From: a virus
Lineage: Duplodnaviria; Caudoviricetes
Strand: one strand, 5' to 3'
IMG/VR virus record: IMGVR_UViG_3300006921_000023
Coordinates: 1 to 52,236 of that record
Length of the DNA stretch: 52,236 nucleotides
Each line of letters begins with the position of its first letter. Position 1 is the stretch's first letter. The position numbers and the translations under genes were made by a program. Below, piece after piece: positions 1 through 52,236 of the stretch. Below the pieces are notes generated by a model. That model did no database searches. It saw only the letters and a program-made list of their open reading frames with translations, and was not told the DNA's origin.

Positions 1-3000
1 GCAGTACCTACACTCAAGTCAATCAATGAACCTGCATCATTGTTGTTCCAGTTATTAGATTGTATTTTTCCAGTTCTTACTTTATCACCTGATATTGATG
101 TTGTTCCTCTGTATGTAGATTGTTGTGAAGTTCTATATCCTACTACCATGTACTCATCACCATCTTCAGTTGTTGACATTAAGGCAAATGGTGCGGTTCC
201 TTCAAATAACATTCCTGAATTGTGGATACCAGATCCTCCAGTTGTGGATGATCCCACATCTATAGATAATGGTATAACTTTACTTGCCGCTGATAAATCA
301 TAAGTTGCATATAATTCAGTTTGACCGTTTCCTTGCAGTTTGAATGCTTTGATTGTATTCGGTTCAATACTTAATATTTGGAAACCATTTACATCGTGCG
401 GAACAATATATCTATCACCTAACATTTCAACTGGGATTGCATATCTTCCAGCTGCGCCGGCTCCATCACCATCTTCAATAATTTGGAATGGAGTATTCGA
501 AATGTAATAGTCTCCGTACGATCCACCAGTTTGGCCAGTTGGTACTATTTTTTCATATTCGTCACCTAGACTGAATCCATCTACTGGTAGCAATATTGTT
601 TCACCTTTACCTGCTATGACTTGTTTACTTGGTGGGAATACTCCCATCAAATCAGTAGTAGATGATGCCCCATATCGATGATATGCTAATATTGGTTGAT
701 CTGATTCAATTTTTACATACTTTCCAAAATTTTGAGTGTTCTCAAGTGATGATGTTACGCCAGGATCAGCTCCAAAGAAGTTGAAATCATCGGCAAATAA
801 TCCATCATTTACATCTGAATGCGACATTGTTACAGATGCTGATGCGTATGGAGAGAATATGTTAATTTTAGCTGAAGTAGTAGAATCATCACGACGTGAT
901 TTTATATAGAATTCTTTTGATAGCATTGTGAAAGGCAATATTGCATTACCCGTATCATCAGTTACTATCTGTATTGGTTTATCTGCATCAATTATATAAC
1001 CACTTTGTAAATCTTGATATCCCCATTCTCCTACAAAATATTGTTCTGGTTGTACTGATGCTGATATTATTTCACCAGATGCAGATGTTATTGTTATTTG
1101 TGTATTTGGTTCATAAGTTGCATAGAAGATTCTATTTGTAGAATCCATAGTATCCATAACTACCCATTTAGAATTTGCTGAATCATATGCATCTGGTTGT
1201 AGTCCTGATTGGCCACTTACTCTCAATTCTGCATTGTTGATTTGTATATTACCAAATTTATCAAATTCAATAGCTCCACCCGCTAATTGTCCTGCTCCAC
1301 TACCACTTAAAATTATTTCTTTGTTTGGTCCGATTGATATTTCTTCATTGGATGAACTTAAAGCGATGTTGTCTGATGCAAATCGTCCGTCTGTTAAACT
1401 CCATCCTGCAATATCACCTTGACTTGCTGATATCGATCCACTGAAGATTGCACTACCAGATGCTTGTAGATGGAAGTTGGAAGATGATATTTCTATGTTA
1501 CCACCCGAACCAGATACGAATGCACCTTCTTGAGTTGCAGCATCTGCTGGTGTTCCAATTCCAAAGAAGAATGAAGATCCACTAAACTCTAAAGATGAAC
1601 CTGAAATTTGTACTCCTTGTGGGTTGATCATTAAATGTGCTGCGTTACTTGCTGATAAGACATTAAGAGCTATACTGGCTGTTGTTTGTTCAATACTAGT
1701 GACGTCTCCTTGCAACGTTTCAACAGTTGATGTTATATTCGTTGCAGTAACTGAAAGACTTGCGCTTGATTGTACAGCAGAAGTCACATCTATAATAGTG
1801 AAACCATCTATCTGCATTGCAGTGTCATCTTGATGATGATTGACTATCATCATTGGTCTTACATACTTGGTTCCTGTCTTGAATACGTTATAAGGATCCC
1901 CTCCATGTTGGTTATCAGCTGCATTGTTGTCAATTGCTGCAGCTATTGTTGGCCAAGAGCCATCTGCAGATTTTGCATGAGTTGCAACACCAGTTGAAGA
2001 TGTGCTTTCTCCCGTGATTGATCCACTAAAATCATACCATCTGTGGGGATCAGTTTGAGGATTGATAGCTTTTGAAGCTATGAAATATCTATGTGTGCCT
2101 GGATCTTCACTTATATGGTTACCATATTCATCTAAACATATAAATCCTGCATAGAAGTTTGTTGAAGTATGGCCGGCAGATCCTTTATGAGAAACTCTAA
2201 ACTTAACCCGTCCTTGATAAACTCTTGAAGTATCAACTGGAAAGGCTTCAGATCCTACTATTTTAGCGTAATTACTTGAAGTTGCTGTAGATCTGAACTC
2301 CATTGCTTTACCAAATCTTGATCCGGTTAAATCTGATCCAGACGCAAGGTGTGCAAATTTCATTGTAGCTTTTTTAACCGATACATCATCTATATATGCT
2401 ATATCGTCATGATGTACCATATAACTTAAATGAGTGGTAGTATCTTTTGCTACGAAATAAGCTACTCTTTCTACTGCTAGAGCATTACCTGCAGCTGCAT
2501 AAACATGTAAGTATTCACCAGATGGAGTACCATGTGGATTTGCTGTAGCTCCATGAGATGTTCTAAGATAGGCTGGTTGTGCGTTGGTTGTTCCCGTTCC
2601 ATATTGTGGTGTTAGGTGCGCCACTACTTCGTAAGTAGCTCCTACTTCTGTTGAGAACGATTGATAGATTCCCTGCCAACCATATGAACCACCACCACCC
2701 GTTATTTTTAATCTACCAGCATCATGTGATATGGTTGCTCCTGGATAGGCAGCTATAACAGCCCAACCATTGGTATTACTAGCGAATGTTGGATTTGTAA
2801 GAAGTTCAGACTGAGCTGATCCTAACGTACCTGATGTATAGGCTATTCCAGCAAGATGAGTAGCTCCATCAGAAATAAAAAGTTCATCTAAATTTGATCC
2901 AATCGAATCAAGGCCAGCGTAATTACCACTTCCCGCGCCATCCGAACGGTAATGGTCTTTATTCCATCCCGCATATCCTTGTGACCAATCTTGATTGAAG

Positions 3001-6000
3001 AACTGTGATCCAGTTGTAAGTCCTTGTATATTTTGTACTGATAAGTTAATTGATCCAGTCGCAAGTTCTAATGCTGATACTGAACCTTCTAATGTACCTG
3101 ATACTGTGTTCAGTGCTGATACAGATGCATTGATTGATCCAGTTGTTATCTCAAGTTGTGATAAACTTGCTGATTGATCTGTATTAGTTGCAACTGTTAG
3201 ACCGATACTGTAAGCATTCTGATTGATTGATGAGTTTGAAGCTGAGATAGAAGATGAAATCGTTGAAACGAAACTTCCCGAATCTATTTCTAGTTGTGCT
3301 ATACTTGCTGATGCATCTCCTGCTGTTAAAGATAGAGATCCAGTTATTTGTAATGTTGATCCATCCCAAGCTAACTTATCACCTAGACTAAATATACCTT
3401 CTTGGTTTACAGACAGTTGAGGCCAAGTTCCCACCGTACCCGAAGATCCTATATTGAATGCATAGATATATGCAGTTGTTTGATGGGCTGTGAATGAAAT
3501 TTTTCCTGCATTGTAGCCGGTATTACTAGTATCAGACTTTGTAACTCCATTTACTCCAGCATTATATGTTGTAGTGTCTGATATGTAGAATGACCAAGTT
3601 CCTGTGGAAGATGGAATGATCCAATTGAAGTCATATTTAAGTCCGACTACTAAATTAGTGATCGCTTGATAACCATATCCATTTGTAATTAAATTTGTTA
3701 CTTCAGGGGCATTTGTAGTAGTTAAATGACCACCACCTATTGTCCAACCGGTTGTTCCATCTGTTAATGATCCGTTTGTTAAGAAATCGGATCCAGAATC
3801 TCTAGCTACGAACGGAGTATTACTACCTTTCCAATCTCCCGTTCCAAGGAATAATTTTTTATTTGTACCATCCAACGTCACACCTTCACCTGCAGTACCT
3901 ACTGTGAGTTTATTTGAGATGTATCCATCTGCTCCTGCTATATTTGGTGAGTAGATTGATGTGCTTGTTATGAATGTACTTGATCCAGAATATTGACCGG
4001 TTGCGATTGCAGTACCTATATCAATAAATGAACTTATATCTGTTGTTGCTTGTGTGACTTTTTTAACTGCTGGTTTTGCCCAAAGTACGTATGGTGTATC
4101 GTCATCTGCACCGTATGCATCCACATTGTGGAAAGTTCGTATAGAACACCATTTGGATCCTGAACCCCAGATGTAGTCAGTAGTCTGTTTAACCTTTCTA
4201 CCAGTTACAGTATCATACATCCCACCTTTATAGGTGCCATCATAGAAAGATGAAGAACCGTGTATATATGCTACAACTAGATACCAACGATCTTGTTGTC
4301 CTCCTCTACCTCCATCTGCAATGGATTGTGTGAAGTTTCCTTTTGAAGATACTCCATCTCCTGAGAGCGAGAGGAAGTATGGATTCCAGTTAGCTGTATT
4401 TGGAGTGGCAGAGTGATATCGCATTCCTCCCATAGCAGCTCCCGCTGCATATGCATTCCCTGAAGATGCATACTCAGCAAGGTCATAAAGTATCCCATTT
4501 GGTCCCCAAGAACCTACTGAAAGAAATTGTGGCCAATTTTTATGTGCAGCATCACCTGGATTTGTATGTGAACCAGATGCACCTTGGAATACATTATCAT
4601 CTCCAGAACGTGCTCCAATGTACCAAGAACCAGTCATTCTAGATTCACCTGGGAAGTTTACATACATAGAAACTTGGTATGTTTGCATGTGATCTACCTC
4701 AAACCAATCCGTGTAAAAACCACCACCGTCTGTATCTGAATCTGGTGATGCTACCCAAACTTTTTCGTTGAGTCCATGTGGTCCGACTGACATTGATATT
4801 TCATTGTCTGTTGTTTCACCAATTTTATAATAATTTGGTGTTGCTGATTGAACCCATGGATCTGTTATAGATAAATTAGAAAAATCATTTAATATATTTT
4901 CGCCTGGTAGCATTGTACTACCAAATGATAAGTTAACTGCTGGTCCTAATCTTACGCCATCTGTTTCATCATATTGTATGAAACTTCCAGTTGGATTTCC
5001 ATCACCGATATATGCTCTTGGTGCACCCGAGTTATTTTCTAATTGTATTCCAGTTCCACTAAATTTAGATGAGCTTAATGATAATTTTCCTGCTGCATCT
5101 AATCTAGCATCATTCTTGAATATTGATCCGGAATCAACTGTCCATCCACCGATCAATGCTTCGGATGCTGTTACATCTCCTTCGATAAGTCCAGCACTTG
5201 CTGAGAATGCTCCATCCTGATCAACTTGGAAATGAGATGATGATATCATGTAAGTACCATTTGGTTCTAATTTAATCTTATTACCGCCATCTGTGAATTT
5301 ATCTGATTCTATTTTCCATCCAGCTATATTACCTGCAGATGCTGATACCGTACCTTCAATCGTTAAATTTGTTCCATCAAAATATAATTTTGCAGTATCT
5401 GCTAATCCACCTAGATGTAGTTTACCTCCATCAAGGTCAATCATTGAACCTGCATTATTGTTATTCCAATTATTTGATTGTACTTGTCCAGTTTTAATTT
5501 GATCACCTGATATAGTTGTACCAGTGCTAGTTCCAGCTGGATTCAGATAAAGAGCTCTTACTTGTCTTTCTGATAAACTTCCGGTGTATATTCTTATCTC
5601 ATCTATTGATCCATTCCATCCATGTCCGTAATTTACTGCATATTCACTACTGGCTAGATCTGCACCTCCTCCAATTCGTGTGAAACTAAAACCTGCTTGA
5701 CTAGTTCCAGTTGCTGTCCATGCATCCGTACCTTCCAGTACTCCATCAATATATAATTCGTTCAGTTGATATTTGGATACTAGTACATAGTGGTGCCATT
5801 CTGTGTCAGCTACTACGTTTGAAGTCCAGCTGGAATGATTACCTCCAGTGTTATCTGTTCCTTCATGATTCCATCTAAACTTACCTCCCGATACACCGAT
5901 GTCAATGAAATTATTAAATGGAGATCCATATAATATTCTTTGGTATTTAGTGTTGGTGGAGCCATCTGTTATAGAGTTTCGTCTGGCCCAGAATGAGATT

Positions 6001-8375
6001 GCAAATGCATTATCAGTACCATAGGAATCAACAGCTGTTGTTGGTATATCAACATATTGACCTGACCCAGAGTTAGGTACTGTAATAGCTGTGAAGCTTA
6101 ATGCTTTACCAGAAATCGATCCTGATATTCCAGAACCTGATATCCAAGTCGGCAGTCCGTTTGGTGTGCCTGTGGAAACAGTTAGCGTTCCATGTGCTGC
6201 TTCTCCTGATTGATCTAATGCCGTGCTTCCCGTTCCTTGGTTAAATGAATAATGTCGAATTAAGTTTTGATCTGATGGAAGTTGTGGAAGAGATCCTACT
6301 GATAACTGACCACCTACAGTTACTGAGCTTCCTATTTCAACCGAACCAGTTATTACACCCGAACCTTTGAATAAGAAATCTGATGCTGTTATCTGTCCTG
6401 TAGATTTTAATACTAAATTATCATTTGAACTTGAGATGGTTGCTGTGTCAATGCTGAATCCACCTATGTCGCCTGATAGAGCTGATATTTTTCCAGTCAG
6501 ATAAACATTCTCTGAATATAATCCATAGCCACTCAATGCACCGAATGTTGGATCTGTTATTCCTGTTAAGTTTCCTAACCGTGCTTTTATTTTATCTGAT
6601 GTATTAAATGCAGCGTGACTATCTACTCCATCTATAACATCTATATATGGTGAGTTTGTATCTTGAGCTGTTAAGTATATTGCAGCATCTCTATCAGTAT
6701 CAACTGTGCTACCTATTCTCACATAATCAAAACTTGATGATGGTGGAGTTGTTCCCCCGTCTACCACTGCAATTACAGATCCACTATCACTTCGTGAAAC
6801 CACAATCATGTTGGACTGATATACATTTGCACCGTCGAATTTCTGAGCTCTGATTAAATCACCTCTGACAAATCCATGGTCTAATGCATCACTTCCAGTT
6901 TCAAAATATAATGAGTGTGATACGCCACCAGCTATATATCCACCAATATGAGATGATGATATTATTTTTCCTGCGTTGGATATCCATAAAGATCCATTAG
7001 TAGCTCTTACTTGATTTGCAACTAATTCATATACTTGGAATTCACCACGAACGGATAATCTATCGAATTCTGCAAATGTTCCATTCGATCCAGATCCTAT
7101 TCTAAATCCAGATCCCGCGAATCCACTGAAGTAGGAAGGAGAGCTGATAATATTTGTAGATCCATCTCCTACAATCATATCACCATATACTTGTAATTTA
7201 GCAACTGGATTACCTGACGTTAATCCTATAGCGGTATCTCCACTATCTACATCTATAGTGAATAAATTATTTGTAGAACCACCTTTTCGAATTGTAAGAT
7301 GGTTATCATTACCATCATATACAAAACCTGCTCCACCATAATGAGGTGATGCACCTGTAGAATTATCTGCAAACCATAGAGATGCTTGTGATGTAGAATC
7401 TTCATCTCCAAATAGAGTCATAACTACATTTGCAGTTCCGTCACCAATCTGCAGATCTGCTGTAGAAGCTGCCGTATTGATTCCTACATAACCACTCGTA
7501 TTGATCATGAAATTAGGAGTAGTTGTATCTCCAAACCAAATATAATCCTCACCGCCAGTACGTGTTTCCGTATCTACCCTAAGACCTATTCCTGATCCGT
7601 TAAGTCTCGTGTTAACATCTAATCGGGCTGCAGGACTTGATTGTGCAATACCGACATTTCCCTTCATATCAATTCTAAACGTTTCAGCTAATCCATCTGG
7701 AACACCATCTGCTGCAATATCTCTTTCTTGTTCAATCACAAAGTCTGCTGCACCCCCTGCTGTTCTTTGAGCTCCTAGTTTTACACCATATCGATCTAAA
7801 GTAGTATTGGGACTTGTCTTAAAGAATATAGCTGTTCCTGCACCAGCTGTATATGAGTCTTGTTGAAGAACTTGATATGTTGTGAAAGTATTTGCTGATG
7901 ACTGACTTAGTTCTAGCAGTGCGTGAGGATTAGCTGTTCCTATACCAACATTACCACCTTGTGGAATTTGTATGATTGGATTACCTGCTGTTCCAATTTC
8001 TAAATTATTGCTCGATTTCCAGTCAATTTTTCCATGGCCTCCATTTATAGAGAAGGAGAATGTATGATTGTTTCCTGAGGGATTTGGTAGTCCGAATTCG
8101 TAGTTGTAACTTCTTTCAGTCATCTTCAATAATGGACGATCTGAATATGCACCAGTTTGAGTTGTTCCATCGGATGTTTTATTTATATGTAAGTGGCCTG
8201 TGGGAGAAGTAGTTCCAATACCTATCATTGGGCCATAACCCTTAGTACCAGAAACTGATGGGATAGTGCTACCAGCTGTTGAGTGTGATACGTATAAGGC
8301 TGTGGATTCTGATACTTGTATATCGTATCCAGCGCTTGAACTTATATGTCCGTCATATATAAAAATATCTGCCAT
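1..8375 (-). CDS. Giant multi-domain tail fibre / receptor-binding protein, >2790 aa, running off the left edge of the window
   Basis: Absent from the ORF track because it has no stop in the window. The ATG at 8375 lies just after the upstream stop at 8377. My manual translation (MADIFIYDGHISSSAGY...QSNNWNNDAGSLIDLSVGT) stays open to position 3. It contains GNVGIGT-type fibre repeats, a LamG-like domain (~5560-6270: HYSFNQGTG...WHHYVLV...LYIDG...GSIDEIRIY), CBM-like starts (LLTNPTF..NGW, FLTNGSL..TGW) and an IgGFc-binding-like region. Confidence 0.85.
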   Translation of the reverse strand, partial: MADIFIYDGHISSSAGYDIQVSESTALYVSHSTAGSTIPSVSGTKGYGPMIGIGTTSPTGHLHINKTSDGTTQTGAYSDRPLLKMTERSYNYEFGLPNPSGNNHTFSFSINGGHGKIDWKSSNNLEIGTAGNPIIQIPQGGNVGIGTANPHALLELSQSSANTFTTYQVLQQDSYTAGAGTAIFFKTSPNTTLDRYGVKLGAQRTAGGAADFVIEQERDIAADGVPDGLAETFRIDMKGNVGIAQSSPAARLDVNTRLNGSGIGLRVDTETRTGGEDYIWFGDTTTPNFMINTSGYVGINTAASTADLQIGDGTANVVMTLFGDEDSTSQASLWFADNSTGASPHYGGAGFVYDGNDNHLTIRKGGSTNNLFTIDVDSGDTAIGLTSGNPVAKLQVYGDMIVGDGSTNIISSPSYFSGFAGSGFRIGSGSNGTFAEFDRLSVRGEFQVYELVANQVRATNGSLWISNAGKIISSSHIGGYIAGGVSHSLYFETGSDALDHGFVRGDLIRAQKFDGANVYQSNMIVVSRSDSGSVIAVVDGGTTPPSSSFDYVRIGSTVDTDRDAAIYLTAQDTNSPYIDVIDGVDSHAAFNTSDKIKARLGNLTGITDPTFGALSGYGLYSENVYLTGKISALSGDIGGFSIDTATISSSNDNLVLKSTGQITASDFLFKGSGVITGSVEIGSSVTVGGQLSVGSLPQLPSDQNLIRHYSFNQGTGSTALDQSGEAAHGTLTVSTGTPNGLPTWISGSGISGSISGKALSFTAITVPNSGSGQYVDIPTTAVDSYGTDNAFAISFWARRNSITDGSTNTKYQRILYGSPFNNFIDIGVSGGKFRWNHEGTDNTGGNHSSWTSNVVADTEWHHYVLVSKYQLNELYIDGVLEGTDAWTATGTSQAGFSFTRIGGGADLASSEYAVNYGHGWNGSIDEIRIYTGSLSERQVRALYLNPAGTSTGTTISGDQIKTGQVQSNNWNNNNAGSMIDLDGGKLHLGGLADTAKLYFDGTNLTIEGTVSASAGNIAGWKIESDKFTDGGNKIKLEPNGTYMISSSHFQVDQDGAFSASAGLIEGDVTASEALIGGWTVDSGSIFKNDARLDAAGKLSLSSSKFSGTGIQLENNSGAPRAYIGDGNPTGSFIQYDETDGVRLGPAVNLSFGSTMLPGENILNDFSNLSITDPWVQSATPNYYKIGETTDNEISMSVGPHGLNEKVWVASPDSDTDGGGFYTDWFEVDHMQTYQVSMYVNFPGESRMTGSWYIGARSGDDNVFQGASGSHTNPGDAAHKNWPQFLSVGSWGPNGILYDLAEYASSGNAYAAGAAMGGMRYHSATPNTANWNPYFLSLSGDGVSSKGNFTQSIADGGRGGQQDRWYLVVAYIHGSSSFYDGTYKGGMYDTVTGRKVKQTTDYIWGSGSKWCSIRTFHNVDAYGADDDTPYVLWAKPAVKKVTQATTDISSFIDIGTAIATGQYSGSSTFITSTSIYSPNIAGADGYISNKLTVGTAGEGVTLDGTNKKLFLGTGDWKGSNTPFVARDSGSDFLTNGSLTDGTTGWTIGGGHLTTTNAPEVTNLITNGYGYQAITNLVVGLKYDFNWIIPSSTGTWSFYISDTTTYNAGVNGVTKSDTSNTGYNAGKISFTAHQTTAYIYAFNIGSSGTVGTWPQLSVNQEGIFSLGDKLAWDGSTLQITGSLSLTAGDASASIAQLEIDSGSFVSTISSSISASNSSINQNAYSIGLTVATNTDQSASLSQLEITTGSINASVSALNTVSGTLEGSVSALELATGSINLSVQNIQGLTTGSQFFNQDWSQGYAGWNKDHYRSDGAGSGNYAGLDSIGSNLDELFISDGATHLAGIAYTSGTLGSAQSELLTNPTFASNTNGWAVIAAYPGATISHDAGRLKITGGGGSYGWQGIYQSFSTEVGATYEVVAHLTPQYGTGTTNAQPAYLRTSHGATANPHGTPSGEYLHVYAAAGNALAVERVAYFVAKDTTTHLSYMVHHDDIAYIDDVSVKKATMKFAHLASGSDLTGSRFGKAMEFRSTATSSNYAKIVGSEAFPVDTSRVYQGRVKFRVSHKGSAGHTSTNFYAGFICLDEYGNHISEDPGTHRYFIASKAINPQTDPHRWYDFSGSITGESTSSTGVATHAKSADGSWPTIAAAIDNNAADNQHGGDPYNVFKTGTKYVRPMMIVNHHQDDTAMQIDGFTIIDVTSAVQSSASLSVTATNITSTVETLQGDVTSIEQTTASIALNVLSASNAAHLMINPQGVQISGSSLEFSGSSFFFGIGTPADAATQEGAFVSGSGGNIEISSSNFHLQASGSAIFSGSISASQGDIAGWSLTDGRFASDNIALSSSNEEISIGPNKEIILSGSGAGQLAGGAIEFDKFGNIQINNAELRVSGQSGLQPDAYDSANSKWVVMDTMDSTNRIFYATYEPNTQITITSASGEIISASVQPEQYFVGEWGYQDLQSGYIIDADKPIQIVTDDTGNAILPFTMLSKEFYIKSRRDDSTTSAKINIFSPYASASVTMSHSDVNDGLFADDFNFFGADPGVTSSLENTQNFGKYVKIESDQPILAYHRYGASSTTDLMGVFPPSKQVIAGKGETILLPVDGFSLGDEYEKIVPTGQTGGSYGDYYISNTPFQIIEDGDGAGAAGRYAIPVEMLGDRYIVPHDVNGFQILSIEPNTIKAFKLQGNGQTELYATYDLSAASKVIPLSIDVGSSTTGGSGIHNSGMLFEGTAPFALMSTTEDGDEYMVVGYRTSQQSTYRGTTSISGDKVRTGKIQSNNWNNNDAGSLIDLSVGT
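16..95 (-). repeat. Intragenic repeat, copy 2 (ISGDKVRTGKIQSNNWNNDAGSLIDL)
   Basis: 80-nt segment collinear with 5434..5513 at both protein and nucleotide level. Confidence 0.85.
5434..5513 (-). repeat. Intragenic repeat, copy 1 (ISGDQIKTGQVQSNNWNNNAGSMIDL)
   Basis: 80-nt segment collinear with 16..95. Confidence 0.85.
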
Positions 8376-8376
8376 G

Positions 8377-11300
8377 TTATAGTTTTCTAATCATACCTTT
8401 TATTAGGTTGGATTCACCGTTCGATGATTCTAATGCTTGTGCTATTACTGTTCCTGTCCTTAATAAATATTCGTCTGGTTGAGCTTTCGCGTGTCCTATT
8501 TTGTCGGATGTTGTCAAGAAATCCCCTTCTTTCACTTCACCAGTTACTAGAATTGGTTCCGCTCCCAATATGATTGGTTCATCTTTCCCTTCTTGCGTCA
8601 CACCCATTACCATTTTATCTTGTTCTTTATATGATGCTACTAATTTACCGTTTTTCCAAACAACTATTGTACCAGTTTCTAGTTCTCCGATACCCTCAGT
8701 TGCAAGTCCAGTCTCAAAGATCGCTCCTACCGTCGTTTGTACTGCAAACACATCACTAAATCTTACTGCTTTAGTTCCTAATGCATGTTCATTATCACCA
8801 AACGTCCCAATCGCTCCAGATACTTGTAATGCAAATCCATTTGCATGTGGCGTTGCAACTCCAATACCTATTCCACCCGCTCCATCTGCTACCCATTCCT
8901 TTCTATCATCAGTTTCGTTATATAGTTGGAATGCATCTCCATCGTTTCTTAAATGATACTCATCACTAGATCCAATTTTTGTTTTTATAAATGCTGCTGG
9001 GCCATTTTCTAGTATTATATCTACCGATCCACTTACATGTACACCATCTAAACTTGCAGTAATATTTGTAAAAGATCCAGATCCATTAGCTAAGATTGAT
9101 CCAGTAATTATCATATCATCAACTATATCTATTTTAGTAGCTGAACCACTTGATTCGAAACGTGCAGCATATATTGTTCCACTAGCACTTATATCACCAA
9201 GTATAGATAATGTTGATTCTGGATTGTTTAATCCGATACCAACTCGTTGTGTTGAGTCGTCTACAAATATTGCGTTATCGTAATTAGTAGATCTGATTTC
9301 TACGTCTTGGCCGCTTGCATTACCTCGCAGATATAGAATTTCATTACTTGCTCCAACATAACCATTATATGTTCCATCCGTATCCTTGAAGTATAATGTT
9401 GGATCGCTTGATTCTATTATTATATCGTTACTCGTACTTATAATACCAGTCGATGTAATGTGGGTATGTTCTGTTCCATTAGTTCTGAAGAACATATTGT
9501 CAGTGGTGTGGTCGTATTTTATCATTCCTATACTACCGTTTCCACTATCTCCAAATGTAACTCTACTTGAATGTCCAGTTCCCCCTAATATTTCAATTCC
9601 TGCGATTGCCGAGTTTTCTACTGTTAGTTGATATCCAACGTCTGGTGTTTGTCCTGAGTCTCCATCTTTAACGTGTAGTGTGTTTTCTGGATCAATTGTT
9701 CCTATACCAACTCTTCTATATACATCTACATCTTGATCAGTCATATCATATGCAGTACATGATGCTAAATACCATACTGTTGCAGGACCAGCTTCATCTA
9801 AGTATACATGTCCTGCAGAGCTAAAAGAATGTCCCTCGAGCTCGTAAGAACCAACGTGGTTGACTCTAGCATACCATTCCCATTTACCAGTTCCCATAGT
9901 GTTAGTTAACCAGTAACTATCTTTATCTCTTCCTTGGCTATTTTCAGCTAGAGTTAAATATCTTCCTTCTGGTATGAGTGCTTGGAATACTTGGACAACC
10001 GTTTTACCCTCTCCAGTATAGACTTGATAGAATCCACCATCTCCAGGAACAGCTGCTCCTCCGTCATATGTAATTTGGATAACATTTCCAGATCCGTTTG
10101 GTGCCACACTACCTGTGAGTGAAGCACCATTTGGTGAGAATCCAAAGAAGTCATCTGCTAATTGTTGAGACCAAGGTTGCCAAGAGTGAGATACATATCC
10201 AGATCCTGCATTGTTGTATACTTGGACATCATTTTTACCATCTGCAAACTCTTTATCTAAAAATAAACATTTTCCTGATTTTTGAATAGCTCCTACTATT
10301 GGATTGAATGGTCCTCTCGTTTCTGTTTCTCCACCCATATATAAAATTCTACGAGTCCCAATGCTTGGAGTTTCCGACATTGCCAATCCTCCATAAATAT
10401 CCAACGATTCAGAAGTAATACCTGTCGGTGTATTTCCTAAAGCTATTTTAGTTGGAACGTAAAAAGCATCATTTGCTCCTGAGTAATAAATCGCATTATC
10501 GTCGGAATTATCCTTGAATGATATACCAGTTAATCCATCTGAGGATTCAACTCTAAAAGGAGTATCATCTGAAGATATTACATGTAGTGGTTTATCTGGT
10601 GCTGTTGTATTTATACCAACTCGTTTCTGTGTTGGCCACACAGTGAAGTTTTCATAATCTGTAGATCCTGTTCCAATGTGGAATTTTGCATCTTTTGAGA
10701 TTAGCGAGAATGCAGTGTCATCGTCTTCAATAATAATCAATGCTTTATCATTAGTACTTTTGAATCGGGCTACTGAGTTAATACCATTTCGTCCTTCGAC
10801 ATCTAGTGTATATATTGGAGATATAGTTCCTATACCAACTGCCGAATGCAATCCAAATATACCACCTCCGGAGAATGATCCAGTTCCACTTCCACTTATA
10901 TCTGCAGAAGCTGTTATGTTTCCATCTACAGTTAATCCAGAGCTATCTGCTAGAAGCCAATTTTCTTCATTGAAAGGAGCGGTTGCACTATCAGCTACTG
11001 GTGAGGCCGTTTCAACATTTGTTTTTCCAATTGCAAACAAATCATCTCCTATCATCATTACACCATGTCCAGAAGTACTATTACCAGCAGCTTTGAAAGA
11101 CATATAGTCTCCAGTATTAGCCAGCCAACCGGTATAAATAATATCGTGGTTAGGAGCATTTGTCCAACCCGGTGTATATTTTCTTAGTATAGTAGAATTG
11201 TCTACTACGAGTCCTCCTTCAATAATTATATTACCTGATGCTGATATGTGGCCACTTGCACTTATAATACCATCAGCTGAAATACTTAACTTTTCTACAT

Positions 11301-12726
11301 TATTTGTAGTAAAAGTCATATCATTAGTTGTGACTCCAATCCGGTTGTAATTAGTACCAGAATTTGAATCTGCTATAACGATACCACTTCCTGCGTCCGT
11401 ACTTTCAAACCTTGCTACATAATCTAGAGCTGTGGAGAAAACAGCTGCTGGGTGTCCTGTGTCTACGCTTACTTCAAGTCCTGCTTCTCCTGTTGTTACT
11501 ATATCTAATTTAGACGAAGGAGATGTTGTTCCTATACCAATTCGTTGATTTATAGCATCTCCATAAAGATATGTGGCTTCTTGTACTCCCCAAAAACTAC
11601 CACTTATAAACCTAATATTTCTCGATCCATCTATCCTGAAGCCTATTGCATTATTGTGTCGAAATATTGCAGATTCATCGTGATCATAATATGTTTGAGA
11701 TCCTGATTTGAATATTCTTGAGCCTCCGTGATTAGAAGTTCTCATTGTGTGGAAGTTTATACCAGCGCTTTTGGTGTTATCATCAGTACCTACATTTATG
11801 AATGCATGGGCTCCTGATGCAGATACTTGTATATATGTATCGCTTGCATGACCAGCTCCTGATTGAGATGTCGCTGCTTCTCCTATAAACAGTCTATCTG
11901 ATAGTTGTACACGACCAGTGAATTCTCCCGCTTCAAATGAGCCGGTTCCTCCAGCTTTTAGTCCTAACGATGCGGATAGTGCACTCATCGATACCATTCC
12001 ATGAAAATAACTATCATCATCTGTGACAGTCAAATTACCAGATACTTCTATACTTCCAGTAAATTTATGAACATCAGTCGATTCATCACCAAATTCAGAA
12101 TTACCAGTTGAGTATTGTACAGATGTAGATACAATTGTTGTATGAAATTCATCAGCTGTAACGATTCCTTCACAAAAGATATCTCCTCCTGCGTATATAT
12201 CAGCACTTGATGATATTGTTCCTATAACTTCTAATGCTTCTCCTGGTGTTGCTGTGTTAATACCGATTTTATTATCATATGATGCATCTCCACCAATAAA
12301 AAGCGTTGCTGTTCCTGATCCAATTGCACCTGGCATGAATGATAGATTTGAGTTAACTAAACCTAATTGCCTTGATGCAACTAAATTACCGTCAGATGTA
12401 AATATATTACCAGATGAACTATCTACAGTACCAGAACCTATTACTCCCAGCTGCATTGTTCCATCCTCTTGGACGTATACGGTTTTGACATTTCCTGTTG
12501 ATGGATATGTTCCTCCAAGACCTGTGAGTCTAACTGCATTGGATGCAGATATTGGACCATCAAATATTGCCGATCCTGATATGATTTCTAGATTACCGTG
12601 AGATTGTAATCCTCCAGACGCAATCGTTAATCCTAATGGATTATCTGTTCCTTCCTTGAATTGTAAATTACTTCCCGATGAAGTAAATTTATATTTATGT
12701 CCTGCGCCTAATTTTATTATTGCCAT
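8377..12726 (-). CDS. Long tail fibre protein (1449 aa) with probable C-terminal intramolecular-chaperone (peptidase G2-like) domain
   Basis: Repeated (R/K)(I/V)GI(G/N)TxxP...L(D/H/E)(V/I) fibre units. The C-terminus GTIVVW...VMGV...GEVKEGDFLTTS..IGHA...GTVIAQALE resembles fibre chaperone domains. Confidence 0.75.
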   Translation of the reverse strand: MAIIKLGAGHKYKFTSSGSNLQFKEGTDNPLGLTIASGGLQSHGNLEIISGSAIFDGPISASNAVRLTGLGGTYPSTGNVKTVYVQEDGTMQLGVIGSGTVDSSSGNIFTSDGNLVASRQLGLVNSNLSFMPGAIGSGTATLFIGGDASYDNKIGINTATPGEALEVIGTISSSADIYAGGDIFCEGIVTADEFHTTIVSTSVQYSTGNSEFGDESTDVHKFTGSIEVSGNLTVTDDDSYFHGMVSMSALSASLGLKAGGTGSFEAGEFTGRVQLSDRLFIGEAATSQSGAGHASDTYIQVSASGAHAFINVGTDDNTKSAGINFHTMRTSNHGGSRIFKSGSQTYYDHDESAIFRHNNAIGFRIDGSRNIRFISGSFWGVQEATYLYGDAINQRIGIGTTSPSSKLDIVTTGEAGLEVSVDTGHPAAVFSTALDYVARFESTDAGSGIVIADSNSGTNYNRIGVTTNDMTFTTNNVEKLSISADGIISASGHISASGNIIIEGGLVVDNSTILRKYTPGWTNAPNHDIIYTGWLANTGDYMSFKAAGNSTSGHGVMMIGDDLFAIGKTNVETASPVADSATAPFNEENWLLADSSGLTVDGNITASADISGSGTGSFSGGGIFGLHSAVGIGTISPIYTLDVEGRNGINSVARFKSTNDKALIIIEDDDTAFSLISKDAKFHIGTGSTDYENFTVWPTQKRVGINTTAPDKPLHVISSDDTPFRVESSDGLTGISFKDNSDDNAIYYSGANDAFYVPTKIALGNTPTGITSESLDIYGGLAMSETPSIGTRRILYMGGETETRGPFNPIVGAIQKSGKCLFLDKEFADGKNDVQVYNNAGSGYVSHSWQPWSQQLADDFFGFSPNGASLTGSVAPNGSGNVIQITYDGGAAVPGDGGFYQVYTGEGKTVVQVFQALIPEGRYLTLAENSQGRDKDSYWLTNTMGTGKWEWYARVNHVGSYELEGHSFSSAGHVYLDEAGPATVWYLASCTAYDMTDQDVDVYRRVGIGTIDPENTLHVKDGDSGQTPDVGYQLTVENSAIAGIEILGGTGHSSRVTFGDSGNGSIGMIKYDHTTDNMFFRTNGTEHTHITSTGIISTSNDIIIESSDPTLYFKDTDGTYNGYVGASNEILYLRGNASGQDVEIRSTNYDNAIFVDDSTQRVGIGLNNPESTLSILGDISASGTIYAARFESSGSATKIDIVDDMIITGSILANGSGSFTNITASLDGVHVSGSVDIILENGPAAFIKTKIGSSDEYHLRNDGDAFQLYNETDDRKEWVADGAGGIGIGVATPHANGFALQVSGAIGTFGDNEHALGTKAVRFSDVFAVQTTVGAIFETGLATEGIGELETGTIVVWKNGKLVASYKEQDKMVMGVTQEGKDEPIILGAEPILVTGEVKEGDFLTTSDKIGHAKAQPDEYLLRTGTVIAQALESSNGESNLIKGMIRKL

Positions 12727-12727
12727 A

Positions 12728-15700
12728 TTATAATCCCGCTGAGCTCTCGTTTACTATCGCAACATTATATTGAATTGCATTTGAAATACTTGCATTCCAA
12801 AATTTATTTGCATTAACTGCCATAGTGGCTCCTGCTACTCCACCTGAATCTGGATCGATGGATATTGCAGCTGTCACTTCTTCCCCTACTTCAATGTTAA
12901 CATCTACGTTTGTTGCATTTGTAACATCTGGTGCTAGTATCCCTTTTATCACTAACGGATCAACTGAATTAGTTTCTGTTATTATTACGTTAAGTGCTTG
13001 CTTTCCTCCTGCCGATCCATCTAGCACTAATGTATATCCACCGGCAGAGGTAGAAGCTGATAGATATTGAGTAAAGTTACTATTTTTAACCTCTACCACT
13101 TGTCCTGATAATACTGATGCTTCCAGTTTACCGGTTAAGAATACATTTTCTCCAAACAATCCATGACCAGGATTTGTTCCTACTTTAGATTCATTTAATC
13201 CAGATAAATCTCCCAGTCTAACTTTTGTTTCTAAATCATAATGTCCACTACCAGTTCTTTCTACTATATCAATAAATGGAGTATCAGAACCGGAAGTTGC
13301 ATTCATAAATATAAATCCTTGATCCTCGGATGCATATGAAACTATTACTTGTGCAGCTGACATTGTTGGAATTGTATGGCCGTTCAAACTTCTCGATACG
13401 TGAAGCGTTGTAGGGTTTGTTGAACTACTATAAACTTGCATAAGTTCTAATGTAAATCCTGTGTCTTCTACTGACTTACAAATTGCATATTCTCCAGCTG
13501 TCCATCCACCTACACTTTCTACTTCAAATGACGCTGATGGAACTCCGTGTACGTTTCCATTCATACTTCCTGATAAATAATCACTACCAGTAGTTACTGT
13601 AGCATTTGCAATTATTACTGCTCCTCCTACCGCACTAATTGTATCTTTTTCAAATACAGCTGTTCTTAGTGTACCTCTAATTTTTGCATTTTCAAATTCA
13701 GCCGTTCCATCACTATCTATCTTCCATCCTTTACCTACACCAGCTCCAAGTAAAGAAGATTCAAAGTTTGCCGTTTGCATTGTTCCTGATGAGCTCAATA
13801 TTATATTACTCGAGCTAAGGAATGTATCACCTATCGCCCATCCACCAATCGTACCTCCAGCTTCTGCTGTTATCTGACCTTGCATTATAACATTACCTTC
13901 TGAGTCTAAATGGAATCCGGAAGAAGATATTTCTATGTTTCCTAAAGCTCCTGAGATAAATTGTGATGTCTCACTTCCGACAAAGAATTTTTGAGCTCGT
14001 ATGTCTAATTCGGATGGATCGGTTCGGAATCTAAAATAGCTACTACTATCCAATACCATCTCCATTCCAATACCTTTATAATCATCTCCTGAGCCATCAT
14101 ATATTGTGGATCCAATCGATCCTGACCACATTAGGATTCCAGATCCCGAACCAACTGATGATGAATGGAATCCTGGATATACTGGGTTTACCGTTCGTAG
14201 ATATGCAGATGCATTACCACCGATTACAAAACCTGAAGCTGCTAGATCAGGTCCTATATCCATTGTACCTGCAAGGAGTCCATTACTAATGTAGGTATTT
14301 CCTCCTACAAAATCTACTTGGGTATATTGGAGATCAACCTCCGACTTAACATTATGCGGATTGTATAATTCAAATTTGAAATCTAATAGATCATCATTAT
14401 GTGTAGTTGGGACGTGTGATACTATCTGAAACTGTTCTGGTGTAAATCCATTACTAGTTTCTGCTTTTAGGGATATGTCTGCAAAATGAATTTCGTAGCC
14501 AGCTTCTACTTTGAATACTGGTTTACCCATTCCATCACGAGATGCTGCGAAGTGATATTCTGAGGTGAATTCTTCTCTTGATGAAGCACTTGATTCCATG
14601 CTTCCTACAAACAATCCAATATCAGGATCGGGGTCTTGAACTGATCCATAGAATCCCGATCCTGATAAGAACACTTTGACACTCAACGGATCGTAGCCAG
14701 ATGTAATTGATGAGTCTGGTGTTCTTTTTAGGATTGATTTATATGATAATCGATACAGAGTTCCTTTTTCAAACTCTACATAATCTTTTGTTGTTACTAA
14801 TACGTAATCATCACCTGATATATTTCCTGACATTGATACTAATAAAGCATTAGCAAATTCTGAATCGTCTCGCGAGAGTGATGGTATCAATGCACCATTG
14901 CCAGCTTCAGCTTGCCAATATGTAGACGGAGTCGTATTAGATTCCATTACTCCCCACGGTGCCTTCATAGTAGTACTTCCTGTATCTACCATAAGCTCTG
15001 ATGCTTCTAGTACATGGTCTCCAATTATTTGATATTCATCTACAGTCCCATTACTTTTTATTTTAGTAACAATTCTATGAACATCTCCTGCTACCGGTAT
15101 TAGATTCTTAAAATCACATACTGCATACGAGTGCGAATTTTCCGTATCTGTATATGTTGGTGGATTGGAATGCGTTATTTGCATTGCACTTGTATTAAAT
15201 CCTTCTACAACATTAGACGTTAATACTGATGTTGGGAGTGGAGTAGGTCCTCCTTTTGTAGCATTTGGGACTACTGTAGATACCGTTATTACTTCAAACG
15301 GAGTACTTAATCGAACTTGAGTTGAATTTATCACGGAATGAATTGTACTTGTATAATTAAGCGTTTCACCAGGATAAAGATCGTTTGAGTTTATTGATGG
15401 ATAAAGACCTTGAATTAAATCCGCCTTAAATTTAACAACTGCTCCTTCCATTGATGCTGAGAAATATGGAGATGCAACATTGAGTCGTGGCAACGATACC
15501 TGCCCACCTTTTGAATTTATTTCATCTGCAGATGGATTAACTGGCATTATTCCAGCTGGATGGCTGTATGATGCAGATTGGATGGATGATGTGACTCTAG
15601 TGCCTATATACGATGAAGAGAAATAAGTTCTTATCTTTTCAGCTACTCTTACCTTTGGCATGTGAGAGAATACTATAGGATCGGTGTTAGGTGCAAATGG

Positions 15701-16189
15701 ATCACATAATAATTGTTTTTGCCATCTAATGTTTGGTCGTACAATCTCAGCATTTGGATTGATGGAGGACTTTCCGTTATAAAAAGGTTCTCCAGTATCC
15801 GGAAAATTTCCTATAATTTTTTTTCCATCTAGATCTACTTTGGCTGTTGCTAGTAGAGTTAGAGTAACTTGTTTGGATGGATAATCATCATACACCCACG
15901 CTGTAACGAGTGAATCTTGGCCTTCCTTTAATCCAGTTATCTCTGTATATATTGCATTTCCAAACTGATCAGCTATTTCTACAAATACTTCAGTTCCTAT
16001 CTGTAGAGTGTTTTCGGTTGGATTGATTTTGAATAGATTTTTCCCTCCGGTTAAAGTGTCCTTTAATCCGGTTACGTTAAAGTATGGGGAGAATGGGGTT
16101 ATACTATCCGTTATATAACACGGATATCGGTCTTGTTCCTGATACCCTAGGTATAAAGCCCTTCTTTTCCACTCATAAGTAAATGCCAT
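12728..16189 (-). CDS. Tail / baseplate-associated structural protein (1153 aa)
   Basis: Shares modules with the giant fibre (AEFENAKIRG..; PFIDIV...KVRLGDLSGL...GHGLFGENVFLTG; GNIEISSSGFHL). GGAG RBS; tail-module context. Confidence 0.65.
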   Translation of the reverse strand: MAFTYEWKRRALYLGYQEQDRYPCYITDSITPFSPYFNVTGLKDTLTGGKNLFKINPTENTLQIGTEVFVEIADQFGNAIYTEITGLKEGQDSLVTAWVYDDYPSKQVTLTLLATAKVDLDGKKIIGNFPDTGEPFYNGKSSINPNAEIVRPNIRWQKQLLCDPFAPNTDPIVFSHMPKVRVAEKIRTYFSSSYIGTRVTSSIQSASYSHPAGIMPVNPSADEINSKGGQVSLPRLNVASPYFSASMEGAVVKFKADLIQGLYPSINSNDLYPGETLNYTSTIHSVINSTQVRLSTPFEVITVSTVVPNATKGGPTPLPTSVLTSNVVEGFNTSAMQITHSNPPTYTDTENSHSYAVCDFKNLIPVAGDVHRIVTKIKSNGTVDEYQIIGDHVLEASELMVDTGSTTMKAPWGVMESNTTPSTYWQAEAGNGALIPSLSRDDSEFANALLVSMSGNISGDDYVLVTTKDYVEFEKGTLYRLSYKSILKRTPDSSITSGYDPLSVKVFLSGSGFYGSVQDPDPDIGLFVGSMESSASSREEFTSEYHFAASRDGMGKPVFKVEAGYEIHFADISLKAETSNGFTPEQFQIVSHVPTTHNDDLLDFKFELYNPHNVKSEVDLQYTQVDFVGGNTYISNGLLAGTMDIGPDLAASGFVIGGNASAYLRTVNPVYPGFHSSSVGSGSGILMWSGSIGSTIYDGSGDDYKGIGMEMVLDSSSYFRFRTDPSELDIRAQKFFVGSETSQFISGALGNIEISSSGFHLDSEGNVIMQGQITAEAGGTIGGWAIGDTFLSSSNIILSSSGTMQTANFESSLLGAGVGKGWKIDSDGTAEFENAKIRGTLRTAVFEKDTISAVGGAVIIANATVTTGSDYLSGSMNGNVHGVPSASFEVESVGGWTAGEYAICKSVEDTGFTLELMQVYSSSTNPTTLHVSRSLNGHTIPTMSAAQVIVSYASEDQGFIFMNATSGSDTPFIDIVERTGSGHYDLETKVRLGDLSGLNESKVGTNPGHGLFGENVFLTGKLEASVLSGQVVEVKNSNFTQYLSASTSAGGYTLVLDGSAGGKQALNVIITETNSVDPLVIKGILAPDVTNATNVDVNIEVGEEVTAAISIDPDSGGVAGATMAVNANKFWNASISNAIQYNVAIVNESSAGL

Positions 16190-16221
16190 GCATAATCTCC
16201 AGCTACGTTAGATATTCTATA

Positions 16222-16229
16222 ATAAATAT
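16222..16229 (-). promoter_or_regulatory. Putative phage-specific (late) promoter motif ATATTTAT
   Basis: CATATTTATTAT in a short intergenic gap ~33 nt upstream of ATG 16189. The same motif recurs upstream of several other genes. Confidence 0.6.
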
Positions 16230-16230
16230 G

Positions 16231-19200
16231 CTAGTACTGAATTTTACTGTAGTTGTTTACTTTCTTAATATCGATTAGATTGTCTACAACATCCCTAACC
16301 GCCTCTAAATGCGATATAATTAGCAGAAAATCGAACTGAGTCTTCAGATAATCGAATAACATAAACATCGAATTAAGATTTTCCGAGTCTAGATTACCTA
16401 ATCCTTCATCAATTGCAAGGAAGTTTGGTTTTGGTAGATTCGATACACTAACCAATGCTGATCTGATTGCGAGTGATGATATAAATTTTTCCATTCCTGA
16501 AGTTAGTTCTAGTGGCCATGATTTATCATCATATACAATGTGTGTGTTTATATTTTTGCCATCTACATGGAATAATATGTTAAATTCAACTATCTGACCT
16601 AGTATATTATTTACCTCATCTTCTATTAGTGGGATAACTTTTGAGATAAGTTCATATGGAACTCCATCTCTTTGAATTGCATCAAGATAATATTCATACG
16701 CTTTATACTTTTCTTCCATTTCATCTGCTTGCTGCATTTTATCCGTGATGCTTTGTTTCGTAGATTCTGCGACTCTTACCGCACTGTGGATATCCATCAA
16801 TTCATCCGAGTGGATCGTGATCATATTAGATACGTGTAATTTATCATCTTCTGCTACCGTTATTCGCTCCGTGACTTTCTCATTGTATATAATGTCTTTT
16901 TTCGCAGTATGATACTCTGATATTTTTGAGTTTACTTGTTCCAATAAAGATTGCTTAGCTTCTAATTTTTCTTTAGCTTCATAATATAAAACTCTACCGG
17001 TAGCTTTTTCTTGTTGGGCTTTTGATAAAACAGTTTGTTGTAGTATCATAAACTCAAATTTCTCTTTTGCTTTGTCGAGGGTCTTTATAAGATTGTCTTG
17101 ATCTGATATCTTATCTAGTAGTCTACGAACTATCACCTTATCCTTTTCTAATTCTTTTGTCGTCTCTTGTGCATCTTTAACAAAAGAATTATTCATACAG
17201 AAATTGCAGTTAGGATCATATTCATGCTTTTCTAAATGACGTAATTTCTCTAGTTTATGTCTTACAACTATTTTTAATTTTTCTAACTCGTGAGATTTAT
17301 CCGAGCGAGTAGATGTGGTTTTTTGTAATAGTTCATAGTCTCCATTTACAGTGTCTTCATTGATACTCTTTAATATACTCATAGTATCATCTATAAGTTT
17401 ATTATTAGCCACTGCTTCTTTTTCATCATTTTTTAATCTAACTTCTATCGCTTGGATATCTTGCGTTAGGAATTCTTGTTTGCGCTTTAAGCTATCAATA
17501 TCACCAGTATCAGGTATTTGCTTATACTTTTGGTTTTCCTTTCTAATCTTAGATTCGAGAGCTGTTTGCCTTTTTACTAATACATTTTTTTCTTTAGTGA
17601 TACTTTTGAATAATTTAGTATTTTCATCAAAACTTTTTACTGCTTGTGATAGTTGGTCATCATAATCTTGTTTTTTGAAATCCTTGAGAAGAATTTGGAC
17701 TTCTTTAATATCTTGTATCGCTAAATCATATAATTCTTCAAATACAGTTACATCTAAAAATTGAGCTAGTAGGTCTTTACGTTGCGATTGTGATAAATCA
17801 ATAAATCCAGTGTTATTATTTTGTACTGATATTGATGTTAGAATAAAATCTTCATATTTTCCTAAATAACTTTGGATAGCTTTGTTGGTGTCTCTACGCT
17901 GTTCTCCATTTAATGATATCTGTTCTTCATTTTCATCATACGTCCAAAAATTTGTAGTTACACTTATTCTACCTTTTAGATATCCCTTTGTAGTTCTTCT
18001 AGCCTTTCGTTCGATTACGAATGTCTGACCTGACACTTCTAATTCTGCTTTGCAGTAGAAATCATTTTTTGTATTATTCATTACCCCTTTGGCATCTGAT
18101 GCTCGACTACATCTATCAAACAAACAATAACACAAAGAGTCTAATAGAGCTGATTTACCAGATGCGTTTGCAGCAAATATTCCATACGTCCCCTTAAAAT
18201 CGTTAAAGTCTACTACATTGTTAGCTCCATAACTAAACATGTTTGAAAATTCAAACTTTTTTATTTGCCAATCTATGTCGCGTGTAACTTCCAGTTGAGA
18301 TAGTTGAGAATTAAGATCTTTATTTATTTTACGTATATGTTTTACAATATCATCGTCGACGTTAAAGTTTCTATCTAAATATTCTTTAATGAGTGAATTT
18401 TGATAATTAACATCCCTAACATTACCAATTGCATTATGTCTTGATTCTCTATCGTTTGCTTTTTGGTCTCGTAGAGAGTCTGTTCTTATGACAGTTACAT
18501 CTGAGATTCTTCTATCTTTTTTTAATGTAGCTAATACTTTTTTAATGTCGGCTTGTGAGGAGTTTGCTGCTTTGATTCTTAATCTTGGTTGCTTTGGCAT
18601 ACCTTCATAATTTTCAGCTACTCCTCCATTTACTAATAGTGTATAGTAAGCGTTATCATTCTCGATATATCTAAACTCACTATTCTTTGTTTCCAGATCC
18701 CATAAGATCCATCCATGGTTAGTCGGATGTTCCCCAAAGTTTTGACATACTAACGAGCTTGCGTAAGCTATCGTTTTCTTTTTATCAAGGTATTGATGTT
18801 TATGAATATCACCTAACATTGCATAGTCAAATCCTTCAAAATCATCTACTGATAAATCACCTTGTAATTCATATCCTACATCAGTTCTTGCACTAGTAAC
18901 TGGTCCGTGATATAATACTATTTTAGTCTTATCATCTGGTACTTGATCTGCTTTAATATATTTTTCTGGATTGTCGAATACCGATTCTACTACAAAATAA
19001 CAATCTGCTATTTCGTATATGTCAGTATCGTATAGGTAATAGAAATTATCTAACTGTAGAGAATTAACTATGGGTGTCAATGCATCTAGTCTATGTTTAT
19101 TATTTAGATTACAATCATGATTACCTGCTATAAGAATTGTAGGAGCTATTTTACTCAATTTAGTAAAGAGTTCACTAGTCATTGAAATAAGCTCTGGACT

Positions 19201-19398
19201 CATCTCCGTTTTTGCGTGAACGATATCTCCCGCTAGATATATCAATCCACCTTCTTTCGGCAAGGTAGCTTTTAGATCCTTGTATAATTTTGTAAATACT
19301 TTTTTATATTCTTTATGACGTTTTACATTTCTGATATGAATGTCAGCTATGTGAGCTATTTTTGTGATTTTGTCAAATCCTACTGCGATCTGTTTCAT
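16231..19398 (-). CDS. Mre11-Rad50 (SbcD-SbcC, T4 gp47-gp46-like) fusion nuclease/ATPase
   Basis: N-terminal metallophosphoesterase motifs ADIH, AGD, GNHD, YHG, GDIHK. These are followed by Walker A ANASGKS, Q-loop SVQ, coiled coils with a CNFC zinc hook, signature TSGMEK, Walker B LAIDEG, D-loop LD and H-loop ISH. Confidence 0.92.
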   Translation of the reverse strand: MKQIAVGFDKITKIAHIADIHIRNVKRHKEYKKVFTKLYKDLKATLPKEGGLIYLAGDIVHAKTEMSPELISMTSELFTKLSKIAPTILIAGNHDCNLNNKHRLDALTPIVNSLQLDNFYYLYDTDIYEIADCYFVVESVFDNPEKYIKADQVPDDKTKIVLYHGPVTSARTDVGYELQGDLSVDDFEGFDYAMLGDIHKHQYLDKKKTIAYASSLVCQNFGEHPTNHGWILWDLETKNSEFRYIENDNAYYTLLVNGGVAENYEGMPKQPRLRIKAANSSQADIKKVLATLKKDRRISDVTVIRTDSLRDQKANDRESRHNAIGNVRDVNYQNSLIKEYLDRNFNVDDDIVKHIRKINKDLNSQLSQLEVTRDIDWQIKKFEFSNMFSYGANNVVDFNDFKGTYGIFAANASGKSALLDSLCYCLFDRCSRASDAKGVMNNTKNDFYCKAELEVSGQTFVIERKARRTTKGYLKGRISVTTNFWTYDENEEQISLNGEQRRDTNKAIQSYLGKYEDFILTSISVQNNNTGFIDLSQSQRKDLLAQFLDVTVFEELYDLAIQDIKEVQILLKDFKKQDYDDQLSQAVKSFDENTKLFKSITKEKNVLVKRQTALESKIRKENQKYKQIPDTGDIDSLKRKQEFLTQDIQAIEVRLKNDEKEAVANNKLIDDTMSILKSINEDTVNGDYELLQKTTSTRSDKSHELEKLKIVVRHKLEKLRHLEKHEYDPNCNFCMNNSFVKDAQETTKELEKDKVIVRRLLDKISDQDNLIKTLDKAKEKFEFMILQQTVLSKAQQEKATGRVLYYEAKEKLEAKQSLLEQVNSKISEYHTAKKDIIYNEKVTERITVAEDDKLHVSNMITIHSDELMDIHSAVRVAESTKQSITDKMQQADEMEEKYKAYEYYLDAIQRDGVPYELISKVIPLIEDEVNNILGQIVEFNILFHVDGKNINTHIVYDDKSWPLELTSGMEKFISSLAIRSALVSVSNLPKPNFLAIDEGLGNLDSENLNSMFMLFDYLKTQFDFLLIISHLEAVRDVVDNLIDIKKVNNYSKIQY

Positions 19399-20315
19399 TA
19401 TCTAAACCTCCCGATTATCTTTTTCTGCATTAGTGAACTTGCCGTCAGTGGTGGTGATGTATTGATATACTGGGTGACTGTGGTGAATCCCAACTCGCTT
19501 GGATCCTTATCCTCCATCTCTACCAATCTTACTTCAACACCATTTGAAATAAGATACTCACACATTTCCAATGCATCATTTACAGCATCAGTGTCTAGTG
19601 CTATATTTATTTGTTTTATTTGTGAGTTAATTATCTTTGACTTTAACGTGTCCATCATCATCTTTCCGAATAATGGAATTGCATTACGTTTAATCGCGAT
19701 TGCATCAAACGCTCCTTCTACGATTGTTATTGGTTCGTTCCAATTTATATATAGATCAAATCCAATAATATCTTTTGACACTTTCGGATTCTTGTGTTTG
19801 AATGAACTATCATTATAATACGTTCTTCCTGTGAAGAAGTTTAGTTGACCGTTAGAATCATAAGATGGAATTATTATCATACCTGCATATAATCCTTTGT
19901 CACAGTATCCTATATTATATTTTAATATATCATATTTTGTAATCCCGCGGTGTTTTGTTAGATAATGAAATGCATTTATAAAATCTGGGTCTTTGGGATT
20001 ACCATTCATAAATGGTATAAATTCTGGTGGTAGTGATAGTACATCATAAGCCTTTTCGATTACCGATCGTTTTGGCTTACCTACTAGATTTTCAACTGCT
20101 TTAAGAATACGCTCTTCAGCTCCAGTCTTTTTTACTAATGCATATATACTTCTACCTTTAGCACCACAAACCCAACATTGCCATTTCTGACTTTCAGTGT
20201 TGACTTGAAGTTTTTTCTTGTGGTGGTGACAGAATGGACAGTTAAATGCTATCTCATTGTTAGACATAGTTCGACCTTGTCCTATTACACCTTGTAAAAC
20301 GGTTTTAATATTCAT
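19398..20315 (-). CDS. DNA primase (DnaG-type; zinc finger plus Toprim)
   Basis: CPFC...CWVC zinc finger, IIIP..FTGR, and Toprim motifs VEGAFDA, LDTDA, KDPSE. Confidence 0.9.
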   Translation of the reverse strand: MNIKTVLQGVIGQGRTMSNNEIAFNCPFCHHHKKKLQVNTESQKWQCWVCGAKGRSIYALVKKTGAEERILKAVENLVGKPKRSVIEKAYDVLSLPPEFIPFMNGNPKDPDFINAFHYLTKHRGITKYDILKYNIGYCDKGLYAGMIIIPSYDSNGQLNFFTGRTYYNDSSFKHKNPKVSKDIIGFDLYINWNEPITIVEGAFDAIAIKRNAIPLFGKMMMDTLKSKIINSQIKQINIALDTDAVNDALEMCEYLISNGVEVRLVEMEDKDPSELGFTTVTQYINTSPPLTASSLMQKKIIGRFR

Positions 20316-20322
20316 TACACTT

Positions 20323-20352
20323 AATATAGGGAATTTATTTTGATTCTACAAC
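20323..20352 (-). promoter_or_regulatory. Host-RNAP-type promoter GTTG-N20-TATATT upstream of primase
   Basis: GTTG TAGAATCAAAATAAATTCCC TATATT. Identical architecture at three other intergenic sites; only 7 nt before the ATG. Confidence 0.7.
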
Positions 20353-20751
20353 TTATTTGTCTGATTTTAACCACTCGTTTGGTATTACTTTATCTGCCCA
20401 AAGTATACCGTTTTTATCGCAAAAATCTGCGTATGTCGTTTTGCTGCCTTTCCGAATTTTCCCCTTAGAGTTCATAAATACAAATCTAATATCTAATTCT
20501 GGGTGTTGGTCTCGAATAAGCATATGTTTCTTTCTATCCTCTAATACCCATCTGCCCTTTGCTTCAATTAAAATTCCATTTGGTAATGCAAAGTCAACTG
20601 TGTATGTATGACGTGTTTCTGGCTTTATGTAGTCAATTACATGCGTTTCGTAAATTTTCTTAGGATTTATTTTATGTTCTGATAGTTGAGTTCCTATAGA
20701 ATTCTCAAACTTAGATCTGTAACCGTTTATTTTTTTGATACGTCTTGCCAT
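20353..20751 (-). CDS. T7 endonuclease I-like Holliday junction resolvase
   Basis: GYRSKFE, YTVDFALPNGILIEAKG, KKHMLIRDQHPELDIRFVF, TTYADFCDKNG, IPNEW. Confidence 0.9.
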   Translation of the reverse strand: MARRIKKINGYRSKFENSIGTQLSEHKINPKKIYETHVIDYIKPETRHTYTVDFALPNGILIEAKGRWVLEDRKKHMLIRDQHPELDIRFVFMNSKGKIRKGSKTTYADFCDKNGILWADKVIPNEWLKSDK

Positions 20752-21879
20752 CTATGTAATAACTATGGTTCCGTTTTGCAAAACAGTCTTTTTTGTAGGA
20801 TACAGTGGATTAACTTTTCCATTTAGAATAGATGGATAATATGCTCTATATGAATAACTAACATCTACACTGGAGCTAGCAATTGATTGCGATGTTATAT
20901 TTTGTTCCCATTTAGCCGTGTATGTTATTGTGGTAGGTTTATTAAGTTTGATTGAAAACAATGATTCTGTCGTAGCTGTGGATGTTTGTAAAATTTCTCC
21001 ATCCTTCTGGATTTCATTATTTGCTGATATCAGTGATCCGCTACTTAAAGATCCAGTCGTAGTATTATACAACGTATAACTTGATCCGTATTGTGGGACA
21101 CCTAAGTCTATCTGTGCTACATACGATTCTTGTGATTGGGATAGACTTGCAGTTGGCGGTGGACCATAAGATGTGTGAAATGTAAACTTTCCTCTGAATG
21201 GGTTTGGTTTCGGCATTAACTTTGCAACTACTGCTGAGGCTGATACTGTTTTGTCTATCGGTTGTAATTCTGATTCAAAGTTGGTGTCGGCCATCGATCT
21301 GAACATAGATCCAGAAGCTCTTTTTCTAGTTCGAGTCATTAGAAACGCTTGAGAAAATCCTACTTTAGCTACTGCTATGGTTTTGTCTAGATGGTCTGAT
21401 ATTCCCTTATAAAAGCTCTGTCTTTTGAATAAATGTGGTAATATATCACTCTGATTTGCCGATCCAGTATCTCGTTTATATTTATTTAATTCTTCTAAAT
21501 TTTCGTCAGATACTCCCTCGTAAGCTGCGTGGTGTTCTTCCATATCTTTTCCACGAACGTATGGTGTTACTTGTCTTATACCATCTACGATTCCCGCACC
21601 ATCTTCTCCTAACTTGATATCAGCTTCTTCTAAGGATTCAGACTTAATAGTATCAATGCCATACTTAGAATCGTCTTTGTATTCTTCTTTTATTTCTTTA
21701 TCCTGGTGTTTGGGATCTTTAAGGCTGTCATAATATTTACTTACAGCTTCATATACTTGCGGAAATATATAGGATGGAATCTTCTGTATTGCCTCTAATT
21801 GATCTATGGAGTTCGGTGCAAGGTGGATTATTATGTCTACCCAATAATCGATTTCACCTTGAGATCCTATATCAGCCAT
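20752..21879 (-). CDS. Hypothetical protein, probably virion-associated (375 aa)
   Basis: Long ORF abutting its neighbours. The C-terminal half has the S/T-rich composition of the adjacent structural proteins. Confidence 0.5.
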   Translation of the reverse strand: MADIGSQGEIDYWVDIIIHLAPNSIDQLEAIQKIPSYIFPQVYEAVSKYYDSLKDPKHQDKEIKEEYKDDSKYGIDTIKSESLEEADIKLGEDGAGIVDGIRQVTPYVRGKDMEEHHAAYEGVSDENLEELNKYKRDTGSANQSDILPHLFKRQSFYKGISDHLDKTIAVAKVGFSQAFLMTRTRKRASGSMFRSMADTNFESELQPIDKTVSASAVVAKLMPKPNPFRGKFTFHTSYGPPPTASLSQSQESYVAQIDLGVPQYGSSYTLYNTTTGSLSSGSLISANNEIQKDGEILQTSTATTESLFSIKLNKPTTITYTAKWEQNITSQSIASSSVDVSYSYRAYYPSILNGKVNPLYPTKKTVLQNGTIVIT

Positions 21880-23780
21880 TATAATTTATCCATTCGCACT
21901 ATAAACGTTAAATCACTTCCTTGAGGTTTTTTTAATGGTTGTGCTAATTTAGCTATTGCTAGAAGTTCTAATTGGTTGTTATATAATCCTAATGTAGATA
22001 TGTATGGTGAGAAGCTTGAACCCGTTGCGAAATCTTTCATATCAATCTCGTCCGGATCTTCATTCCTTCTTAGGGTGATGTTTTCAGATGCATCAAATTC
22101 ATGAGACTTAACATTTAATGTATATTCTAATTCAGTTAATTGCGTCGATCCATTAAATGCGATTTCTGCGTTGAGATCGTTCATTACATCTTGATATTTT
22201 GCATTTGGATGAGTTATACATGCAAAGCCGTGTCTATAGAACATATTACCAACCTCATTAGTATTATTACTTTCACTCAAAAAAGCAATCTCATTATGGG
22301 TTAGACATTTGTTAAATATTCGAACTTCATCCATCGAACCTGAGAATGGTTGTACTATATTCTTAGGAGAGCTGTTTCCAAACCCACCTTGCTTTGACCA
22401 ATGCCATTTAGTTGAATAAGTTGGTCCATTTCTCTGTAAAGGATCATTTTTTTCTTTTGATGAAGCTGTTACGTATCCTTGAAGAGCTCCTCCGATAACA
22501 GTAGGGACTTTTTGTCTACAATGTCCTTGTGCGCCATCACTTGCAGATGTTTGTTTTATTCCATCTACCCAAAACTCATTACTACCAGTTTGATATTGAT
22601 ATACAATGTGGTGCCACTGTCCATCATTAAGCTGAGCTGATGATGTTAGTTGTGGAGTGCTATCATGTTCACATTGATTTGATTTTCCTCGCTTAAGGAC
22701 TAATTTACCTACATCACCTGAGTCATCAGTATCTACATCACCCCTTCTTTGATTGTAGGTTTCTATCATAAAAGGACTTCTTCGATATTGAGTCATTCCC
22801 TGCCTAGCTATCAATACATTAGTCTCATGATCAAATGTTGTAGAAGCATTAGTTGCTTCTGGAGCTACATTTGATTGTTCTCCTTCGAATCCATAATAAC
22901 TCTGAGTAACTGATTGGGAAGGTGGAATGTTGATCCAAAATGCTACTGCGAAATCGTCGCCGTTTGCAAATTTGAATTTATCCCATCCATCGTGTCTATT
23001 AGAAACTATTATATTTCCAGCTCCTCCTCTATATGGATTTTGTCCATTAACTGGATTTGTTGTTCCACCTAATCCTGTAAATACTGCATGTGTTCCGAAA
23101 GATCCATCGCGTTCCTCAAACCGCATATTGTATGCATATGCTCTTTGTCTCACTACACTTGTATCATCTAATTGAAACTCTGTTATATAATCACGTCTAG
23201 ATCCAGAGATCTTTAATTGATATTCTTTTCTATACCGTCCTTCTGAATTATCCATCAGTCCTGTGAATTCATGACACTCATTAAATGATAGTCTAAAAAG
23301 TTCTGATGCACTTGGAATCATATATGTAGTAGCTAGTCCACCATCGATTAAATTACCTTGTTTATCATCTACTATAGTTACACCATCTTTACCTACTATC
23401 TGGAACGTTCCTGGAGCTATCAATTCCCCATATCTCTCTTGGGATATTGATATTACAGTTGATTTTCTATCTAAGATACGATCTTGATTCTGAGGATGAG
23501 ATCCACCTGGTTGTATTGTTTCTCCAGGATGGTTTGTGTAGTTTCTATAGAACATCGTGTTTATAGAATGATGTACTTGATTTCTATAAAGTCCTTTTGT
23601 AGTTGTTGGATCGGATGATCCTGTGGTCCATGATATCATGGATCCGGTTTGGTATTCTGCTAAATATGTTTCTACTCCAAGACTTGCAGAGTTTGCGCGT
23701 GTTACCCCATACCCTTTATGTATCTTGAATTTAGTACGCGATTGCTCGCCTATCTGTAAAGACTTTACTGTTAGACCCAT
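21879..23780 (-). CDS. Baseplate / tail-collar-like structural protein with LamG (ConA-like) domain
   Basis: FAVAFWI, LNDGQWHHIV, FWVDG, FSGSMDEVRIFN. The C-terminus YISTLGLYN...LLAIAKLAQPLKK is paralogous to that of the neighbouring gene. Confidence 0.7.
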   Translation of the reverse strand: MGLTVKSLQIGEQSRTKFKIHKGYGVTRANSASLGVETYLAEYQTGSMISWTTGSSDPTTTKGLYRNQVHHSINTMFYRNYTNHPGETIQPGGSHPQNQDRILDRKSTVISISQERYGELIAPGTFQIVGKDGVTIVDDKQGNLIDGGLATTYMIPSASELFRLSFNECHEFTGLMDNSEGRYRKEYQLKISGSRRDYITEFQLDDTSVVRQRAYAYNMRFEERDGSFGTHAVFTGLGGTTNPVNGQNPYRGGAGNIIVSNRHDGWDKFKFANGDDFAVAFWINIPPSQSVTQSYYGFEGEQSNVAPEATNASTTFDHETNVLIARQGMTQYRRSPFMIETYNQRRGDVDTDDSGDVGKLVLKRGKSNQCEHDSTPQLTSSAQLNDGQWHHIVYQYQTGSNEFWVDGIKQTSASDGAQGHCRQKVPTVIGGALQGYVTASSKEKNDPLQRNGPTYSTKWHWSKQGGFGNSSPKNIVQPFSGSMDEVRIFNKCLTHNEIAFLSESNNTNEVGNMFYRHGFACITHPNAKYQDVMNDLNAEIAFNGSTQLTELEYTLNVKSHEFDASENITLRRNEDPDEIDMKDFATGSSFSPYISTLGLYNNQLELLAIAKLAQPLKKPQGSDLTFIVRMDKL

Positions 23781-23810
23781 ATTTTATCATTCCAATGTTC
23801 CCGAATACTA

Positions 23811-24830
23811 CTAGTATTCAAGTTTAACTTTAATTAACGCTTCGCGACTGAATGATTTTAATAATGGTTTGCTTAATTTTGCAATTGCAAGACAATTGTC
23901 ATTATCGTCATACATTCCAACAGTTGTTATGTATGTGTTTGGATTATTCTTAAAGTCCGCGTATCTTAAAGTTGCATCAGAACCAGTTACGAATGTTGGG
24001 TTATCTGAGTAATTATATGCTTGGTTTTTTACTCTAACAAAATAGTGTGTAGATTTTACTTCTTCTTTATTTCTAGCTGTAAATGTTGGAGTTGCTCCAG
24101 CTGCCGATCCTGTTATTGCTTTTAGGAATTTTCCTACATTATCATTGAATGTGTTTGATCCTACAACTCTTGCATATGTTGATTTAGCAGCTACGTCAGT
24201 TGGATCTAGGATAATTACACCTTGATCAACATAAACTTTTCCAAAAATATCACCTGCAGCTGTTCCAATTGGACCGTTTGTTATTGATCCTGATACTACA
24301 TCATATACTCTACCAGCTTCGTTGATTGTCGATGTCGCTGAATCACTTGAATCCACTAGGTGTAATATGTCACTATCATTGTCACCGTTACTGTCTAGGT
24401 TTAATTGCCAGTTTCCTGGATCTAGTTGTTCTTTGAATCTTGCTCTGTTAATATTGATAACAAGAATATCATCTATTTCAGTTCCACCTACTGTAAATTT
24501 ATTAGTTCCGTCAGCTAAAAGCATATTTGCATATTGACCGTAAATAGCTCTTGTAGGAGATACACCTGGTTTAGAGGTATTATCATAATCAACGGATCCA
24601 CTACCCGCGTAATGTCCGTATGCTATAGAAAATTGTGATGTTGCAGTTGCTCCTGTGCCATTGTATATGTCTAAGTAAGAATTTACGTTTGCGCTTCCAC
24701 TTTGAGTTGAAGATGTATAAAAAGCTGTTAGAGTTGCTGTGTTGTCAGACCATATCGGAGCTGTTTGTATTTCCGATACCTCCGTTACTACATCATCAGC
24801 TGTATCAAAGTTTGTATAAATATAAGCCAT
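23811..24830 (-). CDS. Virion structural protein (baseplate / tail-collar-like)
   Basis: C-terminus YITTVGMYD..NCLAIAKLSKPLLKS; AGGAG RBS; context. Confidence 0.6.
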   Translation of the reverse strand: MAYIYTNFDTADDVVTEVSEIQTAPIWSDNTATLTAFYTSSTQSGSANVNSYLDIYNGTGATATSQFSIAYGHYAGSGSVDYDNTSKPGVSPTRAIYGQYANMLLADGTNKFTVGGTEIDDILVININRARFKEQLDPGNWQLNLDSNGDNDSDILHLVDSSDSATSTINEAGRVYDVVSGSITNGPIGTAAGDIFGKVYVDQGVIILDPTDVAAKSTYARVVGSNTFNDNVGKFLKAITGSAAGATPTFTARNKEEVKSTHYFVRVKNQAYNYSDNPTFVTGSDATLRYADFKNNPNTYITTVGMYDDNDNCLAIAKLSKPLLKSFSREALIKVKLEY

Positions 24831-24843
24831 GTTTTAATTCTCC

Positions 24844-25476
24844 TTATGAAGCGAACGTATCGTTATTGATAACATCTTTTGCTACATTGAACGTTAAAGT
24901 TAAGTGACCACCAGAAGCTCTTCCAGTAATAGTCACTGTGGTTGATTTTGCTTCTACTGTTTGTGGAAGTGCTTGGAATTGCATTGATTTAGCAACTCTT
25001 ACATTTCCAGAACCTACCGATGTTCCAGCTACTGGAGTCCAGTTTAGCGGTTGAACTACGTCAGTGTCTCCTATTACGAAAGTAAATCCTTGAGATAAAT
25101 CTAAACTTTGGAAATTGGTTACGGTTGGAGCAATCATCGGTGATGTTGGATTAAGATTACTTAGATCGAATGTTGTCGAACCTCCAACTCCAAGCTTTGG
25201 AAGCTTCAAATTACCTTTCGGTAATGTAATCAATTTATGTCTTAATACGTAATTTTGATCCGGCACCGCCTCTACTACAGGCATCGCCTCAATAGCCTCT
25301 CCATATTTTGCAGTTCCTTCTGTATGTGCTGGCATGTATAAGTTATAATCTACTTCATCATCAGATAAAGCGAATTTTGTAATTTCAAATGCATTACCGC
25401 CTTGTGCTAGTAATTCTCTACCCTTTTTAGTTAGAATTGCATCTACCGTTACTGTTGTGTTGTCTAAATATCCCAT
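24844..25476 (-). CDS. Virion structural protein (tail-collar/fibre attachment-like N-terminus)
   Basis: AILTKKGRELLAQG...ITKFALSDDEVDY; AAGGAG RBS; upstream ATATTTAT motif. Confidence 0.6.
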   Translation of the reverse strand: MGYLDNTTVTVDAILTKKGRELLAQGGNAFEITKFALSDDEVDYNLYMPAHTEGTAKYGEAIEAMPVVEAVPDQNYVLRHKLITLPKGNLKLPKLGVGGSTTFDLSNLNPTSPMIAPTVTNFQSLDLSQGFTFVIGDTDVVQPLNWTPVAGTSVGSGNVRVAKSMQFQALPQTVEAKSTTVTITGRASGGHLTLTFNVAKDVINNDTFAS

Positions 25477-25503
25477 GGATTTTTCTCCTTTGTTTACTCT
25501 AAT

Positions 25504-25511
25504 ATAAATAT
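25504..25511 (-). promoter_or_regulatory. Putative late promoter motif ATATTTAT
   Basis: CATATTTATATT, intergenic, ~28 nt upstream of ATG 25476. Confidence 0.6.
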
Positions 25512-25553
25512 GTCGTTGTATAGAAAAACTTATATATATACACTCCTATGTTA

Positions 25554-28500
25554 TTATGCATAGCTATTATTATTACTCGGTGCTGCTATATTTGCTGATG
25601 TTGCTTGTATTGCTGATTGATTGACTTGATTTTTTACTGCTACACTATCAGCTTTTAACAAACTTACCACATTACCGAATTTATCTAATGCCTGCCCCTT
25701 TCCTGGGAATTTTTTAATTCCAGGTACTGTTAATGATCCACCATAAACGCTTGGAGATGTTACTATCAATTGATTTGGATTAGAATCGAACAACTCGATT
25801 ACTGGCGTACCATCTGCAGTTTGTGGTGAGTCTTGATTATATCCACCTGCAGACAATTTAGATCCGCCATATCTAGCATTAAAGAATCCTGCAGGTTCTG
25901 TATCTTGTCTTTCGGCTGGAGTTGTTGGTACATCACCTATCACTGGGTATATGTGCGCTTTTCCTCGCTGGCGATCGAATGCACCGTTTTTTACCGATCC
26001 TTTATCAACATTCCATACAGCAGCTTTTGTTTCACTTAATCCATATCCTAGAGTTCCTTGCATTATTCCCCTATCAGAATCCCACGAAGCTGAGAATGAT
26101 GAGCTATATTTGAATACTCTAGTTTCCCATATTGATGATAGACGCGATCCAGTTATCACTGTGTTGAATGGATTACTTGTATGTGTATATGATCCGACTG
26201 TATATGTTCCATCTGCGTTTTTATTTCTGTAATGTTGTGACCATCTATATCTTGACCCGTTATACGAACCGGTTAGATGTCCTATAGCGATTCCGTCTGA
26301 TAAATCTCCGAAGGATGCTGAATTTGCTGAATCTGCTTTTAACTCAAACCAGTTTTCACCACCCGCACATAGTAGACTTGCTGAGTATTCCGACTGATAG
26401 TCAGCTGACATCGATAACGGGAATGTATTTATATCTGGCCTTACATCTAGTACTCCATCATAATGGTGAGCTGATTGAGTCATCTCTGGGAGTCGTTGAA
26501 TTTTATTTCGTTCTAATATATGTGGTTCTACTAACAGCCCTACATATGAGTTTGCTCTTGCAGGTATCATTTTTTTGACCATTTGGAACATACTGACATC
26601 ATAGTAAGTTAACATTCTAGCAAAGTCAGCCATATCTGGTTTATCATATAATTTATTAAAGTAGAAGTTGGATAATTGTTCTAAATCTGGATATCCTGGA
26701 TCACTCTGATGTTTCGGATCGCCTATAAAATCATCTACCCTCATACCTCCAAACTGATATGCAATGTCTCTATTGATCTGATGTTGTAACGAAAGATGTA
26801 CTCCAATATTATGTGTATCTATCGGATGTCTATCATACTCGCTAACCTCCGCTCTTTCAAATGGATTCAATTGTTTTGTTAATCCTGCTTCTTCTACTCG
26901 TAATTTAGTTGATGATATTCCATTAGAAGGATATGACGGTAATGTAGTATAATATGTTTCAGTCATCGGTTCAAAATGTGTACCATTACTTCCTGTTGTC
27001 GCATCTGAGAATGCACTTGCCGTTAAGTGTAGTGCATAAGTTCCTCCAGTCCAATCTAAATCTTGGTTTGGGTGGCTGGAGGATATTATTGTTGGTGAAG
27101 TGTATGTTCCTAACGATCCAGATAGATTTGATTTCTGGAATTCAGTTCCTAATGGGAATCTTGCATAAAGGTGATCATAAGAAGATGAGAAATTATTACC
27201 TACATATGATCTAGGTGATAATGTATGTACTTCTAATACATCTTCTGTGAGTTTTTCTTCACCACCCCAAATTCTAATTTCTTGCATTGATCCACTAAAT
27301 TGCTTTACCGTTCCAGCAGTTGTTGCAACACCTGTGGAATCGTATTTAGTAGCTTGTGATAGAGCTGCCCATCCTCCAAAGCTCCAATAATTAGTAGTGC
27401 CGAAGGTTCTCCATGCAGCGTTGAAACTTGCTGAATAAGATCCAGTGTGGTTGTTAAGAGTTGCAGAACCCGAATGTGTTATTTTTCCATTGGAATGGTC
27501 TTTTGCTGATTTGACAGTCAGATGCCATCTCTGGTCTGTTGTGGTGTTATCACTAGTTCCGTTTAATGATGCCGTTACTTCAGTTTGTAGTGTTACATTC
27601 CACCAATCTCCGTTATACAAAGGAAGATATTCAGTCGATGCTGATATGACAGAAGCTGCGTGATCTGGAATACTTGATCCGGTCATTAAGAATGTTAACC
27701 TACCATATATTCCTTTTTCCGTTCTTGGAGTTTGAGCTATTAGTGGTATGTTGTTGGATGAGAAGTTAGTATCTGAGGTCTGTGTTATCGATCCTGAGTG
27801 GTGGATATTCACACACCATGTTGTTCCATTCTTTTCCAACAGAACCATATCTTCTTTTTGAGTTGTCTTGAATCTGAATTGGAATGCTTGTGGTGTACGA
27901 GAGTGGGTAGAATTCTTTGCCGCTTTAAGTCTCAACGTTTCACCCCTATCCAATTGAAGTGCGTAGGTTGCTCTTTCCTCTTGCATGAATTGACGCTCGT
28001 TGTCATTTATACCTTTCGGTCCCCCATATTCTCTTACTTGTATTATAGTATCTGGTACACCGTAGCAAGCTAATACCGCTTTTAATCCTCGAGTCGTTCC
28101 TTTAGTTGATAAGAAATATGGAAGATTGTTTATCAATCTACTCCATATAGACTTAGTAACATCCTCTGAGCTCATTTGTGGTAATGATCCAGATTCAAAT
28201 CCTGTGCCTGATGATGCTAGGCTACCAGAAACATCTGTTCCTAACGACCACTTCCACAAGTCTTCAGATCCATTTCCATTTGGCAAATCTATTCCCAACG
28301 ATGTTCCTACATGCCATAATAGATTCTTTGCTATACCACTAGTCAATTCTTCATCACGGCTAGTTACATCTGTTAGTCCTTTTGTATATGTCCACACTAC
28401 ATCATAGTGCTGTCCGATCATATCCGTTAATGTTATTATAGTAGAATTATTTATATCTTCCAAAACGTATTCTGGTAGAGCCTTTGATAACATATCGTCA

Positions 28501-29720
28501 TTCATTCTATCATAATAAGATGCAGATTGTATTGCGCCAGTTAACCATGTCTGAGCCTCTGATGATGTTGTTGCGTATATTTTATGTGGAGCTATTGAGG
28601 TGTTCTTAGGCCATGAATTTGACCACCATTCTCCTAACGATCCTGATATAGCTGATGAAGAGTTGTTGTACATATATTCTTCAAATTTATCAAACGATCC
28701 AATAACATTATCTTGCTTCTCTACGATGTTAGCTCTGTCAGCAACGACTGTTGGCAAAGCTCCTGTGAGTGTGTCTGAGGCAGATATTTCCGTTGCATAT
28801 TTTTCGATTAGCTGGATCTTGTATTTGAAGTTTAGCAATCTTTCTTCATATGATGAGAAATGGATAAATTCTTCTGGCTTTTGGTAGTTTATATTTACCT
28901 CTGTATCTCCATAACTCGAGCTTAGGTAGTTATTTATTATCTTATCCTTTGTACTCTTAACCGTTCCAGTCAAATCATCAATTGTTTTGAATTCTGTGTT
29001 GATCGGTGTTCCGCCTCGTACTTTCATATCAAAATTTGGATGAAGGAATGGATATTGTATACTATCACTTGCAACTTCCCATTGAACCAACGCGATTGTT
29101 GGATCCGTGATGTCCATGTATAGTGGATAAGTACCTCCTTGGAATGTATCCATTGGAGCTGGTGAACCTAACTTTGCTATTAAGTCGCCACCCTCTATCG
29201 TCCAGTTAATCAACGATACGGATCTACCCATACCCACATCAAGTTTATGATTCCCTAATACTTCAGGTAATGCATTTTCACCAAAATTTATATCAGTATT
29301 GTCACTAGATGCAGGGATACCTCCAAACCGTATTTCCGTTCGATCCTGTGCTATTTGTTTTATATAAGCTCCAGAGTCGATCATAGCGATCTGATTTGTT
29401 ACTATACGATATACTCCTTGAGGAAGTCTAATACTGTTCAGCAATTCTTGTAAGTTTATCTGAATACCAGATGTTTTTCGAACATCTGCAATTTTTAGAT
29501 CTGAGTATTCTTGCCAGTATTGAACGTAGTTTGGGTCTGATGCATCGCCGACTCCGTTAGTTTGATTAGTAGTAAACGATTGTACAAAATCACCAGATGC
29601 ATTATACACTAATACATTTAATAAAGTCTCAACAGTCGAGCTTAGCTTGTATAAGCCAGTATTATTACGAACCGTTCCAGTTCCCAATCCCATCAAATCT
29701 TCTGTTCCAAATTCACCCAT
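25554..29720 (-). CDS. Large baseplate wedge-like structural protein (1388 aa) with LamG-like insert
   Basis: NLPYFLSTKGTTRGLKAVLACYG resembles the KGT motif of P2 gpI / gp7-type wedge proteins. Also YNGDWWNV and FSGSMQEIRIW; baseplate context. Confidence 0.6.
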   Translation of the reverse strand: MGEFGTEDLMGLGTGTVRNNTGLYKLSSTVETLLNVLVYNASGDFVQSFTTNQTNGVGDASDPNYVQYWQEYSDLKIADVRKTSGIQINLQELLNSIRLPQGVYRIVTNQIAMIDSGAYIKQIAQDRTEIRFGGIPASSDNTDINFGENALPEVLGNHKLDVGMGRSVSLINWTIEGGDLIAKLGSPAPMDTFQGGTYPLYMDITDPTIALVQWEVASDSIQYPFLHPNFDMKVRGGTPINTEFKTIDDLTGTVKSTKDKIINNYLSSSYGDTEVNINYQKPEEFIHFSSYEERLLNFKYKIQLIEKYATEISASDTLTGALPTVVADRANIVEKQDNVIGSFDKFEEYMYNNSSSAISGSLGEWWSNSWPKNTSIAPHKIYATTSSEAQTWLTGAIQSASYYDRMNDDMLSKALPEYVLEDINNSTIITLTDMIGQHYDVVWTYTKGLTDVTSRDEELTSGIAKNLLWHVGTSLGIDLPNGNGSEDLWKWSLGTDVSGSLASSGTGFESGSLPQMSSEDVTKSIWSRLINNLPYFLSTKGTTRGLKAVLACYGVPDTIIQVREYGGPKGINDNERQFMQEERATYALQLDRGETLRLKAAKNSTHSRTPQAFQFRFKTTQKEDMVLLEKNGTTWCVNIHHSGSITQTSDTNFSSNNIPLIAQTPRTEKGIYGRLTFLMTGSSIPDHAASVISASTEYLPLYNGDWWNVTLQTEVTASLNGTSDNTTTDQRWHLTVKSAKDHSNGKITHSGSATLNNHTGSYSASFNAAWRTFGTTNYWSFGGWAALSQATKYDSTGVATTAGTVKQFSGSMQEIRIWGGEEKLTEDVLEVHTLSPRSYVGNNFSSSYDHLYARFPLGTEFQKSNLSGSLGTYTSPTIISSSHPNQDLDWTGGTYALHLTASAFSDATTGSNGTHFEPMTETYYTTLPSYPSNGISSTKLRVEEAGLTKQLNPFERAEVSEYDRHPIDTHNIGVHLSLQHQINRDIAYQFGGMRVDDFIGDPKHQSDPGYPDLEQLSNFYFNKLYDKPDMADFARMLTYYDVSMFQMVKKMIPARANSYVGLLVEPHILERNKIQRLPEMTQSAHHYDGVLDVRPDINTFPLSMSADYQSEYSASLLCAGGENWFELKADSANSASFGDLSDGIAIGHLTGSYNGSRYRWSQHYRNKNADGTYTVGSYTHTSNPFNTVITGSRLSSIWETRVFKYSSSFSASWDSDRGIMQGTLGYGLSETKAAVWNVDKGSVKNGAFDRQRGKAHIYPVIGDVPTTPAERQDTEPAGFFNARYGGSKLSAGGYNQDSPQTADGTPVIELFDSNPNQLIVTSPSVYGGSLTVPGIKKFPGKGQALDKFGNVVSLLKADSVAVKNQVNQSAIQATSANIAAPSNNNSYA

Positions 29721-29732
29721 TCTTATCTACCT

Positions 29733-32700
29733 CTAATCATCTTGAGTTGCTGTATTTGTTTGATCATATCCATATTCATCACCTTGAGTGTCAACCCAAT
29801 CTAATGCTTCTTGGAGTTGTTCATTCAAATATTTTATTCGCAGCGTCAATAAATATCTTCTTGCAAAAGCCATCGCATATGTTCTCAGTAATTTATCAGT
29901 TCTCGCTGATGAATTTGCACTTGTGTTTCCTAAATTATTATTTTTGTTTATCGAAAACGATGTAAGTCCGTCTTCATTATCATACTTTGTTAAGCACTTA
30001 GTTGGATTCGCTCCTTGGTATCTAAATGGAGCATCTTGTGGCATGCCATCCGTTGCTCCTGATAATACTGACCCTTTGTAGAATTCTGGCACACTTAATC
30101 CTTTGTGGTTTTCAAAATGGGATGATCCTAACTCTGCAAATGTATCTCCATTACGAGCATGTCCTTCTGTATCTAGTTCTAAGGTATCCTGCATTTGCTT
30201 GTAGTGAGAATAATATCCATGCCATGTATTTTGTCTATCCGCTTCATTATATCCAAAGTTCCCAGTCACTTCTCCTTCAAACGGAGCTGATCTCATTGAT
30301 ATATCTTCATGAAAAATAATTGGCTTTCTAGTACATTCAAAGAAATTCTTCAATCCTGGAATTTCATCTATCTTTTCTACCATCTCATCAAGAGTGAAAT
30401 CCATCACAGTATATCGATTCATATCGTACATAATGTCTCTGTGCTTGTACCATTTTGTTCCAGATCTTAATGGCCAAACTATTTTAGCTACACCATCATC
30501 TATAGGTCGATATATAGCACTATTACCACCAGTATATAAACTCACAGGATTATTATCCATAATTTCACAAGGGTAGTGGTATCCTATTTTATAATTTCCT
30601 TGATTGATCATACTATAGGTGAAATTACCTTGCTTCGATTCACTTATATCTTCAAGACGGTCTATGAGATGTGTTTCCTCGTTTGGATCCGGATCCATAG
30701 TTGACCATGTGTCTTCATCATCTGGATTTGGTTTGACCCAACGCTTTACGCCAAGTGAGCATGGTGGAGTGTACATCCTAACAGAATCTTTATAAATCTT
30801 ATGAGAAAAATCTGGATCGTATACACTGTCCCATATTTCTCGTACACTCATTTGGATGGTTTTATCATATATTCTACTTTCTCCAAAATCATCTAATTTT
30901 GACATGAATTCAGCTAGATACGATCTACTTATCCAATGTACGTGGGCGTAGCTTCCTTTATTATACACACACCAATTAGGTCCATCATCGGTTTTAGTCT
31001 TAAATACATTATCCCAAGTTAGCCAATAATTATGCCAATGACAAGTATAGTTATTAAACCCATACGCATTGTAATTATTTGGATAACTAAAGAAACTATG
31101 TAGTCCTTTTCCAGGTCTATAGAATAATGATTTGAATACTCCTGGGACGGTGAAAGAGTCAGATGCCATTGTTCCCGTGTCATACGTTGCTAATGCAAAT
31201 GCTATTAAAACGCGTGTAGGCATTTGATGAGTCCAACAAGATCCATCGTACGTTTCTCCCATGATACATGAAACGAGTGCTTTAGTTTGTGAATACCATC
31301 TTAGCTCTCCTCCTCCTGCATACGAATCTTGATCTGCGTGGTATTTTTCAACTATTTGCTTCCATCTTATCTCCCACCACGGAAGTACTCCTGGATTTTT
31401 TTCTTTCCAGGTGGTTTCTATCATGGATATTATATCATCTCTATGATAAAAATAATTTATCTGCGATAGGAAGTTCATTGCATTTGCTGCTTCATTTGGT
31501 CTGAAGTAAGGTATGCCTTTCCCGATGATGTGGACACTCTTTCTAATAATCGACATAGATGGTGCATTCATTTTATGTAGATAGTCAAACAACATAGAGG
31601 TTCCATTCATATTGTTTATATGACCAGAATTAGGTCTTTTCGATCCAGCTGAAACATTTGTTACTCTTCCTATGTTGGAGTAAACACTTCCGTCCTTTCC
31701 TGGAAACGGTCTTGGCGCGTAAGTGCTCAGAATACGTGCTCGGTGTAGTTCGTGTCGGCACCATTGTGCAAGGTGTACTAATCCTTTATACCTTACACCG
31801 GTTTGTGATGGATGTTTATAAGTTGATGTAATTTTATTTTTTATTTCAATATTTCCCACATCTTCTATAAGATCATTACATCTTCGACGTTCCTTCTCCG
31901 CTTTATATATTTGATCTTCTAACCAATCATCATAGCTTGAATCGATTATATCGTCTGGATTAAATTTTGTTGATGGAAATTTTAATCCATCTTTGTTTAT
32001 GAACAATCTAAGATTGACTGCGTGAATACCACAAAGATACTGTTTCGCAAATGTACCTGTTCTTCTACTAGTCCATTCCCATTCTCTCTGAGCTCTTCTG
32101 AACATCATATGTACTCTAACCCGTCTAGTTCCCGGTGGTATTGATATAGATCTATATCCAATAACCGCCGCATTAGACCGCTGCGTTGGTCTAAAACTAT
32201 CCATTTCAAAATCCTTTACCAGCTCATCGTTAATATCATAGAACTCATATCTAATTTTAGATTCGTCGTGAACATCACGTTTAGTCTCTACATAATCATT
32301 ATCATCCCCATTGAGTTTATAATCGTTTTCAGATCTAAATCCTCCCGAGTAATGACCATCTTTGAACCAGACTTTTGTAGATCTACATTGTGCTAACCAT
32401 GCAAAACATTTTGCTTCAACATCAAATACTCCTTCAATCTTTCTATCTATAATATCTATAGTATCTGGCTCTGTTATGAATACATCCTGATAGGCGGTTG
32501 TTAACACTCCACCTGGATTAGGTTCTATAATAGTGATTTGTTTATTATCTCCTCGGCCGGACATCATTCGATATGCATAATCCTCAGCTGTGAAAAATGC
32601 TAAACCATCTCTTTGCCTATACATAGGATCTATTCTTCCTCCAGCTGGGAATCGTGATCCCGCTCCAAGCCATGATCTATCTCCAGACTTAGCCCAAAAC

Positions 32701-33089
32701 TTTTCTAGCCTAAGAGTTCCTATTTGAGATGACCAACTAGATAATCCATTTTCTCCCATTGCATTTTGTACTAGATTTATTCCAAACTGATCTTCTCCTG
32801 GTGTTACTATTTCAATATCTACATTCTGACTGGTAGTACTACCAAACTCGTTCGTTGCAACAAAATAATAAGTTCCAGAATCATCAGATGTCGGTTTCTC
32901 TACCGTGTATGATAATCCAGTAGATAATGATGATCCATCTTTGTACCAAGTAACTATAATTTCACCACCTTCTGGGTTGATATTATTTTCCCCTATAACT
33001 CCACAATCTATAGTGAATGGGTACCCAGCCAATACTCTTCGAGTATCCTGTTGTATAACTGCAGTATTGCTATTGTCTGTATTAGCCAT
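29733..33089 (-). CDS. Virion protein with N-terminal Ig-like domain and probable galactose-binding/FBA-like domain (1118 aa)
   Basis: FTIDC...VTWYKDG...DDSGTYYFVATNEFGSTTS is an I-set Ig signature, followed by NLVQN..GENGLSSW...IPPGTRRVRV. Confidence 0.6.
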   Translation of the reverse strand: MANTDNSNTAVIQQDTRRVLAGYPFTIDCGVIGENNINPEGGEIIVTWYKDGSSLSTGLSYTVEKPTSDDSGTYYFVATNEFGSTTSQNVDIEIVTPGEDQFGINLVQNAMGENGLSSWSSQIGTLRLEKFWAKSGDRSWLGAGSRFPAGGRIDPMYRQRDGLAFFTAEDYAYRMMSGRGDNKQITIIEPNPGGVLTTAYQDVFITEPDTIDIIDRKIEGVFDVEAKCFAWLAQCRSTKVWFKDGHYSGGFRSENDYKLNGDDNDYVETKRDVHDESKIRYEFYDINDELVKDFEMDSFRPTQRSNAAVIGYRSISIPPGTRRVRVHMMFRRAQREWEWTSRRTGTFAKQYLCGIHAVNLRLFINKDGLKFPSTKFNPDDIIDSSYDDWLEDQIYKAEKERRRCNDLIEDVGNIEIKNKITSTYKHPSQTGVRYKGLVHLAQWCRHELHRARILSTYAPRPFPGKDGSVYSNIGRVTNVSAGSKRPNSGHINNMNGTSMLFDYLHKMNAPSMSIIRKSVHIIGKGIPYFRPNEAANAMNFLSQINYFYHRDDIISMIETTWKEKNPGVLPWWEIRWKQIVEKYHADQDSYAGGGELRWYSQTKALVSCIMGETYDGSCWTHQMPTRVLIAFALATYDTGTMASDSFTVPGVFKSLFYRPGKGLHSFFSYPNNYNAYGFNNYTCHWHNYWLTWDNVFKTKTDDGPNWCVYNKGSYAHVHWISRSYLAEFMSKLDDFGESRIYDKTIQMSVREIWDSVYDPDFSHKIYKDSVRMYTPPCSLGVKRWVKPNPDDEDTWSTMDPDPNEETHLIDRLEDISESKQGNFTYSMINQGNYKIGYHYPCEIMDNNPVSLYTGGNSAIYRPIDDGVAKIVWPLRSGTKWYKHRDIMYDMNRYTVMDFTLDEMVEKIDEIPGLKNFFECTRKPIIFHEDISMRSAPFEGEVTGNFGYNEADRQNTWHGYYSHYKQMQDTLELDTEGHARNGDTFAELGSSHFENHKGLSVPEFYKGSVLSGATDGMPQDAPFRYQGANPTKCLTKYDNEDGLTSFSINKNNNLGNTSANSSARTDKLLRTYAMAFARRYLLTLRIKYLNEQLQEALDWVDTQGDEYGYDQTNTATQDD

Positions 33090-33094
33090 GTAAA

Positions 33095-33904
33095 TTAGTC
33101 CTCGAAATCAATTTTTGCGTTCGGTTGGTTTGTTATAACTGGAGCTCTCCCCTTCATGCCAAATCGCTTTGAAGTTGGAGCTAGTTGTCTCATATTTGAA
33201 TTTGGATCTGATAAAACGGTTTTAGCTAAGTTCATAGAAACTAAATCTGTAATGTGAATATATTTTTTATCACCAGTATCTTTTAATACGACTGCTTCTG
33301 GCAGCGTTTCAGATAGGTCGGCTACTTGTGCTAGAAATATTCCCTGCTCCTCTGCTTGTTCCCTTTCATATCTATTCTTTGGAATAGGAGCTATGCTAGG
33401 ATCTGGCTCTGATGTGTCTAGGAATGTTGGTCCTCTTAAATCAGCTCTCAGTATTTCCTTTAGAGGTTCTAATATTTTATTCGGTCGCAATCCTTTATTT
33501 TTTGGTCTGCCACGTTGAGTTCTACCGTAAAACGATTGTCCTATCACTACATCGTTTAATCTACCAAATTGCTGTTTACGTTTTTGACTGTAGTCAGGTT
33601 CTCTTACCCATCTGAAGTATGGTCCTACATAGGTTTGTGATACGTCTGTTGGTTGTAGATCATCATTCCTCTTTATGAAGAATTCTCCTCCTTCGGTATG
33701 AAATACATTTATATATCCCTCCGTGAACCATGGATCTGTTTCTGAGACTGGTTTATATTTATAATCTTCTTCTGGTTCGTAGTCGTTCCATCCCCAACTT
33801 GCATTATTAGATGTTGAGTTAGAATAAGCTTTAACCATGGATACTTGAGATCCAAAGCTATCTTTACCCTCTACTACAGCATTATCATTTCCATATTTTG
33901 GCAT
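33095..33904 (-). CDS. Hypothetical protein (269 aa)
   Basis: ORF in a tightly packed operon; no recognised family. Confidence 0.55.
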   Translation of the reverse strand: MPKYGNDNAVVEGKDSFGSQVSMVKAYSNSTSNNASWGWNDYEPEEDYKYKPVSETDPWFTEGYINVFHTEGGEFFIKRNDDLQPTDVSQTYVGPYFRWVREPDYSQKRKQQFGRLNDVVIGQSFYGRTQRGRPKNKGLRPNKILEPLKEILRADLRGPTFLDTSEPDPSIAPIPKNRYEREQAEEQGIFLAQVADLSETLPEAVVLKDTGDKKYIHITDLVSMNLAKTVLSDPNSNMRQLAPTSKRFGMKGRAPVITNQPNAKIDFED

Positions 33905-33908
33905 ATTA

Positions 33909-35069
33909 TTATCTCACTATCTTAAACGCAAAGTCTTCATCGAAGTATTGTTTTCTAGTTCCTCTATCGATTCTGAATACAAATTTGTAATATCTTTCTG
34001 GTTGTAGTCCATCCATCCAAAAATCGAAATAATTTCCAGTCGAATCACAACTAATTTTAGTATATGTTGTATCAAAATCTATAACATACTCCTCCGTGTG
34101 CATGTCTTTTATTCCCCAATATGATGTAGTTGGTAAATATTTAGTTGTAGAATAATCAGATGATGTCGCATATGTTTTAGTTGGATATCGTTCTCTACCC
34201 GAAACTCGAATACGCTCTCTCGAATCTTTCTTATACTCCCCTCTATTATTCTTTGGATATACTAAGATGTCATCATCTGTTAATTCTGTTAGCGTTCCTG
34301 GAGTATGAATAGAGTCGTCCCATTTTACTTCTAACTTTGGAGCGTATATAGTGTGGGTATCTAAACTAAAGTATTTATGAGACCCAAACCTGCCACTATT
34401 CGTTTCATTCGTATCAGTTCTTTTTGTGATCCACCCATCATTAAGTATTGTACCGTCTAAATGAGCTCCTACTCCATTAGTAATATTTAAGGAGAGATCT
34501 CCAGATGTAGTTGAAAGGTCTTGCGATCCTAAATAAGCTGAGTTTGAATGCCATGTACCACCACCTGAATTAGTTGCCCAATTGTTAGTATGCGTACCAT
34601 CTTTCAATGTACCCCACGTTTGACTGGTTGCTAGATTTGAGTGCGTCCACGACGCACCTTGCTCTGCTATTGCTACTCCCGCTTCATTTAGATTTTTATC
34701 TCTACCCAATCCTTCTGTCCAAGACCTTCCTCCACTCATACTTAGTGGAAGCATATTTACCGTTTCCGTATCGGTTATTGCATTTTCTTGAGATACATGA
34801 AATTTCATAAAAGCGGAAGCTGAGGTAGCAGATCCTGTGTTGAATGTCGGAATTGTTCCATCTACTATCGAAGCTGATAGATCTGTGTAATTGAATTCGG
34901 TTAAAATTCTAGTATTAAATGTCTGACTAAAGATAGCTCCGGAATCGTCACGTCTCGTAGATCCAGATGTAATTTTAGTAAGCTCAATTATCTCATCCTT
35001 ACCAGTATTCTTACTAGTGTTCTCTTCATATATAGTAGTATCCTTTATTGGAAAGTAAAAGTAAATCAT
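33909..35069 (-). CDS. Virion structural protein, possibly DNRLRE/CBM96-like N-terminal domain
   Basis: KDTTIYE..SKNTGKDEIIEL...RILTEF...PKLEVKW pattern; AGGAG RBS. Confidence 0.5.
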   Translation of the reverse strand: MIYFYFPIKDTTIYEENTSKNTGKDEIIELTKITSGSTRRDDSGAIFSQTFNTRILTEFNYTDLSASIVDGTIPTFNTGSATSASAFMKFHVSQENAITDTETVNMLPLSMSGGRSWTEGLGRDKNLNEAGVAIAEQGASWTHSNLATSQTWGTLKDGTHTNNWATNSGGGTWHSNSAYLGSQDLSTTSGDLSLNITNGVGAHLDGTILNDGWITKRTDTNETNSGRFGSHKYFSLDTHTIYAPKLEVKWDDSIHTPGTLTELTDDDILVYPKNNRGEYKKDSRERIRVSGRERYPTKTYATSSDYSTTKYLPTTSYWGIKDMHTEEYVIDFDTTYTKISCDSTGNYFDFWMDGLQPERYYKFVFRIDRGTRKQYFDEDFAFKIVR

Positions 35070-35081
35070 TTTATATATCTC

Positions 35082-36959
35082 CTAGTAAGTCGCTAGTCTA
35101 CCCACGATATCTTGATCTGGATATTTGATTTCAAATACAGATGGATCCATTGATGGGTATATTACTTTGTTTATAGTTGCTCCTTCGATATCATAAGCGT
35201 GACCAGAGTAATCTCCACCCACCTTATTTACAATACCAACATTTGTAACGGATTGGACACCTTCAATGGCAGATAATACGGAGTATACTTCACTCACTAA
35301 TATTGGCTCATTGAACTGTACTCTATCAGTTGCATATTTTTCCTTCAATGCTGATATTCCTTTTAGTAGCATCTCATTAGCATTGTAGCTTGGAATTACT
35401 ATTATTTCAAAGTTTATTCCAAAGTTTATCACGTAACCATCTTTTATATTTATTGCATCCGTCATCAATCTATATTGAGATAGATACTGTTTTATGTTTT
35501 GTTTAGTAGCTTCTCCGGTTGCAACTAATTTTTTACTCTTATCATAACTTAATGTATATAAGTTCAATGCTAAAGGATTCGATTCCTCTTCACTTGTATA
35601 AGCATTAAGTTGATAGTCTTGAACTATGTAAGCTTTTGCAATACTACCATATCTAGGTGGCATTGAGTATAGCCTTCCTATATAGTCTTCACGTGTAACC
35701 GCTCTATTCTGAGATCCGTAATTAGCTAATGCGTTTTGTCTGATTTCTTCTGTGGTTTCAAACGATCGTCCTCCTTGTCCTGGATCTGGATTATTAACTG
35801 CAACTGAATTTTTTGCAGATGTTATTGCTGTTGAGGATAGGTCTTGCATTGCAACCGCATTCTCGTTGTAAGATATTGCTTGGAGTTTTGTTATTTCATT
35901 TGCTGAAACATTCGCTTGTATTCCATCTCCTACTATATATGTTATTGTCAGTGATGTGTTCGCGGGAGCTTCTCCATATGCTTTAGTGTACATAAAATTG
36001 CTAGGATCAAATCCTGCGTCGAGTGATGTTCTACCATCCTTAGTTTGTAAACCTATATTGTCAGGATTTGGTATTAACTCTTCATCTGCCTGAGTTGATA
36101 TCCCTGCTCCGAATTGGAGTTCGATTAGATTACCTGAAGTTATTTTTGTTGTGAATCGTTTTGGTACTCTTTTTAATTTTAGCAGATATGGAGATTCATC
36201 ACTATATTGTTTCAATCGATCATCGTTAGATGCATCGTTTCTAATATCTTCGAATACTACATCTTGTGCAAGATATGGAACTTCCGTCCATTCATATCCG
36301 TTAGAGTCAACTACTTTAGTTATCCTTACCACATTATTATCCGGTAATCTGACCTTGAAGAATTGAGTGGGACTTCCTACAGTCGTTGTATAACTTTTTT
36401 GCTTACCTGATGTTGCAAACACTTTCTTCTTGAGTAGATATTGAGTTGGTTTGTTTGTAGACTCGTCTGTAGTATATACAGAGACTTCCGTCGGATTCAG
36501 CGAACTTGATGCTGCAAAATCAACTTGATCGTTAGAGCTAAATTCTATAGATCCAGCTTTTGATTTAGCAACGAATCCTTCTTTTATATTCAACGCATAT
36601 CTGAAGTCAGGCTCTGAGTCGGATCCTCTTGCTGGGACTAGTTGGAATACTGTTAACTCTGTGACAGCTGGTACGGATGGTTTAGGTTTATAACCTAATG
36701 CTTGTGCCATCGCAACTACGTTATTTCTTTGAGTTGCGTGTGATAACATTGTTTCCTTTATCTGATCATCCATGTAGTATGATAGTACATCACCAACATA
36801 AGCCGACATTTCTATTAACATCATACCCAATGAAGCATCACTAAAGTCATTATAAGTTGATGGGAAATATGTCTTAGCGTGTTGAACTAAAGCATCTCTA
36901 AAGCCCGCAAAGTCTTTACTTAAATATCGTATTTCCCTTTTTACATTTGTTGTTGGCAT
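35082..36959 (-). CDS. Baseplate wedge subunit (T4 gp6 / baseplate J-like)
   Basis: KDFAGFRDAL..YFP..DFSDASLGMMLIEMSAYVGDVLSYYMD, ALGYKP, GGRSFETTEEIRQNA, QNRAVTREDY. Confidence 0.88.
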   Translation of the reverse strand: MPTTNVKREIRYLSKDFAGFRDALVQHAKTYFPSTYNDFSDASLGMMLIEMSAYVGDVLSYYMDDQIKETMLSHATQRNNVVAMAQALGYKPKPSVPAVTELTVFQLVPARGSDSEPDFRYALNIKEGFVAKSKAGSIEFSSNDQVDFAASSSLNPTEVSVYTTDESTNKPTQYLLKKKVFATSGKQKSYTTTVGSPTQFFKVRLPDNNVVRITKVVDSNGYEWTEVPYLAQDVVFEDIRNDASNDDRLKQYSDESPYLLKLKRVPKRFTTKITSGNLIELQFGAGISTQADEELIPNPDNIGLQTKDGRTSLDAGFDPSNFMYTKAYGEAPANTSLTITYIVGDGIQANVSANEITKLQAISYNENAVAMQDLSSTAITSAKNSVAVNNPDPGQGGRSFETTEEIRQNALANYGSQNRAVTREDYIGRLYSMPPRYGSIAKAYIVQDYQLNAYTSEEESNPLALNLYTLSYDKSKKLVATGEATKQNIKQYLSQYRLMTDAINIKDGYVINFGINFEIIVIPSYNANEMLLKGISALKEKYATDRVQFNEPILVSEVYSVLSAIEGVQSVTNVGIVNKVGGDYSGHAYDIEGATINKVIYPSMDPSVFEIKYPDQDIVGRLATY

Positions 36960-37555
36960 TAGTATCCTCCTCCTCTAGCAGTTAGATCATTAGCTGCGAG
37001 ATCCATATTTTGTTGTGCAGTTCCTCCACCACCACCTTGGAAGTCTGCTATTGTTAGTGGTATTCCTATTGCAGTTTGATCCGCTCCATTGTTTATGGAG
37101 AAAGCTACTGTCACTGCAACATTAGCTGAGGTGGTGTTGCCTCCATTGTAACGGTCTACCTCTATGTCTAGTATTTTTACGTATGGCATAAATTCAGCTA
37201 CCGCGTCATTTATTGCATCTTGTATTTTTAATATTATCTGTTCATCATTTTGTTCGAATAATATAAACTTTAACATCGATCCGAAATTAGGATTAGACAA
37301 TCTTTCTCCCTTACTAGTGAGTAGTAAGTTTATCATATTATTTCGTACCGCTTCGATTGTTGTATAACTTGCATTAAAACTTGGGCCAGTTTGAGTGGTT
37401 CCAAATGGTAATGTAAATCCAATAGATATATTTGGATCCAAATCAATAGGAGCTATGAATTTGGGAATAAACCCAGCTGCATAGTTAGCTAGTCCAGCTT
37501 GCTCTTGATTTGCTTGCAGCTCTGCTGCCGTTAATGGATCCAAATAATTTGGCAT
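36959..37555 (-). CDS. Baseplate wedge / sheath initiator (T4 gp25 / GPW-like)
   Basis: VRNNMINLLLTSKGERLSNPNFGSMLKFILFE...EFMPYV; adjacent to the gp6-like gene. Confidence 0.88.
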   Translation of the reverse strand: MPNYLDPLTAAELQANQEQAGLANYAAGFIPKFIAPIDLDPNISIGFTLPFGTTQTGPSFNASYTTIEAVRNNMINLLLTSKGERLSNPNFGSMLKFILFEQNDEQIILKIQDAINDAVAEFMPYVKILDIEVDRYNGGNTTSANVAVTVAFSINNGADQTAIGIPLTIADFQGGGGGTAQQNMDLAANDLTARGGGY

Positions 37556-37566
37556 TTATTATACTC

Positions 37567-38079
37567 CTACTTTGCTCGTTTGTTAAATGAAGGTGATTTT
37601 ACCAGCGCTGAATAATCTTTTGTTAACGCGTTAGCTAATGCATCTGGTATATCTCTACCTCTACGATCGTCCGGTATCATTTGTTGTGCTGTTGGCTTAC
37701 CACTTCCAAATGCATCCATTGGATTTGCTGCTCTGAAGTTCTTAGCCATGTCTGATGTATATTCACCCGCACCCATCTGTTTATACTCCTGAGCTTGTTG
37801 AGCTGTTTCATTCAACATATCATTCAACATATCATTTCCTTTTATGAATGTTTGTTTAGTATAACCATCATTAGCCCTAATTTCATTAGGATCTGGTGCA
37901 GACTTTTCATTCATCAAACTAGTTAAAGATGTAGTAGTTTTTTCAACTGCAGGTTTTGAAGATTTTCTGTTCTCCTTAATAATCTGTGCAGCTGCAAGAT
38001 TCACTCGCTTCTTTACGATTTTTTCAATCTCAGGAATTAGTGCTTCCTTTATTGCTTGAATTAGTTCTGATTTTTTCAT
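37567..38079 (-). CDS. Hypothetical protein (170 aa)
   Basis: AGGAG RBS and upstream ATATTTAT motif. Confidence 0.6.
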   Translation of the reverse strand: MKKSELIQAIKEALIPEIEKIVKKRVNLAAAQIIKENRKSSKPAVEKTTTSLTSLMNEKSAPDPNEIRANDGYTKQTFIKGNDMLNDMLNETAQQAQEYKQMGAGEYTSDMAKNFRAANPMDAFGSGKPTAQQMIPDDRRGRDIPDALANALTKDYSALVKSPSFNKRAK

Positions 38080-38096
38080 ATAGTCTCTCCTGTTAT

Positions 38097-38104
38097 ATAA
38101 ATAT
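38097..38104 (-). promoter_or_regulatory. Putative late promoter motif ATATTTAT
   Basis: ATATTTATATAAC directly before the AGGAG RBS of 38079. Confidence 0.6.
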
Positions 38105-38120
38105 ATGTTACATTAAGTTT

Positions 38121-39806
38121 CTAGCTTGGTACACTGCCTAAGTCTCCCGCTGAATTAGCTAAGTCCGATGCTGCGTCCATTCCAGCTGCTGTGGCATCTG
38201 CTACTATGTTTGCCGGATCTGAATAATATGCTATCGCGGCTTGTTGTTCTGCTGCCCAATCTGCATACTCTTGTATCAGTTTCATATATTCTTCTATTTT
38301 CTTTTGATATTCTTTTAATTTTTCTATATGTGCTTCTATTTTTTCCTTTTCCTTTAATATGGGTTTTACTATTTTTTCTTCTAGTTCTTCCTGCTTCTTC
38401 TTTACTAACTTTACTGCTCGTTCTATAGGTTTGATAGGAATTTGATAGGCCATTGCAATCAAGATATCCTTTATAGCATCTAGATCAGCTACCATCGTCA
38501 TAGATTTTATTTTTTGAGCTACGCCTGATGTAAATGGTATCGGAATTGAAGGTGCATTTGGAAATCCCGTTTTTATAGCTCTGTCATAATTGTCAGCTAA
38601 TAAATTTCCTAAACTATCTTGACCGTTCTTTAACCCCATTGCGACTGGTTGAACAAACAAAGATTCCCATTCAATGGTAGCTCCATATCCTGCCCACGGT
38701 ATAGGTGAGAATGGTGGAGTTCCTGTCGGCATTAACCATAGCCCAGTTATTGTTGCTAAATGAGCTTTTATCATAGGAATCAATTGCCTGATGGGTTCAG
38801 CTGGATCAGTTCCCTGCGTTTTGAAATCAAAGAGTGGATTAAAAGTCATTATAGGTGTCCCTGGACTTAGTACCATTATTCCATTGGGAGCTCCAGGACC
38901 CGGATTGATTATTGCCCCAACCCAATATATCGTTACTCCTGCGCTGAACATTTGGTATTTCAACGCTCCTTTAGGATCTGGTATTCCTGCTGCTATATCG
39001 GCTATCTTCTTTTTGACTTTAGCCATCTTTTCTTCTAGTTTCTTTTTCTTTGGCTCAATCTTTTCTTCTAACTGCTTCTTCTTTTTTTCTAAGATAGGTT
39101 TTGTTTTTTCAACAACATACTTCATTGCCTCCTCCTCGGCGTGCTCGATCAGATATTGGATTCTTGCAATTAACTCTTGGATTTCTTCTATCCTTTTCTT
39201 TATATCCTCATACTCCTTTTTAATATTTTCTATTTTTTTCTTCTGAGCTTCTATCTTTTCCTTTTTCTTTTCTATCTCCAACTTTGCTATTAACTTTTCC
39301 TTTTCAGCTTTTAGTTTCTCCTTGGCCTTAGCCTTCATTGCATCAATTTCCTTTTGGAGTTTTTCGGTAAGTTTATCTATCTCAATCTGGAGTAGCCTCA
39401 TTGCCTCTGCATAAAGTATTTCATCTAAATTTTTATACTTCTCATACAAGTCTTTTAACTTTTGAATCTTAGCTTCGATCTTCTCCTTCTTTTCTTTGAT
39501 CTTTTCTATCTTTGCTTTAATCTTTGCAATCTTGCGTTTTAATGGAGGGATTTTTTCTTCGGCTTTGGTTTTCAGAATACCCATAGCACTACGTATAGCA
39601 TCTTGAATTGCCTGCTTTGCTTTAGCTATAAGCTCTTGTTTCTTTTTTTCAATTCCAGCTAATATCTGAGCTTTTTTGATTGCGAGTTTGATTGTTAACT
39701 CTTTGAGCTTTGCCATTGGATTTTCTACCGGTGGTATTGGTGGTCCTGGTAGTCTTGGTGGGGGTCTGAATTGAGGCTTGCCTCCCTCTTTATAGGATAA
39801 TGCCAT
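38121..39806 (-). CDS. Lys/Glu-rich coiled-coil protein with Pro-rich N-terminus and central globular domain (561 aa)
   Basis: Long KE-rich heptads flank a Pro/Gly/Trp-rich core; directly downstream of the spike-like gene. Confidence 0.6.
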   Translation of the reverse strand: MALSYKEGGKPQFRPPPRLPGPPIPPVENPMAKLKELTIKLAIKKAQILAGIEKKKQELIAKAKQAIQDAIRSAMGILKTKAEEKIPPLKRKIAKIKAKIEKIKEKKEKIEAKIQKLKDLYEKYKNLDEILYAEAMRLLQIEIDKLTEKLQKEIDAMKAKAKEKLKAEKEKLIAKLEIEKKKEKIEAQKKKIENIKKEYEDIKKRIEEIQELIARIQYLIEHAEEEAMKYVVEKTKPILEKKKKQLEEKIEPKKKKLEEKMAKVKKKIADIAAGIPDPKGALKYQMFSAGVTIYWVGAIINPGPGAPNGIMVLSPGTPIMTFNPLFDFKTQGTDPAEPIRQLIPMIKAHLATITGLWLMPTGTPPFSPIPWAGYGATIEWESLFVQPVAMGLKNGQDSLGNLLADNYDRAIKTGFPNAPSIPIPFTSGVAQKIKSMTMVADLDAIKDILIAMAYQIPIKPIERAVKLVKKKQEELEEKIVKPILKEKEKIEAHIEKLKEYQKKIEEYMKLIQEYADWAAEQQAAIAYYSDPANIVADATAAGMDAASDLANSAGDLGSVPS

Positions 39807-39809
39807 GTC

Positions 39810-41141
39810 TTACTCCAAGAATACTTTCTTACTTAGAAGTCCGTTGTTTTCCGCATCTATAATTTCACCCTCCATCTTAGCTAGGCCAGCTGGTGGGACT
39901 AGTACGCCAGTTATACCACCTACTAAAACCGTAGATGCATCAAACGCATCTATGATTTCTAATAGAATGTCTCTTAATTTTTCACCTCTTACAGCAGGTT
40001 CAACAGCTTGATCAATTGAATTATCACCTACTCCAGATCCTAAATATATTATATCCGATTCTATTATGCATTGTGGTCCAGCATCTATTGTTATGGATCC
40101 TTTACTAGCTAATGATATTCCTTTTTCACTCCACTGATATATTTCACCTCTCGAGATTGTCATAACTCTATCGGCTCGAATAATACATTGGCTTATATCC
40201 GTTCCCAATGTTCCATGTTCAAACAATTCTCCCATATCCATAGCTGAAGATCTCGGTTCACCCTTTTCATTTAATGGAAATGGTTTTAATTCTTTTAACT
40301 CTGGTATGTATTGACCGTTTGTTAGATATATTGCTGTTGGATCTGTTATCAAGTTATCTACATACCTGTCACTTGTATCTTCTGGTAGGCCATTACGGAT
40401 GATTGTTATTGGTTTTTGATATGGAGGATCTGATTCTAGGTCTGGGACACCTCTCCACGTTTCATTAGCTCCTTCAGATAGGGTTGCTGATAATCGAATC
40501 GTTTGACCGAATCTACCACTCAACATTACATCTCCTTCATGCATGTTCGGAGACATCACCAACGTCTCTTCATTATTATCGTCGTTTAGAATCGCATTTG
40601 GCCGGAAGTCGTTTCCTAATATATTTCTATTTTCTTCATCTTCTGGGGGAGGAGTATCTGTGTTGGCTTCATATTCTGCTGCATCTCCTTTTGTCGCTTG
40701 AACTGTTATAAATTTTTTATTCCAAACATTACTACTAGCATTATGATTGATATCTCCTCTAATTGATAGTGGAGTCATATAAAAGTATTGTAATACTTCC
40801 TTCTCGTCTTGGTCTGGGCGTGTACTTGCTGCAGCTGGTCCTCTGACTATCAAAACATATTCATTCAATGTAGGTATGCTTACGAATAATGTATTTAATG
40901 GCCTAGCATACGATAACATGCTAAGTGGGGTATCAGATGGCTGTCCTGTTATTGGATCTAGTAATCTAAATTGGATTGTGCCAGCTTGATGTTCTTTATT
41001 TGGAGTAGTTATTACTTTACTTACTAACGCTAATTGCAATGCTCCTGACTTACCTCCTGCTCTGTCTTTAGCTGATCTAAAGTCTACCCCATTGACTGAT
41101 GCTGCATCGTTGCTTTCAAATTGACCATAATATCCACTCAT
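39810..41141 (-). CDS. Baseplate central spike / hub protein (gp5 / gpV-like)
   Basis: OB-fold-like ARPLN..IPTLNEYVLIV, EGDVMLSGRFGQTIRL, beta-helix-like repeats, and C-terminal EPAVRGEKL...LLSKKVF. Confidence 0.6.
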   Translation of the reverse strand: MSGYYGQFESNDAASVNGVDFRSAKDRAGGKSGALQLALVSKVITTPNKEHQAGTIQFRLLDPITGQPSDTPLSMLSYARPLNTLFVSIPTLNEYVLIVRGPAAASTRPDQDEKEVLQYFYMTPLSIRGDINHNASSNVWNKKFITVQATKGDAAEYEANTDTPPPEDEENRNILGNDFRPNAILNDDNNEETLVMSPNMHEGDVMLSGRFGQTIRLSATLSEGANETWRGVPDLESDPPYQKPITIIRNGLPEDTSDRYVDNLITDPTAIYLTNGQYIPELKELKPFPLNEKGEPRSSAMDMGELFEHGTLGTDISQCIIRADRVMTISRGEIYQWSEKGISLASKGSITIDAGPQCIIESDIIYLGSGVGDNSIDQAVEPAVRGEKLRDILLEIIDAFDASTVLVGGITGVLVPPAGLAKMEGEIIDAENNGLLSKKVFLE

Positions 41142-41144
41142 AGT

Positions 41145-41519
41145 CTAACTCGCTTTCGTCTTGATAGAATCTACAGCATCTGCTGCTGCGTCTTCCATTT
41201 CATTCATTGTATCTAATAATTGCTGCTTTTCACTATCGGTTAGTATAAGATCACCTCCTGCACTATCTACTCTGGACATTGCTCTTTGAACTACTGCAGC
41301 CATTTTTACTAGATGCTCATCGTTCTTAACTCCCACCTCTAAATATTCTTTAATTAGTGGTACAATAATAGTTGCATCTCCAATATTCTTAACCAACGGC
41401 TTTAACTCGCTGATTAGTATATTGATCTGCTTTTCTTTATTCTTTGTTGTCGTGTATATATCTTTTAGTAAAGATGAAAACGACTTTCCTTTGAATAGTT
41501 CTTGATCTTCAAAATTCAT
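41145..41519 (-). CDS. Hypothetical helical protein (124 aa)
   Basis: GGAG RBS and upstream ATATTTAT motif. Confidence 0.6.
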   Translation of the reverse strand: MNFEDQELFKGKSFSSLLKDIYTTTKNKEKQINILISELKPLVKNIGDATIIVPLIKEYLEVGVKNDEHLVKMAAVVQRAMSRVDSAGGDLILTDSEKQQLLDTMNEMEDAAADAVDSIKTKAS

Positions 41520-41542
41520 GTTGTATACTCCGATTCTTGATA

Positions 41543-41550
41543 ATAAATAT
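41543..41550 (-). promoter_or_regulatory. Putative late promoter motif ATATTTAT
   Basis: CATATTTATTAT, intergenic, ~24 nt upstream of ATG 41519. Confidence 0.6.
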
Positions 41551-41563
41551 GGAGCTGGTTAGA

Positions 41564-42421
41564 TTATTTGAACTTTGAATGAGGTATCCTGGTTAACGAT
41601 CCGTATTCTGTGTATAGTGGATATAGATGTTGATAACTTCTTTTGATGGTATTCACTACCTTGGTTATATATAATGTTTTAACTCCCGTCATCTCTCTAA
41701 TCATTATATACAATGCTTTTTTATTAAAGTTTTCTATATTCTCTCTAATTCTAAACAGTTCTAGTAAAGCATCAGCTATCTGTCTATCTCGAGTCTTGGA
41801 AAACTTCTTAAACAAATATACTTCCCAATATTCTATAAACTCATCAAAGAAATCTTTTATTTCCGTAACGCGGTTTTCTCTGAATATCTCATTTGTAACA
41901 TTTCTATCCGTGTCAATTTTAATAACCGCAGCTTTTTGCTTCATGCGTGCATATTGTTTATTATTATTTATGATTAGATAGTTTTTAGCTACTATTGAGA
42001 AATAAGAAAACGCCTTTCCTTTTCCCTTCGTGAACTTGGGCATCTTCTCTATTAAGAATGCAACTACTTCGTGCTTAACGTCACTATGCTTTCCATCCAT
42101 ATAATAAAACTTAAATGTGTGTATTATATTTTCAGCTAGTTTATCAAAAGCCTTATATATAAATTCCTTATATACTCTATCTCTGAGAGATTGATTTTCT
42201 TCTGCCGTATATGCTATAATAGCATCTTCTACATTCTGATCGAAGTAGTATTTTTTAGTTCTCGGTCTACCACGTTTCTTTTTTAACTCTTTACGCTCTT
42301 TAGGAGTCAATGATGCTAACCAAGCTTTATGCTCTTCTTCTTTTCGAACCTTTTCTTTATAGTCAATATAGAATTGTTGTACTGGGCTAGTTGCTTGAAT
42401 CATTTGAATCATCTTTCTCAT
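41564..42421 (-). CDS. Phage sigma factor (T4 gp55-like late sigma); exact start uncertain
   Basis: YFDQNVEDAIIAY, KLAENII..FKFYY, and KFTKGKGKAFSYFSIVAKNYLI resemble sigma region 2. N-terminal AT-hook-like KRGRPR. Confidence 0.7.
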   Translation of the reverse strand: MRKMIQMIQATSPVQQFYIDYKEKVRKEEEHKAWLASLTPKERKELKKKRGRPRTKKYYFDQNVEDAIIAYTAEENQSLRDRVYKEFIYKAFDKLAENIIHTFKFYYMDGKHSDVKHEVVAFLIEKMPKFTKGKGKAFSYFSIVAKNYLIINNNKQYARMKQKAAVIKIDTDRNVTNEIFRENRVTEIKDFFDEFIEYWEVYLFKKFSKTRDRQIADALLELFRIRENIENFNKKALYIMIREMTGVKTLYITKVVNTIKRSYQHLYPLYTEYGSLTRIPHSKFK

Positions 42422-42689
42422 CTTTTACTATTATACCTTCCAACTCTCGTACAAGCTGGTTGATTTGTTTATATATACTTCCTACATAATCATCTGATTT
42501 GAACATTCCTTTCTCATCAATGACATCTATCTCTGCAATGATCTTAGTAACGATCTGATTTAATCCATCTACCCACTTAGATAACTGATTTGAAAAGTCT
42601 TCATGTCGTTCCACCTTACGAAGTAAATTCCATATAATAAAAATACTTACGACGAGCAATACAGATAGTATTATTATTGTAACGATCAT
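42387..42689 (-). CDS. Membrane-anchored coiled-coil hypothetical protein
   Basis: N-terminal hydrophobic helix IVTIIILSVLLVVSIFIIW; ATGA overlap with the upstream gene. Confidence 0.65.
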   Translation of the reverse strand: MIVTIIILSVLLVVSIFIIWNLLRKVERHEDFSNQLSKWVDGLNQIVTKIIAEIDVIDEKGMFKSDDYVGSIYKQINQLVRELEGIIVKDEKDDSNDSSN

Positions 42690-43441
42690 GAATCGTCTCC
42701 GAATAAACTTTTGAATGCATCTTTGGCGGAGGCAGCCGCGTCAGTCGAGAGCGCGCGATTTTTTGTAGCGCGAGTTGAGGTAGCGGGTTTTGAAACCTGT
42801 CCTCCATCAATAGCCCATTTCTCGTATTCGATTCTGGAAGCCATATGATCTGCATGATGTAATAGTATTGGCATGTGTGAAGTCATCTTTGAATCTTTCA
42901 TGCTTGCTTTGAAGTATGGTTTATTCGAATCATCAAATACTCCATCGTGTAGTTTAATACCCATATACTCATTGTGGGACATTTTAATTCCCCAATCTTG
43001 TAATAAGAATATTGTTCTATCTGGAACCATCATGAAAGGTATCTCTGGATTGTTTGTATAAATCTTTCCTTGATTCTTTCTATGCCATTCACTAGGATTA
43101 GGTAAGTACTGTGCTCCTTCGCTCGTACCTATCTTTCCCAAGTCGTGATTGATTGCTGCGAATACTAATTCTTCTCTCGTGTAGTCTGTTGAGTTAGCAC
43201 CCATACGATTCCACACTTCATATAATTCTATTGCACATTCCACTACTCTCAATACGTGATCCACATAACCACCTGGAAAGCAATTATGGAAATGTTCAAA
43301 GCTTGATGCTGGCATCATACTTATTCTATCCTCATAGTGAGTGTAGAATTCCGTTAATTGTTTTTTACGTTCTCCGCTTATCTCTGTATCAATACATTCT
43401 AGTAAGCGTTCCCAATTTTGTTTAATTTCTTCTGCTGTCAT
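42686..43441 (-). CDS. HD-domain phosphohydrolase (YhaM-like HD)
   Basis: HNCFPGGYVDHV, HDLGKIG, IKLHDG, LHHADHMAS. Confidence 0.85.
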   Translation of the reverse strand: MTAEEIKQNWERLLECIDTEISGERKKQLTEFYTHYEDRISMMPASSFEHFHNCFPGGYVDHVLRVVECAIELYEVWNRMGANSTDYTREELVFAAINHDLGKIGTSEGAQYLPNPSEWHRKNQGKIYTNNPEIPFMMVPDRTIFLLQDWGIKMSHNEYMGIKLHDGVFDDSNKPYFKASMKDSKMTSHMPILLHHADHMASRIEYEKWAIDGGQVSKPATSTRATKNRALSTDAAASAKDAFKSLFGDDS

Positions 43442-43442
43442 A

Positions 43443-44015
43443 TTAACTATCTATTTTTGATTTTACTTTTTTCCAATAACCTGCTGTCATTTCGTTTTGC
43501 ATTCCACGAGGACCACCATTCCAACATCTTGCAATTTCTTCCGCTGTTGTTAATCCATAATGTTTACAATATATGTCAAACATCTTAATTGATTTATTTC
43601 TTAACCATCTATCATCGTATGTAAATCTTACATCCGATTTTTGTCTTCTTAATATTCTATTTACATCATCTACCATAGTTCTTCTGATTTGTAAACAACC
43701 TACTGCATCCTCTCCTGCGTTGTAAGCAGAATCGTTGTTACTACTTTCAACAAATATCAATGCTGATATTAGATGTGTAGTATTATTAGATATATTGAAA
43801 TCCCATATTTGATTTTCCCACTGTAATGTATCTATTTCCAATATCAAACTATCAACTACGTTTGTTAAACTATCAGTTGTGTGATCTAAATCATTTTGTA
43901 GTTCTTCGATTTGATTTTCCATACTCCACGTTGTTGCTAACCATAACATTGCAATACTAATTATCATTAGTATTCCTGCTACTTGATCGTAAGTGTAAGT
44001 GTTTTCTTTTTTCAT
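43443..44015 (-). CDS. Membrane-anchored lysozyme-like / lytic transglycosylase
   Basis: N-terminal TM helix and coiled coil, then ALIFVES (catalytic Glu), AVGCLQI, ARCWNGGPRG. Confidence 0.8.
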   Translation of the reverse strand: MKKENTYTYDQVAGILMIISIAMLWLATTWSMENQIEELQNDLDHTTDSLTNVVDSLILEIDTLQWENQIWDFNISNNTTHLISALIFVESSNNDSAYNAGEDAVGCLQIRRTMVDDVNRILRRQKSDVRFTYDDRWLRNKSIKMFDIYCKHYGLTTAEEIARCWNGGPRGMQNEMTAGYWKKVKSKIDS

Positions 44016-44017
44016 AA

Positions 44018-44629
44018 TTATATTATTTGGTCAATAACTTTTATTTCTAATGCTTTATCAGCTGTTAGCCAGTAATCCGTTCTTTGTATCTGATCCCATT
44101 CCTCAGCTGATAATGTACTTTTCTCACTCAATATTGTATTAGACATTTTGTCTATTTCAGATACATGGTGTATACTTGCTTTAACATCAGCCTGTTTACC
44201 TTGTAGCCAAGTAGATGATTGGTGAAACATAATTGTTGAATGTTTACTAGCATATCTAGCTCCTGTTCCACTAGCCAATATGACTGCAGCTGCTGAGAAA
44301 GCTTTTCCTCTACATATTGTATTTACTGGAACGCTTAGTGATTTCATATAATCTATGATTGCCAACATTTCGTATACACATCCACCTTCCGAGTTAATTA
44401 TCATATTGATCGGTTGATCGATAGTCTCTTCCGTTCTGTTATTTAATATAGTTCGAATACGAGTCATCATATCGAATAGCGTGTACCCATCAATCTCTCC
44501 AACTAAATAAATAACGCTATCCTGTATGTCGAATGCGTATGTTATTTCATTGAACGTTTCTTTATTAGAGTTATCTTGTTTAATATCCTCTTTTCTGATT
44601 GGAGTGGGTTTATCATCGTATATTGACAT
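44018..44629 (-). CDS. clpP: ClpP-family serine protease
   Basis: IYLVGEI, INSEGG, GKAFSAAAVILASG (Ser), IMFHQ (His), RTDYWLTADKALE..ID (Asp): an intact triad. Confidence 0.92.
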   Translation of the reverse strand: MSIYDDKPTPIRKEDIKQDNSNKETFNEITYAFDIQDSVIYLVGEIDGYTLFDMMTRIRTILNNRTEETIDQPINMIINSEGGCVYEMLAIIDYMKSLSVPVNTICRGKAFSAAAVILASGTGARYASKHSTIMFHQSSTWLQGKQADVKASIHHVSEIDKMSNTILSEKSTLSAEEWDQIQRTDYWLTADKALEIKVIDQII

Positions 44630-44632
44630 GCA

Positions 44633-44842
44633 TTATCCCTTTAATATATCTTTCATTTTATCTGTGCTAGACTTTGTCGATCCAAACGCTTCTTTAATAC
44701 TCTCCGCGCTGTATCCAAGAGATGCAGCTAGTCTCCTACACATTGTTTTGAATTCGTGTATATCTAAATCTTCTCTTACTTCTAGAACAACCTTCTGAGC
44801 TTCTTTAGAATATGTACCTCTAGTATATTCAATCTTATCCAT
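44633..44842 (-). CDS. Hypothetical protein (69 aa)
   Basis: Fills the operon gap, overlaps the upstream stop, GAGG RBS. Confidence 0.6.
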   Translation of the reverse strand: MDKIEYTRGTYSKEAQKVVLEVREDLDIHEFKTMCRRLAASLGYSAESIKEAFGSTKSSTDKMKDILKG

Positions 44843-45410
44843 TTGCTATCTCAACCTCATTACCATAATCACCCTTCACTCGTCTTCTAATACTACCATC
44901 GTCTGGGTTACGTTCGTATATGAATTTTTCTCCAAATTGTAGTTCTAATTGATCATCTTTCTTATATAGATAATCCATAACAGCTATCCAATCAAAGAAC
45001 GGAGCTGATCCGAAATGGATCCATTCACCCTCAAACGTAGTCTGACCTCTATCAGATCCACCCATATCATCTATCAGATAATCACCTTTGTTTAGATTTT
45101 TATGATGTGATAGAATAAGTCTTTTACAAGCATTCTCGCCTAACCATTTTTCTACCCACAACCTCTTATCCATCCATGCAGATGGGTTATCCCATGGTGC
45201 GGTTGATAAAATATAAACATCGAAATCTTGGCATAATTTATTAAATGATTCTACTGCTCCTGGTAGTGGTTTTAACATCTCAAACATTCCAGGTATAAGA
45301 TCCGGACTTCCCTTATACTCTTCATTCTTTCTTAGTGGGTGTAAAGCTGCTGCACCGCAGAAATCAGCTAGTACTCCATCCATATCAATATACATTATCT
45401 TTTTAGCCAT
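44835..45410 (-). CDS. 5'(3')-deoxyribonucleotidase (NT5C, HAD superfamily)
   Basis: IDMDGVLADF, YILSTAPW, KRLWV, KNLNKGDYLIDD, FEGEWIHFG. Confidence 0.9.
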   Translation of the reverse strand: MAKKIMYIDMDGVLADFCGAAALHPLRKNEEYKGSPDLIPGMFEMLKPLPGAVESFNKLCQDFDVYILSTAPWDNPSAWMDKRLWVEKWLGENACKRLILSHHKNLNKGDYLIDDMGGSDRGQTTFEGEWIHFGSAPFFDWIAVMDYLYKKDDQLELQFGEKFIYERNPDDGSIRRRVKGDYGNEVEIANG

Positions 45411-45438
45411 AAGTCTTCCATTTTTATATTTATACTTA

Positions 45439-45468
45439 AATATACAAAATTATTTTGGATTATGCAAC
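45439..45468 (-). promoter_or_regulatory. Host-RNAP-type promoter GTTG-N20-TATATT
   Basis: GTTG CATAATCCAAAATAATTTTG TATATT, intergenic. Confidence 0.7.
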
Positions 45469-45471
45469 TAA

Positions 45472-45945
45472 TTACTTGATTATTTTTTCCAGCTTGCGAA
45501 TTTCTCTTTGTATCTCTCTAGCGGCTTTTTTAGTCTTAGCTCTATTTAGAGACTTCTTCAATTTATGATATGTAATCATAGCTTGTCGTTTGAGATTAGC
45601 TTTTTGAATCTTTGAGAGTTTTGGTTTGTTTGATTTCGGTTTCGGCGGTGTCGGTTTAAGCGTTCCTTTTAATTCTGGTTGCTCTTTGCCTTTATGAAAT
45701 ACATTACCATCTTTATCAACGAATTCCTTCATGAAAGCCCACCCTCTAGGCTTTCCAGATCCTTTATAACTTTTCAGTGGAGTAAAGGGAAAGTCCTTTT
45801 CATAATTTTCTCTGACGCACTCATGGCATGTAGTAGCTGTTGTTCCTTCCGTTGATGGAACATATTGTCCACAATCTCTACATTCCATATGTCTAACACC
45901 ATCTATATGTTGCACGTCGTATTTTATGTCTTCTGTTTTCTTCAT
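45472..45945 (-). CDS. Zinc-ribbon basic hypothetical protein
   Basis: CRDC...CHEC, GKPRGW..MKEFVDKDGNVF, Lys-rich C-terminal helix. Confidence 0.65.
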   Translation of the reverse strand: MKKTEDIKYDVQHIDGVRHMECRDCGQYVPSTEGTTATTCHECVRENYEKDFPFTPLKSYKGSGKPRGWAFMKEFVDKDGNVFHKGKEQPELKGTLKPTPPKPKSNKPKLSKIQKANLKRQAMITYHKLKKSLNRAKTKKAAREIQREIRKLEKIIK

Positions 45946-45960
45946 CTGTAACTTTTATTA

Positions 45961-45990
45961 AATATACATAATTTTTTTCAAACAACCAAC
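45961..45990 (-). promoter_or_regulatory. Host-RNAP-type promoter GTTG-N20-TATATT
   Basis: GTTG GTTGTTTGAAAAAAATTATG TATATT, intergenic. Confidence 0.7.
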
Positions 45991-45997
45991 TTTTCAA

Positions 45998-47131
45998 TTA
46001 CAAATTTGTAGATGGATGTTGCTTTCCATCTGGATCTCGCCAATTTCCACTAGGATATTTATACCATCCAGCTTTATGCCTAGCTGAAGATGTTGCTCTA
46101 TCACCGTATAAATTATCCTCTTGCTCCTCATAGTGAAGTCCATCATTACCATTTTGTCCTATTACATTCATGCGCTCTTCTGCTTTTTCCTCATCATCTT
46201 TTACATAATGCTTTTCGACAAAATCTGGATATGTTAGATCTTCAATTACATCCTCCTCTTCTAGTGGAATTGGATATGGTTTATTAAATTCCATTCCTTC
46301 TGGTATAGACATTACTACTTCTGGATCCTTTCTTTTTATTTGAGCGAATGCCATATTGGATGCAACTACTAATGCTATAGCTAGAGGATCGAATACAAAT
46401 ATAATCATTAGCAAGAACCAATTAACAACCGTGTTCATATCCTTACCAGTCGTTTCAGCTAGATACTTTAATGGTCCCAATTCTCGCTCATCTTCATTAG
46501 ATATTTCCTTTTCTAATAAAGCCATGTCCGTTGTTGAAATGGAATCTAATACCGCTTCTAGTTTTAGATTGATGTCATCTCTATCTGCTACTGTATTTTT
46601 TAGTTCAGCTTGCAATGCTCTTCTTGTGGAGCTAGATGTAGTTGTAATTACTTGTTCAGCTTCTTTATCATAGTATGATACTGAACCAGGATTTGATAAC
46701 GATATTCTTAATTCTGATATTGATTTGTTAAGTTGAGTCTTTTCAATATTGAGGTCTTCTTTCGTTTCTTGAAATCTAATTTGCTTTTGATTTAGTATAG
46801 CTAACGACTTATCTAACAACTCAGACTTTGTTGCTGTTGATTGATATGCTCCAGATAAGAATCCATAAATACCTCCGGAGGTAATTAACATCAATACTAA
46901 CACTGCTATTGACAGATATGCTCGTAGAGCTTTATTTATAGTGTCCCAATATTGATACAATAGCGATGCTGTGACGAGTTTGGCAAACTCCAAAGAGCCG
47001 GCCATTATAATAACTTGTGTACTCGCACCAGCAAATAACTTACTCAATCCAAAGACTGAGTAGAATGCTGCTGAGCCAGATACAGCTAGTGCAGAAATTC
47101 CTATCAGAATCGGAAGAAGGTGCTTTTTCAT
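45998..47131 (-). CDS. Multi-pass membrane protein with coiled coil (DUF4407-like architecture)
   Basis: Three N-terminal hydrophobic helices, coiled coil, LGPLKYLA, then a TM with VFDPLAIAL and an acidic tail. Confidence 0.7.
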   Translation of the reverse strand: MKKHLLPILIGISALAVSGSAAFYSVFGLSKLFAGASTQVIIMAGSLEFAKLVTASLLYQYWDTINKALRAYLSIAVLVLMLITSGGIYGFLSGAYQSTATKSELLDKSLAILNQKQIRFQETKEDLNIEKTQLNKSISELRISLSNPGSVSYYDKEAEQVITTTSSSTRRALQAELKNTVADRDDINLKLEAVLDSISTTDMALLEKEISNEDERELGPLKYLAETTGKDMNTVVNWFLLMIIFVFDPLAIALVVASNMAFAQIKRKDPEVVMSIPEGMEFNKPYPIPLEEEDVIEDLTYPDFVEKHYVKDDEEKAEERMNVIGQNGNDGLHYEEQEDNLYGDRATSSARHKAGWYKYPSGNWRDPDGKQHPSTNL

Positions 47132-47138
47132 AATTGAT

Positions 47139-47315
47139 TTAGCCTTGGTTTAATTGAACCCTAGCTTCGCATTCTTTTACCAATTGTCTTGTTTGTCTTA
47201 ATTTATCGACAGTTAATTCAACGGTAATTTTTTTATCACGTAGTCCTTCTAGGATAGTGAATAATAATTGATCTGCTTGGTTCAGTTTTTCTTGTACTTC
47301 TTGCTTGTAGTTCAT
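47139..47315 (-). CDS. Small helical hypothetical protein (58 aa, MNYKQEVQEKLNQAD...VQLNQG), not in ORF track
   Basis: Manual translation. AAAGGAG RBS; variant motif ATATGTAT at 47350-47357. Confidence 0.75.
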   Translation of the reverse strand: MNYKQEVQEKLNQADQLLFTILEGLRDKKITVELTVDKLRQTRQLVKECEARVQLNQG

Positions 47316-47368
47316 AGTTTTTCTCCTTTATAACTTTTATTCATATAATATACATATGTATGTTTATG

Positions 47369-47398
47369 AAAAAAGAATAGAGCATTTCTGCTCCATTC
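47369..47398 (-). terminator. Rho-independent terminator after hsp20-DUF2061
   Basis: GAATGGAGCA-GAAA-TGCTCTATTC-TTTTTT: 10-bp stem with one G-U pair, GNRA loop and U-tract. Confidence 0.85.
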
Positions 47399-47408
47399 CG
47401 TATAACTC

Positions 47409-47424
47409 CAGTAGGTTGGATGTC
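47409..47424. repeat. Inverted repeat arm (3' UTR side), pairs with 48112..48127
   Basis: The + strand cagtaggttggatgtc matches the reverse complement of 48112..48127 (cagtaggttgggtgtc) at 15 of 16 positions. Confidence 0.85.
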
Positions 47425-47426
47425 AT

Positions 47427-47636
47427 TTACTTGTCTTTAGTACCAAATTTACACTTTAACCAAATACGTTCATGGAAGTAATATAGAATAAATTTAGTAA
47501 ATAATTCTAATGCTCCAATCTTTAAGCCTACTGTTGCACTACCAGTTATGATCCATCCTAGAGCCATTGTGTCCAATGTTCCTACGATTCGCCAGCTGAT
47601 TGTCTTTAGTAGACTTCTTAATTTAGTTACGTTCAT
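47427..47636 (-). CDS. DUF2061-family small membrane protein
   Basis: RSLLKTISWRIVGTLDT...LYYFHERIW signature. Confidence 0.85.
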   Translation of the reverse strand: MNVTKLRSLLKTISWRIVGTLDTMALGWIITGSATVGLKIGALELFTKFILYYFHERIWLKCKFGTKDK

Positions 47637-47649
47637 TCGATACCTTCCT

Positions 47650-48081
47650 TTATTTAATTGTAACCGCCTTTGGCTTACTTTCCTCTGAAAGTGGTACTCT
47701 TACTTTCAACAATCCATTAGCCATCGTTGCTTTTATTTTGGTAAGATCGAATTTCGGACTTACCTTCCATCCCATATCAAAGCTTCTCCTAGCTATACCT
47801 TTATGAATATAGTCAGGTGCTTCAACATCTGATGGGTTTGATTCTACACTTGGTTTTTTATAAGCAACCTTCAAAGTATTGCTTTCTATTGTGATATCTA
47901 TATCACTTTTTTCCAACCCGACGCATGCAATGTCAAAACATAGTTCGTCCTCTTGTAGAAATACATCTACTGGGTAACTAGGTTTCTGTTCCTGCAATCC
48001 GCGGAACGATGCTTCGCCGTCAAAAAAATTTCTGAATAATAGGTCCGTTGGAAAGAACCTCTCTTGAAAGAGTGTTGTCAT
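47650..48081 (-). CDS. Small heat-shock protein (Hsp20 / alpha-crystallin)
   Basis: YPVDV, DIACVGLEKSDIDI, YIHKGIARRSF, ATMANGLLKV; AAGGAG RBS. Confidence 0.93.
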   Translation of the reverse strand: MTTLFQERFFPTDLLFRNFFDGEASFRGLQEQKPSYPVDVFLQEDELCFDIACVGLEKSDIDITIESNTLKVAYKKPSVESNPSDVEAPDYIHKGIARRSFDMGWKVSPKFDLTKIKATMANGLLKVRVPLSEESKPKAVTIK

Positions 48082-48111
48082 ATTTAATCTCCTTAAATGA
48101 TTTTATGTTAA

Positions 48112-48127
48112 GACACCCAACCTACTG
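48112..48127. repeat. Inverted repeat arm (5' UTR of hsp20), pairs with 47409..47424
   Basis: The + strand reads gacacccaacctactg. Confidence 0.85.
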
Positions 48128-48129
48128 TA

Positions 48130-48576
48130 TTAGTTGCCTTCAATAATAAATATGTACGTATGTACTTTTTCCTGTTTTTTATTTAATCTAAATCTATACT
48201 CAACGAATTTGTTTCCATGGCTCTCCATTAGATCTTTCATCTCCTTGAGCTTTGGCAGATTTTTAGCTGATAGCGCTACCATGTTGTTTACCATAGTAAC
48301 GTTAATCATATCTGATTCGATCATTCCCTTTAATCGTTTAGTATCCTTCACAGGGATTTTTTCTATAGGCGCTTGAAAGTCTGGTATTATATTATCTTTC
48401 AATTTTATATCACCAGACTCAATCCACTCCTCTATATTTTTGAATGCTTTATCTTGGCGCTTCTGAGGTAGACGATCTAACCATTCCCAGATTTCTTCTT
48501 CTGAGAACATCCAGAATTCTGAGTCTGGATTTAGTACATCTTCGATAGTCCATTTGTCTTTTGCCATGTTTAACAT
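48130..48576 (-). CDS. Hypothetical protein (likely start at 48567, MAKDKW)
   Basis: ORF immediately downstream of the tmRNA; AGGA lies before the second ATG. Confidence 0.6.
   Translation of the reverse strand: MLNMAKDKWTIEDVLNPDSEFWMFSEEEIWEWLDRLPQKRQDKAFKNIEEWIESGDIKLKDNIIPDFQAPIEKIPVKDTKRLKGMIESDMINVTMVNNMVALSAKNLPKLKEMKDLMESHGNKFVEYRFRLNKKQEKVHTYIFIIEGN
48146..48153 (-). promoter_or_regulatory. Putative promoter motif ATATTTAT upstream of hsp20
   Basis: CATATTTATTAT at the 3' end of the upstream ORF, just before the inverted-repeat arm. Confidence 0.5.
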
Positions 48577-48589
48577 CCTATTTTAATAT

Positions 48590-48816
48590 TACCAACCTCC
48601 ACCGGGCTTTAACGACTTGCCCTATTAAATGCCGTTGGGTCAGGGTGCCTAAGCCGCCATTGCCATTTCAACTTGTTCGCCAGTTACGCGTTGACCTTCC
48701 TCTTATCCTTATCACCCTGTCAAATCCAGTCACCCCCATATCATTGTTCTATTTAGTGGAGGTGGAGGGTATCGAACCCTCGTCCAAAAGTGCAGCTAAT
48801 AAAAGTACTAGCGGTC
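48590..48816 (-). ncRNA. ssrA: Circularly permuted (two-piece) tmRNA; outer ends approximate
   Basis: On the minus strand: acceptor piece ...GGAC-GAGGG-TTCGATA-CCCTC-CACCTCC-A (ends 48757), a 19-nt intervening segment, then a coding piece starting GGGGGTG-ACTGGATTTGAC at 48737. The 7-bp acceptor stem has G3-U70, followed by a tag ORF and a pseudoknot. Confidence 0.9.
48649..48681 (-). other. tmRNA tag reading frame GEQVEMAMAA*
   Basis: TAACT-GGC GAA CAA GTT GAA ATG GCA ATG GCG GCT TAG, ending in the typical Ala-Ala degron. The resume codon is inferred. Confidence 0.8.
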
Positions 48817-49185
48817 ATTATCATCTTCAATATCCCAATTGGGATCAAAATCCATAAGATCTGCAGGCAACCAATTAGATAATGCTTTCTGTATGGATTT
48901 GAGTCCACTTTTAGATTTCTTTATCTTAACTAGTTCTGCACATCTCTCATACATTTCTATGTCAGGTGCTGAATAATATTCAATGAGTGTTTCTATTAAC
49001 TCATTCATATCAGTATCATCATCCATTGGATTGATGATCATAAGCACCCTACCTTTCCTTACTGATATAGAATCGTAAGTATCTTGTTTAGTGATCAATC
49101 TATACATATTGTCCATAGCTTCTTCGTCGATCAAATCGACGTTTGCAGGATCGTTTATGTCATAGTTATGTTTCATCTTCTGCAT
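48808..49185 (-). CDS. Hypothetical protein with UVR-like motif (EMYERCAELVKI)
   Basis: Resembles the E-x-Y-E-x-A-A-x-L pattern of UvrB/C (UVR) domains. Its last codons overlap the tmRNA acceptor piece. The start may be 49176. Confidence 0.55.
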   Translation of the reverse strand: MQKMKHNYDINDPANVDLIDEEAMDNMYRLITKQDTYDSISVRKGRVLMIINPMDDDTDMNELIETLIEYYSAPDIEMYERCAELVKIKKSKSGLKSIQKALSNWLPADLMDFDPNWDIEDDNDR

Positions 49186-49193
49186 ATAAATAT
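49186..49193 (-). promoter_or_regulatory. Putative promoter motif ATATTTAT
   Basis: Lies in the 21-nt gap before the UVR-like ORF and tmRNA. Confidence 0.5.
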
Positions 49194-49206
49194 CTATTAG
49201 TAAGTG

Positions 49207-49641
49207 TTAACTTTGTTCTTTTATTAACTTTTGCAATTTAGAATGCTTGTGATATAATTCATTCATTTCCTTTAGTTGATCTGGATTGATTATCTTAATA
49301 CTTTCAATTCTGAATATGATATCTTGCACATCCATTAAATCGCACTGCATTTTATCAGCATCAAAATTAGCAGATCCTTTAGAGTCTTTTATATTATCTT
49401 TAATTAAAGATAGTAATAATTTGCCCTTCTCTAGGACCTGCTTAATTTTATTTCTAGTGAATGCATTGGATGGATCCATTTCACTGAACATATTATTCAA
49501 TGCATTCTTTAACGACTCTACGTCTTTTGTTTCGCCGAGCTTTTCTAATGCTGTATTACTTGATGCTTGGTTTAGCAACTTTGTTCCCATTTGTTCTAGC
49601 TTTTTGTGAACGCTTGTTTTTATAATATTTTCTTTTGCCAT
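49207..49641 (-). CDS. Hypothetical helical protein (start uncertain)
   Basis: ORF track; overlaps the upstream ORF by 86 nt. Confidence 0.5.
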   Translation of the reverse strand: MAKENIIKTSVHKKLEQMGTKLLNQASSNTALEKLGETKDVESLKNALNNMFSEMDPSNAFTRNKIKQVLEKGKLLLSLIKDNIKDSKGSANFDADKMQCDLMDVQDIIFRIESIKIINPDQLKEMNELYHKHSKLQKLIKEQS

Positions 49642-49804
49642 TACTCGGTTTATTTGATTTATTCAAATACTCTTTTAGAAATTTATTTACCAACTGCTGG
49701 TCATATAACATTCCTTTAATGTCAGTTGCTGACCTCATTGTTAATAAATATGTAGCAGCTGCACCAATTAGTGCACCTACTACAAGTGTTAATATTGTTT
49801 CCAT
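49556..49804 (-). CDS. Small membrane-anchored basic protein (82 aa)
   Basis: N-terminal TM LVVGALIGAAATYLL; start overlaps the upstream stop. Confidence 0.65.
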   Translation of the reverse strand: METILTLVVGALIGAAATYLLTMRSATDIKGMLYDQQLVNKFLKEYLNKSNKPSNGKRKYYKNKRSQKARTNGNKVAKPSIK

Positions 49805-50139
49805 TAGCTCATTCTCCTTGATTCTAGACCTTTATTTGCAGCCATTGGAGTTTCTACTCCTCCCAGTCGTTGGCTAATACGAGCCGCATGCTGAGCATCT
49901 TGACACGTCTCAATAATTCTAGACATTTCTGTATACGTCAGGTCAATGTGTCCACACTTACCTAAGAATAGAGTAGCAATCAGAGGCATCTTAGATCCGT
50001 CAGGAAAGAATGCATCTCCTTTCTTTAATTCATACCTGATGTGATCCCAGGTCGGTCCATACTTCTTTCTATTGAAAGGTTTGTTTTGATTGTGGATAGT
50101 TGGTTTACTTCTCGAAAATTGTTTTCTTTTCTTCGCCAT
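49804..50139 (-). CDS. Hypothetical protein (111 aa)
   Basis: ORF track; operon packing. Confidence 0.6.
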   Translation of the reverse strand: MAKKRKQFSRSKPTIHNQNKPFNRKKYGPTWDHIRYELKKGDAFFPDGSKMPLIATLFLGKCGHIDLTYTEMSRIIETCQDAQHAARISQRLGGVETPMAANKGLESRRMS

Positions 50140-50183
50140 TTTAATTTAGTACGTAGGGTGTACAAGCCGGTCTTAGTTAAAAA

Positions 50184-50537
50184 TTAGTTATTAAATATAT
50201 CGTCCTCATGGACGGTTTCATCACCAAAGAAGTTTTCCATTGCTGCGGTCAACTCCATTGCTTTTTTGTTTGCTTTGAATGCCTTACCATTACCAGATAT
50301 AACTTTATCTGCATGTACGCAGACTGCAGCTTGTTCCCAAGCTTGAAATACTGAAGTAGCTGGAGGCATTAGATGTTCTTCACGGATTACAGATTTATTA
50401 TTTCTATCTAATACAGTATATGTACCATTTGAGTTCGAATGGGATTTAGCCTTAGGACTAATTCTTCTTACTTTCTTTTGAAGTTTCTTGAACTTTAATT
50501 GTTTAGCTGAATAATCTATTGGTTGCTTATAAGCCAT
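50184..50537 (-). CDS. Hypothetical basic protein (117 aa)
   Basis: Follows the promoter at 50588-50617; A-rich leader. Confidence 0.65.
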   Translation of the reverse strand: MAYKQPIDYSAKQLKFKKLQKKVRRISPKAKSHSNSNGTYTVLDRNNKSVIREEHLMPPATSVFQAWEQAAVCVHADKVISGNGKAFKANKKAMELTAAMENFFGDETVHEDDIFNN

Positions 50538-50559
50538 GTTGTTTGTTTTTGTTATTACT

Positions 50560-50579
50560 ACTTTAGTGTTTACTAAAGT
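50560..50579. promoter_or_regulatory. Perfect inverted repeat ACTTTAGT-N4-ACTAAAGT (5' hairpin or operator)
   Basis: 8-bp stem just downstream of the promoter -10 element. Confidence 0.45.
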
Positions 50580-50587
50580 TTATCTTT

Positions 50588-50617
50588 AATATACTAAATA
50601 TTTTCCAGAAAGTCAAC
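50588..50617 (-). promoter_or_regulatory. Host-RNAP-type promoter GTTG-N20-TATATT (TTGACT-N17-TATATT)
   Basis: GTTG ACTTTCTGGAAAATATTTAG TATATT, intergenic. Confidence 0.75.
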
Positions 50618-50634
50618 AGTTAGTATGTTTTATT

Positions 50635-50790
50635 TTAAGATTTTTTCTTATTGAATTTTCTTAGATTTTCTTCCAGCTTATTGTTTGGGCTATAAGCTTC
50701 TGCTATATAGTTTAATATAGTCCATGCTAAACATATTACTATAATTCCTACAAATGTCATTCCGAATATCACTGCGATTGTATCCATCAT
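50635..50790 (-). CDS. Small single-TM protein (51 aa, MMDTIAVIFG...FNKKKS), not in ORF track
   Basis: Manual translation: hydrophobic helix plus basic tail; fills the gap. Confidence 0.6.
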   Translation of the reverse strand: MMDTIAVIFGMTFVGIIVICLAWTILNYIAEAYSPNNKLEENLRKFNKKKS

Positions 50791-50795
50791 CTTAT

Positions 50796-50924
50796 TTATT
50801 TTTTGAATTTACTTTTAATTTTATACATTACATATCCTACTACGGGTGTGCCATACAATAAGGTTAGCAAACTAGGATGTGGCTCACCACACGCTCCTGT
50901 TAAATGTTTTAGAAACTCTATCAT
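50796..50924 (-). CDS. Small membrane peptide (42 aa, MIEFLKHLTGACGEPHPSLL...KFKK), not in ORF track
   Basis: ATGA overlap with the ligase stop; H-x4-CGE-x-HP motif followed by a hydrophobic segment. Confidence 0.65.
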   Translation of the reverse strand: MIEFLKHLTGACGEPHPSLLTLLYGTPVVGYVMYKIKSKFKK

Positions 50925-52236
50925 ACTGTTCTTCCGTTTTCGTACACAAACTTTACAGTTGGAAATCTTAAAGAATGTTCTCCATCCTTATTAGTAGTTT
51001 CCTCAAAGTATTGTACTGTTATTGTTTTACCTAATAGGTCTTCAGGATTGTAGAAGTACTTTATTCTCTGTTCTTGAGACCATCCCGATCCTACCTTTAC
51101 TATATTACCTTTGTGCTCTATCTCTACAGCAGCAAGCATTTCTCTTTCCGTTTCTAATCCAGTGACACTATCTATAACTCTATGCCTCTCTATTATTAGA
51201 TTGTTAACTGTATACTCTGCATCATGGAACTTCTTCACTTTTAATAGGCTGTTAGTTCTCTTACCTTCATATCCAACATCCTCTCTAATCATAAGACCTT
51301 CCCAACCTTGTTTAGAAGCTGTTGTGCATAATGATTGGAAATGTGCATCAGTTGTAATTGGCCATTGCTCTAATATACTAACATGATCCAAGTTCGATAT
51401 ACCAATCGTATTGTTGTAGTACTTAACACAAGCGGCTATTCTATCTTGCAAAGGAACAATACTACATTGACTGAAAAAGTCTTCAGCTGTAATCATATCA
51501 AATATCTTAAACATTGGATTATCTATCTGATGATCTTTTCTCTTAATCTGTTTCATAATACCTTGGAAGTCTTCATTACCATCTTCATCCATTAGACAGA
51601 TCTCTCCATCAAACACCACACCGTGAAGATCATTTGTTTCACAGAAGTGTTGAATATCATCTTGAATCTTTTGTAATGTTTCAAACTCATTACCTTGTCT
51701 AGAATATAACTTTACATTACAATCTTCATCTACTAGAGCTAAACATCTTACACCATCTAACTTCCTAGATGCAAACCAATGTTGTGTTTCGAAATCAACC
51801 TTCTTAGCTTGCTTGTCATACGGTTGCGCTAATGCAACTTTGAACTCAGGAATCAATCCTGGTATAGCTTTATTGATACTAGAGTCTGTTCTAGTTTTAA
51901 GATTCTTATCTATGATACACCAAAACAATTCTTTGTAAGGATTGTTATGAACTTCCTCTCCAAAATCTAAACCATCTGCATAAGCATTGCAAGCTGCAAT
52001 AGCATCATGACCAGTGAGCTCTCTGTTAGCTAACTTATCAAGTAAAATGAATAAACTAGCATAAGCTATATCAGCTTTTAAGTCTGAATTCTTTTTACAG
52101 TTCTTACTTGTTACATTGAACTTCATAAAAGGATTGTAAGTGTAGTGTAATACGTTCTTGATAAACTCATTATCTTTATACGATTTGATTATATCAATCT
52201 TTTCGTTCTTTGAGTTTGTATTGTTTAACTCTGAGA
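50921..52236 (-). CDS. ATP-dependent DNA ligase, 5' end beyond the window
   Basis: KLDGVR, FDGE, KIFD, EGLMIR, LLKVKK, VGSG, LRFP. The frame stays open upstream of the tracked Met (SELNNTNSKNEKIDII...YNPF) to the window edge. Confidence 0.93.
   Translation of the reverse strand, partial: SELNNTNSKNEKIDIIKSYKDNEFIKNVLHYTYNPFMKFNVTSKNCKKNSDLKADIAYASLFILLDKLANRELTGHDAIAACNAYADGLDFGEEVHNNPYKELFWCIIDKNLKTRTDSSINKAIPGLIPEFKVALAQPYDKQAKKVDFETQHWFASRKLDGVRCLALVDEDCNVKLYSRQGNEFETLQKIQDDIQHFCETNDLHGVVFDGEICLMDEDGNEDFQGIMKQIKRKDHQIDNPMFKIFDMITAEDFFSQCSIVPLQDRIAACVKYYNNTIGISNLDHVSILEQWPITTDAHFQSLCTTASKQGWEGLMIREDVGYEGKRTNSLLKVKKFHDAEYTVNNLIIERHRVIDSVTGLETEREMLAAVEIEHKGNIVKVGSGWSQEQRIKYFYNPEDLLGKTITVQYFEETTNKDGEHSLRFPTVKFVYENGRTV

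What the first reader, a model, noticed from the sequence alone, without database searches (positions are those of the whole stretch)
47369..48153. hsp20 transcript closed by a 16-bp long-range 5'UTR-3'UTR helix (panhandle)
Seen: the 5' UTR of hsp20 (48127-48112, CAGUAGGUUGGGUGUC) is complementary to the 3' UTR after DUF2061 (47424-47409, GACAUCCAACCUACUG), about 690 nt away. The single DNA mismatch is a G-U pair on the mRNA strand but A-C on the other strand, which favours selection at the RNA level. The arms sit just inside a candidate promoter (48146-48153) and a clear terminator (47369-47398), so they would join the two ends of the transcript. Inference: an RNase III processing site, an end-protecting or circularising structure, or a temperature-sensitive regulator of a heat-shock mRNA.
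Basis: partly seen in the sequence, partly recalled or inferred. Interest (0 to 1): 0.78.

Follow-up and report, generated by a model that had tools for sequence, protein, structure and literature searches.

The report
Paired-end RNA clamp around phage hsp20
The start and the tail of this uncultured marine phage's small heat-shock-protein message are complementary, and well over a hundred related phage sequences keep that pairing through matching changes on both sides, so it is a real, selected RNA helix that closes the message into a loop.

Summary
Arms 48127-48112 and 47424-47409 (- strand) pair over 16 positions: 15 Watson-Crick plus one G.U, 687 nt apart. Taken alone this is not significant, because shuffled windows give 1.6 such repeats. 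The comparative evidence decides it.

- All 146 scorable hsp20 loci of 150 fetched from viral and metagenome contigs have a leader/trailer helix at the same place. There are 54 distinct arm pairs in about 8 sequence families.
- Compensatory double changes and wobble intermediates are common.
- Internal transition mismatches favour the mRNA strand: 12 G.U-type against 3 A.C-type.
- The helix brackets the transcription unit, not hsp20 itself. DUF2061 is present or absent inside it.
- In 78 of 117 relatives the 3' arm abuts a T-run and no local hairpin is present.

Best reading: an end-to-end mRNA clamp that defines and protects the ends and, in most relatives, supplies the terminator stem. RNase III processing remains possible. 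A thermosensor and a mobile-cassette repeat are rejected.

The closest precedents are the hbs, icaR and hok end pairings. This scan has already noted the same hsp20 panhandle on at least 8 other genomes.

The parts
48143..48154 (-). Promoter-like box CATATTTAT (48154-48146) overlapping a -10-like TATTAT (48148-48143). It lies in the last codons of the upstream 148-aa ORF.
   Evidence: Read. Related boxes (G/T)ATATTTAT precede the 5' arm in other arm families. On the coding strand, 8 of 35 matches to the box lie in the 2.3% of the window that is intergenic, against 2 of 34 on the other strand (my count). A metatranscriptome contig from a 92%-identical relative ends at 48135, 8 nt past the TATTAT. 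That is only a weak hint.
48112..48127 (-). 5' arm of the long-range helix (CAGUAGGUUGGGUGUC). It begins 2 nt after the stop codon of the upstream ORF.
   Evidence: It is identical in L003, L004, L047, L050 and L051, and varies with compensation in L048 and L049.
48129..48132 (-). 4-bp extension (UAAU) that pairs with 47403-47406 across a small internal loop.
   Evidence: RNAduplex and the minimum-free-energy fold of the 773-nt unit.
48089..48094 (-). Shine-Dalgarno site AAGGAG of hsp20. It is unpaired in the predicted folds.
47650..48081 (-). hsp20 (143 aa), enclosed by the helix.
   Evidence: Pfam PF00011.
47427..47636 (-). DUF2061 small membrane protein (69 aa), an optional second gene inside the helix.
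   Evidence: Pfam PF09834. It is absent from the closest relatives L047, L003 and L004, which keep both arms. It is present inside the helix in L061, L079, L083, L148 and L158.
47409..47424 (-). 3' arm of the long-range helix (GACAUCCAACCUACUG). It starts 2 nt after the DUF2061 stop codon.
   Evidence: RNA contigs from two studies stop at 47408 and 47406 without loose ends. This is a weak hint.
47368..47399 (-). Separate local intrinsic terminator: an 11-pair stem with a 4-nt loop, then a T-run.
   Evidence: It is conserved in L003 and L004.

Best explanation
The two arms form a selected RNA helix on the hsp20 message. It pairs the leader, a few bases after the likely transcript start, with the trailer just before the 3' end. 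The whole unit of Shine-Dalgarno site, hsp20 and optional DUF2061 is looped out and stays translatable.

Most likely job: an end-to-end clamp that defines and protects a discrete hsp20 mRNA. The paired 5' end is hidden from 5'-end-dependent nucleases. The paired 3' end blocks 3' exonucleases.

In most relatives the 3' arm directly abuts the U-run, so the same helix stands in for the terminator hairpin. In this window's sub-lineage a separate local terminator follows 10 nt later.

Shown: the helix is conserved, covaries and is strand-biased. Inferred: both arms lie on one transcript, the location of the promoter, and the protective or terminating role.
For: 1. Conservation.
- WIN plus 40 IMG/VR loci: 41 of 41 have a leader/trailer duplex of -23 to -41 kcal/mol.
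- In 32 of 32 distinct loci the cognate duplex beats all 100 shuffles.
- With 80 metagenome loci added, 117 of 121 could be scored and all have the helix. With further clades added, 146 of 150 could be scored, giving 54 distinct arm pairs.
- Distant hsp20 clades at 40-58% amino-acid identity have it with unrelated arm sequences.

2. Covariation.
- Group B alignment: 86.4% of cells paired against 30-51% when slid. One pair is G-C in 9 rows and A-U in 7. Covariation score 0.107 against 0.073, exceeded by 0 of 500 shuffles.
- Group A alignment: 94.8% paired against 32-50% when slid. Changes include G-C to A-U and C-G to U-A.
- RNAalifold predicts the helix de novo.
- Within the WIN family, L050 is a perfect 16 bp and L048/L049 carry G-C to A-U.

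3. Strand.
- 12 G.U-type against 3 A.C-type internal mismatch contexts, p 0.035.
- The sense duplex is more stable than the antisense duplex in 25 of 32 loci.

4. The arms bracket the unit, not the gene: DUF2061 is inside the helix or absent.

5. A T-run abuts the 3' arm in 78 of 117 loci.
- No local terminator hairpin is found in L017 or L019.
- Across 52 distinct T-run contexts, local 80-nt folds pair only 28% of the arm bases, at -8.6 kcal/mol against -22.3 for the long-range duplex.

6. The helix is in both the minimum-free-energy and the centroid folds of whole units, and the Shine-Dalgarno site is free.

7. Weak hints from RNA contigs: ends at 48135 and at 47406-47408.

8. Precedent: the hbs 14-nt leader/trailer pairing just upstream of its terminator, validated by compensatory mutants (PMC5737220, abstract and section 16).
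Against: - No transcript start, transcript end or in-vivo structure has been mapped. The RNA data are assembled contigs, which cannot establish ends.
- The upstream ORF stops 2 nt before the 5' arm, so read-through transcripts and terminating ribosomes could occupy the arm.
- In most loci the hsp20 stop lies 1-10 nt before the 3' arm.
- In this window and its family a separate terminator exists, so the helix is not needed for termination here.
- In the L005 family and in clade D no U-run follows and the next gene starts at once. That fits processing better than termination.
- A hairpin with a 480-700-nt loop has no precedent as an intrinsic terminator.
- The strand bias is modest: 12 against 3, and 6 of 32 loci favour the antisense duplex.
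- Cell counts are inflated by relatedness and by contigs that are present in both collections.
Confidence: 0.58

Rival explanations
1. RNase III processing stalk. The long-range helix is cut by host RNase III, excising a monocistronic hsp20 message from a longer transcript. This is how the stalks flanking rRNA work, and how RNase III sites separate T7 early messages. Both comparisons are recalled knowledge.
For: - Helices reach 29 bp (11+6+12) in clade D and 16+4 bp here.
- In clade D and the L005 family no U-run follows and the next ORF begins immediately.
- The upstream ORF ends 2 nt before the 5' arm, so co-transcription is plausible.
Against: - Many family members have only 11-14 contiguous pairs, which is short for RNase III.
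- The weak RNA contig ends lie just outside the helix, not inside it.
- A promoter-like box sits directly upstream of the 5' arm in most families.
- In 78 of 117 loci a U-run abuts the 3' arm.
Confidence: 0.22
2. hok-like fold-back gate. The closed form keeps the message translationally silent until 3' trimming opens it.
For: End-to-end pairing of the hok type is established (PMC9841398, introduction passages). A weak local hairpin can form around the 5' arm in nascent RNA.
Against: - The Shine-Dalgarno site and start codon are unpaired in the closed fold and in the 141-nt nascent folds.
- Nascent 5' folds are no more stable than shuffles, with z from -0.3 to +0.7.
- No anti-Shine-Dalgarno box is found in either arm.
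Confidence: 0.07
3. DNA-level inverted repeat. Candidates are terminal repeats of a mobile hsp20 cassette, an inversion substrate, or two inverted operator sites for one protein.
For: Inverted sites bound by one protein would also covary in a complementary manner. The genes flanking the cassette differ between arm families.
Against: - There is no target-site duplication: the outer flanks are ...CTAATA and GAGTTA....
- The arms are single-copy in the record.
- On my reading of the ORF list, hsp20 is co-oriented with its flanking ORFs in all 40 IMG/VR loci.
- Arm families track hsp20 divergence.
- G.U outnumbers A.C by 12 to 3.
- Arm length varies from 10 to 29 bp.
Confidence: 0.05
4. RNA thermometer for a heat-shock gene.
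For: Only the identity of the gene.
Against: The helix does not touch the ribosome binding site. Duplex energies of -23 to -41 kcal/mol would not melt at physiological temperatures.
Confidence: 0.02

Closest known systems
Bacillus subtilis hbs mRNA 5'/3'-UTR long-range interaction (Braun, Durand and Condon 2017, PMC5737220; abstract and section 16 read)
   Same: A 14-nt leader segment pairs with a fully complementary segment just upstream of the terminator, and the pairing modulates nuclease attack. The window has the same layout: a 16-bp helix whose 3' arm ends 10 nt before a local terminator.
   Different: - It belongs to a phage, not a cellular gene.
- It is kept across a large clade with complete turnover of the arm sequence.
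- In most relatives the 3' arm itself abuts the U-run and no local terminator hairpin exists.
- No nuclease data are available here.
hok mRNA tac/fbi fold-back, plasmid R1 (PMC9841398, introduction passages read)
   Same: The 5' end pairs with the 3' end, which stabilises a closed full-length message.
   Different: hok closure sequesters the ribosome binding site and is relieved by 3' trimming. Here the ribosome binding site is free in the closed fold, and no antisense partner is known.
Staphylococcus aureus icaR 5'/3'-UTR pairing (PMC3868564; search listing and start of abstract only)
   Same: Base pairing between the leader and the trailer of one bacterial mRNA.
   Different: As I recall it, the icaR 3' UTR pairs with the Shine-Dalgarno region and triggers RNase III cleavage. 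Here the ribosome binding site is not involved.
PeSL promoter/terminator cassettes of T4-type phages (PMC2839356 and PMC4122927; abstracts and passages read)
   Same: Small phage genes are insulated by their own promoter and terminator signals in variable regions. The neighbours of the cassette differ between lineages.
   Different: PeSL stems are local hairpins repeated at many sites. Here the two half-stems are single-copy and 480-700 nt apart.
RNase III processing stalks flanking rRNA genes (recalled knowledge, no call)
   Same: Long-range pairing of the flanks encloses a whole gene.
   Different: Those stalks are longer and cleavage is documented. Here the length is borderline in most members and cleavage is untested.

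Membership tests
5'/3'-UTR long-range interaction of a bacterial-type mRNA (hbs type) | Complementary segments in the leader and the trailer of the same gene unit | tested here: met
5'/3'-UTR long-range interaction of a bacterial-type mRNA (hbs type) | Both segments lie on one transcript | tested here: inconclusive
   A promoter-like box lies upstream and a terminator downstream. RNA contigs cover parts only, and none spans both arms.
5'/3'-UTR long-range interaction of a bacterial-type mRNA (hbs type) | Pairing maintained by compensatory change | tested here: met
   Natural covariation. Engineered mutants cannot be made with these tools.
5'/3'-UTR long-range interaction of a bacterial-type mRNA (hbs type) | Pairing alters nuclease cleavage or mRNA half-life | not testable with these tools
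   Needs northern blots or RNA-end mapping in an expression host.
hok-type fold-back (tac/fbi) | The closed form sequesters the ribosome binding site | tested here: not met
   AAGGAG and the AUG are unpaired in the minimum-free-energy and centroid folds.
hok-type fold-back (tac/fbi) | A metastable 5' hairpin forms before the 3' end is made | tested here: inconclusive
   Weak local hairpins are predicted, but their z-scores are near 0. A local repeat around the group B arm is only partly conserved.
RNase III substrate | About two turns (20 bp or more) of near-continuous double helix | tested here: inconclusive
   29 bp in clade D, 16+4 bp here, and 10-19 bp in most others.
RNase III substrate | Staggered cleavage within the helix | not testable with these tools
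   Contig ends lie outside the helix, but contigs cannot define RNA ends.
Intrinsic (Rho-independent) terminator | A stem immediately followed by a U-run | tested here: not met
   In the window the long-range 3' arm is followed by GGAGUUAUACGG, and a separate local hairpin carries the U-run. In relatives the feature is met in 78 of 117 loci.
Intrinsic (Rho-independent) terminator | A short hairpin loop | tested here: not met
   The loop is 687 nt here and about 480-700 nt in relatives.
PeSL cassette | A local stem-loop plus promoter, repeated at many intergenic sites | tested here: not met
   The arms are single-copy in the record. Neither arm has a local partner.
Mobile element with terminal inverted repeats | Target-site duplication and multiple copies | tested here: not met
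   The outer flanks differ. There are 2 arm matches only. No arm-like hairpin at hsp20-less sites was found in the 62 loci searched.
RNA thermometer | A weak helix masking the ribosome binding site | tested here: not met

The most novel reading that the evidence does not exclude
In most members the long-range helix is the only stem in front of the U-run. It would then be a split intrinsic terminator whose upstream half sits in the 5' leader. 3'-end formation, and insulation of the downstream genes, would depend on whether the leader arm is free. The arm could be occupied, for example, by a ribosome terminating on the upstream ORF 2 nt away, or removed by 5' processing. That would couple the two ends of a message in a way not described for bacterial or phage terminators.
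Probability: 0.2. Interest if true: 0.82.

Novelty: new variant of a known kind. Interest (0 to 1): 0.62.

Why it matters
Long-range leader/trailer pairing is documented for only a handful of bacterial messages: hbs, icaR and hok. Here it is a hallmark of a whole clade of uncultured marine phages and is supported by natural covariation in dozens of arm variants. This gives a large comparative data set for asking what end-to-end pairing does.

If the helix also serves as the terminator stem, it would widen the definition of intrinsic terminators. It would also show that terminator finders and phage annotation miss such sites.

In practice, the element marks the boundaries of a self-contained expression cassette: box, arm, gene or genes, arm, U-run. 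Such a cassette could be tested as an insulated, stabilised expression unit.

Tried and rejected
Searches that found no related record.
- blastn of the region against cultured phages gave no match.
- tblastn of a 561-aa neighbour gave no match.

Cultured phages. The hsp20 loci of HTVC115P, P-SSM3, S-PM2 and S-CAM9 share about 30% identity with the window's protein. In 0 of 4 was the leader/trailer duplex beyond the shuffle range, and on my reading three of the four carry an ordinary GC-rich hairpin after hsp20. The helix is therefore not a general property of phage hsp20.

Other helices in the window. A scan of all 91 intergenic pairs ranked three pairs of long AT-rich regions above the hsp20 pair, at -69 to -38 kcal/mol. 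These are length artefacts: 50538-50920 in fact holds small ORFs. No second gene-flanking helix was found.

Promoter motifs.
- A degenerate 16-nt promoter motif was not enriched in the window as a whole.
- The recalled T4 late-promoter octamer was not enriched.
- The 9-nt box was not enriched overall. Only its strand-specific excess in intergenic DNA (8 against 2, my count) is suggestive.

Empty sites. The upstream 148-aa ORF found only 2 loci. Of 62 loci with the downstream 377-aa gene, 9 had hsp20, and none of the others had an arm-like hairpin. The idea of a gene inserted into a hairpin loop could not be tested.

DUF2061 alone (L139) has no helix.

Alignment limits. A MAFFT alignment of all 41 units did not align arms across families. 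Pair counts were therefore made on two sub-alignments, 19 and 16 of the 41 rows. WIN, L003-L006 and L009 were left out of both.

Weak scores.
- Ungapped helix scores of 10-14 in clade D did not clearly exceed shuffle maxima of 10-13 in 330-nt windows. Support for that clade comes from duplex energies, whole-unit folds and position.
- The L255 duplex (-22.1 kcal/mol) is not beyond its shuffles (minimum -28.8), although it is an 18-bp helix at the homologous place.

Errors and limits of method.
- One search folded a range that cut the 5' arm. It should be ignored; it was redone.
- The RNA runs are contigs, so uncovered parts and depths say nothing.
- The local repeat around the group B 5' arm is only partly conserved and was not pursued.
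- Supplementary files of papers were not opened.
Full report
**What is in the window.**
All long ORFs of the 52,236-b record lie on the - strand. The record is an IMG/VR virus fragment estimated at about 30% complete. Reading the - strand from 48400 to 47200 gives this order:
- a 148-aa ORF ending at 48130;
- 48 nt of spacer;
- hsp20 (48081-47650; PF00011);
- DUF2061 (47636-47427; PF09834);
- 111 nt of spacer;
- a 58-aa ORF and a 377-aa ORF.

The 5' arm (48127-48112) begins 2 nt after the upstream stop codon and ends 17 nt before the AAGGAG ribosome site. The 3' arm (47424-47409) starts 2 nt after the DUF2061 stop. It ends 10 nt before a local terminator, whose stem is at 47399-47374 and is followed by a T-run. 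The arms are 15 of 16 complementary and the exception is a G.U on the mRNA strand. They occur nowhere else in the record.

**Is it more than chance?**
Not on its own. The window holds 2 repeats of this quality within 1.5 kb, and dinucleotide shuffles give 1.62 on average; 25 of 60 shuffles have 2 or more. The case therefore rests on relatives.

**Relatives.**
The hsp20 protein found 40 loci in viral contigs and 80 in metagenome contigs. Some metagenome contigs are the same as viral ones under another name. Cultured phages share only about 30% identity.
- Every one of the 41 units (window plus 40) has a strong leader/trailer duplex of -23 to -41 kcal/mol.
- In 32 of 32 distinct units the cognate duplex beats all 100 shuffles of the leader.
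- With the metagenome loci added, 117 of 121 could be scored; 4 lacked flanks. All carry the helix, in 43 distinct arm pairs.
- The downstream 377-aa gene led to a further hsp20 clade at 42-60% identity, and that clade led to still more. These have unrelated arm sequences at the same place. Examples are a 12-bp GC-rich core inside a 29-bp helix, and other cores in three more groups down to 40-45% identity.
- In total, 146 of 150 loci were scorable and gave 54 distinct arm pairs.
- Four cultured cyanophage and pelagiphage hsp20 loci lack the helix. On my reading, three of the four carry an ordinary GC-rich hairpin after hsp20.

**Covariation.**
- Closest family. L050 has the perfect 16-bp version. 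The window and L047 carry one G.U. L003, L004 and L051 carry a G.U at another position. L058 and L059 have both, and L052 has three. L048 and L049 changed G-C to A-U.
- Group A (16 rows, 14 distinct). 94.8% of cells pair, against 32-50% when the partner is slid. Changes include G-C to A-U and C-G to U-A doubles and three U.G. Zero of 500 shuffles reach the covariation score, and 13 of 500 reach the number of pairs with double changes.
- Group B (19 rows, 16 distinct). 86.4% pair, against 30-51% when slid. One pair is split G-C 9 to A-U 7 with no unpaired cell. Another runs A-U, G.U, G-C. Zero of 500 shuffles reach the score, but 340 of 500 reach the count of pairs with double changes. Two rows are misaligned by an internal loop.
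- RNAalifold finds the group B helix without being told.
- The metagenome loci add intermediates and further doubles. These include L122 G.U; L062 C.A; L032 U.U next to L070 and L234 U-A; L069 A-U to G-C; L120 U-A to C-G; and L101, L124 and L237 with several changes each.
- These counts are of sequences, not of independent events.

**RNA or DNA, and which strand?**
Two inverted sites for one DNA-binding protein would also change in step, so covariation alone does not prove an RNA helix. The discriminator is the kind of single-sided change that is tolerated.
- A scoring that treats both transition mismatches alike was used, counting only positions with two Watson-Crick pairs on each side. It gives 12 distinct contexts that are G.U on the mRNA strand, 3 that are A.C (wobble only on the other strand) and 7 others. 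The binomial p is 0.035.
- The sense duplex is the more stable in 25 of 32 units, equal in 1 and less stable in 6.
- There is no target-site duplication. The arms have no extra copies. No arm-like hairpin was found at sites lacking hsp20.
- On my reading of the ORF lists, hsp20 is co-oriented with its flanking ORFs in all 40 IMG/VR loci.

**What the helix encloses.**
The nearest relative, L047 (94% identical protein), and L003/L004 lack DUF2061 yet keep both arms. In them the 3' arm comes 4-8 nt after the hsp20 stop. Conversely L061, L079 and L083 (group A arms) and L148 and L158 (clade D) have DUF2061 between hsp20 and the 3' arm. DUF2061 on its own in L139 has no helix. The arms thus mark the ends of the unit.

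**The ends.**
- Upstream of the 5' arm. Most families have a box (C/G/T)ATATTTAT. In the window this box is over-represented on the coding strand in intergenic DNA. By my count, 8 of 35 coding-strand matches lie in 2.3% of the sequence, against 2 of 34 on the other strand. The overall count is at the chance level.
- Downstream. The 3' arm runs straight into a T-run in 78 of 117 loci. Those loci have no local terminator hairpin. Across 52 distinct T-run contexts, the 80 nt before the run pair only 28% of the arm bases locally, at -8.6 kcal/mol against -22.3 for the long-range duplex.
- Exceptions. The window's family has a separate local terminator instead. The L005 family and clade D have neither, and the next ORF follows at once.

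**Whole-unit folds.**
Folds of complete units place the helix in both the minimum-free-energy and the centroid structures. They leave the ribosome site open. The first 141 nt alone fold no better than shuffles.

**RNA data.**
Only assembled contigs were available.
- One metatranscriptome contig of a 92%-identical relative covers 47672-48135. It stops 8 nt upstream of the 5' arm and 8 nt past the -10-like TATTAT.
- Contigs from two other studies stop at 47408 and 47406, which is 1-3 nt past the 3' arm, with no loose ends.

These are weak hints and no more than that.

**Mechanism.**
I take the helix to be a clamp that joins the two ends of a discrete hsp20 message (confidence 0.58 for this reading as a whole). 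That it is a selected RNA helix I put near 0.9.
- A paired 5' end resists 5'-end-dependent decay.
- A paired 3' end resists 3' exonucleases.
- Where the U-run abuts the arm, the same helix is the only candidate terminator stem.

RNase III processing (0.22) is the main rival and fits the families without a U-run. A hok-like translational gate (0.07), a DNA-level repeat (0.05) and a thermometer (0.02) fit poorly.

**Comparison with what is known.**
- hbs. The B. subtilis hbs message has a 14-nt leader/trailer pairing just upstream of its terminator, proven by compensatory mutants (PMC5737220, abstract and section 16). This is the same layout as the window.
- hok. tac/fbi is an end-to-end fold-back that masks the ribosome site (PMC9841398, passages). 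That feature is not met here.
- PeSL. These cassettes of T4-type phages are local stem-loops with promoters (PMC2839356 and PMC4122927, abstracts and passages).
- Literature. Searches with the terms listed no paper on a phage hsp20 leader/trailer helix. That covers only the held library.
- This scan. Earlier notes on at least 8 other genomes report the same hsp20 panhandle. I reached the same reading independently before looking, and took from the notes only the pointer to the hok paper.

**Verdict.**
The feature is real, conserved and at the RNA level. It is a new variant of a known but rare kind. Its function is inferred, not shown.

Noticed in passing
window 48558-48848 (- strand): Circularly permuted (two-piece) tmRNA gene. 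ARAGORN gives the tag GEQVEMAMAA. Rfam RF04321 matches at 48640-48816 with 68.4 bits against a gathering score of 47. It lies between the 125-aa ORF and the 148-aa ORF upstream of hsp20. RNA contigs pile up on its tRNA-like part at 48756-48788, but with 3 differences, so they probably come from other organisms.
   Followed up: partly
window 44018-44629 (- strand): ClpP protease gene (PF00574, E 1.3e-31), a few genes downstream of hsp20 and the tmRNA. The three together form a proteostasis-flavoured neighbourhood.
   Followed up: no
window 47427-47636; L047, L003, L061, L079, L083, L148, L158, L139: DUF2061 is a presence/absence polymorphism inside the helix. It is seen in at least three arm families and is absent from the window's closest relative. 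A 90%-identical copy sits elsewhere without hsp20 in L139.
   Followed up: partly
L043-L046 (HTVC115P, P-SSM3, S-PM2, S-CAM9), about 10-25 nt upstream of hsp20: These cultured cyanophage and pelagiphage hsp20 leaders share a motif, ACTCGCTTA, just before the ribosome site, although the proteins are only distantly related. The motif is absent from the window's clade.
   Followed up: no
window 16222-16230, 25504-25512, 38097-38105, 41543-41551, 45436-45444, 45958-45966, 48146-48154, 49186-49194 (- strand): A box (C/T/G)ATATTTAT recurs on the coding strand just upstream of genes. It is a candidate promoter element of this phage group. At 49194-49179 it overlaps the annotated start codon.
   Followed up: partly
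L017 2933-2963 and other group B loci: A short local inverted repeat (ATGATTA ... TAATCAT, or ATGTTA ... TAACAT) flanks the 5' arm. It could hold the arm in a hairpin loop before the 3' arm is made. It is only partly conserved.
   Followed up: partly
window 11791-11806 / 13298-13313: The only other 16-nt inverted repeat with at most 1 mismatch within 1.5 kb. It is AT-rich, lies inside long ORFs, and is at chance level.
   Followed up: no
window 50538-50920: The apparent 383-nt gap between ORFs holds short ORFs below my 55-aa cut-off, including hydrophobic-looking ones, so it is probably coding.
   Followed up: no

What the first reader, a model, noticed from the sequence alone, without database searches (positions are those of the whole stretch)
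48590..48816. Phage-encoded, circularly permuted, minimal two-piece tmRNA
Seen in sequence: the 3' half of the tRNA-like domain (GGAC, T-arm GAGGG/CCCTC with loop TTCGATA, CACCTCC-A ending at 48757, no encoded CCA) comes before the 5' half (GGGGGTG at 48737), separated by 19 nt. The stem has the G3-U70 alanine determinant. The two pieces can pair through AGGGTG/CACTTT, GATAAGAG/CTTTTATT and GGTC/GACC. The tag starts about 11 nt after this helix, leaving no room for pseudoknot pk1. One H-type pseudoknot follows the tag (AACGGC/GTCGTT, GGGC/GCCC). The whole gene is about 230 nt. Established: standard tmRNAs are about 350-400 nt, and permuted forms are classically described in Alphaproteobacteria, some Betaproteobacteria and some cyanobacteria. 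Inference: this is an independent, strongly reduced permuted lineage in a phage, since the resume context (AACT-GGC-GAA) resembles Bacteroidota tags such as GENNYALAA. I cannot check whether this family is already catalogued.
Basis: partly seen in the sequence, partly recalled or inferred. Interest (0 to 1): 0.92.

Follow-up and report, generated by a model that had tools for sequence, protein, structure and literature searches.

The report
Compact two-piece tmRNA of marine phage
This marine phage fragment carries a real, unusually small, back-to-front ("two-piece") gene for tmRNA, the RNA that frees stalled ribosomes; phage two-piece tmRNAs are already known, but this widespread family lacks the usual first pseudoknot and I found no paper that describes it.

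Summary
On the minus strand at 48816-48592 lies a circularly permuted tmRNA gene. ARAGORN calls it, with tag GEQVEMAMAA. Rfam RF04321 tmRNA_permuted scores 68.4 bits against a cut-off of 47.

In relatives, the inter-piece helix, the acceptor stem and the 3' pseudoknot covary. Only 11 nt separate helix P2 from the resume codon, so there is no pk1.

The gene belongs to a phage-only marine family:
- 79 viral contigs carry the tag pattern.
- 63 unique sequences were recovered.
- Among 185,579 species genomes there is one hit, in a mis-binned MAG contig.

The novelty claim is only partly right. Phage two-piece tmRNAs are published (PMC9004378). Standard tools detect this one. Equally compact permuted tmRNAs are annotated in Chryseobacterium phage MA9V-3, Maribacter phage Panino and crAss-like cr10_1.

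The lineage-specific Rfam models fail, and I found no paper describing the pk1-less form. An independent origin and a Bacteroidota host are plausible but unproven. There is no evidence at the RNA level.

This scan had already reported the same family on other DNA. Verdict: a new variant of a known kind, of moderate interest.

The parts
48813..48816 (-). Start of the acceptor piece: distal P2 strand GACC, which pairs with GGTC at 48696-48693. It lies within the last codons of the upstream ORF (48808-49185).
   Evidence: In 26 relatives, 3 of the 4 pairs change on both sides (helix 1).
48787..48805 (-). P2 3' strands of the acceptor piece: CTTTTATT (48805-48798) and CACTTT (48792-48787). Between them is the nearly invariant internal loop AGCTG.
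   Evidence: helix 2 has 5 of 8 pairs, and helix 3 has 4 of 6 pairs, with changes on both sides. Invariant columns are listed.
48765..48781 (-). T-arm GAGGG / loop TTCGATA / CCCTC, preceded by GGAC.
   Evidence: helix 4: 100% paired, and one pair has four pair types.
48757..48764 (-). Acceptor 3' strand CACCTCC plus discriminator A. CTA follows, so CCA is not encoded.
   Evidence: In 63 unique relatives the stem covaries: CACCTCC/GGGGGTG 37, CATCTCC/GGGGATG 22, CAGCTCC/GGGGCTG 3 and one G-U form. CCA is encoded in 3 of 58.
48738..48756 (-). Intervening sequence, 19 nt and AT-rich. It must be removed to free the acceptor 3' end.
   Evidence: The length is 16-22 nt in 58 of 63 unique relatives. 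One relative (L132) has a whole tRNA-Ala gene nested here.
48731..48737 (-). Acceptor 5' strand GGGGGTG, the 5' end of the coding piece. G3 pairs with U70.
48693..48730 (-). D-loop-like ACTGGATTTGAC, then the P2 5' strands AGGGTG (48718-13), GATAAGAG (48707-00) and GGTC (48696-93).
48682..48692 (-). 11-nt single-stranded linker AACGCGTAACT in place of pk1. It includes the frame-setting A at -4.
   Evidence: Rfam's small hairpin after P2 is deleted in the alignment. A at -4 in 63 of 63 and T at -5 in 54 of 63 relatives.
48649..48681 (-). Tag reading frame GGC GAA CAA GTT GAA ATG GCA ATG GCG GCT TAG, encoding (A)GEQVEMAMAA.
   Evidence: variation falls mostly on third codon positions, and the stop codon is TAA, TAG or TGA in the same frame.
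48604..48636 (-). H-type pseudoknot: S1 AACGGC (48636-31) / GTCGTT (48616-11); S2 GGGC (48622-19) / GCCC (48607-04).
   Evidence: All 4 S2 pairs switch between G-C and A-T. Further stem types appear.
48592..48603 (-). G-rich tail GGTGGAGGTTGG. It is probably not part of the functional tmRNA and may be the Shine-Dalgarno region of the next gene.
   Evidence: it does not covary with acceptor variants, and in some relatives (e.g. L039, L127, L161, L174) an intrinsic terminator takes its place directly after the pseudoknot.

Best explanation
This is a functional, phage-encoded, circularly permuted tmRNA (ssrA) gene of a compact type.

Proposed pathway:
1. The gene is transcribed on the minus strand. 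In this window that is probably together with the upstream 125-codon ORF.
2. The precursor folds so that the upstream 3' acceptor strand and the downstream 5' acceptor strand form the acceptor stem.
3. Host RNase P cuts before G48737. The 19-nt intervening segment is trimmed back to A48757, and host CCA-adding enzyme adds CCA.
4. Two RNAs result: an acceptor piece of about 63 nt and a coding piece of about 135-145 nt. They are held together by the acceptor stem and the 18-bp helix P2.
5. Host alanyl-tRNA synthetase charges the RNA, using G3-U70. Host SmpB and EF-Tu deliver it to ribosomes stalled on broken mRNAs.
6. Translation resumes at GGC, four nucleotides after the invariant A. The nascent chain receives AGEQVEMAMAA and the ribosome is released.

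The phage presumably gains spare rescue capacity while host mRNA is being degraded. It may also gain disposal of tagged chains through host or phage ClpP.

Shown here: the gene's anatomy, its conservation and its covariation. Inferred from established tmRNA biology: processing, charging, tagging and the benefit to the phage.
For: Detection:
- ARAGORN calls a permuted tmRNA.
- RF04321 scores 68.4 bits against a cut-off of 47.

Structure under selection:
- 12 of 18 P2 pairs and one T-arm pair change on both sides in 26 relatives. 96.1% of cells pair, against 48-57% when partners are slid, and 0 of 500 shuffles reach the observed score.
- Acceptor pair 5-68 covaries as G-C, A-U and C-G, while G3-U70 is kept in all 63 unique family sequences.
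- The pseudoknot is kept in a common frame in 22 of 26 relatives, with compensatory G-C/A-T switches in all four S2 pairs. Slid controls pair at 20-39%.

Tag frame under selection:
- Changes fall mostly on third codon positions.
- Three different stop codons occur in the same frame.
- A at -4 is invariant in 63 of 63. This matches the A86 rule of E. coli (PMC2481249, passages).

Plausibility of working without pk1: pk1 can be replaced by single-stranded RNA in E. coli without losing tagging (PMC4236655, passage).

Family and context:
- The tag pattern occurs in 79 viral contigs. Among 185,579 species genomes it occurs once, on a contig that shares a phage gene with this window.
- The neighbourhood is syntenic: orf377 in 42, orf157 in 45, Hsp20 in 28 and ClpP in 17 of 81 family loci.
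- A promoter-like ATATTTAT motif sits at a fixed distance upstream in 50 of 58 relatives.
- Two-piece processing by tRNA-processing enzymes is the established route for permuted tmRNA genes (PMC11915505 introduction; PMC9004378).
Against: - No evidence at the RNA level. Two marine RNA-labelled runs gave only short low-depth contigs over conserved parts, mostly from relatives, with no information on ends.
- Folding this sequence alone gives z = -0.09 and does not recover P2.
- The pseudoknot is not significant in single sequences against shuffles. For the window, 7 of 30 shuffles score as high, and the top-scoring fold there has another topology.
- No SmpB gene in the window or in five larger relatives that are 45-87% complete. 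Function therefore depends on an unidentified host's SmpB accepting a pk1-less RNA.
- In this window there is no dedicated promoter motif and no terminator. The 5' end of the acceptor piece lies inside an ORF, so an extra processing step is needed that nothing here demonstrates.
- The tag ends in MAA rather than the best-studied LAA.
Confidence: 0.8

Rival explanations
1. It is a decoy or re-targeting device, not a rescue aid. The phage RNA would compete with the host tmRNA for SmpB and stalled ribosomes. It would either block host trans-translation or attach a phage-specific tag (AGEQVEMAMAA) that host adaptors ignore or that feeds a phage ClpP.
For: - No cellular genome in the one-per-species collection encodes this exact tag under any codons, apart from one mis-binned contig.
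- A ClpP gene lies about 4 kb downstream on the same strand. It recurs in 17 of 81 family loci and in 3 of 5 larger relatives.
- A phage TLD-only RNA that inhibits tmRNA is on record (PMC4131195 and PMC11915505, passages).
Against: - The complete tag frame, the frame-setting A at -4 and the alanine identity pair are all conserved. A mere SmpB sponge would not need them.
- The tag's style (GE start, AMAA end) occurs in cellular one-piece tmRNAs of Bacteroidota. Ordinary recognition by host proteases is therefore plausible.
- ClpP is absent from most family loci examined (64 of 81) and from 2 of 5 larger contigs.
Confidence: 0.13
2. It is a by-product of integration: a piece of host ssrA carried by a temperate phage to restore the gene after insertion.
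For: tmRNA genes are common integration sites, and this reading was offered for Maribacter phage Panino (PMC11590407, passage).
Against: - The gene is complete and permuted, whereas cellular genomes of the candidate host phylum carry the one-piece form: 97 of 101 have it over the cut-off, and 0 of 151 have a permuted form over the cut-off.
- The family sequence is absent from cellular genomes.
- The Pfam and PHROGs scans of 18 of the window's ORFs returned no integrase family. The remaining ORFs were not scanned.
- Covariation shows selection on the RNA itself.
Confidence: 0.03
3. It is a false positive: a tRNA-like element or a decayed tRNA gene followed by a chance open frame.
For: ARAGORN and the Rfam tmRNA models do produce false positives on tRNAs (PMC4131195, passage). 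The general permuted model covers only the tRNA-like domain (PMC11915505).
Against: - The halves are in permuted order, and their inter-piece helices covary.
- The 11-codon frame and its upstream context are conserved.
- A covarying pseudoknot lies downstream.
- No anticodon arm is present.
Confidence: 0.02

Closest known systems
Compact permuted tmRNAs annotated in phages of Bacteroidota: Chryseobacterium phage MA9V-3 (PV245944), Maribacter phage Panino (PP540027), crAss-like phage cr10_1 (MT774382)
   Same: - Permuted gene order by both ARAGORN and RF04321.
- Only 60-62 nt from the 5' acceptor end to the resume codon, so no pk1, against 56 nt here.
- Tags start with G.
- After two long-tag variants (L116, L060), these have the closest tRNA-like-domain sequences among the non-family permuted tmRNAs I compared.
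   Different: - Only the T-arm and acceptor region aligns by blastn, covering at most 19% of the query.
- Tags are unrelated: GNVIDINKYVAKLEVAA, GKVMNVSFAPTVRQFA, GNNFVTDYTQLAVA.
- Intervening sequences are longer, at 39-99 nt against 19 nt.
- The papers on these phages only list 'tmRNA' (passages).
Published phage two-piece tmRNAs of aquatic myophages: OM43 phage Melnitz and Pelagibacter phage Mosig (PMC9004378)
   Same: - Phage-encoded and permuted, in large marine myophages with no SmpB gene reported.
- Mosig's tag also starts with GE: GEDNFALAA.
   Different: - Mosig has 78 nt between the 5' end and the resume codon, and a 47-nt intervening sequence.
- Those genes were placed with alphaproteobacterial tmRNAs, and Melnitz carries a glutamine riboswitch. 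No riboswitch match appears here.
- Their supplementary list of 53 two-piece phage tmRNAs could not be opened.
Two-piece tmRNAs of Alphaproteobacteria, some Betaproteobacteria and cyanobacteria (Rfam RF01849, RF01850, RF01851; merged tRNA-domain model RF04321)
   Same: Same permuted order, with the acceptor stem and helix P2 formed between the two pieces. The score is above the RF04321 cut-off.
   Different: - At gathering thresholds only RF04321 is reported.
- The best lineage-specific model, beta_tmRNA, reaches 49.9 bits against a cut-off of 84.
- No pk1, one downstream pseudoknot, and a much shorter gene.
Standard one-piece tmRNA (RF00023), e.g. of Bacteroidota
   Same: - tRNA-like domain, G3-U70 and the frame-setting A at -4.
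- Tag style: GE start in 5 of 31, AMAA end in 10 of 31.
   Different: One piece of 349-383 nt, with the resume codon at position 90-103 and pk1 present. Here the order is permuted and the resume codon is at position 57 of the coding piece.
'Nominally archaeal' permuted tmRNAs in the 2025 tmRNA database (PMC11915505)
   Same: - That paper reports 19 permuted tmRNAs in archaeal MAGs, one with an intact tRNA-Ala gene in its intervening sequence (passage).
- Family member L132 has exactly such a nested tRNA-Ala.
- The only genome-collection hit of this family's tag lies in an archaeon-labelled MAG, on a contig that shares a phage gene with this window.
   Different: I could not see the database or its supplements, so identity with this family is an inference. 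The paper attributes these genes to mis-binned bacterial contigs, not phage contigs.

Membership tests
tmRNA (ssrA) in general | tRNA-like domain: 7-bp acceptor stem stacked on a T-arm with a TTCRA-type loop | tested here: met
   The T-arm and acceptor are 100% paired in 26 relatives. The acceptor covaries in 63.
tmRNA (ssrA) in general | G3-U70 alanine identity pair | tested here: met
   GGGGGTG pairs with CACCTCC, placing G3 opposite U. The pair is kept in all 63 unique family sequences.
tmRNA (ssrA) in general | Short tag frame with a defined resume codon, a conserved A four nucleotides upstream, and a hydrophobic Ala-Ala end plus stop | tested here: met
   The tag is GEQVEMAMAA*. Codon-wise conservation and A at -4 in 63 of 63. 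The rule comes from PMC2481249.
tmRNA (ssrA) in general | Works with SmpB; alanylation and tagging activity | not testable with these tools
   No SmpB (PF01668) in the window or in 5 larger relatives, so a host protein is required.
Permuted (two-piece) tmRNA, Rfam RF04321 | The 3' half of the tRNA-like domain is encoded upstream of the 5' half, and the score reaches the family's gathering score | tested here: met
   68.4 bits against 47, covering all 213 model positions. ARAGORN flags the gene as 'tmRNA*'.
Permuted (two-piece) tmRNA, Rfam RF04321 | Helix P2 formed between the two pieces | tested here: met
   18 pairs in three segments, of which 12 show compensatory change.
Permuted (two-piece) tmRNA, Rfam RF04321 | The precursor is processed into two stable RNAs | not testable with these tools
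   Only contigs of two RNA-labelled runs were on hand, with no information on ends.
Alpha-, beta- or cyano-type two-piece tmRNA (RF01849, RF01850, RF01851) | Reaches the lineage model's gathering score, which covers lineage-specific helices and pseudoknots | tested here: not met
   None is listed at gathering thresholds. beta_tmRNA scores 49.9 bits against 84, and the others score lower and were dropped.
Canonical tmRNA architecture | Pseudoknot pk1 between helix P2 and the resume codon | tested here: not met
   - The linker is 11 nt.
- The 5' end to the resume codon spans 55-62 nt in 58 family sequences, against 68-226 nt in the other permuted viral tmRNAs except L117 at 57 nt.
- In Bacteroidota one-piece tmRNAs the resume codon is at position 90-103.
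Compact permuted tmRNAs of Bacteroidota phages (informal group) | Permuted order, about 60 nt from the 5' end to the resume codon, G-starting tag, phage-borne | tested here: met
   That this window's host is a member of Bacteroidota was not established.

The most novel reading that the evidence does not exclude
The window's gene belongs to a phage-only lineage of two-piece tmRNAs that arose by a permutation event inside phages of Bacteroidota. On this reading the event is separate from the alpha-, beta- and cyanobacterial events. The lineage works without pk1, at about 200 nt in total, using the host's SmpB. This would make it the smallest natural tagging-competent tmRNA. It would also explain the puzzling 'archaeal' permuted tmRNAs in the 2025 tmRNA database as mis-binned phage contigs.
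Probability: 0.4. Interest if true: 0.6.

Novelty: new variant of a known kind. Interest (0 to 1): 0.42.

Why it matters
If it is active, this family is a natural minimal tmRNA. It has a tRNA-like domain, one 18-bp helix, an 11-nt linker, an 11-codon frame and one pseudoknot.

- It offers a natural test of which parts of tmRNA trans-translation really needs. So far that question has been addressed mainly with engineered E. coli mutants (PMC4236655, PMC2481249).
- The family is abundant in marine viral contigs. It shows that large marine phages routinely bring their own ribosome-rescue RNA, often alongside Hsp20 and ClpP genes.
- For annotation, it suggests that permuted tmRNAs reported from archaeal or odd bacterial MAGs may mark mis-binned phage contigs.

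As a single instance it adds little. The family is detectable with standard tools, and this scan has reported it many times.

Tried and rejected
**RNA evidence.** One search for runs found two marine RNA-labelled runs holding 5-8% of the sampled words. Laying them gave seven short low-depth contig pieces. Those over the tmRNA covered only conserved parts, carried mismatches and ran on into unlike sequence, so they come from relatives. Nothing can be said about expression, ends or processing.

**Tail pairing with the acceptor.** The 9-nt perfect complement between the tail GGTGGAGGT (within 48603-48592) and the acceptor 3' strand looked like a regulatory pairing. I rejected this. In relatives the tail does not follow the acceptor variants CATCTCC or CAGCTCC, and some lineages replace it with a terminator.

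**Single-sequence tests.** My own pseudoknot finder against 30 mononucleotide shuffles per sequence was not significant for most single sequences. For the window, L039 and L062 it preferred another topology, CCCTG/TAGGG. Covariation among relatives favours the S2 pairing with the downstream strand. The frame used was chosen for best pairing, so its 100% is partly by construction. Four of the 26 sequences (L114, L059, L062, L067) were left out of that count because of a register shift or an insert.

**Alignment of the 3' region.** MAFFT alignment A2 put S2 out of register, so I did not use it with the count of structure pairs.

**A hairpin in place of pk1.** In this family the linker is 8-15 nt, and the distal helix covaries between the two pieces. 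I see no hairpin.

**Host.**
- The baseplate wedge protein is closest to Microcystis phage Mel-JY01 (47.6%) and Flavobacterium phage immuto (42.5%). Neither record has a permuted tmRNA.
- A 79%-identical ClpP lies in a Saprospirales-labelled MAG, while the tmRNA family's only genome hit lies in an archaeon-labelled MAG. Bins are not reliable host evidence.
- The host stays open.

**Neighbouring proteins as a hidden SmpB.** orf157 and orf148 gave no Pfam family at E <= 0.01 and no convincing PDB match. I did not fold them.

**Position-wise identity of the tRNA-like domain** to Bacteroidota one-piece tmRNAs was spoiled by register differences at the 3' end. I draw nothing from those rows.

**Literature.** Six searches and passages of ten papers turned up no description of a pk1-less permuted phage tmRNA. 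I read passages only, not whole texts. Table S1 of PMC9004378 and the supplementary tables and files of PMC11915505 may list members of this family.
Full report
**What the window is.** The window is a 52-kb fragment of an uncultivated virus record, with completeness estimated at about 30%. All long ORFs lie on the minus strand. They include baseplate wedge and tape-measure-like proteins, an ATP-dependent DNA ligase, Hsp20 and ClpP. The baseplate wedge protein is most like those of Microcystis phage Mel-JY01 (47.6%) and Flavobacterium phage immuto (42.5%). This is therefore a large marine myophage.

**The observation.** ARAGORN finds one RNA gene in the window: a permuted tmRNA at 48848-48558 on the minus strand, with tag GEQVEMAMAA. 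Rfam release 15 reports a single family at gathering thresholds, RF04321 tmRNA_permuted, at 48816-48640. It scores 68.4 bits against a cut-off of 47, with E = 4e-11.
- P2 strands GACC, CTTTTATT and CACTTT at 48816-48787.
- T-arm at 48781-48765.
- Acceptor 3' strand and discriminator at 48764-48757, followed by CTA rather than CCA.
- A 19-nt intervening sequence.
- GGGGGTG at 48737-48731, with G3 opposite U.
- The partner P2 strands at 48718-48693.
- An 11-nt linker.
- The tag frame at 48681-48649.
- A pseudoknot at 48636-48604.

From 48816 to 48592 the gene spans 225 nt.

**Relatives.**
- ARAGORN called tmRNAs in 106 of the 123 records then held.
- A pattern for the tag itself hit 79 viral contigs.
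- Together these give 83 ARAGORN calls of this family (the window and its copy L001 among them), with 63 unique core sequences.
- In 185,579 species genomes, the tag pattern occurs once, and so does a version degenerate over all codons. That hit is on a 15-kb contig of a MAG labelled as an ammonia-oxidising archaeon.
- That contig also encodes a 70%-identical homologue of the window's SLT-like protein, so it is very probably a mis-binned phage contig.
- In 50,697 deposited phage genomes, blastn finds only the T-arm and acceptor region, covering at most 19% of the query.
- The family is thus phage-borne, common in marine viral contigs, and without a close cultured representative.

**Structure under selection.**
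- 13 of its 30 pairs change on both sides, and 0 of 500 shuffles reach the observed covariation score.
- Twelve of the 18 inter-piece P2 pairs are compensatory.
- In that first set the acceptor was fixed by my search pattern. In the tag-based set it covaries: CACCTCC/GGGGGTG 37, CATCTCC/GGGGATG 22, CAGCTCC/GGGGCTG 3 and one G-U form. G3-U70 is constant.
- The pseudoknot fits one frame in 22 of 26 sequences. All four S2 pairs switch between G-C and A-T, and slid controls pair at 20-39%. Further stem types (GAGGT/ACCTC, GGGAT/ATCCC, GAGAC/GTCTC) appear in the larger set.

Against this, folding the window's sequence alone gives no signal: z = -0.09, with P2 absent from the MFE fold. Single-sequence pseudoknot scores do not beat shuffles.

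**The tag.**
- Across 63 unique sequences, variation falls mostly on third codon positions: GCA/GCG, GCT/GCG/GCC/GCA, and ATG/CTA/TTA for Met/Leu.
- The stop codon is TAA, TAG or TGA in the same frame.
- Caveat: the second search pattern fixed most other positions. The 26 sequences found independently of the tag show the same picture.
- The base four nucleotides before the resume codon is A in 63 of 63, and the one before that is T in 54 of 63. This matches U85-A86 of E. coli, where A86 sets the frame four nucleotides downstream (PMC2481249, passages).

**No pk1.**
- The distance from the first G of the coding piece to the resume codon is 55-62 nt in the 58 family sequences measured.
- In the other permuted viral tmRNAs retrieved it is 68-226 nt, except L117 at 57 nt.
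- In 31 one-piece tmRNAs of Bacteroidota the resume codon sits at position 90-103.
- After P2 only 8-15 nt remain, and the small hairpin in Rfam's model is deleted in the alignment.
- Natural tmRNAs without pk1 were noted as rare exceptions in a 2005 survey, which also gave 250 nt as the shortest tagging tmRNA (PMC1168896, passages).
- Experiments show that pk1 can be replaced by single-stranded RNA (PMC4236655).
- The predicted mature RNA here is about 63 nt plus about 135-145 nt.

**What is already known.**
- Phage two-piece tmRNAs are published. A 2022 study counted 53 unique two-piece forms among 18,146 phage genomes, 50 of them aquatic, and described those of Melnitz and the pelagimyophages (PMC9004378, passages).
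[quoted passage not shown] The match here shows membership of the permuted form, not of one of those lineages.
- No lineage-specific model reaches its cut-off. beta_tmRNA scores 49.9 bits against 84.
- Equally compact permuted tmRNAs are annotated in Chryseobacterium phage MA9V-3, Maribacter phage Panino and crAss-like cr10_1, at 60-62 nt to the resume codon and with G-starting tags. After two long-tag variants (L116, L060), their tRNA-like domains are the nearest to the window's among the non-family permuted tmRNAs I compared.
- The papers on these phages merely list a tmRNA.
- Six literature searches found no description of the pk1-less form. Supplements were closed.

**Host and origin.**
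- In a sample from the phylum of a Saprospirales-labelled genome (Bacteroidota), 97 of 101 genomes have a one-piece tmRNA over the cut-off.
- In the same phylum, 0 of 151 genomes have a permuted one.
- Of 31 tags read there, 5 start with GE, 10 end in AMAA, and two share the context TAACT|GGCGAA with the window.
- It is not proof. Pelagibacter phage Mosig also encodes GEDNFALAA, no cellular genome encodes this exact tag, and the host is not identified.

**How it most likely works.** Steps 2-6 are inferred from the established biology of two-piece tmRNAs, not shown here.
1. In 50 of 58 relatives a promoter-like ATATTTAT motif lies at a fixed distance, ending a few bases before the first P2 strand. 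In this window the motif is instead at 49186-49193, before the 125-codon ORF whose last codons overlap GACC. I found no sigma-70-like promoter directly upstream of the tmRNA and no terminator in 48000-49400. The tmRNA is therefore probably co-transcribed and cut out.
2. RNase P would cut before G48737.
3. The intervening segment would be trimmed and CCA added.
4. AlaRS would charge the RNA.
5. Host SmpB would deliver it. None is encoded in the window or in five larger relatives.
6. Stalled chains would receive AGEQVEMAMAA.

One relative carries a whole tRNA-Ala gene in the intervening sequence. That fits excision by tRNA-processing enzymes.

ClpP and Hsp20 recur nearby. A proteostasis module is possible, but ClpP is present in only 17 of 81 loci.

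**Verdict.** This is a real compact two-piece tmRNA gene of a large phage-only family: a new variant of a known kind rather than a new kind. Earlier follow-ups in this scan reached the same reading on other genomes. My tests agree with them, with two exceptions for this family: I see no hairpin replacing pk1, and the tag resembles host tags without copying one.

Noticed in passing
L132:3480-3844 (minus strand): A complete tRNA-Ala(UGC) gene (3674-3748) is nested in the intervening sequence of a family tmRNA. The 2025 tmRNA database paper reports the same oddity in a 'nominally archaeal' permuted tmRNA (PMC11915505). Those entries may be mis-binned phage contigs.
   Followed up: partly
L125:4220-4511: This is the only hit of the family's tag in 185,579 species genomes, on a 15-kb contig of an archaeon-labelled MAG. 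The contig also encodes a 70%-identical homologue of the window's SLT-like protein, so it looks like a phage contig binned by mistake.
   Followed up: partly
L116:9912-10399 and L060:8241-8728: Sister variants have the same tRNA-like domain, P2, short linker, pseudoknot and terminator. Their tag frame is about 35 codons long and ends in LAMAA. ARAGORN reads them in the wrong frame.
   Followed up: no
L133, L159, L160, L172 (intervening sequences): Four family members, plus L132, have long intervening sequences. The four share an AT-rich insert of about 70 nt that includes a TATAAT-like stretch. This could be a separate promoter for the coding piece.
   Followed up: no
window 48592-48603 (minus strand): The G-rich tail GGTGGAGGTTGG includes a perfect 9-nt complement of the acceptor 3' strand. 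In relatives the tail is G-rich but does not covary with acceptor variants, and some relatives (e.g. L039, L127, L161, L174) have an intrinsic terminator there instead. It is probably a ribosome-binding region of the next gene.
   Followed up: yes
window 49186-49193 and relatives: ATATTTAT occurs 19 times in the window against 10.9 expected (1 of 100 shuffles reaches 19), with 12 copies on the coding strand. It sits at a fixed distance upstream of the tmRNA in 50 of 58 relatives. The window and L062 lack it there, because a 125-codon ORF abuts the tmRNA.
   Followed up: partly
window 45472-45945 (minus strand): orf157 has a CxxC...CxxC zinc-ribbon-like N-terminus and a very basic, probably helical C-terminal tail. 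It lies downstream of the tmRNA in 45 of 81 family loci. It has no Pfam family at E <= 0.01 and no PDB match. Its function is unknown, and a role at the ribosome is only a guess.
   Followed up: partly
window 44018-44629 and 47650-48081 (minus strand): ClpP (PF00574, E = 1.3e-31) and Hsp20 (PF00011) lie on the same strand within 5 kb of the tmRNA. ClpP recurs in 17 and Hsp20 in 28 of 81 family loci.
   Followed up: partly
L189 (genome contig): A ClpP 79% identical to the window's lies on a 14-kb contig of a Saprospirales-labelled MAG. That genome has its own one-piece tmRNA with tag GENNFAMAA. This is a weak hint for a Bacteroidota host.
   Followed up: partly
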